From NCBI GenBank assembly GCA_022571295.1, contig JACZYA010000003.1:1-56529 (forward strand): a stretch of 56,529 nt of DNA, read 5' to 3'. This document shows positions 1 to 56,529 of the stretch, one piece after another (the stretch's first letter is position 1; every line of letters starts with the position of its first letter). The notes beneath the pieces are model-generated. The model saw only the letters and a list, made by a program, of their open reading frames with translations. It had not been told where the DNA came from and made no database searches. Both the position numbers and the translations under genes were made by a program. Origin of the DNA: Acidobacteriota bacterium. GTDB taxonomy: Bacteria; Acidobacteriota; Terriglobia; Acidiferrales; 2-02-FULL-67-57.

Positions 1-1108
1 TCAACAACCCCTTGCGAGTCGTCCACTGGGGCCCATCTGTCCCGCCGTCTTCCGGCGTTTGGTTTCGCAGCGAAAAGACTACGGAGGCGCCGTAGATGAC
101 GATCAGCATCACGGCCAGCGCGGGAGCAAGAAAACTCGTGCCTGCCTCTGGTCCCACAGGCACGCCCAGCAGACGAACCGTCGGAAGGCCTATGGCCACC
201 AGGGCGCCGACCCCCGACACACCGTTCATGAGCCCCAGACCATGGGCGCCCACCCCCAGGATGTCGCGCGCGAATACCGGCAGGAAAGTCAGGTACGGCA
301 TACCGAACAGGCTCGCCATGGCAACCAGCCCCACCAGCAGAAGCAGTTGGGGATGGCTGCGCAGGTAGCGAAATCCCTCCCCAATCCCGCGCAGGCCGGA
401 AGTCGCGTGGGCATTGCGCTCGACGTGGTAGTGCAGCAGGGAGAGCGCCACCAGTGGGCAGAGGAAACTCAGCGCGTTCACAAAGAAGCAGGCCACCACT
501 CCCACCGTGCTCAGCAGGATGCCGGCGATGATCGGTCCGATGAAGCGCGAAAGGTTGAACTGAATTGAATTCAAGGCAATGGCGTTGAGCACATCTTCGC
601 GGCTGGAGAGGTCGCGCACCATGGCTTGGTAGGCGGGCGCATTCACCGCGCTGGTGCTGCCCAGCAGGAAGGTAAGAATCAGGATGGTGTTGTAGTTGAT
701 GATGCCCAGCCAGGTCAGAATCGCCAACGTCAACGCCAGCACCAGCATGGCCGAGTGGGTCGCCAGCAGCCAGCGGCGGCGGTTGACCCGGTCGGCGATC
801 ACTCCGCCCGGCAGCGAGAACAGCAGCGCCGGAGCGAACTGCGCGAAGCCCACCAAGCCCAGCAGGAGCGGCGAGTTGGTCATCTCCAGCACCAGCCAGC
901 CCAGGGCCAGGTGGTGCATCCAGGTGCCGATGTTGGAGACAAAGTTCCCGGTCCAGAACAACCGGTAGTTGCGGTGCCGCAGCGCGCGCAGAGCGCCTTT
1001 GCGGGGTTGCAGCCAGCGCGCCAGCCAGCCGGGCACCAGCGCTGTCGGCGCTATCGGAGAAGCATCCGGCTCCGGGCCGATGGGTTCACTGGATCGAGTG
1101 GAATTCAT
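1..1108 (-). CDS. MFS transporter (DUF894/MFS_3-like), 3' end runs off the window
   Basis: Not in the ORF track; read manually from ATG at 1108 on the minus strand: MNSTRSS...ALRALRHRNYRLFWTGNFVSNIGTWMHHLALGWLVLEMTNSPLLLGLVGFAQFAPALLFSLPGGVIADRVNRRR, i.e. MFS motif A and hydrophobic helices. Confidence 0.85.
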   Translation of the reverse strand, partial: MNSTRSSEPIGPEPDASPIAPTALVPGWLARWLQPRKGALRALRHRNYRLFWTGNFVSNIGTWMHHLALGWLVLEMTNSPLLLGLVGFAQFAPALLFSLPGGVIADRVNRRRWLLATHSAMLVLALTLAILTWLGIINYNTILILTFLLGSTSAVNAPAYQAMVRDLSSREDVLNAIALNSIQFNLSRFIGPIIAGILLSTVGVVACFFVNALSFLCPLVALSLLHYHVERNAHATSGLRGIGEGFRYLRSHPQLLLLVGLVAMASLFGMPYLTFLPVFARDILGVGAHGLGLMNGVSGVGALVAIGLPTVRLLGVPVGPEAGTSFLAPALAVMLIVIYGASVVFSLRNQTPEDGGTDGPQWTTRKGLL

Positions 1109-1301
1109 TAAGTTGGCTAAAAAAGACGAGCGCATAGTGTAACAGCTAGTTAGACGCCGCGAAACTCGGCTGGTTTACACTCAAATGACTATTTTTACTT
1201 TTTATACAATCGAGTCTGTTGATAGACGCAAGATTTCCGTGCGCGGCTGTGGCAAGAACTGTTTCCCTCGCATCTAATTGAATTGTCGGGCGACGGCCAA
1301 T

Positions 1302-1330
1302 TTGCTATTGTCCCACCGGGGTGCTAAGCT
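1302..1330 (+). promoter_or_regulatory. Candidate sigma70 promoter for the moaDE-nucleoside salvage operon
   Basis: TTGCTA-N17-TAAGCT with TG at the extended -10 position, 17 nt upstream of ATG 1348. Confidence 0.45.
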
Positions 1331-1347
1331 CCCAGCCGGGCGGGGAA

Positions 1348-2052
1348 ATGCAAGTCAAAGTCCTCTTTTTCGGACAACTCAAAGAAGTGGTGGGCGCGCC
1401 GGAGGAGCAAGTTGAGCTTCCCGAAGGCGCCAGCGTGGCCGACCTTTTTGCCCGCTACCAGCAGCGTTTCCCCCGCTTGGAAGAGTTCCGCCCCAGCATC
1501 GCAGTCGCAGTCAACCAGGAGTACACCGACAGCACCGCCGCGCTGCGGATGGGCGACGAAGTTGCTTTCCTGCCTCCCGTCAGCGGCGGCGCCGCCGATG
1601 TGGTGGAATTGACCCGCGAGCCCATCGCCGCGCAAGAGTTGGTCGCCCAGGTCAAAGCGCCACAGTCCGGCGCGGTGGTGGTGTTTGACGGCATTGTGCG
1701 CAATCACTCCGGCCAGCGCCGTACGGTCTGCCTCGACTACCAAGCCTACGAACCCATGGCCGTAGGCAAGATGCGGGAGATTGTGGGCCAGGTGCGGGCC
1801 CGCTTCGCGCTCGACGGGGTGGTGCTGGTGCACCGGCTGGGGCGCTTGCAGGTTGGAGAGACTAGCGTCCTAATCGCTGTCAGCGCTCCTCATCGCGCGG
1901 CTGCTTTTGATGCCTGCCGGTTTATCATCGAGCGTGTCAAGCACGACCTCCCCATCTGGAAGAAAGAGCAGTTTGCCGATGGGACGGTTTGGGTGGAAGG
2001 AGAGCCGCCCGCCTCCCCCATGGACGCTGTGCCCGCTCGCCAGGAATCGTGA
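1348..2052 (+). CDS. moaDE: Molybdopterin synthase MoaD-MoaE fusion (MoaX-like)
   Basis: MQVKVLFFGQLKE...AVNQEY...GDEVAFLPPVSGG (MoaD/ThiS) is directly followed by the MoaE motifs GAVVVFDGIVRN, HRLG, SAPHR, PIWKKE. Confidence 0.92.
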   Translation: MQVKVLFFGQLKEVVGAPEEQVELPEGASVADLFARYQQRFPRLEEFRPSIAVAVNQEYTDSTAALRMGDEVAFLPPVSGGAADVVELTREPIAAQELVAQVKAPQSGAVVVFDGIVRNHSGQRRTVCLDYQAYEPMAVGKMREIVGQVRARFALDGVVLVHRLGRLQVGETSVLIAVSAPHRAAAFDACRFIIERVKHDLPIWKKEQFADGTVWVEGEPPASPMDAVPARQES

Positions 2053-2993
2053 ACCTCGCCGCTGCAACCCTCGCTTCCTCACGTCTGATTCGCGTGGTCT
2101 GTTTGTGCGTGGCGCTTTTCTCCGCCGGCGCAACGCTGCCGGCGCAGGTGCCGCCGCGCGACACTTTCCGCTATCGGGTTGATGTGGGGTTGGTGTTGGT
2201 GCCGGCCAGCGTCATCACCAAGGAAGGCCAGCCGCTGACCACGCTCGGCCGCGATGACTTTGAAATCTACGAGGACGGAGAGCTGCGGCCGTTGCAGGTC
2301 TTTGAAAAGAGCACGCAATTGCCGTTGCAGCTTGCTTTGCTGATTGACACCAGTCTGAGCGCGGCCAAAGAGTTGCCGTCGCAAAAGGCCTCTGTGAGCC
2401 GCTTTATTTCTCGCGTGCTTCGGCCGGAAGACGCGGCCGCGCTGCTGGATTTCTCCGGTGAGACCAAAACCCAGGTTGAGTTTTCCTCTGATCACGCTCT
2501 GCTGGAGGCTGGCCTGAAGGAAATCAAGGTCAAGGCCGGCACCGCGCTCTATGATGCCGTCATCGAAGCCGCTGCCCTACTGAAAGAGCGCGAGGGTCGG
2601 CGCGTCATGATCCTCGTCACCGACGGCAACGATACCACCAGCAAGAGCGACTACCACGCCGCCCTGCGGGCTGCTCAGGAAGTGGACGCCACCATCTACG
2701 CCTTGATCACGCGCCCCATCCGGGGAGAAAGCGGGCGCAGCGTGCGAGGTGAGCACGTCCTGATTTCCTATGCCGAAATGACGGGTGGACAGGTCTTCTT
2801 TCCCTCCGCGATGGCGGGGTTGGACCGCTTCTTTGACGAGCTCAGTGAAGTCCTGCGGACGCAGTATCTTCTCGGCTTCGCTCCCGGCCCGGGCGCGGCG
2901 CGGGACGACTTCCGCACCATCGAAGTCCGCGTCAAGGGCGGTGGCTACGTGGTGCGGCACCGCAAGGGCTACTACCCGCAGCCGCTGCCATGA
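2049..2993 (+). CDS. Secreted VWA-domain protein (acidobacterial VWFA-related type)
   Basis: GTG overlaps the moaE stop; signal-peptide-like N terminus; MIDAS DTSLS, GTALYDA, LVTDGND, LRTQYLLG...RHRKGYY. Confidence 0.85.
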   Translation: MNLAAATLASSRLIRVVCLCVALFSAGATLPAQVPPRDTFRYRVDVGLVLVPASVITKEGQPLTTLGRDDFEIYEDGELRPLQVFEKSTQLPLQLALLIDTSLSAAKELPSQKASVSRFISRVLRPEDAAALLDFSGETKTQVEFSSDHALLEAGLKEIKVKAGTALYDAVIEAAALLKEREGRRVMILVTDGNDTTSKSDYHAALRAAQEVDATIYALITRPIRGESGRSVRGEHVLISYAEMTGGQVFFPSAMAGLDRFFDELSEVLRTQYLLGFAPGPGAARDDFRTIEVRVKGGGYVVRHRKGYYPQPLP

Positions 2994-3790
2994 ATCGCTA
3001 CTTGCAAGCCGCGCAGGAAATCGCCCGGCAGGCGGGGGACCTGCTGCTGGACGAATTTCAGAAATCCCACAAGTTCGAATATAAGGGGGGAGTGGAAATC
3101 GTCACGGCGGCCGACCGGCGCTCGGAGGAATTCATTGTTGAGCGCCTGCGCACCTTCTTCCCACCGCACGCAATCATCGGTGAAGAGGGCGGCGAGCGCG
3201 CCACCGAGTCCGACTACTGCTGGTACGTGGACCCGCTCGACGGCACCACCAACTTCGCCCACGGCTATCCGCTGTTTGCCGTTTCAATGGCATTGGTCCG
3301 GAGCGGAGAAATTCTGGTGGGTGTGGTGCACGACCCGGTCCGCGCGGAGACCTTCTACGCCGTGCGCGGGGAAGGCGCCTGGCTGAACCAGAAGCGCATC
3401 CAGGTCAGCGCCACCGAACAGTTGAGTGAGAGTCTGCTGGCTACCGGCTTTAACGCCCAGCAGCGCAACCGTGGGACTAATATTCACTACTACAACCGCT
3501 TCAACCTGCTCACCCACGGCGTGCGCCGCGATGGCTCCGCCGCGCTCGACCTCTGCTACGTCGCCTGTGGACGCTTCGATGGTTTCTGGGAATTCAACCT
3601 CAAGTCCTGGGACACAGCCGCCGGCACGCTGGTGGCTCGCGAGGCGGGCGGTTTGGTGACGGATTTGAAAGGCCTGCCCTACCGGCTCGGCGATGTCGAG
3701 CTCGCCGCCAGCAACGGCCGCATTCACCCTACGATGCAGGAGGTATTTGCAGAAGTTTCGGAGCAGGCGGCGCGCGCGCCGGCCTCTTGA
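2990..3790 (+). CDS. suhB: Inositol monophosphatase family protein
   Basis: WYVDPLDGTTNFAHG, GSAALDLCYVACGRFDG, WDTAAG motifs. Confidence 0.93.
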   Translation: MNRYLQAAQEIARQAGDLLLDEFQKSHKFEYKGGVEIVTAADRRSEEFIVERLRTFFPPHAIIGEEGGERATESDYCWYVDPLDGTTNFAHGYPLFAVSMALVRSGEILVGVVHDPVRAETFYAVRGEGAWLNQKRIQVSATEQLSESLLATGFNAQQRNRGTNIHYYNRFNLLTHGVRRDGSAALDLCYVACGRFDGFWEFNLKSWDTAAGTLVAREAGGLVTDLKGLPYRLGDVELAASNGRIHPTMQEVFAEVSEQAARAPAS

Positions 3791-3826
3791 ACCATTGGAC
3801 GCTCAAGCTTTATCGGGTTTTACCGA

Positions 3827-4708
3827 ATGTTACAGCTAGCGCGCAATTTTCGCGCTCTCCTAGGCCAGAGCACATTGCTGCCTTTTCGCCAACCTCGAAC
3901 GCGCCGCCGCCACCGCCTGGTGGTTACGCACCAATCCATCTACCTCTCTCACCTGCCCGGGCCCTTTGCCGGCCTTCGCCTGGTGCACTTGAGCGATATC
4001 CACCACGGCCTCTACACCTCGCTGGAGCAGGTGGAGCGGGTGGTGGACTTGGCCAATCGCTTGTGCCCGGACGTGGTGGCGCTGACCGGAGATTTCGTCA
4101 CACAGTCTCCCAACTACATTGCTCCGGTGGCGCGGGCCTTGGGGCGTTTGCAAGCCCGCCTGGGAATTTTTGCCGTTCTCGGAAACCACGACTTTCGTGT
4201 CGGCGCTGACGCCGTCGCTGCCGCGCTTGAGCGCCACGGCATCGAGGTCTTGCGCAACCGAAGCGTTCAGATACGCTCTCTGCAGGCCAGCTTGACGCTA
4301 GCTGGGGTGGACGACTTTAGCTACGGCCAGGACAGTCTCCGGATGGCCCTCCGCCAAACCATCGTGCAGGAGGCCACCATTCTTCTCTCCCACAACCCGG
4401 CCGTTGCCGTGCAGGCCGCGGCCTTTGGTGTGGACCTCGTTCTCTCCGGGCACACCCACGGAGGGCAACTGCGTTTGATCCGCAGCTCTTTCCCGCGCGC
4501 TTTCGCTCGCCGGCGCGGTTTGCGTCCTCGCTTCCGCCACGGGTGGGAGCGAGTCGGGGACACCCAGCTTTACATCAGCCGAGGCATTGGTACGGTGGTG
4601 GTGCCGGTGCGGTTCCGGTGCCCGGCTGAGATTCCTGTCCTGCGCTTGGAGACTCGCAATCATCAAGCTGACCCAACCTCCGAGCCCCACGCCCATGCGG
4701 GTTCCTGA
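3827..4708 (+). CDS. Calcineurin-like metallophosphoesterase (YkuE/YaeI-like)
   Basis: SDIH, TGDF, GNHD, LSHNP, SGHTHGGQ, YISRGIG motifs. Confidence 0.9.
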   Translation: MLQLARNFRALLGQSTLLPFRQPRTRRRHRLVVTHQSIYLSHLPGPFAGLRLVHLSDIHHGLYTSLEQVERVVDLANRLCPDVVALTGDFVTQSPNYIAPVARALGRLQARLGIFAVLGNHDFRVGADAVAAALERHGIEVLRNRSVQIRSLQASLTLAGVDDFSYGQDSLRMALRQTIVQEATILLSHNPAVAVQAAAFGVDLVLSGHTHGGQLRLIRSSFPRAFARRRGLRPRFRHGWERVGDTQLYISRGIGTVVVPVRFRCPAEIPVLRLETRNHQADPTSEPHAHAGS

Positions 4709-6002
4709 CCTGATTCACAAGAAGCGCGATGCAGGCTCCCTGACGCGCGGTGAACTGTTTTTTCTGATCGAGCAGTACGCGCAGGGCGCCGTCCCTGACT
4801 ACCAGATGTCAGCTTGGCTGATGGCGGTCTTCTTCCGCGGCATGAACGCGGAGGAAACCGCTCACCTCACCGAGGCCATGCTGCGTTCAGGCCAGGTGCT
4901 GGACCTCAGCTCCATTCCCGGCACCAAAGTGGACAAGCACTCCACCGGCGGCGTCGGCGACAAGACCTCGTTGGTGGTGGCGCCGGCAGTGGCCGCTGCC
5001 GGGGTGCCGGTTCCCATGATCTCCGGCCGCGGCTTGGGTCACACCGGCGGAACCCTGGACAAGCTGGAAGCGATTCCCGGATTCAACGTGGGGCTGAGCC
5101 TGGACGAGTTTCGTCGCGCTTTGGCTGAGGTGGGCTGCGGGCTGATCGGGCAGACGGAAGAGATTGCGCCCGCTGACCGGAAGCTCTACGCTCTGCGCGA
5201 CGTCACCTGCACGGTGGAGAGCGTCCCCCTCATCACCGCTTCCATCCTGAGCAAAAAGTTGGCCGAAGGCATTGACGCGCTGGTGCTGGACGTCAAGGTA
5301 GGCTCGGGTGCCTTTATGAAAGACCAGCAGAGCGCGCGGCGGTTGGCGGAGTCGCTCCAGTCCATCGCCACCCGCATGGGCAAGCGGGTGGTAGCGTTGC
5401 TGACCGATATGGATCAGCCCCTGGGCTGCACAGTCGGAAATGCGCTGGAGGTGGCCGAAGCCATCGAGACCCTGCACGGGAAGGGCCCGGAAGATTTCCG
5501 CACTCTCTGCCGCGAACTCGCGGCCTGGATGCTAGTATTGGGCGGGCGCGCGGCAGACCTGCGCCAGGGCCAAGAGCAATTCGACTCGCTCATTCGCTCC
5601 GGCGCGGCGGCAGAAAAGTTTCGGCAGATCATTGAGCGCCAGGGCGGCGATGCCCGCGTGCTGGACGACCCTGGCCGGTTGCCGCAGGCGAAGGAGCAAG
5701 TGCCTTTCAAGGCGCGCCGCGGAGGGTTCCTGGTCAAGATGGAAGCAGAGCGGATCGGGCGGGCCGCGGTGGCGCTGGGGGCAGGCCGCGCCCAATTGGA
5801 GGACATCGTGGACCCGGCGGTTGGGCTGGTCTTGCACAAGAAGGTGGGCGATGCGGTCGAAACGGGCGAATGCTTGGTGACTCTGCACGTCAACCAAAGC
5901 GACCGCTTGGCCGAAGCGGAGGCGCTCCTGGCCGATGCGTTCGTCATCGCGCCCGCAGCGCCGTCGCGCCCGCGCCCGTTGGTGTTGGAAACCCTATCCT
6001 GA
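4695..6002 (+). CDS. pdp: Pyrimidine-nucleoside/thymidine phosphorylase
   Basis: DKHSTGGVGDKTS, MISGRGLGHTGGTLDKLE, SILSKK, LDVKVGSGAFMK. Start reassigned to ATG 4695. Confidence 0.95.
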   Translation: MRVPDLIHKKRDAGSLTRGELFFLIEQYAQGAVPDYQMSAWLMAVFFRGMNAEETAHLTEAMLRSGQVLDLSSIPGTKVDKHSTGGVGDKTSLVVAPAVAAAGVPVPMISGRGLGHTGGTLDKLEAIPGFNVGLSLDEFRRALAEVGCGLIGQTEEIAPADRKLYALRDVTCTVESVPLITASILSKKLAEGIDALVLDVKVGSGAFMKDQQSARRLAESLQSIATRMGKRVVALLTDMDQPLGCTVGNALEVAEAIETLHGKGPEDFRTLCRELAAWMLVLGGRAADLRQGQEQFDSLIRSGAAAEKFRQIIERQGGDARVLDDPGRLPQAKEQVPFKARRGGFLVKMEAERIGRAAVALGAGRAQLEDIVDPAVGLVLHKKVGDAVETGECLVTLHVNQSDRLAEAEALLADAFVIAPAAPSRPRPLVLETLS

Positions 6003-6037
6003 TTTCTCAGTCCGGTAAGAACTTTTGAGGAGGGACT

Positions 6038-7273
6038 ATGGGACGCCTGATGGGTTTTGTTGGCTTGCTGGTTATTTTGGGCATCGCTTGGTTGATTTCC
6101 ACCGACCGTCGGGCCATCAGCCGCAAGACTGTGCTCTGGGGCCTGGGATTGCAGTTCGGGTTCGCGCTGCTGATCTTGAAGACGCAGGTCGGGCGGGATG
6201 TCATCCAAATCTGCGCAGACGTTGTTACCCAAGTTCTGGGTTCCTCCGAGGCGGGCACGCGTTTCCTGTTCGGCCAACTCGGTTGGCAGCCCACGCCCGA
6301 TGCGCCCTTCTACTTTGCCTTTCAGGTGTTGCCGGCCATCATCTTCATCTCCGCGCTCTTCGCTGTGCTCTACTACTACGGCATCATGCAGGCCATCATC
6401 AGCGCCCTGGCCAAGGTGATGACCCGGCTGATGGGCACCAGCGGCGCTGAGTCGCTCAACGCCGCCGCCAGCATTTTCATGGGGCAGACCGAATCACCCC
6501 TGACCATTCGACCGTACCTCTCCAAGTTGACCCAGTCGGAGCTGCTCACCGTCATGACCGCCGGCATGGCTACCGTGCAGGGCGCCATCCTCGCCGCCTA
6601 CATTCGCGTGGGCGCCGACCCCCGCCACCTGTTGATGGCTGTGGTGATGGCGGCGCCAGCGGCGCTGGTGCTGGCAAAAATCATGGTGCCGGAAACCGAA
6701 AGCCCCGTAACAGCCGGCGTCGTCCGGCTGAAGGTCGAGCGGCAAGACCCGAACGTGCTGGGTGCCATCGCCCGCGGCACCACCGACGGGTTGAGCCTGG
6801 CCCTCAATGTCGGCGCTATGCTGATTGCGTTCCTGGCATTGTTGGCGCTGGTCAACCTGGCCTTTGAAAAGACGCACGACTTCTTGAGTTTTGTTGGCTT
6901 CCCCTATTTTCCAGCTGAGCTGGAGGTGTTGCTGGGCTGGTTCTTCAGCCCCCTGGCTTGGCTCATAGGCGTGCCCTGGAAGGATGCCGGCACGGTCGGC
7001 GGCCTGATGGGACTCCGCATGGTCACCAACGAAATCATCGCTTACGGCCAACTGGGACAACTGAGAGAGGTGCTCGACCCGCGCTCCTACACCATCGCCA
7101 CCTTTGCGCTCTGCGGCTTTGCCAACCTGGGTTCCATTGGCATCCAGATCGGCGGCATCGGCGCCCTGGCGCCCAACCGCCGCAACGACTTGGCCCGGCT
7201 GGGTTTTCGCGCCATGATGGCGGGATCGCTGGCCAACTTCATGTCAGCTTCCATCGCGGGCATTTTGTTATGA
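6038..7273 (+). CDS. nupC: Concentrative nucleoside transporter (CNT/NupC family)
   Basis: FAFQVLPAIIF, GAESLNAAASIFMGQTESPL, GMATV, NEIIAY, FALCGFAN motifs; RBS GAGGAGG. Confidence 0.95.
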   Translation: MGRLMGFVGLLVILGIAWLISTDRRAISRKTVLWGLGLQFGFALLILKTQVGRDVIQICADVVTQVLGSSEAGTRFLFGQLGWQPTPDAPFYFAFQVLPAIIFISALFAVLYYYGIMQAIISALAKVMTRLMGTSGAESLNAAASIFMGQTESPLTIRPYLSKLTQSELLTVMTAGMATVQGAILAAYIRVGADPRHLLMAVVMAAPAALVLAKIMVPETESPVTAGVVRLKVERQDPNVLGAIARGTTDGLSLALNVGAMLIAFLALLALVNLAFEKTHDFLSFVGFPYFPAELEVLLGWFFSPLAWLIGVPWKDAGTVGGLMGLRMVTNEIIAYGQLGQLREVLDPRSYTIATFALCGFANLGSIGIQIGGIGALAPNRRNDLARLGFRAMMAGSLANFMSASIAGILL

Positions 7274-7298
7274 TGGCTTTCCTTGTACCGGCAAGAGC

Positions 7299-8134
<836 letters not shown>

Positions 8135-8138
<4 letters not shown>

Positions 8139-8530
8139 CGGCAGCGCAACGCCGACTGGTGCAGCGAGCCCGCCGCGCGCGGCTGCGCGCCCTTGCGTCC
8201 TACTCCCACTTCTTGGTCGGCGCGGCGCTGGAGACCGAGCGCGGCCGCATCTACACCGGCTGCAACATCGAGAATGCCAGCTATGGTTTGTCCGTCTGCG
8301 CCGAGCGCGTGGCCATCTTCAAGGCTCTTTCAGAAGGCGAACGAAAGTTCAAGCGCCTGGCCGTGGTCGCCGATACCGACCGCCTGACCCCGCCCTGCGG
8401 CGCTTGCCGGCAAATCATCTGGGAATTCTGCGGCAATACCGAAATTGTGCTGGCCAATCTGAAAGGGAAGAGCAGCGTCGCGCGCATGCGGACGCTGCTG
8501 CCCAAACCCTTCGATGCCTCGCTCTTGTAG
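8135..8530 (+). CDS. cdd: Cytidine deaminase (tetrameric type)
   Basis: YSHFLVGAAL, GCNIENASY, CAERVA, PCGACRQ. Confidence 0.95.
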
Positions 8531-8556
8531 TTTGCCCAATATCCATAGGAGGTAGT

Positions 8557-9957
8557 GTGCTTCGTACCTGGTTATCTTTGCTGGCACTCGTAATCGCGGC
8601 TGCGCTGCTCCTTGCCTGCGCGCGCGGCGAGCCGGTGGACTTGCTAGTCACGGGCGGAACCGTGGTGACGATGGACGCCGACCGCCGGGTGATTGAAGAC
8701 GGCGCCGTGGCTGTTCGCGGCGAGCGCATCGTGGCCGTCGGTTCGGCCAGCGAGCTCAACCGGCGCTATCGAGCGCGGCATCGCCTGCAGGCTGACGGTC
8801 GGCTGGTCCTGCCCGGTTTGATTAACGCCCACACCCACGCGGCCATGTCGCTCTATCGCGGCGTGGCCGACGACTTGGATTTGGAGGAATGGCTGCAGGA
8901 CTACATCTTCCCCCTGGAAGCAAAGCTGACTACGCCGGAGTCCGTCTATTGGGGAACCAAGCTGGCGGCGCTGGAGATGATTCGCGGCGGGATTACCACT
9001 TTTGTGGACATGTACTATTTTGAGGACAAGGTCGCGGAAGCGTCGGCCGAAGCTGGCCTGCGCGTGGTGGCGGGCGAAACCATCCTGGATTTCCCCTCTC
9101 CCGATTTCAAAACTCCGGCCGAGGCTTTGCGCTGGACCGAGGACTTCATTAACCGTTGGCAGGGGCACCCGCTGGTTATACCGGCGGTGGCGCCCCACTC
9201 GGCCTACACTTGCTCGCGCGAGACTTTGCAGGCCGCCGCTGAGCTGGCGCGTCGCACCGGCGCTCCGCTGCTGATTCATCTGGCGGAGTCGAAGCTCACC
9301 GTAGATCAAGGGCGAAAAAAGTACGGCCAGAGCCCGGTGGCCTATCTGGCTGAGTTGGGTCTGTTCGATGTGCCCACGCTGGCGGCGCATTGCATTTGGT
9401 TGGATGAGCAAGATCAGATCCTGCTGGCGGAAAAAGGTGTTGGTTGCGTACACAATCCCACCAGCAACATGAAGCTGGCCAGCGGAGTTGCACCGGTAAT
9501 CGCGCTGCGAGCCGCCGGCGTTCCCGTGGGTTTGGGCACGGACGGTGCCGCCAGCAATAACGACTTGAACTTGTTCGAGGAAATGGACCTAGCGGCCAAA
9601 CTGCAAAAGCTAAGCTCCGGAGACCCGAAAGCGCTGCCGGCGGCGGACGCCCTGGCACTGGCGACTGTCGAAGGGGCGCGGGCCCTGGGCCTGGAACAGG
9701 AGATCGGCTCGTTGGAGGTGGGCAAGCGGGCCGACCTGATTGTGGTGCAGCGGAACGCGCCGCACGCCATTCCCTTCTACGATGTGTACGCGCAGATTGT
9801 GTACACCCTCAAAGCCAGCGATGTGGTGGCGAGTGTGATCAACGGCCAAGTGGTGTTGCAGGACGGCCGGGTGCTGACGCTGGACGAAGCCGCCCTCCGG
9901 CAGCGCGTGGCGGAGTACGCCCGGGCCGTTCGCGCCGTCCTTGAAGAACAGCCGTAG
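8557..9957 (+). CDS. MtaD/TRZ-ATZ-like amidohydrolase (nucleoside deaminase-like) with a lipoprotein-type signal peptide
   Basis: AGGAGG RBS then GTG 8557; LPGLINAHTH, APHS, IHLAES, AHC, HNPTSNMKLASG, GTDGAASNN; N terminus MLRTWLSLLALVIAAALLLAC. Confidence 0.88.
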   Translation: MLRTWLSLLALVIAAALLLACARGEPVDLLVTGGTVVTMDADRRVIEDGAVAVRGERIVAVGSASELNRRYRARHRLQADGRLVLPGLINAHTHAAMSLYRGVADDLDLEEWLQDYIFPLEAKLTTPESVYWGTKLAALEMIRGGITTFVDMYYFEDKVAEASAEAGLRVVAGETILDFPSPDFKTPAEALRWTEDFINRWQGHPLVIPAVAPHSAYTCSRETLQAAAELARRTGAPLLIHLAESKLTVDQGRKKYGQSPVAYLAELGLFDVPTLAAHCIWLDEQDQILLAEKGVGCVHNPTSNMKLASGVAPVIALRAAGVPVGLGTDGAASNNDLNLFEEMDLAAKLQKLSSGDPKALPAADALALATVEGARALGLEQEIGSLEVGKRADLIVVQRNAPHAIPFYDVYAQIVYTLKASDVVASVINGQVVLQDGRVLTLDEAALRQRVAEYARAVRAVLEEQP

Positions 9958-10010
9958 TTCGCGCCCTGCGCGGACAGAATCTCTCCCAGAGTTTTTCTGA
10001 TCAGGGTTTG

Positions 10011-11012
10011 CTATTTTTTGCGGGCGGTGGTGCGTTTCATGTGGAGCTTGCTGGCCATGGTACGGAGGGTTTCGGCGACGTTGCGGTTCACGCCGAGAAA
10101 CTTCAGGTCCTTGTTGATGAGGTGATTCAGGAAGGGCAGGGAAACATCCAGAGGTGTGCGGGGGTTGTTGACCAGATTGCGCACCACCGCGTAGTTCTTG
10201 ACGAATTTGCGGGTGCTGGCGATGATGCGCAGCACTTCATCGGCCACGTTCTTCATGCCGGCGAAGGACTCAATCTCGCTGTCGGACAGCCGGGGGGATT
10301 GCAGCACGGCTCGATAGACTACTTTGTTCGGGTCGCGAATCAGAATCATGCGCGTCTCACGGCCGCCTTTCAGAGCAAATTGCACGCGCTCGGAGATGCT
10401 CATGTCGGTGATTTTTTGGACCAGGCTGATGCGTGCACGCTCGTCCTTGGAGCTGGTCTGGGTGTCAGCTTCTTCGCGGGCCAGCGCATCAGCTCGCTCT
10501 TTTTCCTGCCGGGTGAAATCGGTGTGGAGCGCCTTCAGCCGGCTGTGGAGTGTTTGGGGCAAGTCAGAGCGCTGTAGGAGCGCCGCCACCAGTTGGGGCA
10601 TTTCTGCCAAGCGCTCTTCGCTGCCGGTGATCTGCTCAATCTGTTCGAGCGACAAACGCGGCGTCAGGGGGGCCAGGGCCGCATCATCGGCGTGGGGATG
10701 ATTGGCGACCGCATTGACCACGGCCTCGACTGGGTCGGGCTGGCGGGAAAAGTAGGCCAGCGTTTCTGCGCTGGTCAGGGGATCGGCCAGCAGCGGGGCG
10801 CACTTTTCCGGCGACCAGCCGGCCAGGGTTTCCTTGGCGACCTCGCTGCACGTGGGGTCGGGGTCTTGTGTCAAAAAGACCAAGATTTCCAGCAGCTCGT
10901 CGGCGGAGACCGGAATGGTGCCGCGTGAGGCCCGACGCTTGATCACAGTCGGGGCCGTGCCCCGGCGTATGGCTTCCAGGATGGCGCGCTCTTCTTTCTC
11001 CGGCAGAGGCAT
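10011..11012 (-). CDS. Hypothetical alpha-helical repeat protein (HEAT/LRV-like NP-repeats)
   Basis: 333-aa ORF 4 nt downstream of the rodZ stop; repeats LADPLTS, ANHPHA, LQSPRLS, VNNPRTP. Confidence 0.75.
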   Translation of the reverse strand: MPLPEKEERAILEAIRRGTAPTVIKRRASRGTIPVSADELLEILVFLTQDPDPTCSEVAKETLAGWSPEKCAPLLADPLTSAETLAYFSRQPDPVEAVVNAVANHPHADDAALAPLTPRLSLEQIEQITGSEERLAEMPQLVAALLQRSDLPQTLHSRLKALHTDFTRQEKERADALAREEADTQTSSKDERARISLVQKITDMSISERVQFALKGGRETRMILIRDPNKVVYRAVLQSPRLSDSEIESFAGMKNVADEVLRIIASTRKFVKNYAVVRNLVNNPRTPLDVSLPFLNHLINKDLKFLGVNRNVAETLRTMASKLHMKRTTARKK

Positions 11013-11015
11013 GGT

Positions 11016-11825
11016 CTATAGGAGGTCTTTGGCGGTCAGAGTAACCTGCTTGGTTTCGCCCGGATTGCCCAGGGGGGCCAGGGTCTTGCCGTTCAGCGTT
11101 AAGACCACTGCCGCGGCGTTGTTGGTGGATAGCTCGATCTCCCGTCCGGCGCGGAAGGTGCGAGTTTCGCCGGGCCCCATCCGACCCTGAAAGGCCGGCT
11201 GGCCGTCCACGGTCACGGTCACCTGCGCATCTTTGAGCGTATCGATTTGAAGCCGAAGTTCGGTCGCGGCGGGGGACTGCTCCCGGAGGGCGGTTCTTGT
11301 AGTCGTAGCTGGAGCGGCGGCGGTTGGAACAGATGTGAGCGCGGAGGGGGCCGCTTCTGCTGCGGGCGCAGGAGGCAGTTCGGCGGAGGCCGGAGGCTGG
11401 CCAATCGTCGGGGTCTGAGCGGTTGTGGTGCGGGCGGCCGCTTCGGCTGCGCGCTGCATGCGGACTTGATGTACCAGGTATGCCGCCGCCCCGAACACAG
11501 CTACTAGGACGACCAAGCTCCAGACCCGGCGACTGATTGAGCTGGGCGCAGGAGGCCGGGGAGGCGAGTAGCGGGCCAGCACTTCCGCCTCTTCCCCTGC
11601 GGCCCGTGCGTATTCCCCAATCCAATGGTGTTCGTCCAGCTTCATGTAGCCGGCAATGGCGCGCACGAAGCCCCGGTTGAAAACGCCGCCGGGGAGTTGG
11701 TGGAATTGGTCGTCTTCCAACGCCACCAGGTATTTTCGGTTGATTCGCGTGGCGTTTGACAATTCGACCAGTGTTATGCCACGCAGCTCCCGTTCGCGCC
11801 GTAGATTCTCGCCAAAGGAGCCCAT
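11016..11825 (-). CDS. rodZ: RodZ-like protein (XRE HTH, TM, Pro/Ala linker, DUF4115)
   Basis: MGSFGENLRRERELRGITL...ALEDDQFHQLPGGVFNRGFVR; one TM; C-terminal VTVDG...NAAAVVLTLNGK. True start 11825, not the ORF-track start 12401. Confidence 0.88.
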   Translation of the reverse strand: MGSFGENLRRERELRGITLVELSNATRINRKYLVALEDDQFHQLPGGVFNRGFVRAIAGYMKLDEHHWIGEYARAAGEEAEVLARYSPPRPPAPSSISRRVWSLVVLVAVFGAAAYLVHQVRMQRAAEAAARTTTAQTPTIGQPPASAELPPAPAAEAAPSALTSVPTAAAPATTTRTALREQSPAATELRLQIDTLKDAQVTVTVDGQPAFQGRMGPGETRTFRAGREIELSTNNAAAVVLTLNGKTLAPLGNPGETKQVTLTAKDLL

Positions 11826-11852
11826 TGCCAGTCGTTGTCCAAGTGCAAAAGG

Positions 11853-11881
11853 ATGATAGGGTTGCACCGGGAGAGTGTCAA
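11853..11881 (-). promoter_or_regulatory. sigma70 promoter of rodZ
   Basis: Minus strand TTGACA-N17-TATCAT, 27 nt before the ATG. Confidence 0.7.
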
Positions 11882-11895
11882 CAAGCAAATGCCTG

Positions 11896-11925
11896 TTGCC
11901 GGGGCTGGAGCCTGAACCGTATAAT
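11896..11925 (+). promoter_or_regulatory. sigma70 promoter of the diguanylate cyclase (back-to-back with the rodZ promoter)
   Basis: TTGCCG-N18-TATAAT. Confidence 0.55.
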
Positions 11926-12000
11926 AGCGCGGCTGTTGTTTGATTGTTGATTGGCCGTCGGGGGTGGGAGCGCCCCTCGGAACGAAAGCTGTTACATAGT

Positions 12001-13125
12001 ATGGATACACGCAAAACCAAGCCCCGCGTGCGCGAGCCCGATTCCAAGAAGTCCGGCCGGACGTCTCCCGACCAAGTAGACAAAGTCACGGATCTCCGCC
12101 GCACGATGGAGGGGTTCGCCGTCGTGCACGACATGGCGAAGTCGCTCACTTCCTCGCTGCAACTCGACCAGGTGCTCAACACCATCATGGAAAAGGTTGA
12201 GCAGCTCTTGCAGCCGGACACCTGGTCGCTGCTGCTGGTGGACGAGAAGACAAACGAGTTGTACTTCCAGATTGCCACCGGAGAAGCCGCCGCCAAGCTG
12301 AAGGACGTGCGCTTGAAGATGGGAGAAGGTATCGCTGGCTGGGTCGCGCAGAGCGGCCAGGCGGAGATCGTGCCGGACGTCAGCAAGGATCCGCGCTTCA
12401 ATAAGCAAGTGGATCAGATGACCCAGATGAGCACCCATTCCATCGTGTGCGTGCCCATTAGCACCAAGGAGCGCGTGCTGGGAGTGATCGAGATCATCAA
12501 CCACATTGGCCATCGCGATTTTGACGAAGCCGATCTGGGCTTGCTGCACGCGATGGCCGACTACGCCGCCATTGCCCTGGAAAATGCTCTGCACGTGCAG
12601 CGCATCCATGAGTTGACCATCACCGACGACACCACTGAGCTCTACAACGTGCGCCACCTCAATTTTGTCCTGGAGACAGAAATCTATCGCTCCAAACGCT
12701 ACCAGTATCAATTCTCTTTGCTGTTCATTGACCTGGACCATTTCAAACAGGTGAACGACACCTACGGACATTTGATTGGAAGCAAGCTGCTGCGGGAGTT
12801 GGCCACTTTCCTGCGGGGCAGCTTGCGGCTGATTGATTATGCTTTCCGCTACGGGGGCGATGAGTTTGTGATCCTCTTGCCACAGACGGACAAAGAAAGC
12901 GCTTCCATCGTGGCCCGCCGGCTGCGCGAACAGTTGAACGCGACCGTGTTTATCCGAGATGAAGGCCTGAACATGCGGGTTACGGCCAGTATCGGCCTGG
13001 CCACTTTTCCGGGCGATGCCACCACCAAAGCGGATATGATCCGGATGGCCGACGAGGCCATGTATCACGTGAAAAACACCACCCGCGACAATATCGCTGT
13101 GGCCAACCAAGGCCTTCTGACCTAG
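12001..13125 (+). CDS. GAF-GGDEF diguanylate cyclase
   Basis: GAF domain (GEGIAGWVAQSG...DPRF), DLDHFKQVNDTYGH, intact GGDEF, and an RxxD I-site (RLID) five residues upstream. Confidence 0.93.
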   Translation: MDTRKTKPRVREPDSKKSGRTSPDQVDKVTDLRRTMEGFAVVHDMAKSLTSSLQLDQVLNTIMEKVEQLLQPDTWSLLLVDEKTNELYFQIATGEAAAKLKDVRLKMGEGIAGWVAQSGQAEIVPDVSKDPRFNKQVDQMTQMSTHSIVCVPISTKERVLGVIEIINHIGHRDFDEADLGLLHAMADYAAIALENALHVQRIHELTITDDTTELYNVRHLNFVLETEIYRSKRYQYQFSLLFIDLDHFKQVNDTYGHLIGSKLLRELATFLRGSLRLIDYAFRYGGDEFVILLPQTDKESASIVARRLREQLNATVFIRDEGLNMRVTASIGLATFPGDATTKADMIRMADEAMYHVKNTTRDNIAVANQGLLT

Positions 13126-13156
13126 CTTTGCTTGTTTCCTTTCCGTGCCGTATTTC

Positions 13157-13186
13157 TTGACCCGCTTCCAACACTCGTGCTAGCGT
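13157..13186 (+). promoter_or_regulatory. Candidate sigma70 promoter of the BMC-H/aldehyde dehydrogenase pair
   Basis: TTGACC-N18-TAGCGT with TG extended -10. Confidence 0.5.
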
Positions 13187-13207
13187 GACTCTGTAACCGG
13201 TCGAACT

Positions 13208-13561
13208 ATGACGCCCCGCACCCGCAACCCGAACGTTGGCACCTCTTCCCAACAGGTTTCTCGAGACGCCCTGGGCATGATTGAAACGCGCGGGCTGGTA
13301 GCTTCGATTGAGGCTGCGGACGCTATGGTCAAAGCAGCGAACGTGGCGATCCTCGGGCAGACCTTCATCGGGGCCGGCTACGTTACGGTCATGGTGCGCG
13401 GGGACGTGGGCTCGGTCAAGGCGGCCACCGATGCCGGTGCAGCGGCGGCCCGGCGCGTGGGTGAGTTGGTCAGCGTGCATGTGATCCCTCGGCCCCACCC
13501 CGAAGTGGAAAGCATTCTCCCCAGTGGCGGCAAGATTCCGCCCGGGCAGGCATCATGGTAG
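13208..13561 (+). CDS. Bacterial microcompartment hexameric shell protein (BMC-H; EutM/PduA/CcmK-like)
   Basis: [26 protein letters not shown]...[20 protein letters not shown]...HVIPRPH. Confidence 0.95.
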
Positions 13562-13646
13562 TTCCCCGGTTCCGGTCCGGCATTGACCGACATTGTTTGG
13601 TAGCGACTCTGCTGAGCGGAACCTGAGTTTTTCCAGGAGCAGGGCG

Positions 13647-15398
13647 ATGAGCGTCAGCGATTCCGACCTCCGTGCCGTACAACAGGTACGCGACTTGATC
13701 CGTGCTGCAGTGGCGGCACAGCAACGCTGGGCCACTTTCTCCCAGGGACAGATTGATGCGGTCATTGAAGCGATGGCCACCGCCGCCACACAGGCCGCTG
13801 AGCAACTGGCTCGCATGGCGGTGGAGGAAACCGGCTTCGGCAACGTGCCGGACAAGATCAAGAAGAACAAGTTCTGCTCCGAGGACGTCTATCGCGCCAT
13901 CCGCCCCATGCGGACGGTCGGCATCTTGCGCGAGGATCGGGAGAAGGGCGTGATTGAAGTGGCGGAACCCGTGGGCGTGGTGGCGGCCATCATTCCGTGT
14001 ACCAATCCCACTTCGACCGCCATCTACAAAATCCTGATTTCGCTCAAGGCCCGCAATGGAGTTGTGCTGAGTCCGCATCCGTCGGCGAAGAAATGTATTT
14101 GTGCTACGGCTGACGTGCTGCAGAAAGCGGCGCTGAAGGCGGGCGCACCGGAGGGTCTGATCGGGTGCCTCACGCAGGTGACCACCCAATCAACCCAGGA
14201 GTTGATGCGGCATCGGAATGTCGCCGTCATTCTGGCCACGGGCGGCACCGGGCTGGTGCGAGCGGCCTATAGCTCGGGAAAACCCGCCTATGGGGTCGGG
14301 CCCGGCAATGTGCCGGCCTACATCGAGCGCACCGCCAACGTTCGCAAGGCGGTGGGGGATGTCATCACAGGAACCAGTTTCGACAACGGCACCATCTGCT
14401 CCTCGGAACAAGCGATCCTGGCGGAAGAGCCCATCCGGGATGCCGTGCTGCAGGAGTTGCGGGAGCAGGGAACATACTTCTTGAATGCGCAGGAAATGGA
14501 CGCGGTGGGCCAAGTGGTGTTTCGCTCGGACACATTTCGCGTCAACCCCAAGATTGTTGGCCGCGCCGCGCCGGTGATTGCAGAGATGGCCGGGTTTAAG
14601 GTTCCGCCCCAGACGCGGGTCTTGTTGGCGGAACCGGGGGGCGTGGGGCGCGCCTACCCGCTGTCGGCTGAAAAGCTTTCGCCCATCCTGGCTTTCTACA
14701 CCGTTCGGAACTGGCAGCACGGAGTAGAGCTGGCCAATCAGTTGCTGGCTTTTGGCGGACTGGGCCATACCGCCTCCATCCACTCCACCAACGACGCCGT
14801 CATTCGGGAATACGGCCAGCGGGTGCGCGCTTCCCGGGTGGTGGTGAACAGTCCGGCTCCGCAGGGCTCGATTGGGCTCTCCACCGGCTTATTTCCCGCC
14901 ATGACGTTGGGTTGCGGGGCGATGGGCGGCAATATCACCTCCGATAACATCGGGCCGCAGCATTTGTTCAACATCAAGAGGATCGCTTATGAGACGCGCC
15001 CGGTCGAGTCGGCCGTGGTGCAGCGCGCCGTGTTGGTTCCGCAGGCGGTACCAGCCGCTCCAGCTAGCGCACCGGCAAGCGCGAAGGTCCCCGACCGCGG
15101 CACCATCGCTCGTGTGGTGGAGCGTTTCCTGGCACAGAAAGGAGTGTCACCCCCGAGTGCGCCTGCCACTCCAGTGGCACAGGAGGCGAAGAACGAGCCG
15201 GTGTCACCGCCGCCTTCACCCGTGGCAGATTTCGTCAGCGAGAGCGACGTGCTCGCCGCTATGCAGCGGTCGGAGAAGATTTACATTTCTCCCCAAACCA
15301 TTCTCACGCCTTCGGCTCGAGATTTAGGCTTTGCCCAAGGCGTATTTGTTGAATCCGCCGCCAATCCGGCCACGGGCGCTGTTGCACGCTCCGGCTGA
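13647..15398 (+). CDS. CoA-acylating aldehyde dehydrogenase (EutE/AdhE-N-like) with C-terminal encapsulation-peptide-like extension
   Basis: PCTNPTST, ILATGG, SSGKPAYGVGPGN, SFDNGTICSSEQ (catalytic Cys), EKLSP, GHTASIH, TLGCG; Pro/Ala-rich tail with amphipathic helix DRGTIARVVERFLAQK. Confidence 0.92.
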   Translation: MSVSDSDLRAVQQVRDLIRAAVAAQQRWATFSQGQIDAVIEAMATAATQAAEQLARMAVEETGFGNVPDKIKKNKFCSEDVYRAIRPMRTVGILREDREKGVIEVAEPVGVVAAIIPCTNPTSTAIYKILISLKARNGVVLSPHPSAKKCICATADVLQKAALKAGAPEGLIGCLTQVTTQSTQELMRHRNVAVILATGGTGLVRAAYSSGKPAYGVGPGNVPAYIERTANVRKAVGDVITGTSFDNGTICSSEQAILAEEPIRDAVLQELREQGTYFLNAQEMDAVGQVVFRSDTFRVNPKIVGRAAPVIAEMAGFKVPPQTRVLLAEPGGVGRAYPLSAEKLSPILAFYTVRNWQHGVELANQLLAFGGLGHTASIHSTNDAVIREYGQRVRASRVVVNSPAPQGSIGLSTGLFPAMTLGCGAMGGNITSDNIGPQHLFNIKRIAYETRPVESAVVQRAVLVPQAVPAAPASAPASAKVPDRGTIARVVERFLAQKGVSPPSAPATPVAQEAKNEPVSPPPSPVADFVSESDVLAAMQRSEKIYISPQTILTPSARDLGFAQGVFVESAANPATGAVARSG

Positions 15399-15474
15399 TC
15401 TATTCTTCCTGGGCTTTTCCCTGTTCGTCTTGTCTGGCTAGCCCTCCTCTCCTATACTCCCAAGAGGGACCTAT

Positions 15475-17679
15475 ATGAGGCCACTTCCTGTTGCGCAGAT
15501 GCGGCGTTTGGCGTTGCTCGCCGTTGTTGCGGTGGCGGTGATCACCGTCGGCAGCTACGGTCTGCGTCGTTGGCGCCTCTACCAAGTGCGTCGCGCAGCA
15601 CCCGCTTCTCTTCCGTCAGAGGTACAACAGCAGGCGGAGAAGTTCACGCTTTCCCGTTCCGAGGCAGGTCAAACTCTTTTTACCCTCCAGGCGGGCCGGA
15701 CCATCGAGCGCGAGGGCGATACCACCGTGCTTGAGGATGTGTCGGTTGTACTCTATGGCCGGGGTGGTGGGCGCTCCGACGAAATCCACACCAAGCGCTG
15801 CGAATACGATCCTGCTGGAAGCGGTGAAGTGTACTGTCCGGGCAAGGTCACCATTCTTTTGCGGGGAGCGCCCGGGGCCTCGATTGATTCGGTGGAAACA
15901 GGAGTACCGTCGCTTGAGTTGCAGACCGAGGGCGTGCGGTTTGCCATTACTGAGGGCACGGCTTGGACGGATCGGCCGGTTCAATTTTCTTTTCGCGGAG
16001 GACGCGGTCAGGCCATGGGGCTGCGGTACCAAGCGCAGGACCCTACGGTGGTGTTGGAGAAAGAGGTTGAGATTGAAGTTCAGCGGGCAGGGAATGAGCC
16101 GCTGCAGATCCGGGGCGCTCGGCTGCTCTATTTTTCCGGCAAGCTGAAGCTGGAGTTGCTTCCGCCGCTTGAGATGCGCGCCAGTGACAGCCGTTTGGTC
16201 GCCGACAAGCTCTCCCTGTTTCTGGATCCAAGCTTCGGAATTAAGCGCATGCAAGCGTCGGGGAACGTCCGCGCGCGTCGGCACCAAGTCGGCCGGGAGC
16301 AGGAACTGCGCGCAGATCGCGCTGTGGCCTATTACGCTGCCGATGGGTTGATGGAACGGCTGGACGCCGAGGGCGGGGTGGAGTTTACCTCCCGCACAAC
16401 CGAGAGCGAAGAGCGTTTGACTTCGCAGAGTGTGGTTCTCCAGTTCGATCCTTCGCACCGCCTGGTACGGCAAGTGGTGGCTGAGGGAAACGCCCAATTC
16501 ACCGTGGAGACAAAAGAGGAGACCCGCCGCTTGCAGGGTCCCACCCTGACGTTGGAGTTGCGGGCCGAAGCGCCCGAGCAGCGTTTGTTGCGGGCTCCGA
16601 AAGGTGGCGAACTCCACCTGACCGGCGCTGCCGGTGAACAGCGCACCATAACCGCCAACCGATTGGATCTCGAAATTGAGCGAGGACGTCTGCGCTCCCT
16701 GCGCGCTTCCGGCCAGGTGCGCACGCGAGAGACCCAGCCGGGCCAACCCACGCGCAAGACGAGCAGCGAAGAATTGAGGACGGAGTTCGACAGCAAGGGA
16801 AAAATCGTCGCCGCCGAGCAGTGGGACGGCTTTCGGTTTGAGGACGAACGCTGGCAGGCGGAAGCGGGACGTGCCCGCTACCATGCGGAGGAGTCCGTCT
16901 TTCTGCTCAGCGAGCAGCCTTCGCTGTGGAATGAAACCACCCGAACAACGGCCCGCACAATTGAGATCGCTGAGGGAACAGGAATTGTCCGGGCTGAAGG
17001 TGAGGTGCGCACGACCCAACGCCCAAGTCCGGGAAGTACGCGCGGGTTCGGCAGCGGCGTGATTCAGTTGGCCGCGCAGACGATGGAAGCTAACCAAGCA
17101 CAGGGGTGGGCCCGCTACCAGGGAGAAGCGCGCATGTGGCAGGGCGAGACGCGATTGGCCGCAGAACTGATTGAGTTGTTTCAGCAACCGGCGGAGCTGC
17201 GGGCACGGGGCCACGTGTCGGCCCTGTTGGTGGAAGCAACGGAGGAAGCGGCGAGTACAACCCAATCTCATCGCGCTGTGTACATCACCTCAGAACAGTT
17301 TACCTACTTGGAATCGGAGCGCCGAGGGCTGTTTGAACAAAACGTGAGGGCCAGAAATGAATTTGGGACGCTCACCGGCCCTCGGCTGGAAGTGTTTTTG
17401 GTGCCTGACCAGAGCACTGGCTCGCAACGCCTCGAACGCGCACACGCCAGCGGCGGTGTGCGCATCGTACGGGATGGCCGGGTGTCTGTCAGTGAGCAGG
17501 CGGACTACAGCGCCAGCGCGGGGACAGTAGTTTTGTGGGGTGGAACACCGACGGTGCGGGATGGGCAAGGCGGCAGCACCACCGGCGCTCGTTTGACTTT
17601 GTTTTTAGCGGATGGTAGGATTCGAGTGGATTCGGCAGAAGGAATCCGTACCGTCACTCGCCGCCCGCGGACTCAATGA
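15475..17679 (+). CDS. LPS transport periplasmic protein, LptC/LptA-like multi-beta-jellyroll fusion
   Basis: N-terminal TM anchor followed by repeated OstA-like motifs (ASGNVRA, AEGGVEF, AEGNAQF, ASGQVRT, AEGEVRT, ARGHVSA, ASGGVRI); directly upstream of lptB. Confidence 0.8.
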   Translation: MRPLPVAQMRRLALLAVVAVAVITVGSYGLRRWRLYQVRRAAPASLPSEVQQQAEKFTLSRSEAGQTLFTLQAGRTIEREGDTTVLEDVSVVLYGRGGGRSDEIHTKRCEYDPAGSGEVYCPGKVTILLRGAPGASIDSVETGVPSLELQTEGVRFAITEGTAWTDRPVQFSFRGGRGQAMGLRYQAQDPTVVLEKEVEIEVQRAGNEPLQIRGARLLYFSGKLKLELLPPLEMRASDSRLVADKLSLFLDPSFGIKRMQASGNVRARRHQVGREQELRADRAVAYYAADGLMERLDAEGGVEFTSRTTESEERLTSQSVVLQFDPSHRLVRQVVAEGNAQFTVETKEETRRLQGPTLTLELRAEAPEQRLLRAPKGGELHLTGAAGEQRTITANRLDLEIERGRLRSLRASGQVRTRETQPGQPTRKTSSEELRTEFDSKGKIVAAEQWDGFRFEDERWQAEAGRARYHAEESVFLLSEQPSLWNETTRTTARTIEIAEGTGIVRAEGEVRTTQRPSPGSTRGFGSGVIQLAAQTMEANQAQGWARYQGEARMWQGETRLAAELIELFQQPAELRARGHVSALLVEATEEAASTTQSHRAVYITSEQFTYLESERRGLFEQNVRARNEFGTLTGPRLEVFLVPDQSTGSQRLERAHASGGVRIVRDGRVSVSEQADYSASAGTVVLWGGTPTVRDGQGGSTTGARLTLFLADGRIRVDSAEGIRTVTRRPRTQ
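17593..17621 (+). promoter_or_regulatory. Internal sigma70 promoter for lptB-rpoN-rapZ
   Basis: TTGACT-N17-TAGGAT with extended TG, inside the 3' end of the LptC/A gene. Confidence 0.6.
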
Positions 17680-17682
17680 CCC

Positions 17683-18408
17683 ATGTTACAGTTGACGGCC
17701 GAAGAGTTGAGCAAATCTTTTCGTGGCCGTAGAGTTGTCAACAACGTCAGTTTGACCGTGGGGGAGGGCGAAGTGGTGGGCTTGCTGGGGCCGAACGGCG
17801 CCGGCAAGACCACGATTTTTCACATGGTTGTGGGGCTCATCCGTCCGGACACGGGCCGCGTTCGCCTGAACGGAATTGACCTGACCGAATTTCCCATGTA
17901 CCTGCGGGCGCGACATGGGTTGACCTATCTGCCCCAGGAACCTTCAGTATTCCGCAAGCTGACGGTGGAGCAAAATATTCTGGCGGTGGCGGAAACGTTA
18001 CCGTTGACGGGCAAGCAGCGGCAGGAACAGTTGGAAGAGTTGCTGAACTTGCTGGGGCTGACGCACTTGCGGAAGCACTTGGCCTACACGCTCTCCGGTG
18101 GCGAGCGGCGCCGGCTGGAGATTGCGCGTGCGCTGGTAATCTCGCCCAAATTTATGCTGTTGGACGAACCCTTTTCCGGCATTGATCCCATCACGGTGCT
18201 GGAGATTCAGAAGATTGTGCGGGGTTTGAAGGCCTCAGGTATCGGGGTGCTGATTACGGACCACAACGTGCGCGAGACGCTGCGAGTCACCGATCGCGCT
18301 AATATCATCCACAACGGGAAGATTTTCCGCAGCGGCACTCCGCAGGAGCTGGAGGCCGATCCGGAAGTGCGGCGAATTTACCTGGGCGATCATTTTCGAT
18401 TGCACTAG
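17683..18408 (+). CDS. lptB: LPS export ABC ATPase
   Basis: [46 protein letters not shown]. Confidence 0.96.
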
Positions 18409-18416
18409 AGCAGACT

Positions 18417-19850
18417 ATGCACTGGCTGGAACCCAGACTTCAACTGCGAGTTACCCAGAGGCAGATTCTCACCCCTGGGTTGGTGCAAATGGTGAGTCTG
18501 CTGCAGCTCAACCGGCTGGAGCTGCGGGAGATGATTGAGCAGGAACTGATGGCAAACCCGGTGCTGGAAGAAGTGGGCGAAGACGGGTTGCCGCGCGAGC
18601 GGGAAGCGGTGGAGGACGGTTTCGAGAAAGCCGAGGCGGAAGTGGCGCCCGGCGAGCTGGGCGATCCCTTCGAAGAGTTCAACATGAAGGCGGTCTTCGA
18701 AGAGTATATGGACGCCACCGAGCGCCAGGGTGAGCGCGAAGAGATCGAGCGGCCCTCCTTTGAGAATTTCCTTTCTCCCCCCACCACCTTATCCGATCAT
18801 CTGCATTGGCAATTGGGCTTGACGACGACGACCGATGAGGTAAAGGACGCGGCCCGCTCCATTATCGGCAATCTCAACGAAGAGGGCTACCTGTCCGCCA
18901 CGCTGGAAGAGATTACCACCAGCGATGAGCATGAAGTGTCAGACGTGGAAAAGGCATTGGCGCTGGTGCAGGAGTTCGATCCGGTGGGGGTGGCGGCGCG
19001 CGACTTGAAGGAATGCTTGCTGCTGCAACTGCCGGCCCTGGCTCCGGAAAATGTGTTAGCCCAACAGATTGTTCGTGACCACCTGAAACAGTTGCAGAAT
19101 AAGCAATACCGCGACTTGGCTCGGGCCGTGAACCGGCCGCTGCCGGTAGTGATGACGGCAATTGACGTGATTAGGGGGCTCGACCCGCGCCCAGGGCTCC
19201 GCTACAACCGGGCGCAAGCCCGCCTGGTCGAACCGGAGGTTTTCTTCGTCAAGGTGGGTGACGAGTACAAGGTGCTGCTGAACGAAGATGAGTTGCCTCA
19301 GTTGCGGCTGAGTTCCGTGTATCGCCGCCTGTTGGACCGTCGCACCGCTCCGCGCGAGGTGCGCAGCTACATCCGCGACCGCTTTTCCGCCGCTATCCAG
19401 TTGATGAAGAACATCGCCCAGCGCAAGCATACCATCCAGCGGGTGGGGGAAATAATTGTGCAGCGCCAGCGCGATTTTTTGGATCGAGGGCCCGACCATC
19501 TGAAGCCGCTGATGATCAAAGAAGTCGCAGAAGAGGTGGGAGTGCATCCGTCCACGGTCAGTCGCGCCGTGGCCAACAAGTATGCCCACACCCCCCAGGG
19601 AGTTTTGGAGTTGCGCTCGTTCTTTTCGGAATCGGTGGGCGGTCCTCTGGGGCAGGATACGTCACTGGTCACATTGAAGCGCCGGGTGCGGAAGATGATT
19701 GAGGAAGAAGACGCGGCCCATCCGTTGACGGATGAGCGTATTGCCCAGCGCCTGGCGGCCGAGGGAATCAAGGTGACGCGGCGCACAGTGGCCAAGTACC
19801 GTGAGGATATGAAAATCCCCAGCACCCACCAGCGACGGGTGAAGAACTGA
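18417..19850 (+). CDS. rpoN: RNA polymerase sigma-54 factor
   Basis: NPVLE, HPSTVSRA HTH, RpoN box variant TRRTVAKYRE. Confidence 0.97.
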   Translation: MHWLEPRLQLRVTQRQILTPGLVQMVSLLQLNRLELREMIEQELMANPVLEEVGEDGLPREREAVEDGFEKAEAEVAPGELGDPFEEFNMKAVFEEYMDATERQGEREEIERPSFENFLSPPTTLSDHLHWQLGLTTTTDEVKDAARSIIGNLNEEGYLSATLEEITTSDEHEVSDVEKALALVQEFDPVGVAARDLKECLLLQLPALAPENVLAQQIVRDHLKQLQNKQYRDLARAVNRPLPVVMTAIDVIRGLDPRPGLRYNRAQARLVEPEVFFVKVGDEYKVLLNEDELPQLRLSSVYRRLLDRRTAPREVRSYIRDRFSAAIQLMKNIAQRKHTIQRVGEIIVQRQRDFLDRGPDHLKPLMIKEVAEEVGVHPSTVSRAVANKYAHTPQGVLELRSFFSESVGGPLGQDTSLVTLKRRVRKMIEEEDAAHPLTDERIAQRLAAEGIKVTRRTVAKYREDMKIPSTHQRRVKN

Positions 19851-19877
19851 AAAAGATCCCGGGCGTTCCCTCGTTCT

Positions 19878-20807
19878 ATGCCGACACAGCGTAGCCGTTC
19901 GCGGCGCACCTCCCGCCCCAAGCGACGCCGGGCCCGCCAAACGGCACCCCTGGTGATCGTGACCGGGTTGAGTGGTTCGGGCAAGGGCTCGGTGTTGAAG
20001 GCGCTGGAAGACCTGGGTTACTACTGCGTGGACAACCTGCCGATCGATTTGATTCCCACCTTCGCCGACCTCTACCTCAAAACAAGCGGGGAGGTGCAGC
20101 GGGCCGCCCTGGTGGTGGACATTCGCGAGGGCGAGGCATTGGAAAAACTCCCGCGCGTGTATGAGAACCTGCGCCGGACCGCCCCGGCCACGTTGGTTTT
20201 TGTGGAAGCCAGTGATGACGCTTTGCTGCGGCGCTTCAGTGAAACCCGGCGGCCGCACCCGCTGGGGGCTGACCTGCCCTTGCGGGAAGGGATCCGGCGC
20301 GAGCGCAAATTGCTAAAGCGCATCCGGGCGCGCGCGGAAATTGTGATCGATACCACCCGGTTCAATCCCCACGAGCTGCGCCGGTTCGTGGAGGAGCGCC
20401 TCGTGGAGACGGACCAGAACCGGGCGCTGATGATTTCCCTGGTGAGCTTCGGGTATCGCTACGGTGTGCCGCCCGATGCTGATCTGCTGTTCGACGTTCG
20501 CTTTCTGCCCAACCCCAATTTTGTTCCCGCCTACAAGTCGCTTACCGGGAAAGATCGGCGGGTGGCGCGGTACGTCTTTGCTTTTCCCCAGGCGAAGGAG
20601 TTCATGAACCGTATCGTCAAACTTTTGCTCTATCTTTTGCCGCACTACATCCGCGAGGGTAAAAGCTACCTCACCATTGGCTTCGGGTGCACCGGCGGAC
20701 GTCACCGTTCGGTGGCCATCGCGCAGGCCGTCCGGGAAAAACTGGCAGGCAGCAAATACGAGGTCAAGATTTCTCACCGCGACTTGGGCAGGGGGGCCTG
20801 GAGTTGA
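19878..20807 (+). CDS. rapZ: RNase adapter RapZ/YvcJ P-loop protein
   Basis: TGLSGSGK, VDNLP, SETRRPHP, DVRFLPNP, GCTGGRHRSV. Confidence 0.95.
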   Translation: MPTQRSRSRRTSRPKRRRARQTAPLVIVTGLSGSGKGSVLKALEDLGYYCVDNLPIDLIPTFADLYLKTSGEVQRAALVVDIREGEALEKLPRVYENLRRTAPATLVFVEASDDALLRRFSETRRPHPLGADLPLREGIRRERKLLKRIRARAEIVIDTTRFNPHELRRFVEERLVETDQNRALMISLVSFGYRYGVPPDADLLFDVRFLPNPNFVPAYKSLTGKDRRVARYVFAFPQAKEFMNRIVKLLLYLLPHYIREGKSYLTIGFGCTGGRHRSVAIAQAVREKLAGSKYEVKISHRDLGRGAWS

Positions 20808-20833
20808 CTTTGCCAAAAGTAAACTCCTATGGT
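20804..20833 (+). promoter_or_regulatory. Candidate sigma70 promoter of the msbA-yicC-gmk operon
   Basis: TTGACT-N18-TATGGT. Confidence 0.5.
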
Positions 20834-20882
20834 TAGGCGTCTTGTGGCCGCAGCGCTGCGTGTGTTGTACAGGTAAGAAAAG

Positions 20883-22727
20883 ATGCGCAACTTGGGACAT
20901 TTGCTCAGCTACGTCCGCCCGCATACGAGCTGGTTGCTGGTGGGCGGGGGGTTGATGGCCGCGGTCGGGGTGCTGGAAGGAGCGACCGCGCTGCTGTTCT
21001 GGCCGCTCATGCAGGTGGTACTCCAACCGGGGGGTGCCAGCCAGCAGATTGTGCTCTTGGATATTCCTGCGTTCGACAGAACCTACTACCTCCAAGATGT
21101 TTTCCCGCTGCCGGTAGCGACGGCCGCTTATCTGGTGGTGGCGATAATTGTGTTGGTGTTTGTCACCAAGGCGGTCAGCGAGTACCTGGGGGAATACTGC
21201 GTCCACCGGCTGGGCTACTCGGTGGTGATGGACCTGCGCAATCAACTCTATGCGCACACGCTGCGGCAGTCGTTGAGCTTCTTTTCCCGGCAGTCCACCG
21301 GGCAATTGATGTCGATGGCGATCAACGACATTGAGCGAGTGCAGCAGGCAGTCTCGCACGTCCTGACCGATTTTTTTCGCCAGGCCTTTGCCTTGCCCGT
21401 TCTGCTTGTGCTGGTGTTTGCGATTGACTGGAAGCTGGCGCTGGCGTGTTTCCTGACCGTCCCGTTGATCGTGATTCCGATCTCACAGCTCGGGCGACGG
21501 ATTCGGCGCATCAGCCGCACGGCCCAGGAACAATTGGCCGGCTTGAATCAATCGTTGCAGGAAACTTACAGCGGCGTACGCATCGTGCAGGCGTTCGGCG
21601 CCGAGAAGAGGGAAGCCGATCGGTTTCGGGACCGCGCGCGCGCCCTGTTCTCCACCTACCTGCGCTGGGTACGTCATTACGCCGTCGCCTCGCCTTTAAT
21701 GGAGGTGCTGGGGGCCGTGACAGTGGGCGGCTTGGTGTTGTTGGCACGCCAGCGGATCGAGGCGGGCGTGGTGAGTTCGGGTATGATGATCACGTTCGTG
21801 GTGACGCTCATCAAAGTTTATCAGCCGGTGAAGCGATTGGCGGGAATTTACAGCCAATTCCAACAGGCCCTGGGAGCGTCGGAGAGAGTCTTCGAGTTCT
21901 TGGATCACCGGGAGGAAGTGTGGGAGAAGCCGGATGCAGTGGAGATGCCGGCGTTTTCCGGCCAGGTTGAGTTTGACCGCGTTGTCTTTTCTTACCCGGG
22001 TGGACAAACGTTACTGCGCGAGATTACTTTCTCCGTGCGCAAAGGCGAAGTGGTGGCGCTGGTAGGATCAAGTGGAGCCGGCAAGACCACCCTGGTGAAC
22101 TTGCTGCCGCGCTTCTTCGACGTGACCAAGGGAGTCATTCGCATTGACGGGCGGGACATTCGAGATTTCCGCGTGGCTTCCCTCCGCGCCCAGATCGCTT
22201 TCGTCACCCAGGAAACGGTTCTGTTCAACGACACGGTGGGAAACAACATCGCCTACGGGCAGCCCGATGCTCCCCAGGAGGCGGTGCGCGCGGCGGCGGC
22301 GGCGGCCCTGGCGCACAACTTTATTGCCGAGTTGCCGCATGGCTACGATACCCATATTGGAGAGCGGGGTGTGCGGCTGAGCGGAGGCCAGCGGCAGCGG
22401 CTGGCCATCGCGCGCGCCTTGCTGAAAAATGCCCCCATCTTGATTCTGGACGAAGCGACATCGGAGTTGGATATGGAGTCGGAGCTGCTGGTGCAGCGCG
22501 CGCTCGCGAACCTGATGCAGGGCCGCACCGTTTTTGTCATCGCGCACCGTTTGACCACCATTCGCCGCGCGGACAAAATCGCAGTGTTGGAAGACGGCAC
22601 CATCCGCCAAGTGGGAACACACCCGGAGTTGCTGGCTCGCGGGGGCCTCTACCAGCGGCTGTACGAGATGCAATTTGTGGACTTGGACGCGCCGATGCCG
22701 GCCGTGCCCAGTGGGGGGAGCACTTAA
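20883..22727 (+). CDS. msbA: MsbA-like ABC exporter (TMD+NBD), probable lipid A flippase
   Basis: 6-TM domain plus GSSGAGKT, LSGGQRQR, LDEATS, IAHRL; near the lpt genes. Confidence 0.75.
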   Translation: MRNLGHLLSYVRPHTSWLLVGGGLMAAVGVLEGATALLFWPLMQVVLQPGGASQQIVLLDIPAFDRTYYLQDVFPLPVATAAYLVVAIIVLVFVTKAVSEYLGEYCVHRLGYSVVMDLRNQLYAHTLRQSLSFFSRQSTGQLMSMAINDIERVQQAVSHVLTDFFRQAFALPVLLVLVFAIDWKLALACFLTVPLIVIPISQLGRRIRRISRTAQEQLAGLNQSLQETYSGVRIVQAFGAEKREADRFRDRARALFSTYLRWVRHYAVASPLMEVLGAVTVGGLVLLARQRIEAGVVSSGMMITFVVTLIKVYQPVKRLAGIYSQFQQALGASERVFEFLDHREEVWEKPDAVEMPAFSGQVEFDRVVFSYPGGQTLLREITFSVRKGEVVALVGSSGAGKTTLVNLLPRFFDVTKGVIRIDGRDIRDFRVASLRAQIAFVTQETVLFNDTVGNNIAYGQPDAPQEAVRAAAAAALAHNFIAELPHGYDTHIGERGVRLSGGQRQRLAIARALLKNAPILILDEATSELDMESELLVQRALANLMQGRTVFVIAHRLTTIRRADKIAVLEDGTIRQVGTHPELLARGGLYQRLYEMQFVDLDAPMPAVPSGGST

Positions 22728-22729
22728 CC

Positions 22730-23626
22730 ATGTTGCGCAGCATGACCGGATTCGCGCAGGCGAGTGCGCAAGAGGATACCTGGGGCTTGACGGTTACGGT
22801 GCGCGCATTCAATCATCGCTTCTTGGACTTGCGTTTTCGCCTGCCCGGCGATCTGGAGGCGGCTGAATCGCAGTTGCGGGCGTTGGTGCGTGGCCATGTG
22901 CGCCGGGGCCATCTGGACGTGCGGATGGAGATGGAGCGCAACGGGCGTCCGGCGTTGGAGGTGGATCGAGACTTCGTGCGGAGTTATCTGCAAGTCCATA
23001 TCGAGCTGCAACGTGAACACAACCTGAGCGGTGAACCCGATTTGACTGCGCTGTTGCGGGTCCCCGGGGTTTTGCGTCGTAGTGAAGCCGCACTGAGCGG
23101 AGAAGATGCGGTTCGATTGGTGGGCTTAGCCGAAACAACTCTGAGCGAGGCTTTGAAGCGGTTGAACGAGATGCGGAGCCGGGAAGGCGCAGCCCTGGAG
23201 AATGAGCTGCGCGGGCGCTTGGGGAAGGTTGAAGCTGCCCGGGGAAAGCTGGCTGAGTTGGGCGAGCGCGCCTTGCCGGCTTTTCAACAACGCCTGCAAA
23301 AGCGGCTACAGGAATTGCTGGCCGGAGTTTCGCTGGAGCCGGCCCGGTTGGCCCAGGAAGCGGCCTACCTGGCTGAGCGGAGCGACATCAGCGAGGAGCT
23401 GATGCGCTTGGCCAGCCATGCCAATCAGTTTGGTCAGTTGCTGGACAGCAAGGCCGAAGCGGGCAAGCAGTTGGATTTTCTGCTCCAGGAAATGAACCGT
23501 GAGACCAATACCACGCTCTCCAAAGTGCCGAACCTGGGAGCGGAAGGTTTGGAAATGACCCGCCTGGGGTTGGAGATCAAGGCGGAGATTGAACGCCTGC
23601 GCGAGCAGGTGCAGAACGTGGAGTGA
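22730..23626 (+). CDS. yicC: YicC/YloC family endoribonuclease
   Basis: MLRSMTGF, NHRFLD, DISEELMRL, GKQLDFLLQEMNRE, EQVQNVE. Confidence 0.95.
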   Translation: MLRSMTGFAQASAQEDTWGLTVTVRAFNHRFLDLRFRLPGDLEAAESQLRALVRGHVRRGHLDVRMEMERNGRPALEVDRDFVRSYLQVHIELQREHNLSGEPDLTALLRVPGVLRRSEAALSGEDAVRLVGLAETTLSEALKRLNEMRSREGAALENELRGRLGKVEAARGKLAELGERALPAFQQRLQKRLQELLAGVSLEPARLAQEAAYLAERSDISEELMRLASHANQFGQLLDSKAEAGKQLDFLLQEMNRETNTTLSKVPNLGAEGLEMTRLGLEIKAEIERLREQVQNVE

Positions 23627-24324
23627 CGGTGGCGGCGCAACCTCGGGTGTTCATCGTTTCGGGGCCGTCGGGCTCCGGCAAAACCACGGTGGTGGAGCAT
23701 TTGTTGCGAGCAGTGCCGGATACCATGTTCTCCGTGTCTTATACAACCCGCAAGCCGCGCGCGGGCGAGCAGGACGGCCGCGAATACTCTTTTGTCAGCC
23801 GGGAGAAGTTTGAGGAAATGATCGCGCGCGAGGAGTTTTTGGAGTACGCCGATGTCTTCGGGAATTTGTATGGCACGCACGCCGGCGTACTGGCGGAGGC
23901 CGAGAAAAATAAAAAAGATTTGGTGCTCGACATTGATGTTCAAGGAGCGCGCCAAGTGAAGGCAAAGCTGTCGGGTGCAGTGGCGGTCTTCCTGCTGCCG
24001 CCGTCGCGGCAGGAGCTGGAGCGGCGCTTGCTCGCTCGTGGGCAGGATTCCAGTGAGGTCATTGCGCGGCGGTTGGAGATGGCGCGGCGAGAAATCGAAA
24101 GCTACGACAACTTTGATTACTTGGTGGTCAATCACGACCTGCAAGAGACCTGCACGCAGGTGGAAGCTATCGTTCAGGTGCGGCGCGAGCAATGCGGAGC
24201 CAGCGGGGCAGCGATTGCGGGGCGGGCCAACTCGTTCCACGCACAGGCGGCGGCCGCCCGCCGGGAGACCACCTCCGAGCGAGTTTCTGGTATTCTAGAG
24301 ACGTTTGGTTCAAGCAGCGCGTAG
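23623..24324 (+). CDS. gmk: Guanylate kinase
   Basis: GPSGSGKT, SYTTRKPR, NLYGT, DIDVQG. Confidence 0.96.
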   Translation: MTVAAQPRVFIVSGPSGSGKTTVVEHLLRAVPDTMFSVSYTTRKPRAGEQDGREYSFVSREKFEEMIAREEFLEYADVFGNLYGTHAGVLAEAEKNKKDLVLDIDVQGARQVKAKLSGAVAVFLLPPSRQELERRLLARGQDSSEVIARRLEMARREIESYDNFDYLVVNHDLQETCTQVEAIVQVRREQCGASGAAIAGRANSFHAQAAAARRETTSERVSGILETFGSSSA

Positions 24325-24337
24325 GAGTGTAGAGGGA

Positions 24338-24577
24338 ATGATCTCTATCGACAAAATCGACCAAAAGTTCGTGTTCATCCTGGCTGCTGCCAAACGGGCG
24401 CGGCAGTTGCAGGGAGGCGCCAAGCCGTTGATCCAGGCGAGCGTCCGCAAGGCCACGCGAGTAGCAATGGAAGAAGTGGGCGCTGGCGCAGTTCCGTTTG
24501 AGGTTCCTCCGATGGAAGAGCACAGCGCGGACGGAAAAGAGAAGAAGCCGAAGAGTAAAGCACGAAAAAAGACATGA
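24338..24577 (+). CDS. rpoZ: RNA polymerase omega subunit
   Basis: KFVFILAAAKRARQL...VAMEEV; located between gmk and coaBC. Confidence 0.92.
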   Translation: MISIDKIDQKFVFILAAAKRARQLQGGAKPLIQASVRKATRVAMEEVGAGAVPFEVPPMEEHSADGKEKKPKSKARKKT

Positions 24578-25806
24578 AGATTGCACTGGGGGTCAGCGGC
24601 TGCATCGCCGCCTACAAGGCGGCGGAGTTGGTGCGCCTGCTCCAGCAGGAAGGGCTCAGCGTGCAGGTGGTGATGACCAAGAGCGCGCAGGAGTTTGTGC
24701 GCCCACTGACTTTTGCTGCTTTGACCGGGCAGAAAGTCATCACCGAGATGTTCGGGGGCGGCGCGGAGCCGGCGAACGTCGAGAACGCCGTTGAGCACAT
24801 CGGGGTTGCGGACAGCATTGACGCGCTGGTGGTCGCGCCCGCGACCGCCAACCTGCTGGGCAAGCTGGCACAGGGGATTGCGGATGACTTTCTGACCACG
24901 CTCTACCTGGCGACCAAGGCGCCGGTGCTGGTGGCGCCGGCGATGAACGTGAATATGTGGCAGCATCCTGCGGTGCAGGCCAACTTGGCGCAACTGCGGG
25001 AGCGAGGCGTGGCTGTGGTCGAGCCTGACCAGGGCTATCTGGCGTGCGGCTGGACCGGGCCGGGCCGCCTGGCAACGCTGGAAGAGATCGTAGCGCGGGT
25101 GTTGACTCTGCTGGGGATTCGAAAGGATTTGGCGGGCGAGACGGTATTGGTCACGGCCGGGCCGACCTGCGAAGACATTGACCCTGTCCGCTACATCACC
25201 AACCGGTCTTCGGGGCGGATGGGGTACGCCGTGGCGGAGGCCGCGCGGCGGCGTGGGGCCGAAGTGATTTTGGTCAGCGGGCCGACGGCCATTCCCGTGC
25301 CGAGCGGAGTGCGGGTGGAGCGCGTTCGTACCACTGAGGAGATGCGCCAAGCCGTGCGAGCGGCGTTGCCGCAGACCACGGTGGTAATCAAGGCGGCGGC
25401 GGTGGCGGACTTCCGGCCGGCGCGGACTGAGAAGCACAAGATCAAGCGTCGGCGGGGCGAGTTGAAGTTGGAGTTGGAACCGACGGCAGACCTGCTGGAG
25501 GAAGTGGCGCGGGAGAAGGGCAGCCGCTTGCTGGTCGGGTTTGCCGCCGAAAGCGAAAATGTGGTGGAGAACGCGCGGCTCAAGTTGGAGACCAAACACC
25601 TGGACCTGGTGGTGGCGAACGACATCACCCGGGAAGGGGCGGGTTTTGACGGAGAGACCAACATCGTTACGCTGCTCAGCCGCGACGGGCGGCAGACCGA
25701 CCTCCCCAAAATGAGCAAGCAGGCCGTGGCCGACCTGATCCTGGACGAAGTGGTGCGTTTGCGAAGCCGGGTTGAATCCGGCCGGGCACAGAGTCTGCCA
25801 AGATGA
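24574..25806 (+). CDS. coaBC: Phosphopantothenoylcysteine decarboxylase/synthetase
   Basis: GCIAAYK, APAMNVNM, LACG, DPVRYITNRSSGRMG, GFAAE. Confidence 0.97.
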   Translation: MKIALGVSGCIAAYKAAELVRLLQQEGLSVQVVMTKSAQEFVRPLTFAALTGQKVITEMFGGGAEPANVENAVEHIGVADSIDALVVAPATANLLGKLAQGIADDFLTTLYLATKAPVLVAPAMNVNMWQHPAVQANLAQLRERGVAVVEPDQGYLACGWTGPGRLATLEEIVARVLTLLGIRKDLAGETVLVTAGPTCEDIDPVRYITNRSSGRMGYAVAEAARRRGAEVILVSGPTAIPVPSGVRVERVRTTEEMRQAVRAALPQTTVVIKAAAVADFRPARTEKHKIKRRRGELKLELEPTADLLEEVAREKGSRLLVGFAAESENVVENARLKLETKHLDLVVANDITREGAGFDGETNIVTLLSRDGRQTDLPKMSKQAVADLILDEVVRLRSRVESGRAQSLPR

Positions 25807-26588
25807 GCGAACCGCGCGAAGAACACCTGCGCGACTGGTTGAGTTTTGCTGAAGAGTTGGGATTGACTCCTTTTTATCGCCGGCGCGCAGCACCGCAAGG
25901 TTCGCCCCTGCCTGCGCGGAAAATTTCTCTGCCAGTCATCGAAGATCCGACACCGACGGTGCCGATGGTTTCGATGGCCCATGAAACTCCACAGACAGCC
26001 TCCTTGTTTGGCGAGGTGCCCGGACACGTGGAGGGCGACACGCTGGAGAAGATTCGGGCTGACATCGGTGATTGCCGCCGCTGCAAGCTCTGGCCGCACC
26101 GCGCCAACATCGTCTTCGGTGTAGGTAATCCTCGGGCTGAACTGGTGTTCGTGGGGGAAGGGCCGGGAGCGGACGAGGACGCGCAGGGAGAGCCGTTTGT
26201 GGGCCGGGCCGGGCGGTTGCTTAACCGCTGGATCGAAAGCATGGGGCTTACGCGCGACGCCGTTTATATTTGCAACGTGGTCAAGTGTCGCCCGCCCGCC
26301 AACCGCACCCCAGAGAAGGACGAGGTCGAAACCTGCTCGCCGTTTCTCTTCCGACAGTTGGACGCGATTCGCCCCAAGCTGATTTGCTGTTTGGGAGCTT
26401 CCGCCGCCAAGGCTTTGCTGGGGAAGCCGATCGCCATCACCCGCGTTCGTGGCCAGGTGTTCGATTACCGTGGCAGCAAACTCTTTCTGACCTACCACCC
26501 TGCCTATTTGCTGCGGCCGCATTCGCCCACAGTGGACCGCGAGATTCGGCAGGACTTGGAAAAGATCCGCACATTCCTCTCTGCCTGA
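25803..26588 (+). CDS. Family 4 uracil-DNA glycosylase (Fe-S)
   Basis: CRRCKL, VGEGPGADED..GEPFVG, NVVKCRPP, TYHPAYLLR. Confidence 0.93.
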   Translation: MSEPREEHLRDWLSFAEELGLTPFYRRRAAPQGSPLPARKISLPVIEDPTPTVPMVSMAHETPQTASLFGEVPGHVEGDTLEKIRADIGDCRRCKLWPHRANIVFGVGNPRAELVFVGEGPGADEDAQGEPFVGRAGRLLNRWIESMGLTRDAVYICNVVKCRPPANRTPEKDEVETCSPFLFRQLDAIRPKLICCLGASAAKALLGKPIAITRVRGQVFDYRGSKLFLTYHPAYLLRPHSPTVDREIRQDLEKIRTFLSA

Positions 26589-26596
26589 GAGCCGCC

Positions 26597-28843
<2,247 letters not shown>

Positions 28844-28845
28844 TG

Positions 28846-29838
28846 TTAGTAGTACAGGTGGAAGGGAACAGGGGTGAAGCAGAGCAGGAAGACCAGCAGG
28901 CCGAGGGCGGCGACCCAGAGCCGCTTGCGATCAAGCGTCTGGACGGGCTCGAGCACGGTGGGATGACGCGTACCCATGAGCCGCAGCAGGATGCCCCAGA
29001 AGGTCCAGCCAAACCAAATCGTCTCCGGATAGAGCAGGCCAAAGAGGCCGATCACAAACAGTAGAAAAATAAACAGGCGCGAGAGGGAGCGGTGCCTGCT
29101 GGGCGCGACCGCGTAGAGGATGTGGCCGCCATCGAGTTGTCCCACCGGCAGCAAGTTCAACGCGGTGGCGAACAGGCCCACCCAGGCGGCGCGACCGATG
29201 GGGTGGAGGAAGAGCTGGTCGAGGGGCACGTCCGGGCGCAGCAGCTTTGCCAGCAGTTCCATCAGGGGAGGGTTGCCAAAAACAATTGCTCCTTGTGCGA
29301 GCGTGCCGGGGATGGCCTTGGAATAGAGAATGCCGACAATCAGTGCGGGCACGGCGACTGCAAAGCCGACCAGCGGTCCGGCGATGCCGACGTCGAACAA
29401 GGCGCGCCGGTGGACGATGGGCGATTGAATGCGAATGAAGGCGCCCATGGTGCCGATGAGGGTGGGCGCAGGAAGGAAGTAAGGGTAGGTGGCGTGGATG
29501 CCGTAGATGCGGCACGCGAAGTAGTGGCCCAGCTCGTGCGCCAGCAGGATTCCCATCAGGGCGAGCGCGAAGGGCCAGCCCGAGAGCAGCGAGAACGGGT
29601 TTTCGATCACAGGGCTGAAGAGATCAAGCCAGGAGAAGAATTCAGTGTAGGGATATTGATTTTGCTCGAAGGCGCGGGTCAGGTGGGCGCCCACGGTGAG
29701 CGTGCTGACGATGGTCAGCAGGAACAGGAGCAAGGGCAGCTTGACCCGGCGACGCGGAGGTGTGACTATCCGCACCGGAATGCGGATGGGTTCCGGGCCG
29801 GGTGGCAGTCGTCCGTGAGTGGAAAAGCCGTTGCCCAT
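28846..29838 (-). CDS. Site-2 protease (M50) membrane metalloprotease
   Basis: HELGH, AGP, LNLLPVGQLDGGH. Confidence 0.93.
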   Translation of the reverse strand: MGNGFSTHGRLPPGPEPIRIPVRIVTPPRRRVKLPLLLFLLTIVSTLTVGAHLTRAFEQNQYPYTEFFSWLDLFSPVIENPFSLLSGWPFALALMGILLAHELGHYFACRIYGIHATYPYFLPAPTLIGTMGAFIRIQSPIVHRRALFDVGIAGPLVGFAVAVPALIVGILYSKAIPGTLAQGAIVFGNPPLMELLAKLLRPDVPLDQLFLHPIGRAAWVGLFATALNLLPVGQLDGGHILYAVAPSRHRSLSRLFIFLLFVIGLFGLLYPETIWFGWTFWGILLRLMGTRHPTVLEPVQTLDRKRLWVAALGLLVFLLCFTPVPFHLYY

Positions 29839-29967
29839 GGAAACAATTATATCGAAAAAGGAGAAGCGGAACTTGCATCACACTCGAAAAGCGACGGATC
29901 AGAAAGGGTGAGCGGCAAGAAACAACCGGACCGGGATTCTTGGTTCAAGGTTGGCGGGGCGGCTGCG

Positions 29968-30237
29968 CTAGGTGAGGTTTTGCAGTTCTTTTCCGGGCTT
30001 GAAGCGGACAGCTTTGCCTGGAGGGATGGTCACCTCTTCTCCTGTGCGGGGGTTGCGGCCGATGCCGGTCTTGCGCGGGCGGACATTGAAGACGCCGAAG
30101 CCGCGCAGCTCAATCCGTTCGCCGCGCTCCAGCGCCCGCTTCATGGCTTCGAAGACGGTTTCCACCGCCAACTCGGCCTTGGACTTGCTCACCCCGGTGC
30201 GGCTGACGACTTGGTTGACAATATCCAACTTGATCAC
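29968..30237 (-). CDS. hup: HU/IHF family DNA-binding protein
   Basis: GGAGG RBS then GTG 30237; [21 protein letters not shown]. Confidence 0.93.
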
Positions 30238-30332
30238 AACATCCTCCGACCGTGCTTGGGTTTCCCGCTTCCTACCGAGGCGAGAGCGCAGGTTCAGACC
30301 TGCCGATGGCAAGTCAACCGGACAACGCGCGT

Positions 30333-30384
30333 ATGCTATGAACCGTATGGGTTATTGTCAAGCGGCATTTGCTCGCGTTACACT
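30333..30384. promoter_or_regulatory. Overlapping divergent sigma70 promoters for hup (-) and dcd (+)
   Basis: Minus strand TTGACA(30361-30356)-N17-TAGCAT; plus strand TTGTCA(30355)-N18-TACACT. The -35 boxes overlap. Confidence 0.55.
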
Positions 30385-30475
30385 GCGGACTGCGCCCACC
30401 GGTTGGATGAGGAGGGGCCAGGCTCCGCATCCAGCATGCGGGCGGAGCCGCGAAACTTTTTCCGAGAGGGTGACT

Positions 30476-31030
30476 ATGCCGGTAAAGTCTGACCGTTGGA
30501 TTCGCCAGATGGCGCGCGAACAGCGCATGATTGAACCCTTTGCGGAGGCGCAAAAGCGCGAGGGGGTGATCAGCTACGGGCTGTCGAGCTACGGCTACGA
30601 CATCCGGGTGGCGGACGAGTACCGCATCTTCACCAACGTCAACACCGCCATCGTCGATCCCAAGAACTTCGATGCGCGCTCGTTCGTCGAGTACAAAGGA
30701 GACATTTGCGTCATCCCGCCGAACTCGTTCGTGCTGGCGCGGTCGGTGGAATACTTTCGCATTCCGCGCAACGTCCTGACCATCTGCCTGGGGAAGTCCA
30801 CCTACGCGCGCTGCGGCATCATCGTTAATGTCACCCCGTTCGAGCCGGAGTGGGAAGGCTACGTCACGCTGGAGATCTCCAACACCTCGCCGCTGCCGGC
30901 GCGCGTCTATTCCAACGAAGGCCTTTGCCAGGTCATCTTTCTGGAATCTGACGAGCTGTGCGAGGTCTCCTACAAGGACAAGAAAGGCAAGTATCAGGCT
31001 CAGCAGGGAATCGTCCTGCCGCGCGTTTAG
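30476..31030 (+). CDS. dcd: dCTP deaminase
   Basis: [35 protein letters not shown]. Start reassigned to ATG 30476. Confidence 0.96.
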
Positions 31031-31074
31031 CGTGCTGCTCGGGCGCCGCTTGCGGCCACAGGAGTGTTCCGCTA

Positions 31075-31280
31075 CCATCAAGGTTGCGTTCTCCGATCCC
31101 GGCAGCCTACGGGAGAGACAACCTACTTGGCGTACGGCCGGCTGCCGGGGCGATACCGTGTCTTGCGAAAGCGGGGCGCGCCCCGGGCAAACCCTTGCGG
31201 CTAGCGAGGACTGGAAAGGGGAAGGCAATGGCCTATACCTGAAACTGTGGTTGGCACGGGGTATAGGCGATTTTAGTTTG
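31075..31280 (+). ncRNA. Putative structured RNA or leader between dcd and apbC (unassigned family)
   Basis: Interleaved pairings (pseudoknot or switch), a G-U-rich GAAA-tetraloop hairpin, and a 9-bp stem followed by a T-rich tract. Confidence 0.35.
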
Positions 31281-31321
31281 GTGGACGACCTCGCCGCGGC
31301 GAAGGTTAAAAGGATAAAATT

Positions 31322-32425
31322 ATGGGACTGTTTAGTGGCAAGAATAATCTGACACCGGAAAAAATCCTGGAAGCACTGCGCGCCGTCCAGGAGCCTAAGT
31401 CAAAACGCGACATCGTGGCGCTCAACATGGTTAAGAACCTGGCGGTAAGCGGCGCTGGAATTTCATTGACGATTGCCGTCAGCGATCCCGCTTATCCCTT
31501 CAAGGACACAGTCGAGAAGGATGTCCGCGCCGTCCTGGCTAAGTTGGGCAGCGACAAGGAGGTCGCAATTCAGTGGGGCGCGCCCCCGCCTGCGCCCCGG
31601 GGCGGAACTCCGCAAGGCCGAGCCGACATACCGGGCGTGAAGAGTATCGTGGCCGTGGCCAGCGGCAAAGGCGGTGTGGGCAAAACCACTGTGGCGGTCA
31701 ACTTGGCGGTGGCGTTGGCGCAGGCGGGCTCGAAGGTCGGCCTGCTCGATGCCGACGTTTATGGCCCCAACGTTCCCACCATGCTCGGACTGAACGGCCA
31801 GCCGGTGGCGCGCGGCAATCAAATCATTCCCTTGGAAGGCTACGGGTTGAAAGTGATGTCGATGGGTTTCCTCAATCCGGGCGATAAGCCGCTCATCTGG
31901 CGCGGCCCCATGCTCCACCAAGTCATGCAGCAATTCATCCGGCAGGTGGAGTGGGGCGAGACCGATTACCTGATTATTGATTTGCCGCCTGGCACCGGCG
32001 ACGTTCAACTTTCCCTTATTCAGACGGTTCCGGTCACGGCTGCAATTCTCGTCACCACCCCGTCAGTGGTCGCGCTGGCTGACGTGCGCAAGGCGATTGA
32101 GATGTTCCGTCAGGTCAAGGTCGAAATCCTGGGCATTGTGGAAAACATGAGCTATTTTCTCTGCCCGCATTGCGGCGAGCGCAGCGAGATTTTCAGTTAC
32201 GGGGAAGGGAAGACCACGGCCGAGCAGTTCAAGATTCCGTTCCTGGGCGAGATTCCTCTCCACGCTGGCATCCGGCTTCACGGCGACGCCGGCAAGCCGC
32301 CGGTCAGCCTGGGCGAGGATGCTCCCGAGGCTAAGCCTTTCTTCGATTTGGCCGGGAAGGTGGCCGACGCCCTGAGCACCCTCGCTTCGCGCACACCTGC
32401 CACTCCACTGGTGCAAATCACTTAA
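31322..32425 (+). CDS. apbC: Mrp/ApbC/NBP35 Fe-S cluster carrier ATPase
   Basis: DUF59-like N terminus, SGKGGVGKTT, DADVYGPN, WRGPM, DLPPGTGD, CPHC. Confidence 0.95.
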   Translation: MGLFSGKNNLTPEKILEALRAVQEPKSKRDIVALNMVKNLAVSGAGISLTIAVSDPAYPFKDTVEKDVRAVLAKLGSDKEVAIQWGAPPPAPRGGTPQGRADIPGVKSIVAVASGKGGVGKTTVAVNLAVALAQAGSKVGLLDADVYGPNVPTMLGLNGQPVARGNQIIPLEGYGLKVMSMGFLNPGDKPLIWRGPMLHQVMQQFIRQVEWGETDYLIIDLPPGTGDVQLSLIQTVPVTAAILVTTPSVVALADVRKAIEMFRQVKVEILGIVENMSYFLCPHCGERSEIFSYGEGKTTAEQFKIPFLGEIPLHAGIRLHGDAGKPPVSLGEDAPEAKPFFDLAGKVADALSTLASRTPATPLVQIT

Positions 32426-32478
32426 GTCGGAATTCACAACAATGGAAGACAGCAGCCGGCGGGTCTGGCTGCGTGTGG

Positions 32479-33204
32479 TTAGGACAAGGAAGAGGTCACG
32501 GCGCTGTCGATGTATTCCCGCAGGCGATGGCGAATCTCGCGGCTGATGCCTGCGAACCGGAAACCAACCTGCCGGTTGGAGACAGGGTGTGCGCTTCCGG
32601 CAAACACGGTCACGCGAGCGACGCGCACGGTTAGCTCCACTGGTTTGCTGTCACCGGGCAAAGTGAATTCGAGCCGCGCGCCGGCCCCCACTTCCGGGAC
32701 CGTGTCGAGCGCCACCAACATGCCGGTGGCGCTCAGATTCAAACACTGGCCTTGCACGCGGTGCTCATTCCACAAGCAGAGCACAGGTGTGCGCAGCGCG
32801 ACCCGGTGTTCGCTGCGGTTTTCCGGCTGCGTCAGCTTCTGAACCGTGCTCAGTAGTTGTCGAATTTGCTGGACGGTAACCGGCTTGGGCAGGAAAAAAT
32901 TGATACCGACGCGCAGGCTCGCTTGCATGGCGTCCGGCTCCGGGTAGCCCGTGAGCATGACAATGGGGCATTCCGAGTTGGATTCAGATGTGCGGATGCG
33001 TGCAGCCAGCTCAATGCCGTCCATCTCGGGCATCTTCCAGTCCAGGAACACGCCGTCGAATTTGTCGTGCTGAATCACCTCGGCTGCTTGCGGGCTCGAT
33101 TCCAAGCAGAGCGTCTCAGCACCCATTTGGGTGAATACGTCCCGCAGCAAGCGCAACATCTGCTGGTCGTCGTCCACGACCAGAATCTTTGTTTTCACTC
33201 CCAT
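32479..33204 (-). CDS. Response regulator receiver + PilZ domain protein
   Basis: ILVVDDD, FLDWKMPEMDG, LTG, LPKP; PilZ RSEHR (RxxxR) and NLSATG (NxSxxG). Start ATG 33204. Confidence 0.88.
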   Translation of the reverse strand: MGVKTKILVVDDDQQMLRLLRDVFTQMGAETLCLESSPQAAEVIQHDKFDGVFLDWKMPEMDGIELAARIRTSESNSECPIVMLTGYPEPDAMQASLRVGINFFLPKPVTVQQIRQLLSTVQKLTQPENRSEHRVALRTPVLCLWNEHRVQGQCLNLSATGMLVALDTVPEVGAGARLEFTLPGDSKPVELTVRVARVTVFAGSAHPVSNRQVGFRFAGISREIRHRLREYIDSAVTSSLS

Positions 33205-33460
33205 TCGGTTACACCGCCAATACGGATTAAGCTGCCCGGCATTGCGTCCGGAAACTGAACGCGCAGCCTGCCGCGCCGGTCGGAACGCGCTGGACTGAGT
33301 GTGCCGTCCACACAGTTCCCGGCAGGATCTGGGCGAGGAATGCCCCGCCTCGGCGAACCTCAACACCAGCGTCTTGCGGGCCAATTATCAACTTAATTCA
33401 TCGGCAAAGCATGAGAATGCATTAATAATCCCGGCGGATGGTGCGGGCATTCTTGCCTGC

Positions 33461-33479
33461 CCTGCCTACCACAGGCAGG
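33461..33479. repeat. Short palindrome CCTGCCT-ACCAC-AGGCAGG, preceded by a second hairpin GCGGGCA-TTCT-TGCCTGC
   Basis: Perfect 7-bp inverted repeat seen in the sequence. Confidence 0.5.
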
Positions 33480-33514
33480 CTTGCTGAGGAGGTGGTTCCT
33501 TCTTCCACGGCCAG

Positions 33515-33657
33515 GGGTAGTGGGACATTTTGGAAATGGAAACTTACGCTGAGCCCTGTGGCACCTGCCACGGGGCGCTTGTGCCGCTTGTCCGCCCGGC
33601 GGCAGGTGCCGCCGGGCTCAGCGGTAAAATTAACATTGTGAAACTGACCCACTACCC
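33515..33657. ncRNA. Rod-shaped hairpin with AT-rich central bubble (6S-RNA-like architecture)
   Basis: GGGTAGTGGG/CCCACTACCC, GCTGAGCCC/GGGCTCAGC and GGCACCTGCC/GGCAGGTGCC are nested perfect stems around a ~20-nt internal bubble. Confidence 0.4.
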
Positions 33658-33983
33658 AGCCAGGGCGAGTCTTGCGCGCTGTCAGCCCGTGTGCTACTTT
33701 CACACGTTTGGACTGCGCTGGTTTTGCTCATGATTCTTCCCATCAACGGCTGCGAGCCGCGAATTGCATCCACGGCCTTCCCCGGCGACGCGGGCGCGGA
33801 GGTCGTCCGTTGATGCGCCTCGAACTACGTGGATTGCAAGGGGCCCTATCTTGCGTTGACCCGTGCGGTTCACCGCCAGCATTCGCGGCCAGCGGTTTCG
33901 TCCGAAACGGAGGCCAAGCGATAGCGTCCCGCCGCTTGTGGTGAGCTTGCCGAACCGCTTCCAAGCCGTCAAAGGCACCCGCG

Positions 33984-34016
33984 CCTGTCCTGAGCCCCGC
34001 GAAGCGGGCCGAGGGA
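33984..34016 (+). repeat. 33-nt hairpin mini-element E1
   Basis: CCTGTCCTGAGC-CCCGCGAAGCGGG-CCGAGGGA inserted in the codon G^AC. Confidence 0.8.
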
Positions 34017-34031
34017 ACATCCTCCCGCCCG

Positions 34032-34103
34032 CTTGTCCCGAGCTTGCCCTGCTTGTCCCGAGCAACGTCGAGGGGAGCGTCAGCGAAGGGCGAATGCGAG
34101 GTA
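34032..34103 (+). repeat. Three nested 24-nt hairpin mini-elements E2[E3[E4]]
   Basis: E4=34052-34075 CTTGTCCCGAGCAACGTCGAGGGG; E3=CTTGCCCTG+AGCGTCAGCGAAGGG; E2=CTTGTCCCGAG+CGAATGCGAGGTA. Confidence 0.8.
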
Positions 34104-34125
34104 ACTCCAGCTTCCGGAGCCAGGC

Positions 34126-35700
34126 ATGACGCATCGTTTCCAAGCTGTTAAAGGCACTCGCGATATTCTGCCGCCAGAATCGGCTTTATGGAACCGGGTC
34201 GAGCAAACCGCCCGCCGCGTCTTCGCCACCTACAATTTCCAGGAGATCCGCCTGCCTATCCTGGAGCAAAGATACCTTTTCGAGCGCTCCTTGGGTTATG
34301 AGTCCGACATTGTTTCGAAGCAGATGTTTACACTTGAGGACCGGGAGTCCAGTGAGCTTTGGGTTTGGCGTGACCTCGTCAGCGACTGGAAACTTAGAAT
34401 CGATGATCCCCTTGCACTGGACCAGTTCGAGTACGCCCTCAAACGGTTATTGCAGTGCCTTGAAGTCGAGCTTCAAAGAGAAGAAAAAATCTTGAGGCCT
34501 GAGATACTTCAGAGTGCCCGCGATGCACTATTGCATAATGCCGAAAAGCTACGGGAGCTCCGCGAGAAAGGGATAACACCCCAAGGCCTAGAGGTTCTTA
34601 TCGAGACGATACAGCTGGAGGCAGCCACTGTTAGGGGGGAAGACCTGGGTTTGCGCCCGGAAGCCACCGCGTCCGTCGTCCGCGCTTACATCCAGCACGG
34701 CCTGCACACGAGGCCCGGCCTTACGAAGCTTTACTATATCGGCCCGATGTTCCGCCGCGAGCGGCCGCAGAAGGGCCGCTACCGACAGTTTTACCAAGTC
34801 GGCGCCGAGGTGTTGGGCTCCTCGGACCACCCGGCTCTCGACGCCGAAGTCATCGAAATGCTGCTGGTTTTTCTCGATCGCTGCGGTCTGCGCGAGCATA
34901 CGCTTTACGTCAATTCCATCGGCTGCTCAGACTGTCGTCCGAAATACGTCGAAAGACTCCGGAGCGAATTGCAAAAAGTAAAAGACCATCTGGGTGCCGA
35001 CAGCCGCCGCCGGATTGAAACCAACCCGCTGCGCGTCCTGGACTCGAAACTTCCAGAGGAACAACCGATAATCGAAAAGCTTCCCTCCATTCTTGACCAC
35101 CTCTGCGACGCCTGCCGAGACCATTTCCAAAAGTTTCAGCAGGAGCTAAAGGATCGCAGCCTAGCGTACGAAATTAACAAACGGTTGGTACGGGGGCTGG
35201 ACTACTACATCCGCACCACTTTTGAGGTCACCGCGCCCGGCTTGGGCGCGCAGAACGCCATCTGCGGCGGCGGGCGCTACGATGGGTTGGTTGAACTGCT
35301 TGGCGGCCCTCCCACCAAGGGCATGGGATTCGCCCTGGGCACCGATCGCCTCTTGCTGGCGCTGCGGCAGGTGGAGGAGTCCGGCGGGAAAGATCAGTTG
35401 GATGTCTTTATGGTCTGGCTGGGAGCGTCGGCGTTGCGGGCCGCGCGCATGTTGGCGCGGCGGCTGCGCGAGCAAGGCATCAGCACGGAGCTTCTCTACG
35501 AAGAAACGAAATTGAAAAAGGCCCTCGGGTTGGCCGACAAGAGCAGCGCCCGCTACGCCGTCCTGATTGGCGAAGATGAGCTGGCGCAGAACAAATTCAC
35601 ATTGCGCGACATGCGCTCCGGCCAGCAGCGCGCGTTGTCGGAATCCGAGCTTCTGCAGGAATTGGCCGCGAGTGCGGGGGCTTCGGCTGCCGAGGAGTAG
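34126..35700 (+). CDS. hisS: Histidyl-tRNA synthetase with ~95-aa insertion
   Basis: KGTRD, LRPEATAS, GPMFRRERPQKGRYRQFYQ, LVRGLDYY, GGGRYDG, anticodon-binding domain. Confidence 0.96.
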   Translation: MTHRFQAVKGTRDILPPESALWNRVEQTARRVFATYNFQEIRLPILEQRYLFERSLGYESDIVSKQMFTLEDRESSELWVWRDLVSDWKLRIDDPLALDQFEYALKRLLQCLEVELQREEKILRPEILQSARDALLHNAEKLRELREKGITPQGLEVLIETIQLEAATVRGEDLGLRPEATASVVRAYIQHGLHTRPGLTKLYYIGPMFRRERPQKGRYRQFYQVGAEVLGSSDHPALDAEVIEMLLVFLDRCGLREHTLYVNSIGCSDCRPKYVERLRSELQKVKDHLGADSRRRIETNPLRVLDSKLPEEQPIIEKLPSILDHLCDACRDHFQKFQQELKDRSLAYEINKRLVRGLDYYIRTTFEVTAPGLGAQNAICGGGRYDGLVELLGGPPTKGMGFALGTDRLLLALRQVEESGGKDQLDVFMVWLGASALRAARMLARRLREQGISTELLYEETKLKKALGLADKSSARYAVLIGEDELAQNKFTLRDMRSGQQRALSESELLQELAASAGASAAEE

Positions 35701-35945
35701 AGCACAGTATTGGTCTGCAGCTTATTGAAACAAAACGGCAGCGGACGGGAATACGGAAAAAACATGAAAACGAAACTAGTTTCTTCTCGGAACTTGTTTT
35801 TTATCAGTGAGTTAAGGGGAGACTCCGCGTTGATACCCCCCTCTTTCCAGGAGTCAATGACTGGGCTGGGTTTTTTGCATCAGCCCGAGCCTCGGACAGA
35901 GCCGAATTTGGGTGGGTTCCTCTTGTACGCTAGGATTGACGAATA

Positions 35946-37913
35946 ATGCTCGAAAAGCTGAATAACCTGCAGCGCACGCACATCTGCGGAGAACTCCACG
36001 CCGGCGACGTCGGCAAGGAAGTCGTCCTCATGGGCTGGGTCCATCGTCGTCGCGACTTGGGGCGCGTCATCTTCCTTGACCTCCGCGACCACAGCGGACT
36101 CACGCAAGTGGTTTTCAACAAGGAGGCGAACCTCGAGTTGCACCGCAAAGCCGATCGCACTCGGCCCGAGTTCGTGGTGGCGGTAGAGGGCAAGGTGGTG
36201 AAGCGCGAGAAGACCAACTCCAAGCTCCCCACCGGCGAGGTCGAAGTAGTCGCGTCCAAACTTCACATCCTCAACACCGCCCAGACGATTCCCATCCCGA
36301 TCACGGACCAACTGAAGGCCAGCGAGGAAACTCGTTTACGTTTTCGCTTCCTCGACCTGCGCCGCGCTCCCATGCAGCGCAACTTGCGCCTGCGCCACCG
36401 CGTCGTCCTCGCTTTGCGCCACTACTTCGATCAGGAAGGCTTCTGCGAGATCGAAACTCCATTCCTTACCCGCTCCACTCCCGAGGGCGCCCGCGACTAC
36501 CTGGTCCCCAGCCGCGTCCACCCCGGCCAGTTCTACGCCCTGCCGCAGTCGCCGCAAATCTTCAAGCAGCTCCTGATGATCTCCGGCTTCGACCGCTACT
36601 TCCAGGTCGTGCGCTGCTTCCGCGACGAAGACCTGCGCGCCGATCGCCAGCCCGAGTTCACCCAGCTCGATTTGGAGATGGCTTTCACCACCCCCGACGC
36701 TGTTTTTCGCGTGGTCGAAGGCGCACTGACCAAGGCCTGCGCCGCCGCCGACATTTCGGTTGCGCCGCCTTTTCCGCGGTTGACTTACGAGGAAGCGCTG
36801 GCCCGCTACGGCACCGACAAGCCCGACACGCGCTTCGGCATGGAACTGGTTGACGTCTCCGCCGTTTTTGAGCCAGCGCGCGAGACGTTGCAGATTAGCT
36901 TGCCGGTGCATGCGTTGGTTGCGCCCGGGGCCGCGGGCTTCTCCCGCAAGCAGCTCGACGAGTTGAGCGAGTTCGTCAAGTCGCAAGGTGCGTCGACGCT
37001 CTATACCGCCAAGGTGAAAGAGCAGGGAATTGAGTCGCCCCTGAAGAAGGCACTGGGTGAAACCGGCCTCAACCGCCTGCGCGAGTTGACCGGCGCAGGT
37101 GCGAACGATCTTATCCTCGCTGTTCCCGCCAATAAGCCTGCGGGTGCCGACCGTCCCCACGCGGCTGCCGCCACGGCGCTGGGCGCGCTGCGCGTTCGCT
37201 TAGCGGCACAACTCCAACTCATCCCGGCCAACCAATGGAACTTTCTCTGGGTTACCGACTTTCCTCTTTTTGACTGGAGCGAAACAGAAAATCGCTGGGT
37301 GAGCTCGCACCATCCTTTTACCGCTCCGGCCGACGACGATCTGAACAAACTGGAATCCCATCCCGGCCAGGTTTGTTCCCAGGCCTACGACCTGGTGTTG
37401 AACGGATCGGAGTTGGGCAGCGGCTCCATCCGAATCCACGACCCCGGCATCCAGCAGCGCGTGTTCAGTGCGTTGGGGCTCAGCAGCCGCGAAGCCAGCG
37501 AGCGCTTCGGCTTTTTCCTGCAAGCCTTGTCGTTTGGCACGCCGCCCCACGGGGGCATCGCGCTGGGGATTGACCGCATCGTCGCCCTGCTGGCGGGCGA
37601 AAGTTCTATCCGCGAGGTCATCGCCTTTCCTAAAACCACGGCCGCGCAGGACCTGATGGCAGCCGCTCCTTCGCGGGTTGATCCGGAGCAACTCCGCGAA
37701 CTAGGTCTTTGGGGCAACAAGCGAGTGCTCGATTGTGCTTGCGGCGGGGTCTGGCAAGTCGAATTTGAAAAATATTCTATGGGGGAGAAGTCTGGGGTTG
37801 AAGTCACTTGTCCGGTTTCCAAGCAGCCGGTTCACCTGCCGGTGGGAGGACGCTGGCGCGCGGAGCATTGGGATCCCGCCTCTCGCAAGTGGACTGAAGC
37901 GGCCGGACAATAA
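35946..37913 (+). CDS. aspS: Aspartyl-tRNA synthetase with C-terminal extension
   Basis: RTHICG, GWVHRRRDLG, TPEGARDY, ALPQSPQ, CFRDEDLRADRQPEFTQ, HHPF, PPHGG, FPKT. Confidence 0.97.
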   Translation: MLEKLNNLQRTHICGELHAGDVGKEVVLMGWVHRRRDLGRVIFLDLRDHSGLTQVVFNKEANLELHRKADRTRPEFVVAVEGKVVKREKTNSKLPTGEVEVVASKLHILNTAQTIPIPITDQLKASEETRLRFRFLDLRRAPMQRNLRLRHRVVLALRHYFDQEGFCEIETPFLTRSTPEGARDYLVPSRVHPGQFYALPQSPQIFKQLLMISGFDRYFQVVRCFRDEDLRADRQPEFTQLDLEMAFTTPDAVFRVVEGALTKACAAADISVAPPFPRLTYEEALARYGTDKPDTRFGMELVDVSAVFEPARETLQISLPVHALVAPGAAGFSRKQLDELSEFVKSQGASTLYTAKVKEQGIESPLKKALGETGLNRLRELTGAGANDLILAVPANKPAGADRPHAAAATALGALRVRLAAQLQLIPANQWNFLWVTDFPLFDWSETENRWVSSHHPFTAPADDDLNKLESHPGQVCSQAYDLVLNGSELGSGSIRIHDPGIQQRVFSALGLSSREASERFGFFLQALSFGTPPHGGIALGIDRIVALLAGESSIREVIAFPKTTAAQDLMAAAPSRVDPEQLRELGLWGNKRVLDCACGGVWQVEFEKYSMGEKSGVEVTCPVSKQPVHLPVGGRWRAEHWDPASRKWTEAAGQ

Positions 37914-37944
37914 GGGTTCATCTCGCAGGTCACCGATCACTGAC

Positions 37945-39834
37945 ATGCCGCAGGTAAGAGTTCTTGCCGACAACCTGGTCAATAAAATTGCTGCCGGTGA
38001 AGTGGTTGAGCGGCCCGCTTCGGTTGTCAAAGAGTTGCTGGAGAATTCTCTCGACGCCGGAGCGCGGCGCCTAAGCGTCGAAGTCGAGAGCGGTGGCAAG
38101 CGCCTGATCCGCGTCAGCGACGACGGCTGCGGGATGAACTCCGACGACGCCTTGCTGGCCTTTGAGCGCCACGCCACCTCCAAGTTGCGCGGGCCGGACG
38201 ACCTGCTGGCCATCGCCACGCTGGGGTTCCGCGGCGAGGCTTTGCCCTCCATCGCGTCGGTAGCTCGCGTGGTGCTTGAGACGCGTCCCTCGGAACGGAA
38301 CGTCGGCACTCGGATTGAAATCAACGGCGGGAAAATGATGGCAGTGAAGGAAACCGGCTGCGCCCCCGGTACGCAGATCACGATCCGCTCGCTGTTTTAC
38401 AACGTCCCCGCCCGGCGGAAGTTCTTGCGTACCGACACCACCGAGCTGGGGCACATCGCCTCACTTGTCACCCACTACGCTCTGGCGCATCCAGAGTGCC
38501 ACTTTGTCCTCAAGTCCGGGAGCCATGTCATCTTGGATGCGGCTTCGGTTTCGACGCTGCAAGACCGTGTCTATCAAGTGCTGGGACGTACCGCCCTGGA
38601 TGACTTGATTGACATTGGGCGCGGAACGGCTCCCTTGCCGGTCTTTCGATCCGACACCTGGTTCCAACCGGAAGCGCAAGCGTCCGAGCCGGCGGGAGAA
38701 ATTACGGCGCAAGGGTTTGTTTCGCGGCCACAGGTGCAGAAGGCGTCCTCCAACGGCATCTACATTTTTATCAATCGCCGCTTGGTGCGCGATCGCATTT
38801 TACTGAATGCCATCCGCGAAGCCTATCGTCACGTCCTGCCGCCGCGCGCCTACCCGGTGGTGCTGCTTTTCCTTGAGATTTCCCACCGAGAGGTGGACGT
38901 CAACGTCCATCCGCAAAAAACAGAAGTCCGCTTCCGGCACCAGGGCTTTGTGCACGACTTCGTCCAGCAGGCCATCCGCCAGGCGTTGGTGGCCGCGCGG
39001 CCTGTTGCTCGTTTTGCTGGAGCGGGCGTCGGCTCCGCACAGGAGCAGAGGCGGGCCCCCTCGCCGCCTCCCTCAGTTCCGGAAGCGTTGGCTTTGGAAA
39101 CAGAGGCAGCGCCCGCAGAAGCGTTCGAGCTGGAACCTGCGCGTCTGCCGCCGCGGGCGGAACGCCTGCCATTTGCTGGACCCGCTGTTCAGGTTGCGCC
39201 AAACAGTGCTGCTCCTGCAGCGGCCACCGCGAAAGCTTTGCCGACGGCCATCGAGCTAGCTGACTTGCGGGTGCTGGGGCAGCTCAACAACAGCTTCATC
39301 ATTGCGGCGAACGAATCCGGCCTGTGGCTCATCGATCAACACGTCGCCCACGAGCGCGTCCTGTTCGAAGGACATCTGCGCGCCCGGCGCACCGGCAGGG
39401 TGGAAGGGCAGCGGCTGCTGACGCCGGTGCTGGTCGAACTGACACCGGGCCAACAGGTGCTCTGGGAACGAATCCGGCAAGAGCTGGAGGAAAATGGTTT
39501 TGAGTTGGACAGCTTTGGACCGCGCACGGTGGCGGTGAAGGTAGCCCCGGCAGGCATCGCCGCCGGCGCCATCGAGAAGTTGCTGCGGGAAATCTTTGAC
39601 AACGTCGAGAAGGAAACCCGGCAGGTTTCCTTGCAAGCCTTGCAACAGCAAATCGCGGCCAGCGTTGCTTGCCACGCCGCCATCAAGGTCAACATGCCGC
39701 TGGGAGAAAAGAAAATGCTATGGTTGCTGGCCGAACTGGCACAAGCAGAAAACCCAGCCACTTGCCCGCACGGCCGTCCGATTGTTTTGCACTACGGCAT
39801 GAGAGACATCCTGCGGGCGTTCAAGCGGATTTGA
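37945..39834 (+). CDS. mutL: DNA mismatch repair endonuclease MutL
   Basis: IAAGEVVERPASVVKELLENSLDAG, GFRGEAL, DQHVAHER, ACH, CPHGRP. Start ATG 37945. Confidence 0.97.
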   Translation: MPQVRVLADNLVNKIAAGEVVERPASVVKELLENSLDAGARRLSVEVESGGKRLIRVSDDGCGMNSDDALLAFERHATSKLRGPDDLLAIATLGFRGEALPSIASVARVVLETRPSERNVGTRIEINGGKMMAVKETGCAPGTQITIRSLFYNVPARRKFLRTDTTELGHIASLVTHYALAHPECHFVLKSGSHVILDAASVSTLQDRVYQVLGRTALDDLIDIGRGTAPLPVFRSDTWFQPEAQASEPAGEITAQGFVSRPQVQKASSNGIYIFINRRLVRDRILLNAIREAYRHVLPPRAYPVVLLFLEISHREVDVNVHPQKTEVRFRHQGFVHDFVQQAIRQALVAARPVARFAGAGVGSAQEQRRAPSPPPSVPEALALETEAAPAEAFELEPARLPPRAERLPFAGPAVQVAPNSAAPAAATAKALPTAIELADLRVLGQLNNSFIIAANESGLWLIDQHVAHERVLFEGHLRARRTGRVEGQRLLTPVLVELTPGQQVLWERIRQELEENGFELDSFGPRTVAVKVAPAGIAAGAIEKLLREIFDNVEKETRQVSLQALQQQIAASVACHAAIKVNMPLGEKKMLWLLAELAQAENPATCPHGRPIVLHYGMRDILRAFKRI

Positions 39835-39842
39835 GGGTAGGC

Positions 39843-40544
39843 GTGGGCGCAAAAAGAATTGTGATTGCCATCGACGGGCCGTCCGGCAGCGGGAAGAGCA
39901 CGGTGGCGCGCGCGGTGGCGGATGGGCTGGGCTACCTCTACATCGATAGCGGCGCGATGTATCGGGTGGTGGCGCTGCGCGTGCAGGAGGAAGGAATCGC
40001 CCCGGAAGAGGGCGCGCGGGTGGCGGAATGTGCTGCCAGGCTTACTATCAAACTGGAGAAAAGGGCTCAGAGTATCCGGGTACTGGTGGGCGACCGCGAC
40101 GTGACCGACGCCATTCGTCAACCACAAGTGGCGCAAGCGGCGTCGGTGGTGGCGGCCATTCCAGCCGTGCGCGCGCTGCTGGTGGCGCAGCAGCAACAGA
40201 TGGGCGCCGGCGGCGGCATTGTGATGGAGGGACGCGACATTGGTTCTGTGGTTTTCCCCCGCGCCGAACTGAAAATCTTTCTCGACGCTTCTTCTGAAGA
40301 ACGAGCGCGACGGCGCCACCAAGAACAGGCAGAGCAGGGAATTGAAAGCTCGTTGGAAAAAACGCAAGCGGAAATCCGCCAGCGCGATCAGCGCGACCGA
40401 GAGCGCCAAGTCTCACCTTTGGTACAGGCGCCGGACGCCGTCTATCTCGATGCCACTTCTTTGTCCGCCGGTGAAGTGGCGGACGTGATCGTGTGCCTGG
40501 CGCAGAAGCGAGAACAAGCAGCCGAATCTGCGCTACCCGCCTAG
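39843..40544 (+). CDS. cmk: Cytidylate kinase
   Basis: IAIDGPSGSGKST, DSGAMYR, MEGRDIG, RDQRD. Start GTG 39843. Confidence 0.95.
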   Translation: MGAKRIVIAIDGPSGSGKSTVARAVADGLGYLYIDSGAMYRVVALRVQEEGIAPEEGARVAECAARLTIKLEKRAQSIRVLVGDRDVTDAIRQPQVAQAASVVAAIPAVRALLVAQQQQMGAGGGIVMEGRDIGSVVFPRAELKIFLDASSEERARRRHQEQAEQGIESSLEKTQAEIRQRDQRDRERQVSPLVQAPDAVYLDATSLSAGEVADVIVCLAQKREQAAESALPA

Positions 40545-40637
40545 TTGGGCACGTCCTGTGCCAGGGAAACAAGGGAAGAAGCCTTCCGTCAAAATGGGTC
40601 GAGGGTTGGGTAGGTGGCAGCGCAGGGAGAACTAATT

Positions 40638-41891
40638 TTAACTGCTCGACATGGAGGCAAGAAAGTCCTGGTTGGACTTGGTCTTCGAGAGCTTGTCGAT
40701 AATCAGCTCCATCGCTTCCACGGGCGAGAGCGGGTTGAGCACCTTGCGCAGGATCCACACCCGGGTCAGCTCGTCCTTGGGCATGAGCAGCTCTTCCTTA
40801 CGGGTGCCCGAGCGGTTGATGTCGATGGCCGGGAAGACGCGCTTGTCCACTAGGCGGCGGTCGAGGTGGATTTCCATGTTGCCGGTGCCTTTGAACTCTT
40901 CGAAGATCACATCGTCCATGCGCGAGCCGGTATCAATGAGCGCGGTAGCAATGATGGTCAGGCTGCCGCCTTCCTCCACGTTGCGGGCCGCGCCGAAGAA
41001 GCGTTTGGGGCGTTGCAAGGCAGTGGATTCCAAACCGCCGGAGAGCACCTTGCCTGAAGGCGGCACCACCTGGTTGTAGGCGCGCGCCAGGCGGGTGATG
41101 GAGTCGAGCAGGATGACCACATCGCGCTTGTGCTCGACCAGCCGTTTGGCTTTTTCGATCACCATCTCGGCCACTTGCACGTGGCGCTGCGGCGGTTCGT
41201 CAAAGGTGGAACTGATGACTTCCGCCGCGGCGACGTTGCGCTGCATGTCGGTGACTTCTTCCGGGCGCTCGTCGATTAACAGGATGATGGTGATGACCTC
41301 CGGATGGTTGACCGAAATCGAGTTGGCGATGGTTTGCAGCATCATGGTCTTGCCGGTGCGCGGGGGCGAGACAATCAGGCCGCGTTGCCCTCGGCCGAGC
41401 GGAGTGAGCAGGTCGAGCGCGCGGCCGGTGATGTCGTCCTGTTGGGTCTCCAGCTTGAGCCGCTCCTCGGGGTAGAGCGGGGTGAGGTTATCAAAGAAGA
41501 CTTTTGTCCGCGCCACGTCGGGGTCTTCAAAATTGACCGCCTCTACTTTGATGAGCGCGAAGTAACGCTCCCCATCTTTCGGGGGCCGCACCTGGCCGCT
41601 GACGGTGTCGCCGGTGCGCAAGTCAAACTTGCGAATCTGGGAGGGGGAAACGTAGATGTCGTCGGGGCCGGGTAGGTAGTTGTAGTCCGGGGCCCGCAAG
41701 AAGCCGAAACCATCCGGCAGGCACTCCAGCACCCCTTCCGAAAAAATCAAACCTTCTTTTTCGGCTTGCGCGCGCAAGATTTGGAAAATCAGATCCTGCT
41801 TGCGCATACCGCTGGCGCCGGGGATGTCGTGGTCCCGGGCGATTTTGGTAAGGTCGGTGATGTTTTTCTGTTTCAGTTCAGCAATGTTCAT
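40638..41891 (-). CDS. rho: Transcription termination factor Rho
   Basis: [57 protein letters not shown]. Confidence 0.98.
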
Positions 41892-42177
41892 GGTAGTCCT
41901 TCCCTGTTGTGGTGGGGTTTGCTTTTTGACAATTTTGGTTGGCATCGTGTGTAAACTCGTTTCCGGCTTGGAGCCGGGCTGGTTCTTTTCGGGATTCGTG
42001 TGCTTCTACTGGTAGGTTTTGGTCCCGGCCTGTCGTCCGGGTGGAATCAGGGAAGGCCTGCGCAAGGACCTCAGTCGTTCCCTTCGTATTTCGCGGTTTC
42101 CACTCCTTTTCTACGTAGTTTTCCGGCGGCTTCATCCGCCGGGTGCTGGTGTTGGAACCAGATAGCTTCGCTCAAAC

Positions 42178-44610
42178 TCAGTTGGTCACCGTATCCTGGT
42201 CGGTCTCGCCCCCGATCTTGTATTGCGGCCGTACGGCATCCTGGTCGCTGTCGATGTGAGCAGGCAAGCTTTCGATCGGTCTCTCCAAGGCATGTTGCAG
42301 CACTTCGTCCATGGTTTGCACGAACTTGAGACTCAGGGTCTGCTTGACGTAGTCGGGAAGTTCTTCCAGGTCTTTTTCGTTGTCCTGCGGCAGCACCACG
42401 GTCTTGATACCATGCCGGTGGGCCGCCAATAACTTTTCCTTGAGCCCGCCGATGGGCAGAACCTTGCCCCGCAAGGTGATTTCGCCGGTCATGGCTACGT
42501 CGGCGCGTACTGGAATCTTGGTCAGGGCACTGACAATGGCCGTGGCCAGCGTGATGCCGGCTGAGGGGCCGTCTTTGGGAATGGCGCCTTCGGGCATGTG
42601 GATGTGCACGTCAATGTGGCGGTAGAAGTCGCGCGGCAGCCCGAACTTGGCCGCCCGCGAGCGCACGTAGCTCAAGGCGGCCTGCGCCGATTCCTGCATG
42701 ACCTCGCCCAGCTTGCCGGTCAAGGTCAGCTTGCCCTTGCCCTGCATGAGGGTGGCTTCCGAGCCCAGCAACTGTCCGCCCACTTCGGTCCAGGCCAATC
42801 CTTGCGCCAAGCCGGTTTCGTTTTTCTTTTCCCTGGTGGTGTCGCGGAATCTGATTATTCCTAGAAACTCTTTGGTGTTGTCGAGGGCGATTCCAACGCT
42901 ATAGGATTTGCCCTTCTCCACTACGCGGCGGGCTACCTTCCGGCAGGCTTTGGAGATTTCGCGCTCCAGGTTCCGGACTCCGGCTTCGCGGGTGTAGCTC
43001 TCGATGATGTGCTGGATGCTGTCGTCGGTGAAAGTCAGGTTCTGCTCTTTCAGGCCGGTGGCCTTGAGTTGTTTTTTCACCAGATAGCGCTTGGCAATTT
43101 CTACTTTCTCGTGGTCGGTGTAGCCGGAAAGGCGCAGGACCTCCATGCGGTCCTGCAAAGCCTGCGGGATGGTGTGCAGCACGTTGGCGGTGCAGATGAA
43201 CATCACCTTGGAAAGGTCGTATTCCACGTCCAGGTAGTGGTCGGTGAAAGAGTGGTTGATTTCGGGATCCAGCACTTCCATCAGCGCGGCGCTGGGATCG
43301 CCGCGGAAGTCCATGGACATCTTGTCAACTTCGTCCAGCATAAACACCGGGTTGATGGTGCCGGCCTTGCGCATCATTTGGATGATCTGCCCGGGCAGGG
43401 CACCGATGTAGGTGCGGCGATGGCCGCGGATTTCCGCCTCATCCCGCACGCCGCCAAGTGAGAGGCGCACGAACTTGCGCCCGGTAGCGTGGGCGATTGA
43501 CCGCCCCAGGGAGGTCTTCCCGACTCCCGGAGGCCCTACAAAACACAGAATGGAACCCTTGGGATTCTTGACCAAGTGGCGCACCGCCAGGAATTCCAGG
43601 ATGCGTTCTTTGATTTTTTCCAGCCCGTAATGATCGTCTTCCAGAATGCGCTGCGCTTTGCGGGTGTCGCGGATTTCGCGGCTGCGCTTTTTCCACGGCA
43701 CCGCCAGCAACCAGTCGATGTAGCTGCGGCTGACGGTGGATTCGGCCGACATGGGCGGCATCATTTCCAGCCGTTTCAACTCCTGCAGGGCTTTTTCCTG
43801 TACGGTCTTGGACATGCCGCAGGTTTCGATCTTTTTCTGCAACTCGTCCAGTTCGCTCTTTTCGCCCCGGCCCAGCTCCTTCTGGATGGCCTTCATTTTT
43901 TCATTCAGATAAAATTCCTTTTGAGCCTTCTCCATCTGCCGTTTGACCTGCGACTGGATGCTACGATCCATGTTGAGCTTTTCCATCTCGAACTCGAGCA
44001 GGTCGCCCAGCCGTTTCAGGCGCTCAAGCGGATCGAACAGCTCCAGCAACTCCTGTTTTTCCTCGATGGAAAGTTGCAGGTTGGCGGCAATGGTATCAGC
44101 GAGCCGGGACGCATCGTCGCCGCGCACGGTGTTGATCATGGTGTCGTAGTTGAGACTCTGGCTCATTTTTGCGTACTGCTCAAAGAGCTGGGTCACGCGT
44201 TGCACCGCGGCGTCCAGCTGCGGCGAAGGTGTCGCTTCCACTTTCATCAACTGCACAGTGGCACGGAAGTATCCTTCTTTCCGAGTCAGTCGCAGAATTT
44301 TCCCTCGCTCGGCTCCTTCAACCAGGACGCGGATGTTGCCGTCCGGCAGCTTGACGCTCTGCACGATGTTGGCCACGGTGCCGACCGGGTGGATTTGGTC
44401 GGGCCCGGGATCGTCCACCGAGGCGTCGTGCTGCGTGCCGAGGAAGATTTTCTTATCTGCTGCCAGTGCTGCTTCCAGGGCATGCACGGAACTATCGCGC
44501 CCGACGATGAACGGGGTCATCATGTGGGGGAAGATGACGATGTCCCGAATCGGCATCATGGGGAACTGCCGCGTCTCGCCTTGTTCCTTGTTTTTGTCCC
44601 GTTGGAACAT
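42178..44610 (-). CDS. lon: Lon protease
   Basis: [30 protein letters not shown]. Confidence 0.98.
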
Positions 44611-44626
44611 GAAGTCTCCTAGGCGT

Positions 44627-45895
44627 TCAGCCCGCTTTCTCCAGCCAATCTATGCCGATTTCGGTTTGCTCCACCATTTCTTTCGTTACCACAAACTCGC
44701 GTTCTTTGCGACCTTCGCGTCGCTTGCGTTGCGACGGGATGTGATACATCAATTCTAGCATCAAATCTTCGAGGATCATACGCAGGCCGCGCGCTCCCAT
44801 TTTCCGTTCTTGCGCGAGTTCGGCCACGCGCTTCAGCGCCGGCAGATCAAAGCTCAACCGTACATTCTCGTACTCGAACAGCCGTTGGTACTGCTTCACC
44901 AGGGCGTTTTTGGGTTCGGTCAGGATGCGCACCAGAGCGCTGGTGTCCAGGTCGCTCAGCACGCCGACGGTGGGCAGCCGTCCCACAAACTCCGGGATCA
45001 TGCCGTACTTGATCAAGTCGATCGGCTGTATCTGCTCCAGGATGGCGATATTGCGCCGGCGCGGACTGCTGGGTGGTGGCTGGGTGATGAAGCCCATGCT
45101 TTTGTGGCCGATGCGCCGCTCGATGACCTTTTCCAACCCCACGAAAGCCCCGCCAACAATGAAGAGTATGTCGGTGGTGTCCACAGCGGTGAATTCCTGG
45201 TGTGGGTGTTTGCGCCCACCCTGGGGAGGAACATTCGCCACGGTTCCTTCCAGAATCTTCAACAGGGCCTGCTGCACGCCCTCGCCGGACACGTCTCGGG
45301 TGATGGAGAGGTTTTCGTCGCGGCGGGCGATTTTATCGATTTCGTCGATGTAAATGATTCCATGCTGGGCGCGCGCGACGTCACCTGAGGCGGCTTGCAG
45401 CAGCTTCAGGATGATGTTCTCCACATCTTCACCCACGTAGCCAGCTTCGGTCAGGCTGGTGGCGTCGGCGATGGCGAAGGGAACGTCTAGCATGCGAGCC
45501 AGCGTCTGCGCCATCAGGGTTTTGCCCGTGCCGGTGGGCCCGATCAAGAGAACGTTGCTCTTGGTCAGCTCGACGTCGTCAAACTTTTTCTGTAGGTGGA
45601 TGCGCTTGTAGTGGTTGTAAACGGCGACCGCCAGTTTCTTCTTGGTTTTGTCCTGCCCGACGACGTAGTTGTCCAGGAAGGACTTGGTTTCCGCCGGCTT
45701 GGGCAGCCGGGCGGGGAGGGCTTCAGCGGCTTGCTCCTCCTTTTCTCCTTCCAGGATGCTCTGGCAGGTGCTGACGCACTCGTTGCAAATATAGGAGCCG
45801 GGCGCGTCTCCCGGAGCGGCGATCAGGCGCTCCACGGCTGCTTGGTTTTTGTTGCAGAACGAGCAGCGCAGCATTTCCTCACTCCACCGGCGCAC
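44627..45895 (-). CDS. clpX: ATP-dependent Clp protease ATP-binding subunit
   Basis: CSFC/CNEC zinc finger, [16 protein letters not shown] loop, MGF loop. GGAGG RBS before GTG 45895. Confidence 0.97.
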
Positions 45896-45950
45896 GGCAA
45901 CCTCCCAAATACCATCGGCCAATCGCAGTCATGGCTAGAGACTCGTGCCC

Positions 45951-46577
45951 TCAGCGACGTTTCTCGTGGATGATTTCATCCACGATCCCGTAGGCTTTCC
46001 CTTCCTCTGCATCCATAATGAAGTCGCGGTTCACGTCTTTCGAGATCCGTTCTATGGGCTGGCCGGTGTGCTTGGCCAGCAACTTGTTGATCACTGCGCG
46101 CAGGCGCAGGATCTCCCGCGCGTGGATGTCGATGTCGGTGGCCTGCCCCGACAGGCCGGAGATGCTGGGTTCATGCAAGAGGATGCGGGAGTTGGGCAGG
46201 GCATAGCGTTTCCCGGGAGCGCCTGCCGCCAGCAGCAACGCACCCATGGAGGCGGCCTGCCCGATGCAGTAGGTGGCTACCTGCGGACGGACGAACTGGA
46301 TGGTGTCGTAGACAGCCATGCCGGCGGTGATGGACCCGCCCGGGGAGTTGATGTAGAGCGCAATGTCTTTCTCCGGGTCTTCGGCATCGAGGAAGAGCAT
46401 CTGTGCCGTGATCAGGTTGGCAATCTGGTCGTCAATCGGTGAGCCGATGAAGATGATGTTGTCGCGCAGCAGGCGGGAGTAGATGTCATAAGCACGCTCG
46501 CCCCGGCTGGTCTGCTCGACCACCATCGGAACCAAGGTGCTAAAATTGTGCGGTACGTTAGGGTGTTGGAGAGACAT
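45951..46577 (-). CDS. clpP: Clp protease proteolytic subunit
   Basis: [31 protein letters not shown]. Confidence 0.97.
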
Positions 46578-46597
46578 GGTTAGATATCTTTAGGAAC

Positions 46598-47884
46598 TTA
46601 GCCCCGGCCCGGCGCTGCGATCCGGGCTTGCGAGTGGAGGAACTCGATAACCTTCTCGCTACGGATGGCACTTTCTATCCTATCCAGCCCCTGCTCCTTT
46701 GTCAAGCGGGCCCGGACGGCCTCCGGGGTTTGGTTTGAGCTTTGTGCCAGGCGCTCGATCTCGCTGGCAACCTCTTCTTCGGTGGACTGGAGGTTTTCCA
46801 CTTTCGCAATGCGCTCCAGCAGCAGGCCCAACTTCAGGTCGCGAATGGCCCCTTCGCGTTGATCGCGGCGTACTTTGGCCCAGTCCACCTGTACTTGTTG
46901 GGGGTCAATTCCCTGGGCCACCAGGGCACGCACACGGCGCTCCAGCCTCATATCTATTTGATGCTGGACCAGGGCTTCCGGTAGAGGGAATTCATGCCGG
47001 CTCAGCAGCTCATCCAGCAACCGCTGCTGGGTCAGTTCTTTCTCCTGACGGGCGGCGGCTTGCTGCATGTCCTGCCGCAGCTTCTGGGTCAGCTCCTGCA
47101 CTGTCTTGTAGTTTCCGACCTGCTGGGCAAACTCGTCGTCCAGCGCCGGTAACTGTTTCCGCCGCACCGCCTTCACCCGGGCGGTAAAAGCAACCGTCTG
47201 ACCTGCCAACCGGGCGTCGGGGTAGCCGTCGGGATAGGGGGCGTTGAATTGGCGTTCCTCTTCTGCGCGCACACCTTGCAGCCCCTGGCTAAAAGCCTCC
47301 ATCGTCCCTTCTTCGCCGAGGTGCACTTCTACTTCGTCCAGCACCAGCGGCTCGCGCTTTTCTTTTGCGTTGGTGACCACACCCACCAGTGACGCCACCA
47401 CCGTGTCGCCGTCTTCCGCCGGACGGTCTTCCACCGGCATGTAGGTGGCAGCTTGCTCGCGCAGCCGCTCCAACTCCTGCTCCACGTCCTGGTCGGTGAC
47501 TTCGACTTTCGCCGCCTCTACCGACAGGCCTTTGAACTCGCCCAGGGTAAACTCCGGCAGTACCTCGAAGCTGGCCTTGAAGCGCAGCGGCTTTGCCGGC
47601 TCAAACTGGAGCTCGGCAATCGACGGGTTGCCGACCGGATTGAGGTTGCCCTCTCGGAAGGCGTTTTGCAGCGAAGAGGGAATCAAAGAGTGCAGCACCT
47701 CGCTCTTGATATCGTCCCAGAAACGGCGCCGCACCAGCTCCGCCGGCGCTTTGCCCGGACGAAAGCCGGGGATGCGCGCCAGTCGGGTGAACTCGCGCGT
47801 AACCCGCTGCGTCTCTTTCTCCACCACCTCGGCGGGAATCTCAATTTCCAGTTCGCGCTGGCAAGTGTTTGTGTCCGGGGTCAT
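46598..47884 (-). CDS. tig: Trigger factor
   Basis: IPGFRPGKAP signature; FKBP-like middle domain; upstream of clpP. Confidence 0.96.
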   Translation of the reverse strand: MTPDTNTCQRELEIEIPAEVVEKETQRVTREFTRLARIPGFRPGKAPAELVRRRFWDDIKSEVLHSLIPSSLQNAFREGNLNPVGNPSIAELQFEPAKPLRFKASFEVLPEFTLGEFKGLSVEAAKVEVTDQDVEQELERLREQAATYMPVEDRPAEDGDTVVASLVGVVTNAKEKREPLVLDEVEVHLGEEGTMEAFSQGLQGVRAEEERQFNAPYPDGYPDARLAGQTVAFTARVKAVRRKQLPALDDEFAQQVGNYKTVQELTQKLRQDMQQAAARQEKELTQQRLLDELLSRHEFPLPEALVQHQIDMRLERRVRALVAQGIDPQQVQVDWAKVRRDQREGAIRDLKLGLLLERIAKVENLQSTEEEVASEIERLAQSSNQTPEAVRARLTKEQGLDRIESAIRSEKVIEFLHSQARIAAPGRG

Positions 47885-48540
47885 GGTCGAATGGGGGAAT
47901 CACTCTGAGTTTTCAGCCTAACAGACCGAAAGCTGTATTGCAATGCCGGCTCCTGTCTGTCGTTTTCCGCCTGCTGATCCGGGAGCCGCAAGCAGGCGCG
48001 CGCCACCCAGTTTTGGGGCTCCCGAAAAGATAGAGCAAGACGCTTTCCATTGATCGCGCCTGGCAGTCCTGGCGGGGAGAAATCTGCCGGTTTTTGGCCC
48101 GGCTGAGTTCTGGGCTGGCAGGGTGAGGAACCGCGGGGCGTACATTGGACGGCTCATCCACTCCCGCCGGTATGGAGGTAAAGGAGTTCGGAGCCGATAG
48201 AAAGAAACAGACACGGGTACGGGGTGTGCTTTTGAGACTCGGCTCTGCTGTTCGCACAGGAGCTGCCCTACCCCTCGGGTGCTTTCCCGTGCCGGCAAGT
48301 GAGCCGGGAGGCTCAGCTGGCCCGGCCCTGATTTGTGCAAAGGGCAAGGTTTTGCGACATGCAGCGCAAACGGCTGCACAGAAAGGGAGTTGCGGACGCA
48401 GCCAGCTTAGTGCTAGCTGCACAGGGTGAGAGGATTTTAATCTTACGCTAATTGAGAATTCAGGAACGCAAGCTACAAAGGGTAGTCAAGATGAGCGAGA
48501 CACGCACAGTCAGCAGGGCGAACACGACGGGGGTGAACCC

Positions 48541-48828
48541 ATGACCCGAGCCTGTACGTGTGGCGCAATCCTGGGCGAAAAATGCCGCCGGTGTGGCGCT
48601 CGGGCGGTTCCGGTGGGAAATCCTCCCGATGGGATCGGTCAGTTGTTTCGTTGCTCGGGAGAGTGCTTGTACTACTTCCGCGCGGGCGACGGCGGAGTGA
48701 CCCGCGGCCTGTGCCCGCCCTGCCTGGAGCACGAGGAAGCCGCCTTGATCACAATGGTGAGCAGGAGAGGTTTGCCGACAGGGCACGCGGCAGAATCGCT
48801 TTCCCTGGCTACTGCGAACTTTACCTAG
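48541..48828 (+). CDS. Small Cys-rich putative zinc-binding protein
   Basis: CTC, CRRC, CSGEC, GLCPPC within 61 residues; GGGGTG RBS-like sequence upstream. Confidence 0.55.
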   Translation: MTRACTCGAILGEKCRRCGARAVPVGNPPDGIGQLFRCSGECLYYFRAGDGGVTRGLCPPCLEHEEAALITMVSRRGLPTGHAAESLSLATANFT

Positions 48829-48984
48829 AAGAATCCTTTCTTTCTCCTCTGCTAGTTCTCCTGAAAATATTCCAGTGAGCCAGCGTGTCGCAGCGCGGTT
48901 CTGGTCGCTACCCCACCCGTCTCCCGGGAAGGCGTAGAATCCACCCTGATCCCATTCGGTCCATCACGCAGACTCGAGGGTGTA

Positions 48985-49539
48985 CTACTTTTTCGCGCTT
49001 GCTTTTGGTGCCGGGGAACGAATGCGGAAGGTAGGAGTCGAAGTCCAGTGCATTTTCTTGCCGTAGTGTTGCCTGATTTGCTCTAGGTCAAGCTTGAGGA
49101 ATTCGCTCGCGTCTCCGATGTCTTTGGTTCGCCAGTAGGACACGTGGACTTTGAACTTCGACGGTTGGGCAAAGCTCACGCGGAAGACAACCGAGTCGCC
49201 CGGCTCCAAGGCGGCGGCGCGGAAACGGGCGCGGCCGTGGGTGGAATACACCCATCGGTCAGCGCGAAAAAAGAACTTCCGGCGGCGACGCTCGTAGATG
49301 GGCAGGCCGGGCAGCCGGCGTTTCTGCGCGGTGCGGGCGCCGCGTCGGCGGACTTCGGTGAGGAAGTAAATGGGCGTATCGCCCCGATTGACAAGGCGCA
49401 CTTGGATGGGCTGATCAAGTGCATAGGCGCGGCTGTTTTCAACCAGCTCCAGACGAGCCGGGCCGCGCGTGAAAGGCCAAGCGACAGCGGCCACCAGCAA
49501 GACCGCCGAGAAGCAGACGTTGGCAACCCGAGGGCGCAC
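48985..49539 (-). CDS. Hypothetical exported basic protein
   Basis: 184 aa; hydrophobic N-terminal segment; beta-strand pattern (IQVRLVNRG, LEPGDSVVFRV, FKVHVSYW). Confidence 0.6.
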   Translation of the reverse strand: MRPRVANVCFSAVLLVAAVAWPFTRGPARLELVENSRAYALDQPIQVRLVNRGDTPIYFLTEVRRRGARTAQKRRLPGLPIYERRRRKFFFRADRWVYSTHGRARFRAAALEPGDSVVFRVSFAQPSKFKVHVSYWRTKDIGDASEFLKLDLEQIRQHYGKKMHWTSTPTFRIRSPAPKASAKK

Positions 49540-49714
49540 GGGGGCATTCTAGCATCGCGCCTGCGGGCTGTGCACAAGAAAGAAGAGTAGGTGCGCAGTA
49601 GGCGGGAAACCGAATGTACAAGAGGCTGGTTGAGGACTCGAAGTTAGCAAAGCGGTCGTAGCGACAACTCTTGCGAACCTGCTCAAGCGCCTGCCGAACC
49701 TGCCCTAGTTGGCA

Positions 49715-49720
49715 TATAAT
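49715..49720 (+). promoter_or_regulatory. -10 box of the tRNA-Leu promoter
   Basis: Perfect TATAAT 25 nt upstream of the tRNA; weak -35. Confidence 0.55.
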
Positions 49721-49745
49721 CAAAAGCCCCGGCCTAGGGTTCGTG

Positions 49746-49832
49746 GCGGAAGTGGCGGAACTGGTATACGCGCAGGACTTAGAATCCTGTGGCCGCAAGG
49801 CCGTGTGGGTTCGACTCCCACCTTCCGCACCA
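49746..49832 (+). tRNA. tRNA-Leu (anticodon TAG)
   Basis: GCGGAAG/CTTCCGC acceptor stem, CAGGA-CTTAGAA-TCCTG anticodon arm, long variable arm GGCC-GCAA-GGCC, GGTTCGACTCC T-arm, encoded ACCA. Confidence 0.97.
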
Positions 49833-49855
49833 AAATTTCCGTAGGAAATTTTGCC

Positions 49856-50182
49856 CTGAGCGAGCGCAGCGAGTCGAAGGGCCATCTTCCTCCCGGTTGG
49901 TGTTGTTATCTTTTGCTTTGCGCTGATCGCAGTTACTACTGCGGAATTACCAGCAATCTTGGCCAGCGTCTTCGGGACCACGCCTCCGGCAGGGGTTCCG
50001 GCTACACCAAGGGTATCAAGCCCGTTGCATTACTCTGGTACGAATGTCACGAGGATCGCTCCTCTGCCGCCAGGCGGGAACGACAATTGAAGAAGTGGAG
50101 CCACGCCAAGAAAAAAGCGCTAGTGGAAGGATGCTTACGGTTTAAGAGTGCGAATACTCGTTTGTGGCTTTCCCTCGACTAG
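49856..50182 (+). CDS. GIY-YIG nuclease (YhbQ/YazA, UPF0213-like); start codon uncertain
   Basis: CYLLLCADRSYYCGITSNLGQRLRDHASGRGSGYTK...ARRERQLKKWSHAKK. No in-frame ATG; CTG 49856 and GTG 49805 (inside the tRNA) are the nearest options. Confidence 0.8.
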   Translation: MSERSESKGHLPPGWCCYLLLCADRSYYCGITSNLGQRLRDHASGRGSGYTKGIKPVALLWYECHEDRSSAARRERQLKKWSHAKKKALVEGCLRFKSANTRLWLSLD

Positions 50183-50194
50183 GCTCGGGACAAG
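50171..50194 (-). repeat. 24-nt mini-element E6, inverted, supplying the GIY-YIG stop codon
   Basis: Minus strand CTTGTCCCGAGCCTAGTCGAGGGA, 20/24 identical to E4 at 34052-34075. Confidence 0.8.
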
Positions 50195-50306
50195 CTCCTC
50201 CCACCTTCCGCACCAAAATCTCCGCAGGAGATTTTGCCCTGAGCGAGCGCAGCGAGTCGAAGGGCCTCCTACGGGCGACGGGGTTAGGTTCCTGCTGCGT
50301 TCATTG

Positions 50307-51176
50307 CTATTGCGGGGAGTGCGCGGTGAGGGCCGCTTCCCAGCCCAGGATGGCTTTCTTGCGCGCCGGGCCCAGGCCGTAGTTCCCGCTCTGGCCGGAT
50401 TTTCGGATCACCCGGTGGCAGGGAATCAGGAAAGGAATCGGGTTCTGGCCCACGGCATTGCCGACCGCGCGCGCGGCCAGCGGCATCCCGATGTGGCGGG
50501 CAATGTCCTGGTAGGTCACCACCGAGCCTGCCGGGATACGCAGCAGGGCTTCCCAGACTTTGAGTTGGAAGTTGGTTCCCTGAAAGAACAGGTGCAGCGG
50601 GGCCGGCTTTGCCTTCCCGAACGGAGCGAAGACTCGGCGCACCAGCGCGCGCGTACCGTTCGAGTCTTCTGTGAAGCGCGCGCGCTTCCAGCTTTTCTTC
50701 AGCGCAGCCAGCATGCGCTTGCGCCCCGAAACCGGACCGAGCGAAAGACCGCAAACCCCGCGCTCGGTGACGGCCAGCAGGCACTCCCCGAACGGGCTGG
50801 GGTGGAAGCCGTAGGTGATGCTCAAGCCGGTGCCCTTGTTCTTGAACTCGCCCGGCGTGACCGCTTCGCAGGCAACAAAGAGGTCGTGCAGGCGGCCCGG
50901 GCTGGAGAGTCCGGCTTCGTAGGTAACATCCAGTACGCTGCGCGATTCCGCCAGCAGTTGCTTGGCATATTCCTTGGTGAGGAATTGCAAAAACCGCTTG
51001 GGGCTGATGCCCACCCAGCGCGCGAACAGGCGCTGGAAGTGGAACTCGCTCACCCCGACGCTGCCGGCAATTTCCTTCAAGCTGGGCTGCTGCGGGAAAT
51101 TCTTTTCCAGGAAAAGGATGGCTTGCTCCACTCGCCGGTAGTCCGCCGCCGACTGCGCGTATCCGTTTGAGGCCAT
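50307..51176 (-). CDS. AraC-HTH / methylated-DNA-protein-cysteine methyltransferase fusion (Ada-like, no N-terminal Zn domain)
   Basis: PSLKEIA...HFQRLFARWVGISPK, GTNFQLKVW, ARAVG, IPCHRV. Start at 51176 (GGAGG RBS) or 51191. Confidence 0.92.
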   Translation of the reverse strand: MASNGYAQSAADYRRVEQAILFLEKNFPQQPSLKEIAGSVGVSEFHFQRLFARWVGISPKRFLQFLTKEYAKQLLAESRSVLDVTYEAGLSSPGRLHDLFVACEAVTPGEFKNKGTGLSITYGFHPSPFGECLLAVTERGVCGLSLGPVSGRKRMLAALKKSWKRARFTEDSNGTRALVRRVFAPFGKAKPAPLHLFFQGTNFQLKVWEALLRIPAGSVVTYQDIARHIGMPLAARAVGNAVGQNPIPFLIPCHRVIRKSGQSGNYGLGPARKKAILGWEAALTAHSPQ

Positions 51177-51296
51177 CTGGCTGCCCTCCATGCTTCGTCC
51201 TTCAGCATAGATGCTCCCGGTGGGCACGACCACCCGAATCTTGCGCTTTTTGGCCTTTTTATTTCACGGCAGGCGGCTGGCACGGGGCGTCTTTCT

Positions 51297-52583
51297 CTAA
51301 CGCAGCTCGGTGCCTTTGGTTTCTGGCAGCAGCGTCGCCAACCCGCCCGCCAGCAAGAAAGCAACTGAGGTCAGCAGGAAGGAACTGCCGATGCCGTAGC
51401 GCTCGGCCAGAATGCCCACCAGCAGAGGCGCCAGGGCGCTGAAGCCGCGCCCGAAGTTGTAGGTCAGTCCCACTGCGGTCGCGCGGATTTCAGTGGGAAA
51501 CATCTCGTTGGCAATGGTCGCGAACCCGGTGAAGTGTCCCGAGCCGAAAAAGCCCACCAGCATCCCCACCAGCAAAATCATCACCGGCGATTCCAGCCAG
51601 ACGAAAAGCGGAACCAGCAGGCCGGCCATCACCACGTAAACGATATAGACTTTGCGGCGACCGACGGCATCCGCGACGTATCCGTAGACGGGATGGGACA
51701 GCCACTTTCCGACCCCCATCAAGAGCAGCCACCCGGTGGTCTGCATGATGTCCATCCCGCGCCCTCCTTCTTCCACCGGAAGGATCAGGTAGGCTGGAAT
51801 CCAGGTGAACAATCCCCAGTAGCCGAACATGGCGGCTGAGCTGGTGGCGCTGGCAATGATCACGTTACGCCGAATGTCTGGTTGCCAGAGCCGACGCAGA
51901 GGTACGTGCGCTTGCTTCTCGGTTCTTGCCTTCCGGTGCTCCCTCCAAATGGCGGGTTCTTTAACGCCGGAGCGAATCCAAAGGACCAGCAGCGCGGGCA
52001 GCACACCTACGAGAAAAACCGCACGCCAGGCAGGTAGCTCAACGCCTTGTCCCAGCGTAAGAGTTCCCCAACCGAGGAACAGCCCCGCCACCAGTGCCGC
52101 CAGCCCTTCCCCGATGGGCCAGTTGGCCTGCATCAACGCCAGCGCTTTGGCCCGGTGCTGGGGCCGCCAGGTTTCTGCCACCAGCGCAGCACCCGCGGTC
52201 CATTCGCCGCCCATCCCCAAGCCCAGGATGAGGCGGAAGAATCCGAGCTGGAGGATTGACTGCGAGAACGCGCAGGCGCCGCTGGCCAGGGAATAAATGA
52301 GAATGCTGACCATGAGTGCGCGGGCGCGGCCGAAGCGGTCGGCGAAAAAGCCGAAGAACGCTCCTCCCACGGCAGAGGAAAGCAAGGTCAACCCTTGCAG
52401 CAAGCCGGCGGTGGCCTTGTCCATGCCGAAGTGCAGCATCAGATGGGCGAGCACCATCGCGTAAAGCATGACGTCGAAGGCGTCCAGCATCCAGCCCAGC
52501 CCGCCCGCCACCAGAGCTTTGCGCTCGTCGGCGGTGGCGTGGCGGAGCCAGCCCAGCACTCCGGATGGTTGGTGGGTACTCAT
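51297..52583 (-). CDS. MFS transporter (NanT/aromatic-acid-like)
   Basis: GWMLDAFD, GFFADRFGR, GLGMGGEW, EMFPTEIRAT, LPETKG. Confidence 0.92.
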   Translation of the reverse strand: MSTHQPSGVLGWLRHATADERKALVAGGLGWMLDAFDVMLYAMVLAHLMLHFGMDKATAGLLQGLTLLSSAVGGAFFGFFADRFGRARALMVSILIYSLASGACAFSQSILQLGFFRLILGLGMGGEWTAGAALVAETWRPQHRAKALALMQANWPIGEGLAALVAGLFLGWGTLTLGQGVELPAWRAVFLVGVLPALLVLWIRSGVKEPAIWREHRKARTEKQAHVPLRRLWQPDIRRNVIIASATSSAAMFGYWGLFTWIPAYLILPVEEGGRGMDIMQTTGWLLLMGVGKWLSHPVYGYVADAVGRRKVYIVYVVMAGLLVPLFVWLESPVMILLVGMLVGFFGSGHFTGFATIANEMFPTEIRATAVGLTYNFGRGFSALAPLLVGILAERYGIGSSFLLTSVAFLLAGGLATLLPETKGTELR

Positions 52584-52677
52584 TGGTGGATGGCGGTTTT
52601 ATACCCCAGACGCACAGGCGGGGAAAGTCTTGTTTTCGATTTGACCGTGCCAGGAGCGCGGCTTGGTGTGTCAGAGG

Positions 52678-53526
52678 CTACTTCTTGCGCGGGGAAGCGT
52701 CGTTGAGCGACCAGTCGTAACGGTAGAACTCCACCCGGGGCGATTGTTCGCGGACGCGCCGGGCCTCGTCTTCGGGCAAGTAGCGGGCTACGTAGTCGGC
52801 CAGTTTGGGGTTCGTCGCGCCCTCCCGCTGCAACTGCTGGATAAAGTCTTCCCCGTACCAGTCGAAGATTTTAGAGAGGAAGAGGACGTCGCCTCGCATC
52901 CAAACGTTTTCCTGCTGGCGGATGAACCGGCGGGCGGCGTCGTCCAGTTGCTGGTCGAGGGTTTCGGGTTGGAACGGCTCATTGCGCAGCACAGGACAAC
53001 TGGTGGAGGCGCAGTTGACCGCAAAATGGATGCGCGGCTCGGCGTAGCGCTTGCGCAGGATGCCGTGCTCGATGTCGTCTAGGCTATATTTCTTTCCGCC
53101 CGCCCAATGTTTGGCGCGCTTGAAGAAGGTGAGCCCAAAGCCGAATTTGAAAGCCCGCACGCTCCCCACGGGATAGCCGTTCAGTACGCCTTTGAGCACG
53201 AAGGCGTTGTAGGCGTTGACCCAGTAGGCAATCTGGGCTTCCGGGGTGGGGAAAAGTTCTGGGCGGTTTTCCGGGCTGACGGCGGCAAGCAGGTTCAGAA
53301 ATTCGTTCAGGCTGGCGGGGTCTTGCTTGAGGGCGGCGTAGCGGACGCGGCCGTCGCCGGTGACAAACTGCTCCAGCACTCGGGCGTAGGCGCCGGTATC
53401 GAAGCGGTTGTTCTGCGCGGGCAGCTTAGGCACGGCGGCCCCCAGCAGGGCAGCCATCAGGAGCAGGCTGAGGGCGAGTTGGGGGCGGGCGAGTTTCCGC
53501 TTGACAAACTTGCGTCCCGATGCCAT
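52678..53526 (-). CDS. DUF547 exported protein
   Basis: Signal peptide; AYWVNAYNA, SLDDIEHGILR, EPRIHFAVNCASTSCP, LSKIFDWY, YDWSLND. Start uncertain. Confidence 0.88.
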   Translation of the reverse strand: MASGRKFVKRKLARPQLALSLLLMAALLGAAVPKLPAQNNRFDTGAYARVLEQFVTGDGRVRYAALKQDPASLNEFLNLLAAVSPENRPELFPTPEAQIAYWVNAYNAFVLKGVLNGYPVGSVRAFKFGFGLTFFKRAKHWAGGKKYSLDDIEHGILRKRYAEPRIHFAVNCASTSCPVLRNEPFQPETLDQQLDDAARRFIRQQENVWMRGDVLFLSKIFDWYGEDFIQQLQREGATNPKLADYVARYLPEDEARRVREQSPRVEFYRYDWSLNDASPRKK

Positions 53527-53584
53527 TTGTATGAGCTTTTTCGCCTGCTGTAGGGGCGGATAGAAGGTGGTGGCTTCAGGGCTC

Positions 53585-54544
53585 ATGGGTAACAAGGTTC
53601 GCATCTGTTTTCACAACCGCTGCTTTGACGGCGCTTCTTCGGCGGCGGTCTTTTCGCGTTTCTACCGCGAGTGCATCAACTCGCAGGCGGAACTCCACTA
53701 TACGGGGCTGACGCACCGTCCCGCCGGTTTATTTGATGAGGTTCCCTTCGACGGGGATGAAAATATTATTGTGGACTTCAAGTATTCCAGCTCACCCCGG
53801 CTGACCTGGTGGTTCGACCACCACCAGAGCGCTTTCTTGACGCCTGAGGATGAGGAGCACTTCCGGCGCGACACCGGCAAGCAGAAATTCTACGACCCCA
53901 CCTACAAGTCCTGCACCAAGTTCTTGACCACGGTGGCCCGCGAGCGCTTCGGCTTCCACCCTGAGCCGCTGGCGGAGTTGATCCACTGGGCCGACATCAT
54001 TGACGGCGCGCAGTACGAGACCCCGGAGGTGGCGGTGAAGATGAACGTGCCCGCCACCCAGATTGGTCTGGTGATTGAAGCCTCTTCCGACGAAGGGATG
54101 ACCACTCGGCTCATCCCCCACCTGGCCAGCAAGCCGTTGGCGGAAATCGCCCGGTTGGATTTCATCGCCGATAACTTCCAGCCCTTGTATCAGCTCCACC
54201 AGAAGTCAATGGAGATTCTGCGCCAGGAGTGCCAGTTTGAGCGGGGCGTGGTGTACTACGACCTGACCGGCCATGACCTGGAAGGCTTCAACAAGTTTAT
54301 TCCCTACTACCAATATCCCGATTGCATTTTCAGCGTCAGCATCAGCGCCTCGCCCCAGCGCATCAAGGTCGGGGTGGGCTCCAATCCCTGGCATGATCTG
54401 AAGGACGGCAAGAACCTGGCCGAAATCTGCGAGCGCTACGGGGGCGGCGGCCATGCGCGTGTGGCCGCCATTTCTTTTGATCCCAATGACCTGGAAAAGG
54501 CCCGGCAGGCCGCTCGCGAGATTACCGAAGAACTCCGGCGCTAA
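53585..54544 (+). CDS. DHH/DHHA1 family phosphoesterase
   Basis: FHNRCFDG, IVDF, WFDHHQS, DIID, YGGGGHARVA. Confidence 0.88.
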   Translation: MGNKVRICFHNRCFDGASSAAVFSRFYRECINSQAELHYTGLTHRPAGLFDEVPFDGDENIIVDFKYSSSPRLTWWFDHHQSAFLTPEDEEHFRRDTGKQKFYDPTYKSCTKFLTTVARERFGFHPEPLAELIHWADIIDGAQYETPEVAVKMNVPATQIGLVIEASSDEGMTTRLIPHLASKPLAEIARLDFIADNFQPLYQLHQKSMEILRQECQFERGVVYYDLTGHDLEGFNKFIPYYQYPDCIFSVSISASPQRIKVGVGSNPWHDLKDGKNLAEICERYGGGGHARVAAISFDPNDLEKARQAAREITEELRR

Positions 54545-54597
54545 CGCCGAACCCCCAACCCCCCCAAGCGGAACTGTTTTTCAGGTAAACGGAGGAG

Positions 54598-56139
54598 CTA
54601 GTCTGCCATCTCAGTTTTTTGGTCGCCGTTCGCCGCCGCTTTCAGTTCGACTAGGTTCCGAGGCAGCAGGTCCCCGCTGCGCAGTGCGCCCTGCCAGGGG
54701 CCGTCGGTGCTCATGGCGAACCCGAGCGACTGCTGGCGGTCAAGCGAGCCGTGCGTGCTGAGCATGTCCACCATCAACTGGAAGAAGCCGCTGCCGTGGG
54801 TGTAGCCCGGTTGGAGACTGACACCCAGGTCGGAAGGGTTGCGCACGTGGTTGGTGGCCCACTGCCGGAGCCGGTGGCCCGGGTCGGGATAGAAGTGGTC
54901 CTGCGTGGCTGCGAATAGGTTGGCGTCGCTGACCCAGCCTTCGGCGTCCGCTTTGCCTTCGTCGCGCAGTTGGGTCAGGATTGTTGCCAGCGCCAGCGGG
55001 TCGCCGGTGAGCGGCTGGTAGCGGTAGGCGGTGGCGTCTTGGTTCCAACTGAACTGGGCGTGGCCGCGGCGGCTCTGGATGGCGACTCCGCCCTCGCTCC
55101 GGCTGAGCACGAAATCTACCCCGTGCAGTTGCGCCAGGACGGGCGCTAGCTTCTCGGCCTGGCCAGCTGCGGTATAGACCGCCATAAAACCCACCAGTCC
55201 GTAGCGAGGAACAACCACATCGTTCTCCTGTTCGAGGCGGTTCGCCAGCCGCCAGCCGTTTTCTTCCAGGTACTCGCGCAGCGGGACGCGATGCGATTCG
55301 ATCAGGCTGTTGCCGTGATTGGAGAAGAGGGTGATGCGCAGGCGGCCCCCGGCATCGAAGTAGAGTTCGCGCAGCAGGGAATCGACCTCAATCAGCAGGC
55401 GGCGCATCTCCTCGCGCGGCAGAATGTGGTAGAGCGAGTCGGTGGAAGCGATGTGGGCCAAGTAGATTTTTTCCTGCGAGGCCAGGAAGCGTTTGCGCAG
55501 GCGGCCCAGGTCGGCGCGGTAACTCTTGCGCGGCAGGATGTAGGCCATGCCTTTGAAAATGCCGCCCATGTCGTAGTCGAGTAGGTCGAGGTAGGGAATG
55601 TTCTGCTCGCTGAAGGTGAGCAGCATGCCGCCCGCCAGTTTGTTCTTTGTGCGGTCGAAGTAGCGGTGCTCGTAGCCCGGCACCGGGCCGCTCTGGAACA
55701 CTTCCGTCAGCGCAATCTCGCTCTCCGACGGGAAGGGCGCGATCAGCGGCACCGGACGGAAGAACTCGCGCAAGTAGCCCTCCTCCCACAGCGCAAGCAT
55801 TTCCTGGTAGGGCACGCCGTCGAGGCACACCACCAGCCAGCGGGCCTGCGGGTCGTCGGCCGCCGGGGGAAGGAAACTGGTGGGTTCATTGTTTTCGGTC
55901 AGGACGGCGTCAACGGTGCCGTCGCCGTTGCTGTCGGTGGCGATGGTGCGGTGGCCGTCGGCCCGGCGCAGGTAGGTCCAACTGCGGTCGCCGTCGGGGT
56001 GGGCGGGCGTGACCGTCACTAGCTGGTAGGCGACCGGCACCGGACGTCCCCAGGTGTGGATGCGCCGGGCCAGCGCTGCGCCCAGCGCCAGAAGGATGAG
56101 CCCTGTTAGGAGGAGAATCTTCGCGCGACGTTTCATCAT
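54598..56139 (-). CDS. Exported alkaline-phosphatase-superfamily (nucleotide pyrophosphatase-like) protein
   Basis: Signal/TM segment; CLDGV, PFPSESE, STDSLYH, FSNHG, STHGSL. Confidence 0.75.
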   Translation of the reverse strand: MMKRRAKILLLTGLILLALGAALARRIHTWGRPVPVAYQLVTVTPAHPDGDRSWTYLRRADGHRTIATDSNGDGTVDAVLTENNEPTSFLPPAADDPQARWLVVCLDGVPYQEMLALWEEGYLREFFRPVPLIAPFPSESEIALTEVFQSGPVPGYEHRYFDRTKNKLAGGMLLTFSEQNIPYLDLLDYDMGGIFKGMAYILPRKSYRADLGRLRKRFLASQEKIYLAHIASTDSLYHILPREEMRRLLIEVDSLLRELYFDAGGRLRITLFSNHGNSLIESHRVPLREYLEENGWRLANRLEQENDVVVPRYGLVGFMAVYTAAGQAEKLAPVLAQLHGVDFVLSRSEGGVAIQSRRGHAQFSWNQDATAYRYQPLTGDPLALATILTQLRDEGKADAEGWVSDANLFAATQDHFYPDPGHRLRQWATNHVRNPSDLGVSLQPGYTHGSGFFQLMVDMLSTHGSLDRQQSLGFAMSTDGPWQGALRSGDLLPRNLVELKAAANGDQKTEMAD

Positions 56140-56366
56140 CCTGTTTTTCTTGGATGCCGGCAAAGCAGCGGGCTAGTACAGCATATTTCCCCGCGGCAAG
56201 GAAGAAGCGGCTGCGAGCGGCCGTAGTGGGTCTTTTTGAAAATTAAAACTCGCGCCGAGCCCGGCGGCTTGACCGCAAGCGCGTGCGGTTAGTGCGCGAT
56301 GGGGTGCAAGGAAAGCCAAGTCCAACCGACCCCGGAACTGACACCAAGGAAAGCGCCCGAAGCATG

Positions 56367-56529
56367 TTATTCTTCCTTGCTCGTCTTGCCGAGTTTGGTC
56401 TCCTCCGCTGACTTGCCTTCTTTGTCGCCCTCGCTGCTCTCCAATAGGAGCGGAAGAAACCGAAGCAGATAGAGATACGCGACTACGGTAGCGTATATCG
56501 GTATCAGGTGCGGTACTTGCAAACTATTG
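56367..56529 (-). CDS. 3' end of a probable membrane protein entering from beyond the window
   Basis: Open frame NSLQVPHLIPIYATVVAYLYLLRFLPLLLESSEGDKEGKSAEETKLGKTSKEE* on the minus strand. Confidence 0.45.
   Translation of the reverse strand, partial: NSLQVPHLIPIYATVVAYLYLLRFLPLLLESSEGDKEGKSAEETKLGKTSKEE

Follow-up and report, generated by a model that had tools for sequence, protein, structure and literature searches.

The hisS gene of an Acidobacteriota bacterium is preceded by short sequence units that lie inside one another, and this raises the question of what these units are and how they came to be nested. Within the window, by which we mean the whole analysed stretch of 56,529 nucleotides, positions 34032-34103 of the plus strand form a 72-nucleotide nest. 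Parsed letter by letter, it divides into exactly three 24-mers, each within another: an outer unit (34032-34042 plus 34091-34103), a middle unit (34043-34051 plus 34076-34090) and an inner unit (34052-34075), all on the plus strand. This is the division that a preliminary description of the sequence had proposed, unit for unit. The same description recognised a 33-nucleotide variant at 33984..34016 on the plus strand, and we agree with it: the head CCTGTCCTGAGC and the tail CCGAGGGA are as in the 24-mer, and a 13-nucleotide apical hairpin, CCCGCGAAGCGGG, replaces 4 nucleotides.

Removal of the four units, three nested and one of 33 nucleotides, restores the codons R-D-I-L-P-P-D-S in frame, as had been read there, but these codons do not belong to the functional gene. 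They are part of a duplicated hisS 5' stub that spans 33956-34128 and amounts to ~50 nucleotides when the insertions are left out. The stub begins with the codons R-F-Q-A-V-K-G-T-R and the first base of D (33956..33983), continues with (D)-I-L-P-P-(D) between the two insertion sites (34017..34031), and ends with S-S-F-R-S-Q-A and a stop codon (34104..34128), whose TGA overlaps the hisS ATG; all three pieces are on the plus strand. The intact histidyl-tRNA synthetase gene (34126..35700, plus strand) has its own complete N-terminus, MTHRFQAVKGTRDILPPES. The stub is non-functional, and the nested units are outside the working hisS gene. When the stub is compared with the 5' end of the live gene (33956-34128 versus 34126-34185), the differences are almost all in synonymous third positions, so the stub appears to be left over from a hisS allele that was older or foreign, and not to be a recent duplication. 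Its codons are also richer in G+C than the live hisS 5' codons. This pattern suggests that the present hisS 5' region may have replaced an older allele, whose first ~20 codons stayed behind.

In translated comparison with named loci, the best matches of the source genome are at ~76%, to Acidobacteriaceae, Acidiferrales and Terriglobales MAGs, and a Dormiibacterota MAG reaches 75%. We compared 20 hisS loci among relatives, two of which come from unpublished genomes (G023 and G027). The stub is present in two of them, the source genome (G000) and G001, which is the sole other genome of the genus; 17 loci have a single N-terminus, and one is without a 5' end. G001 carries this stub, the 33-nucleotide unit and the three-deep nest with a few substitutions, and the nest upstream of hisS is therefore old. 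Environmental contigs from four runs in four studies all retain the nest (4/4). Two of these, X1 and X6, are without the 48 nucleotides that correspond to 33992..34039 on the plus strand, and two others, X2 and X4, bridge this segment as in the window. The gap is a deletion between the direct heads of the 33-nucleotide variant and the outer 24-mer. No RNA run was listed among those with matching sequence.

Other features of this locus may be recorded here. Residues 78-172 of HisS (34357-34641) form a helical insert of ~95 residues after motif 1. The insert is missing in G001, whose HisS is 92% identical elsewhere, and in many relatives, and it is found at ~60% identity in some more distant ones; the hisS gene of the source genome looks mosaic. 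The leader upstream of the stub (33863-33955) has ~4 differences in ~130 nucleotides between G000 and G001, is conserved better than the coding sequence in this comparison, and matches no Rfam family. Rfam searches of the whole window at the gathering threshold matched the tRNA alone, and a permissive search of 33850-34200 returned chance-level matches only.

The units at hisS are members of a dispersed family. The source genome (3.24 Mb in 287 contigs, 61.6% G+C) was scanned with the pattern C[CT]TG[CT]CC[CT]GAGC-N4-[CT]CGA[AG]GGN, with up to two substitutions and stepwise excision of inner copies. This genome-wide search, which the preliminary description had called for, yields 130 copies, compared with 2 in a shuffled genome. 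While 101 of the copies are visible directly, the other 29 appear after excision, which reaches a fourth level. The head, C-[CT]-T-G, has C at position 1 in 117/130 copies, T at position 3 in 126/130 and G at position 4 in 119/130.

Conserved covariation argues for a folded element. Positions 8 and 21 are C-G in 53 of the 130 copies, T-A in 63, T-G in 10 and other combinations in 4. The Watson-Crick fraction of this pair is 0.89, whereas 2000 permutations gave 0.49, with 0.63 as the highest value; for pair 5:24 the fraction is 0.45 observed and 0.40 permuted, and covariation is not seen. Positions 12-16 read C-G-N-A-G with position 14 free, and the apex is predicted to be a GNA triloop closed by C-G. 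G9-A10 is opposite G19-A20, and these nucleotides would form a tandem G-A bubble. Nearest-neighbour fold energies, both for single units and for the nest, are not better than those of shuffled sequences, so it is the covariation that argues for the hairpin.

The preliminary description had also proposed that every unit lies 3' of a G and has a length divisible by three. Both statements hold for the four insertions at hisS (4/4 in each case), but they become tendencies in the genome as a whole. G precedes 112 of the 130 copies. Under a strict pattern, lengths are 24 nucleotides (71 copies), 23 (7 copies), 32 (2 copies, both within the window) and 33 (1 copy). Because lengths of 23 and 32 nucleotides exist, preservation of the reading frame simply follows from the most frequent length. 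In five of the six frames, which are almost always open, stops are present in 0, 8, 3, 1 and 11 of the 130 copies, and the sixth has a stop in 81 of them. With a common length of 8 codons and five of six frames without stops, copies survive in protein linkers.

Insertion of the unit into itself, as read at hisS, recurs elsewhere in the genome. There are 33 copies inside another copy, all in the orientation of the host (33/33) and none inverted. Of these insertions, 25 follow host position 9, three follow position 11, four follow position 20, and one is at the end; the junctions 9-10 and 20-21 are the two sides of the G-A bubble. Nests are as deep as four units, and the inner and outer units of a nest are different sub-variants.

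Many other copies reside in the loops of larger hairpin repeats. REP family A, GAGCCCCGTGG^CACCTGCCACGGGG, where the caret marks the insertion site, has 58 empty and 13 filled matches to a strict pattern. An empty hairpin of this family, GAGCCCTGTGG^CACCTGCCACGGGG, is present in the window at 33551..33575 (plus strand), with the caret at the position that holds a 24-mer in other copies. Paralogous empty copies occur in seven host hairpin families (family A and six more), and the target bases are not duplicated. A perfect flanking stem of at least 6 bp is present at 28% of 102 non-self targets versus 1.5% of 20,000 random sites, a contrast in which paralogy inflates the first figure. Filled copies within a REP family may partly go back to one insertion that was amplified with its REP, so the host-loop statistics do not count independent events. 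Two targets are T-loops of duplicated tRNA 3' fragments that adjoin an intact tRNA.

These host hairpins are genuine REPs. The source genome encodes six Y1 transposases, five of which pass the NCBIfam RAYT cut-off. Family E brackets one RAYT gene as inverted repeats (G000:C23:5178-5720) and family A another (G000:C256:1035-1739), and GTAG-headed hairpins surround two more (G000:C38:11782-12696 and G000:C95:3957-4583). At least three REP-RAYT systems therefore exist in this genome alongside the GIY-YIG hairpins described below. The 24-mer brackets none of the six Y1 transposase loci, where other REP families are found.

A second mini-hairpin family was also noticed. It consists of a 19-nucleotide palindrome, CCTGCCTGCGGCAGGCAGG, that is within a REP-C hairpin in G000 (C38 ~13530-13550, L209) and exactly absent in G001. 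The palindrome is also in the loop of a GTCAT-type hairpin (G000:C226 near 12235).

Copies of the 24-mer also interrupt genes. The 130 copies form 97 clusters, most of which are in short open frames that are intergenic. Six clusters are in frame within Pfam-verified genes: one in the linker between the two lumazine-binding domains of riboflavin synthase (RibE), one in the epoxyqueuosine reductase QueG, one in a DinB protein, two in a terminase large subunit, and one in a protein with two HTH domains. In-frame insertion into genes, which had been deduced from the hisS stub, is therefore a property of real genes at other loci, where peptide inserts are found in RibE and other proteins. The RibE linker is empty in seven relatives (G005, G009, G006, G012, G015, G003 and G019). 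It holds tandem copies on the non-coding strand in G000 (three) and G001 (four), and an independent single copy on the coding strand in G010.

Orthologous empty sites were also found between the two closest genomes. Across a syntenic 19 kb, where G000 and G001 are ~87-95% identical, one of the four G000 copies is common to G001, and G001 has four others. For two of the G000 copies, both 23 nucleotides long, G001 has exact empty sites; one of the two is in the loop of GGCGGGGTT/AACCCCGCC, and its ends are unambiguous, without duplication. Paralogous and orthologous empty sites are thus both exact, in agreement with the earlier reading that the units insert without target duplication. The presence-absence differences between G000 and G001 mean that the family moved after these two species split. 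Recent activity, another suggestion of the preliminary description, accordingly holds for these other loci but not for the old nest upstream of hisS. The genome-wide copies, the covariation, the precise empty sites and the in-frame copies in Pfam-verified genes together support the proposal of a mobile family of ultra-short, tagged, imperfect hairpins.

Every one of the 14 other genomes in the taxonomic family has between 5 and 109 matches to the exact pattern, genomes of the sister family have 0 to 7, and a reversed-pattern control has none in any of them; two unpublished genomes, G007 and G023, are counted in these tallies. When each species was represented by one genome, a scan detected at least 120 loci in many phyla, assigned by record titles. 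The listed loci include many in Acidobacteriaceae, and others in Chloroflexota, Nitrospirae, Verrucomicrobiota, Planctomycetes, Bacteroidota, cyanobacteria, Patescibacteria and Proteobacteria. We estimate that the match numbers alone are near chance in so large a collection. Among the matches listed, positions 8 and 21 form a Watson-Crick pair in 131/133, and positions 13-16 read G-N-A-G in 87/133. Scans of single genomes found 28 copies in a Dehalococcoidia, 15 in Nodularia, 5 in Nostoc, and 10 and 2 in two others, with 0 in the control. Both the sequence and its covariation are conserved in many phyla.

A GIY-YIG cassette is found ~16 kb downstream of the nest. Its target is a tRNA-Leu gene with anticodon TAG (49746..49832, plus strand). 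This is followed by a 32-nucleotide variant hairpin, TTTGCCCTGAGC-GAGCGCAGCGAG-TCGAAGGG (49850..49881, plus strand), which is the upstream bracket of a small single-domain GIY-YIG nuclease gene of ~97 codons (49889..50182, plus strand; PF01541, 73.4 bits). A 24-mer in inverted orientation, CTTGTCCCGAGCCTAGTCGAGGGA (50171..50194, minus strand), is the downstream bracket. Beyond it are a displaced copy of the resident tRNA-Leu 3' end (50195..50215, plus strand) and a second copy of the 32-nucleotide variant (50233..50264, plus strand), a resident sequence that the cassette has duplicated. The downstream 24-mer is identical to the inner copy of the nest at 20/24 positions, just as the preliminary description had counted. 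The stop codon of the GIY-YIG gene is within this 24-mer, whose head lies directly against the displaced half of the tRNA T-loop, as it does in a simple T-loop insertion elsewhere in G000. The same tRNA in G001 is accompanied by one 32-nucleotide hairpin, which matches the downstream repeat of G000, and the cassette is absent. The cassette was therefore inserted into the T-loop region in G000. The GIY-YIG frame contains no ATG, GTG or TTG before the catalytic Tyr codon (49889-49915), and upstream the frame stays open across the hairpin and the tRNA; the start codon may be unusual, or the window's copy of the gene may be decaying. Among solved structures, the nearest to its product is the UPF0213 protein BH0048 (E 3.7e-11).

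Hairpins of the 24-mer superfamily bracket small GIY-YIG genes in inverted orientation. We scored brackets on the plus strand up to ~80 nucleotides before the gene and on the minus strand at its 3' end. Among 22 homologues in family f1 (at least 40% identity), 12 have both brackets, 5 have one and 5 have neither; without the unpublished G007, both brackets are present in 10 of 20. Homologues at G011:C247 and G015:C54 align along the entire protein. Judging from the motif density in G000, both would occur by chance at ~5e-5 per locus. Of the 18 homologues in the phylum that are outside family f1, inspection by eye showed such hairpins near only 2, and a GIY-YIG gene was found within the 8 kb examined at 1 of 120 listed loci in other phyla. 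This type of GIY-YIG gene is present in 12 of 15 genomes with at least 10 copies of the 24-mer versus 4 of 16 with fewer, the genomes being related and not independent. The three copy-rich genomes with no such gene at E 1e-15 have completeness of 59%, 69% and 90%.

In G000, a sister hairpin with a GTCAT head, GTCATCCYGAGCG-NAG-CGARGGATC, brackets three more GIY-YIG genes, two of which sit in duplicated pieces of tRNA-Ser. Small GIY-YIG genes at G000:C58:1493-1693 (L174) and C140:35193-35390 (L175) adjoin tRNA-Ser genes. The duplicated piece starts in the T-loop at C58 and corresponds to the 5' part of the tRNA at C140. In G011, a genome of another genus, a GTCAT-type hairpin in the hisS leader (L140 1215-1265) has a CTTG-type 24-mer inserted after its position 9, which indicates that both hairpin types accept one another as targets.

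The preliminary description had likened the units to GTAG-tagged REPs. The combination of a tag with an imperfect stem is indeed common to both, but a nearer analogue is provided by hairpins that bracket small, Ssn-like GIY-YIG nuclease genes. In the Ssn family, a small GIY-YIG protein binds a single-stranded, oriented hairpin, termed NTS or SRM, and cleaves the DNA a few bases away on the 5' side (Chenal et al. 2025, PMC11893778). As a hypothesis, the authors likened NTS-ssnA-NTS to an insertion sequence; what the portion of that report considered here demonstrates is cleavage and an effect on transformation, not mobility (PMC11893778). A role proposed for the Neisseria NTS is to mark self DNA for a single-strand nuclease that acts against incoming DNA. 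Our family resembles the NTS/dRS3-type motifs of Ssn in having an oriented hairpin of 20-50 nucleotides with many dispersed copies and a wide spread across phyla, and it resembles the Ssn system in placing hairpins on both sides of a single-domain GIY-YIG gene of ~95 residues (PMC11893778). Unlike the Ssn motifs, it has a CYTG head (GTCAT with a G-A bubble in the sister type) and a stem with a tandem G-A bubble. None of 101 24-mers and none of 45 GTCAT-type hairpins fits the degenerate sequence published for SRM searches, which is not enriched in G000 either (22 matches versus 37 in a shuffled genome). The window's GIY-YIG protein is nearest to UPF0213 proteins among solved structures, is assigned by Pfam to GIY-YIG only, and is likened to Ssn by its architecture. 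Precise empty sites, nests and in-frame genic copies go beyond the Ssn report, and the strand-specific self-insertion (33 to 0) is consistent with one-strand cleavage of the Ssn type. Our search of the literature from 2024 onward for SsnA, GIY-YIG and hairpin found nothing on mobility.

Other repeat families have partly similar properties. GTAG-tagged REP elements with RAYT transposases were reportedly described by Nunvar in 2010. REP/RAYT systems carry GTAG and CGTC tags, and ORFs and other small palindromes serve some families as insertion sites (Di Nocera et al. 2013, PMC3733652). The 24-mers are like them in their tetranucleotide tag, imperfect palindrome and high copy number, with a single-strand hairpin logic that we assume. 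In contrast to REP/RAYT systems, their tag is neither GTAG nor CGTC, they bracket no RAYT gene, and REPs serve as their targets. The SDR repeats of Nostocaceae (Elhai et al. 2008) are said to be mobile-looking repeats of 21-27 nucleotides, some of them nested within their own copies. Judged against this description, the dispersed units of 23-24 nucleotides, the 33 self-insertions and the nests up to four deep make the 24-mer family SDR-like. SDR are reported as confined to Nostocaceae (PMC5861425). The 24-mer family is in contrast found in many phyla, including Nodularia (15 exact-pattern copies) and Nostoc (5), a comparison that concerns distribution. Palindromic elements of Rickettsia provide another parallel, of which the classic RPE-1 is several times longer than the 24-mer. 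These elements are found in frame inside genes that stay functional, and RPE-4 and RPE-6 are CGTC-tagged (PMC3733652). The likeness is in-frame palindromic insertion; the part of PMC3733652 that covers these elements does not report nesting. Among the papers searched, we found none with the sequence variants or peptides of our unit. Thus, insertion of REPs into palindromes and ORFs and in-frame insertion in Rickettsia are already described for other repeats (PMC3733652). What is new here is the particular tag and fold, the breadth of phyla, bubble-specific self-insertion, the targeting of REP loops and T-loops, clean empty sites, and the association with a GIY-YIG cassette of UPF0213-like type, which a search with the published motif would not detect.

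The best explanation of these observations as a whole, and one that we believe and doubt in about equal measure, would be a non-autonomous mini-hairpin of single-stranded DNA that a GIY-YIG nuclease recognises and cuts. The unit is 23-24 nucleotides long and consists of the 4-nucleotide head CYTG and a 20-nucleotide imperfect hairpin, in which a YCCY/RGGR stem is followed by an unpaired bubble (G-A/G-A), a short stem of GC pairs and the GNA triloop. The unit moves as one defined strand, most likely as single-stranded DNA, a form that we infer, and enters unpaired spots of other hairpins without target duplication, usually 3' of a G. Such spots are REP loops, the T-loops of tRNA fragments and the G-A bubble of its own copies, and insertion into the bubble produces Russian-doll nests. 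By analogy with the Ssn single-strand nucleases, the GIY-YIG protein would recognise the hairpin and cut beside it; we infer this role because the same hairpins bracket GIY-YIG genes and because the cassette itself is in a tRNA T-loop. Rejoining could be performed by host ligase, by replication across the site or by a RAYT. GIY-YIG nucleases hydrolyse DNA without a covalent intermediate, and a GIY-YIG protein alone therefore does not explain precise, duplication-free insertion. Since joining has no known basis in GIY-YIG chemistry, a RAYT-driven route stays the main rival.

Under that rival, the units would be REP-type hairpins moved by a resident RAYT, which is an HUH tyrosine transposase, and the GIY-YIG association would be a side effect of the use of the same hairpin loops. 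RAYTs act on single-stranded hairpins and can cut and rejoin through a covalent intermediate, a chemistry that better fits the 4-nucleotide head with an imperfect hairpin, the preferred 5' base, the strand specificity and the lack of target duplication. Five RAYTs in G000 pass the NCBIfam cut-off, and RAYTs are present in 30 of 31 relatives, so widely that their presence is uninformative. However, none in G000 is bracketed by the 24-mer, each having its own REP family; RAYT presence does not track copy number, as in G028 with 8 RAYT matches and 0 copies; the tag is CYTG and not GTAG; and no RAYT was found in 870 kb around the 120 listed loci in other phyla. We consider movement by a RAYT unlikely. 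It is also conceivable, though we give it little credence, that no dedicated enzyme is involved and that copies arise by slippage, template switching and gene conversion, in which case REP-loop insertions would be conversions between paralogous REPs. Direct repeats do rearrange, as seen in RibE with three copies in G000 versus four in tandem in G001 and in the 48-nucleotide deletion between two heads in environmental populations, and filled and empty REP copies have common flanks able to guide conversion. Yet copies are found without donor homology at unique sites, namely QueG, DinB, the terminase and the RibE linker, where copies in different genera occupy both strands, and in unique intergenic hairpins; moreover, the inner and outer units of nests come from different sub-variants, and sequence and covariation are preserved over many phyla. 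That slippage and conversion remodel copies is clear, but they cannot account for the placement of units at unique sites.

The preferred reading of a mini-hairpin cut by a GIY-YIG nuclease can also be set against a role for the unit as a selected functional motif and not a selfish one, for example as a nuclease self-mark, as a binding site for a protein, or as an element of RNA stability or termination; mobility would be compatible with this. The Neisseria NTS-Ssn pair modulates natural transformation (PMC11893778), and conservation with covariation across phyla and the mostly intergenic positions of the 24-mers would suit such a role. Copies in coding linkers, dead gene stubs and tRNA fragments look parasitic instead, as do nests to four deep and the high turnover between sister species, and no Rfam family matches. 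A selected function as the chief explanation therefore seems to us quite improbable.

The mobility and the mobile unit of Ssn-linked hairpin repeats were left open in what their 2025 description covers on this point (PMC11893778). Because unit ends, a target rule and clean empty sites are defined for the 24-mers, a test of cleavage and mobility is feasible with a handful of oligonucleotides. The target rule consists of the unpaired spots of hairpins, on one strand only, and new pairs of hairpin and nuclease could be useful as single-strand DNA tools.

For the genomes that carry it, the family gives rise to spurious ORFs, interrupts metagenome assemblies at repeats and causes small deletions and expansions, and it writes recurrent 8-residue peptides (LVLSEAEG, PFDFAQDK, PSTSSGQA and similar) into real enzymes. 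A broader and more tentative idea, possible but in our view rather less than probable, is that GIY-YIG single-strand nucleases head an unrecognised class of transposable elements, whose 24-nucleotide non-autonomous derivative would be among the smallest mobile DNAs. If this is true, the ends of such elements would be single oriented hairpins, and integration would be strand-specific, into unpaired nucleotides of REP loops, tRNA T-loops and the G-A bubble of the element itself. The class would have spread over many bacterial phyla, seeding 8-residue peptides in proteins.

What the first reader, a model, noticed from the sequence alone, without database searches (positions are those of the whole stretch)
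49815..50266. Integrase-free 383-bp cassette: tRNA-Leu 3' duplication, hairpin mini-elements and a GIY-YIG nuclease
Seen: a 69-bp direct repeat (49815-49883, 50198-50266) made of the last 18 nt of tRNA-Leu (CTCCCACCTTCCGCACCA), a hairpin, and a TTGCCCTGAGC...TCGAAGGG element. It encloses only a small GIY-YIG ORF, which ends inside an inverted copy of the same element family. Established: tRNA 3' duplications usually mark integrase att sites, and REP palindromes flank their cognate nuclease gene in RAYT/REPtron loci. Inference: this is a REPtron-like module with a GIY-YIG enzyme in place of an HUH transposase, docked at a tRNA end, and it is a candidate mobiliser of the mini-elements seen near hisS.
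Basis: partly seen in the sequence, partly recalled or inferred. Interest (0 to 1): 0.85.

Follow-up and report, generated by a model that had tools for sequence, protein, structure and literature searches.

The report
GIY-YIG nuclease cassette at tRNA-Leu
A 383-bp insert carrying a tiny nuclease gene sits at the end of a leucine tRNA gene and rebuilds that end, and it is one example of an apparently undescribed family of such inserts found at tRNA and tmRNA genes in many bacterial phyla.

Summary
A 69-nt direct repeat (66/69 identical) brackets a UPF0213/YhbQ-type GIY-YIG ORF just after tRNA-Leu(UAG). Inverted copies of a hairpin element ("e") lie at both ends of the ORF.

It is not a one-off. 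In the same order (Acidobacteriota, Ca. Acidiferrales), 29 of the 30 best homologue loci lie directly after a tRNA, a tmRNA, or a fragment of one. They share one layout: RNA gene, hairpin, e(+), GIY ORF, then a pseudo T-arm interrupted by e(-) plus the acceptor 3' strand.

Across phyla, 45 of 68 homologue loci have a same-strand tRNA/tmRNA within 450 nt. Of those 45, 28 carry a partial copy of that RNA gene on the far side of the ORF; the reverse-strand control gave 0 of 45.

A same-genus genome lacks the cassette at this site. Seven of 49 tRNA/tmRNA genes in this genome carry such 3' duplicates. The ORFs are under purifying selection.

The e element has 54 strict copies here (0.014 expected) and shows base-pair covariation. 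It flanks GIY genes but not the genome's six RAYT-like genes.

Best reading: a site-specific selfish GIY-YIG cassette. The mechanism is inferred, not shown. The REPtron-like idea is only partly supported, because e copy number does not track GIY presence.

The parts
49746..49832 (+). Intact tRNA-Leu(UAG) with encoded CCA. Its last 18 nt (49815-49832) open the left repeat.
   Evidence: ARAGORN; Rfam RF00005 62.3 bits
49815..49883 (+). Left copy of the 69-nt direct repeat: tRNA 3' 18 nt, hairpin, e(+).
   Evidence: family D1
49833..49853 (+). Hairpin h*. Its stem variant differs from the right copy and from the same-genus genome by a compensatory pair.
   Evidence: DNA fold z = -5.86
49854..49883 (+). 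e(+), long form: P1 GCCCT/AGGGC, GA-rich internal loops, central GCGCAGC mini-hairpin.
   Evidence: covariation of the P1 closing pair CG 15 / UA 12 with 0 broken in 27 relatives
49898..50182 (+). UPF0213-type GIY-YIG ORF (domain from Trp at 49898 to stop TAG 50180-50182). No canonical start codon upstream of the first catalytic Tyr.
   Evidence: Pfam; PDB; conserved Y4, Y14, R24, H28, E61 in alignment; ORF list
50160..50170 (+). Copy-like stretch of the T-arm 5' strand (GTTTGTGGCTT, against CGTGTGGGTT in the tRNA). It encodes the ORF tail.
   Evidence: exact 9-11 nt matches to the host tRNA in relatives L015, L017, L038
50171..50194 (-). e(-), short form, inverted. It sits where the T-loop of the displaced tRNA 3' copy would be.
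50198..50266 (+). Right copy of the 69-nt repeat: displaced tRNA 3' 18 nt, hairpin h', e(+)'. The hairpin variant matches the single copy in the same-genus genome G001.
33984..34100 (+).
   Evidence: hits at 33984, 34032, 34052

Best explanation
The 383-bp unit is one copy of a family of very small, site-specific selfish cassettes built around a ~90-aa UPF0213-type GIY-YIG nuclease gene.

Such cassettes settle inside the transcription unit of a tRNA or tmRNA gene, on the same strand. The RNA gene stays intact because its terminal segment is present twice. In type A the order is intact gene, cassette, pseudo 3' copy. In type B it is pseudo 5' copy, cassette, intact gene.

Here the cassette follows the CCA of tRNA-Leu(UAG). 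Its parts in order are hairpin, e(+), GIY ORF, a T-arm-like stretch, e(-) in the T-loop position, and the 18-nt acceptor/CCA end. It lies upstream of an older hairpin + e(+) remnant.

Shown: the architecture, its recurrence at many different tRNA/tmRNA genes and in several phyla, presence/absence among close relatives, GIY-less remnants, tandem arrays, purifying selection on the ORF, and the strand-specific conserved structure of e.

Inferred:
- The GIY-YIG enzyme makes the breaks that let the cassette enter a tRNA gene, in a homing-like or staggered-cut way.
- The inverted e hairpins are its cis sites.
- Expression rides on the tRNA promoter.
- The dispersed solo e copies in hairpin loops are non-autonomous relatives.
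For: Architecture in the order. Of the 30 best homologue loci in 301 genomes, 29 follow a tRNA (12), a Leu fragment (1), a tmRNA (11) or a tmRNA fragment (5). e(+) is upstream in 26/30 and e(-) at the ORF end in 21/30. The stretch before e(-) follows the host T-stem: GTGGGTT for Leu, GGGGGTT for tmRNA and Trp, GCGGGTT in L034.

Empty and filled sites.
- Same-genus G001 has tRNA-Leu + hairpin + e(+) once, with flanks 90-94% identical.
- Naive tRNA-Leu(tag) sites without e: L004, L006, L008-L011.
- Naive tmRNA sites L128-L130 against filled L059 in one genus.
- GIY-less remnants L015 and L017; tandem arrays L025, L036, L044, L046, L050.

Own genome. 7 of 49 tRNA/tmRNA genes have their last 16 nt repeated downstream and 0 of 49 upstream. 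There are 7 small GIY genes. Three lie at tRNAs and three lie between inverted e17 copies.

Across phyla. 45 of 68 loci have a same-strand tRNA/tmRNA within 450 nt. That is 46 same-strand against 3 opposite-strand genes in 59,166 bp near the ORF, and 1 + 1 in 129,235 bp further out. 28 of the 45 carry a partial copy on the far side of the ORF; the reverse-strand control gave 0/45 and the shuffle maxima 3/45.

Tree. A Leu clade (100/99) spans three families. His and Gly cassettes are sisters (100/98). A Planctomycetota tmRNA cassette is nested among acidobacterial ones (98/99).

Selection. dN/dS is 0.07-0.23 in 11 of 11 pairs.
Against: - No activity or movement has been observed.
- This copy has no canonical start codon before the first catalytic Tyr.
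- The protein is only the catalytic domain. It lacks the DNA-binding domain of characterised GIY-YIG homing enzymes.
- The intact tRNA still holds any target that lies within the tRNA, so simple homing logic does not explain self-immunity.
- GIY clades stay on one target over dS > 1 with low dN/dS. That also fits a long-resident, host-useful gene.
- e copy number does not follow GIY presence.
- Homologues in 2 of 2 phage records examined are not next to tRNAs.
- The single empty site at this locus can be read as gain here or as loss in G001.
Confidence: 0.55

Rival explanations
1. First reader's REPtron analogy in its strong form. The GIY-YIG protein is the dedicated mobiliser of the e mini-elements genome-wide, as RAYTs are for REPINs, and the tRNA position is incidental docking.
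For: - e flanks GIY genes in inverted orientation.
- The six RAYT-like genes have other REP families at their flanks.
- e has a conserved strand-specific fold: 51 of 54 copies keep the P1 closing pair, and alifold covariation agrees.
- e copies sit in loops of other hairpins: 13 of 53 have an outer stem of 6 bp or more, against 6.4% of 2000 random places.
- A GIY-less inverted pair lies at C113.
- e-like inverted repeats flank GIY genes in two alphaproteobacterial MAGs.
Against: - Copy number does not track the gene. G006 has 11 copies and G014 has 82, with only UvrC-size hits; G018 has 4-5 small GIY genes and 0 strict copies. G014 is only 59% complete.
- In other phyla the cassettes carry unrelated small hairpins instead of e.
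- The gene is multi-copy and patchy, unlike RAYTs.
Confidence: 0.3
2. The cassette is moved by, or is the remnant of an island moved by, a tyrosine integrase acting in trans at the tRNA T-loop/3' end. The GIY gene is cargo.
For: A repeat running from the T-loop region to the 3' end of a tRNA or tmRNA gene, with a T-arm copy at the far junction, is the known signature of integrase islands at these genes. That islands use the tmRNA gene is stated in PMC11915505 (passages read); the sublocation rule is recalled. tmRNA and tRNA-Leu are classic sites.
Against: - No integrase lies in the cassette or its syntenic flanks.
- The unit is about 0.4 kb in 29 of 30 order loci, with the same gene next to the RNA gene.
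- Type B cassettes duplicate the 5' part.
- The putative far junction is interrupted by e or hairpins in its T-loop.
Confidence: 0.12
3. The gene is a resident host function tied to tRNA/tmRNA loci, such as RNA processing, or guarding these integration hot spots with a structure-specific nuclease. The duplications are side products of local rearrangement, not of element mobility.
For: - Purifying selection in 11 of 11 pairs.
- Same-strand placement in the RNA gene's transcription unit.
- Long fidelity of clades to one target.
- A GIY-YIG/TrmH fusion led Dunin-Horkawicz et al. to suggest an RNA role (PMC1564403, passages read).
Against: - Patchy presence within genera: g16 54/94, g14 29/101.
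- Naive sites in close relatives.
- Remnants and arrays.
- Many different target genes, and a cross-phylum nested cassette.
Confidence: 0.15
4. Assembly artefact or chance repeat.
For: MAG contigs often break near these repeats: many GIY matches lie 100-700 nt from contig ends.
Against: - Independent runs hold contigs across the interior and the right junction.
- The same layout occurs in dozens of genomes.
- The two repeat copies differ by a compensatory pair.
Confidence: 0.02

Closest known systems
Free-standing GIY-YIG homing endonuclease genes (e.g. phage T4 segB in the tRNA gene cluster; PMC2330249, abstract in search listing only)
   Same: A GIY-YIG nuclease gene stands alone beside or inside conserved RNA genes. 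It is present or absent between relatives and is selfish-looking.
   Different: - The protein here is only ~90 aa, with no DNA-binding module.
- The target gene is kept whole by a duplicated terminal segment.
- Hairpin modules lie at both ends.
- The setting is chromosomal and spans many phyla.
- Cleavage is untested.
REP/REPIN-RAYT systems, 'REPtrons' (PMC3116915, PMC3337134; abstracts in listing only)
   Same: A small nuclease-type gene is flanked by inverted copies of a hairpin repeat that is also dispersed in the genome.
   Different: - The enzyme is GIY-YIG, not HUH/Y1.
- The gene is multi-copy and patchy.
- It is tied to tRNA/tmRNA genes.
- Copy number is not coupled to the gene in the genomes sampled.
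- Real RAYT-like genes with their own REPs coexist in this genome.
Genomic islands integrated by tyrosine integrases into tRNA/tmRNA genes (Islander-type; PMC11915505 passages; details recalled)
   Same: The targets are the same: tmRNA and the tRNA 3' part. A direct repeat restores the gene.
   Different: There is no integrase, the size is 0.4 kb, a 5'-duplicating variant exists, and the distal copy is interrupted in its loop.
[quoted passage not shown]
   Same: The T-loop of tmRNA is invaded by a selfish element that may carry a homing nuclease gene.
   Different: No ribozyme was found (Rfam). The functional gene is uninterrupted, and the interrupted copy is a pseudo-copy.
Stand-alone bacterial Slx1-like / UPF0213 GIY-YIG proteins (YhbQ, BH0048 1zg2, EF2693 1ywl; PMC1564403, passages read)
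   Same: Same protein family by sequence (E 6.6e-11 and 1.2e-9).
   Different: That work treats them as minimal, mainly vertically inherited nucleases of unknown role. No tRNA adjacency or flanking repeats appear in the passages I read.
Casposon and CRISPR-spacer integration (PMC5137440, PMC4046053; listing abstracts only)
   Same: This is a works-like comparison only. Integration next to tRNA genes or structured repeats, with staggered joining, duplicates a long target segment.
   Different: The enzyme there is Cas1 with a defined 14-15 bp or repeat-length duplication. Nothing here shows such chemistry.

Membership tests
GIY-YIG superfamily, UPF0213/YhbQ-like stand-alone branch | GIY-YIG domain with the two Tyr, Arg, His and Glu of the active site | tested here: met
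   PF01541 E 1.8e-20; 1zg2 and 1ywl; Y4, Y14, R24, H28, E61 invariant or near-invariant in 14 sequences
GIY-YIG superfamily, UPF0213/YhbQ-like stand-alone branch | Expressed, complete protein | tested here: inconclusive
   No ATG/GTG/TTG before the first Tyr in this copy. Relatives such as L059 and L028 have ATG starts.
REPtron (RAYT + REP) | HUH/Y1 transposase gene | tested here: not met
   The ORF is GIY-YIG. The genome's six PF01797 genes lie elsewhere.
REPtron (RAYT + REP) | Gene flanked by inverted copies of a dispersed hairpin repeat | tested here: met
   54 strict copies
REPtron (RAYT + REP) | Single-copy, vertically inherited gene whose presence goes with the repeat population | tested here: not met
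   7 small GIY genes in this genome; patchy within genera; no coupling of copy number
Homing endonuclease gene | Sits in or next to a conserved target, with filled and empty alleles | tested here: met
Homing endonuclease gene | Insertion destroys the enzyme's recognition site | tested here: inconclusive
   The intact tRNA persists. Only the displaced copy is interrupted. The site is unknown.
Homing endonuclease gene | Site-specific cleavage of the empty allele | not testable with these tools
   needs biochemistry
Integrase-type tRNA/tmRNA genomic island | Integrase gene within the element | tested here: not met
   The 314 bp between the repeats hold only the GIY ORF. The flanks are host genes syntenic with G001.
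Integrase-type tRNA/tmRNA genomic island | Direct repeat of the tRNA 3' part at both ends | tested here: met
Group I intron in a T-loop | Ribozyme core interrupting the functional gene | tested here: not met
   No Rfam hit other than the tRNA in 49600-50400 at E up to 10. The tRNA is intact.

The most novel reading that the evidence does not exclude
Stand-alone UPF0213-type GIY-YIG proteins are the catalytic engine of a so far unrecognised class of prokaryotic mobile element.
- The cassettes are about 0.3-0.5 kb and are bounded by strand-specific hairpins.
- They enter structured DNA: the loops of tRNA/tmRNA genes and terminator hairpins.
- They make or carry long duplications that keep the target gene alive.
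- They hitch-hike on tRNA promoters.
- They seed lineage-specific families of hairpin mini-elements, in at least a dozen phyla.
Probability: 0.35. Interest if true: 0.9.

Novelty: new variant of a known kind. Interest (0 to 1): 0.8.

Why it matters
UPF0213/YhbQ-like proteins are among the commonest small proteins of unknown role in bacteria, and two were solved by structural genomics without yielding a function.

A strong, strand-specific link to tRNA and tmRNA genes, with gene-restoring duplications, gives them a concrete and testable biology.
- It would add an integrase-free way of colonising tRNA/tmRNA genes.
- It would explain many pseudo-tRNA fragments and contig breaks in metagenome-assembled genomes.
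- It could explain the origin of some widespread hairpin repeats.

A ~90-aa enzyme that recognises structured DNA at defined sites would also interest tool builders.

Tried and rejected
RNA family. Rfam at E up to 10 gave only the tRNA for 49600-50400, so e is no known RNA family.

Fold energy. The fold of e(+) and e(-) as DNA is no better than shuffles (z 0.20 and -1.13). The structure claim rests on covariation only.

Promoters and terminators. The scan found nothing on the + strand, so co-transcription with the tRNA is inferred from position and strand alone.

Copy-number coupling of e and GIY. Not found. G014 and G008 are incomplete, so the test is weak.

Excised or empty forms in reads. 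No joints were reported in the contigs of X1, X3, X7 and X13. Contigs cannot show absence. The left junction was not bridged in listed pieces. A G001-like allele appears as a loose end at 50275 in X1 and X13.

Reverse-transcription idea. An 18-nt tRNA 3' copy recalls retroviral primer-binding sites. I dropped it because there is no RT and the repeat start varies (positions 56-60).

Group I intron. Rejected.

Simple TIR transposon [e(+) ... e(-)]. It does not fit, because host-like T-arm 5' sequence lies inside e(-).

NCBIfam names none of four GIY proteins.

Phages. 23 records hold homologues. The two I opened show no tRNA nearby.

Literature. Searches found no paper linking stand-alone GIY-YIG genes to tRNA/tmRNA duplications or REP-like repeats. 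Supplements are closed and were not seen. Subscription journals are outside the library.

Not used: structure prediction, complex prediction and the large protein searches.
Full report
WHAT IS THERE.
tRNA-Leu(tag) lies at 49746-49832. A 69-nt direct repeat, 66/69 identical and spaced 383 nt apart, starts 18 nt before the tRNA's CCA end and recurs at 50198-50266. Each copy consists of the tRNA's last 18 nt, a 21-nt hairpin and a 30-nt element that I call e(+). The hairpin folds well as DNA (z -5.86).

Between the copies lies one ORF with a GIY-YIG domain (PF01541, E 1.8e-20). Its nearest solved structures are the UPF0213 proteins 1zg2 and 1ywl. Its stop codon lies inside an inverted short copy of the element, e(-), at 50171-50194.

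The three differences between the repeat copies all fall in the hairpin. Two of them are compensatory. This argues against a recent slip or an assembly duplication.

Contigs from other public runs cover 49854-50249 and 49854-50131 / 50104-50250. This copy has no canonical start codon before the first catalytic Tyr.

REFINED ANATOMY.
Just before e(-) the ORF tail reads GTTTGTGGCTT, which resembles the T-arm 5' strand of the tRNA (CGTGTGGGTT). In relatives this stretch matches the host exactly:
- 11 nt in L015.
- 9 nt in L017 and in L038 (Trp).
- CGCGGGTT in L034, where the tmRNA T-stem is GCGGG.
- CGGGGGTT in other tmRNA cassettes.

The displaced 3' copy is therefore a pseudo T-arm with e(-) in its T-loop, followed by the acceptor 3' strand.

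EMPTY AND FILLED SITES.
- The same-genus genome G001 has the same flanks (90% and 94% identity). It has tRNA-Leu + hairpin + e(+) once and no GIY ORF. Its hairpin variant resembles the right-hand copy here. The right copy thus looks like the older resident, and the left copy looks as if it came with the cassette. Gain here and loss in G001 by recombination between the repeats both remain possible.
- G015, from another family, has a filled tRNA-Leu(tag) site. The protein is 63% identical and the right repeat is decayed.
- Six other relatives have tRNA-Leu(tag) without any e downstream (L004, L006, L008-L011).
- In one genus, tmRNA sites are naive in L128-L130, carry only hairpin + decayed e(+) in L127 and L131, and are filled in L059. 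In L059 the insert runs from just after the discriminator base to a second copy of the last 17-18 nt.

THE FAMILY IN THE ORDER.
A protein search of 301 genomes of the order found matches in 142. By genus the hits are patchy, for example 54/94 and 29/101.

Of the 30 best loci:
- 12 follow an ARAGORN tRNA on the same strand: Leu-tag 2, Leu-gag 7, Trp, His, Gly.
- 1 follows a Leu fragment.
- 11 follow a tmRNA and 5 follow a tmRNA 3' fragment.
- 1 follows none of these.

e(+) lies upstream in 26/30, strict e(-) at the ORF end in 21/30, and both in 20/30. The far flanks hold 0 hits in 46,658 bp.

Other forms also occur. GIY-less versions are L015 and L017. A tandem of N-terminal fragments is L016. 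Tandem arrays are L025, L036, L044, L046 and L050, with 68-99% nt identity between neighbours.

THIS GENOME.
7 of 49 tRNA/tmRNA genes have their last 16 nt repeated within 1.2 kb downstream, and 0 of 49 upstream. The seven are Glu-ttc, Pro-cgg, Ser-gct, Leu-tag, Glu-ctc (twice), Gly-gcc and Leu-caa. In six of the seven a hairpin or an e copy interrupts the T-loop of the pseudo-copy (not seen at Pro-cgg), and one pseudo-copy includes 19 nt 5' of the T-loop.

There are seven small GIY-YIG genes:
- C83 and C58 follow tRNAs.
- C140 precedes tRNA-Ser and has the tRNA's first ~21 nt duplicated upstream.
- C94, C226 and C95 lie between inverted copies of a sister element, e17.
- C61 has neither feature.

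OTHER PHYLA.
An alignment-based scan of one genome per species returned 68 loci. It named the lineage Acidobacteriota, Ca. Acidiferrales / Terriglobia.

45 of 68 loci have a same-strand tRNA or tmRNA within 450 nt: 36 upstream and 9 downstream. Among the 30 loci outside Acidobacteriota, 21 do. Within 450 nt there are 46 same-strand and 3 opposite-strand RNA genes in 59,166 bp. Beyond 450 nt there are 1 and 1 in 129,235 bp.

28 of the 45 carry a partial copy of that RNA gene on the far side of the ORF, on the same strand. Type A loci carry the 3' part and type B loci the 5' part. The reverse-strand control gave 0 of 45, and the maxima of 30 shuffles reached the threshold in 3 of 45.

Pseudo-copies often hold small lineage-specific hairpins in D-, anticodon- or T-loops. 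Two Bacteroidota loci have an intact 30-31-nt pseudo 3' copy abutting a terminal hairpin.

THE e ELEMENT.
- Abundance. The strict 18-mer has 54 copies here against 0.014 expected. All 15 genomes of the family have 11-144 copies, the sister family f3 has 0-10, and the reversed control gives 0.
- Structure. The pair closing P1 is T-A in 26, C-G in 25 and mismatched in 3 of 54 copies. In 27 cassette e(+) copies it is CG 15 / UA 12 with 0 broken, and an inner G-Y pair is GC 17 / GU 10. By my reading, long forms replace the central GNA loop by a variable hairpin. G-U pairs and GA-rich loops make the fold strand-specific. Inverted copies at the two ends therefore point to a DNA-level role, which is an inference.
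- Location. Solo copies tend to sit in loops of other hairpins: 13 of 53 have an outer stem of 6 bp or more, against 6.4% of 2000 random places. These hairpins include the REPs that flank the genome's RAYT-like genes.
- Association. 1 of 6 RAYT-like genes has e within 2.5 kb, whereas 4 of 6 GIY loci have e within 100 nt. e-like inverted repeats also flank GIY genes in two alphaproteobacterial MAGs.

EVOLUTION.
The GIY tree has few columns and many open forks, but three features are supported:
- A Leu clade (100/99) spans three families.
- His and Gly cassettes are sisters (100/98).
- A Planctomycetota tmRNA cassette is nested among acidobacterial ones (98/99).

dN/dS is 0.07-0.23 in 11 of 11 pairs.

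HOW IT MOST LIKELY WORKS.
Shown: small GIY cassettes recur inside tRNA/tmRNA transcription units. Each comes with a gene-restoring duplication, hairpin ends, remnants and arrays, and is present or absent among close relatives.

Inferred: the nuclease opens the target at a loop or end of the RNA gene. The cassette is then copied or joined in so that one complete gene remains. The displaced fragment is left as a pseudo-copy that accumulates, or needs, a hairpin in its loop. The ORF is read from the tRNA promoter.

Unresolved:
- I cannot tell homing by repair from staggered-cut insertion.
- I cannot explain how the intact tRNA escapes cutting.
- An integrase acting in trans, or a resident host function, remains possible.

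COMPARISON AND NOVELTY.
The protein belongs to the stand-alone Slx1-like/UPF0213 branch described by Dunin-Horkawicz et al. (PMC1564403). The passages I read mention no tRNA adjacency or repeats.

The nearest systems are free-standing GIY-YIG homing genes, REP/RAYT, integrase islands at tRNA/tmRNA genes, and T-loop group I introns (PMC11915505, passages read). None has this combination of features.

Eight literature searches found no description of it. Supplements and subscription journals were not visible.

CAVEATS.
- Most genomes are MAGs, and misbinning could affect the cross-phylum case.
- Kin are not independent.
- Three illustrative loci rest on unpublished genomes: G007 (L040), G023 (L012/L020) and G027 (L128).

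Noticed in passing
window 49023-49042 (- strand), inside ORF 48985-49539 (-): A 20-nt stretch matches the tRNA-Leu T-loop/3' part in 19/20 positions in inverted orientation, 767 nt upstream of the tRNA. A similar stretch is present in G001. It may be an old remnant built into the C-terminal coding end of a 184-aa ORF.
   Followed up: partly
L013 (G001:C6:6800-13200), about 4.1 kb between the two tRNA-Leu pieces: In the same-genus genome the same tRNA-Leu(tag) carries a ~4.1-kb insert in its anticodon loop, with the first ~40 nt of the tRNA duplicated upstream. The insert holds a weak GIY-YIG-like ORF next to the junction (E 0.0015, below cut-off), a ThsB-TIR-like ORF, a DAC-like ORF (just below cut-off) and an IS630-type DDE_3 transposase. 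No integrase was seen among the six ORFs scanned.
   Followed up: partly
G000 contigs C23, C38, C270, C95, C249, C256: There are six RAYT-like Y1_Tnp genes, several flanked by their own distinct REP hairpin families. e copies are often nested in the loops of those REPs.
   Followed up: partly
G000:C226 11600-12560 (L137): A GIY gene lies between inverted e17 copies just upstream of a carB-like gene. The first 14-17 nt of that gene (ATG onward) are repeated on the other side of the element, like the type B arrangement at tRNAs. 'carB-like' is my reading of the translation, not a search result.
   Followed up: no
G000:C113 3749-3903: A GIY-less inverted pair of e17 copies about 100 nt apart, looking like a miniature derivative of the e17-flanked GIY elements.
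   Followed up: no
G000:C94 28400-29400 (L136): The whole e17-GIY-e17 unit sits between the two arms of an 8-bp outer inverted repeat followed by T-rich sequence. It looks as if it was inserted into the loop of a terminator hairpin (read by eye).
   Followed up: no
many loci: Many GIY matches in MAGs lie 100-700 nt from a contig end. These cassettes and their repeats seem to be frequent assembly break points.
   Followed up: no
window 50307-51233 (- strand): The downstream neighbour is an AraC-HTH + methylguanine-DNA-methyltransferase DNA-binding-domain fusion (Ada-like). It is conserved at 94% identity in G001.
   Followed up: no
L102, L103 (Hyphomonadaceae and Hellea MAGs): GIY genes without a nearby tRNA are flanked by 17-25-nt inverted repeats of e-like sequence (CATCCTGAGG ... 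TCGAAGGAT). L114 and L119 have unrelated 21-nt inverted repeats at both ends.
   Followed up: partly
phage records: 23 phage records, among them large Rhizobium, Ralstonia and Microcystis phages, encode homologues (about 42-47% identity in those listed). In the two regions opened they stand between ordinary phage genes, one near an HNH endonuclease gene, and not next to tRNAs.
   Followed up: partly
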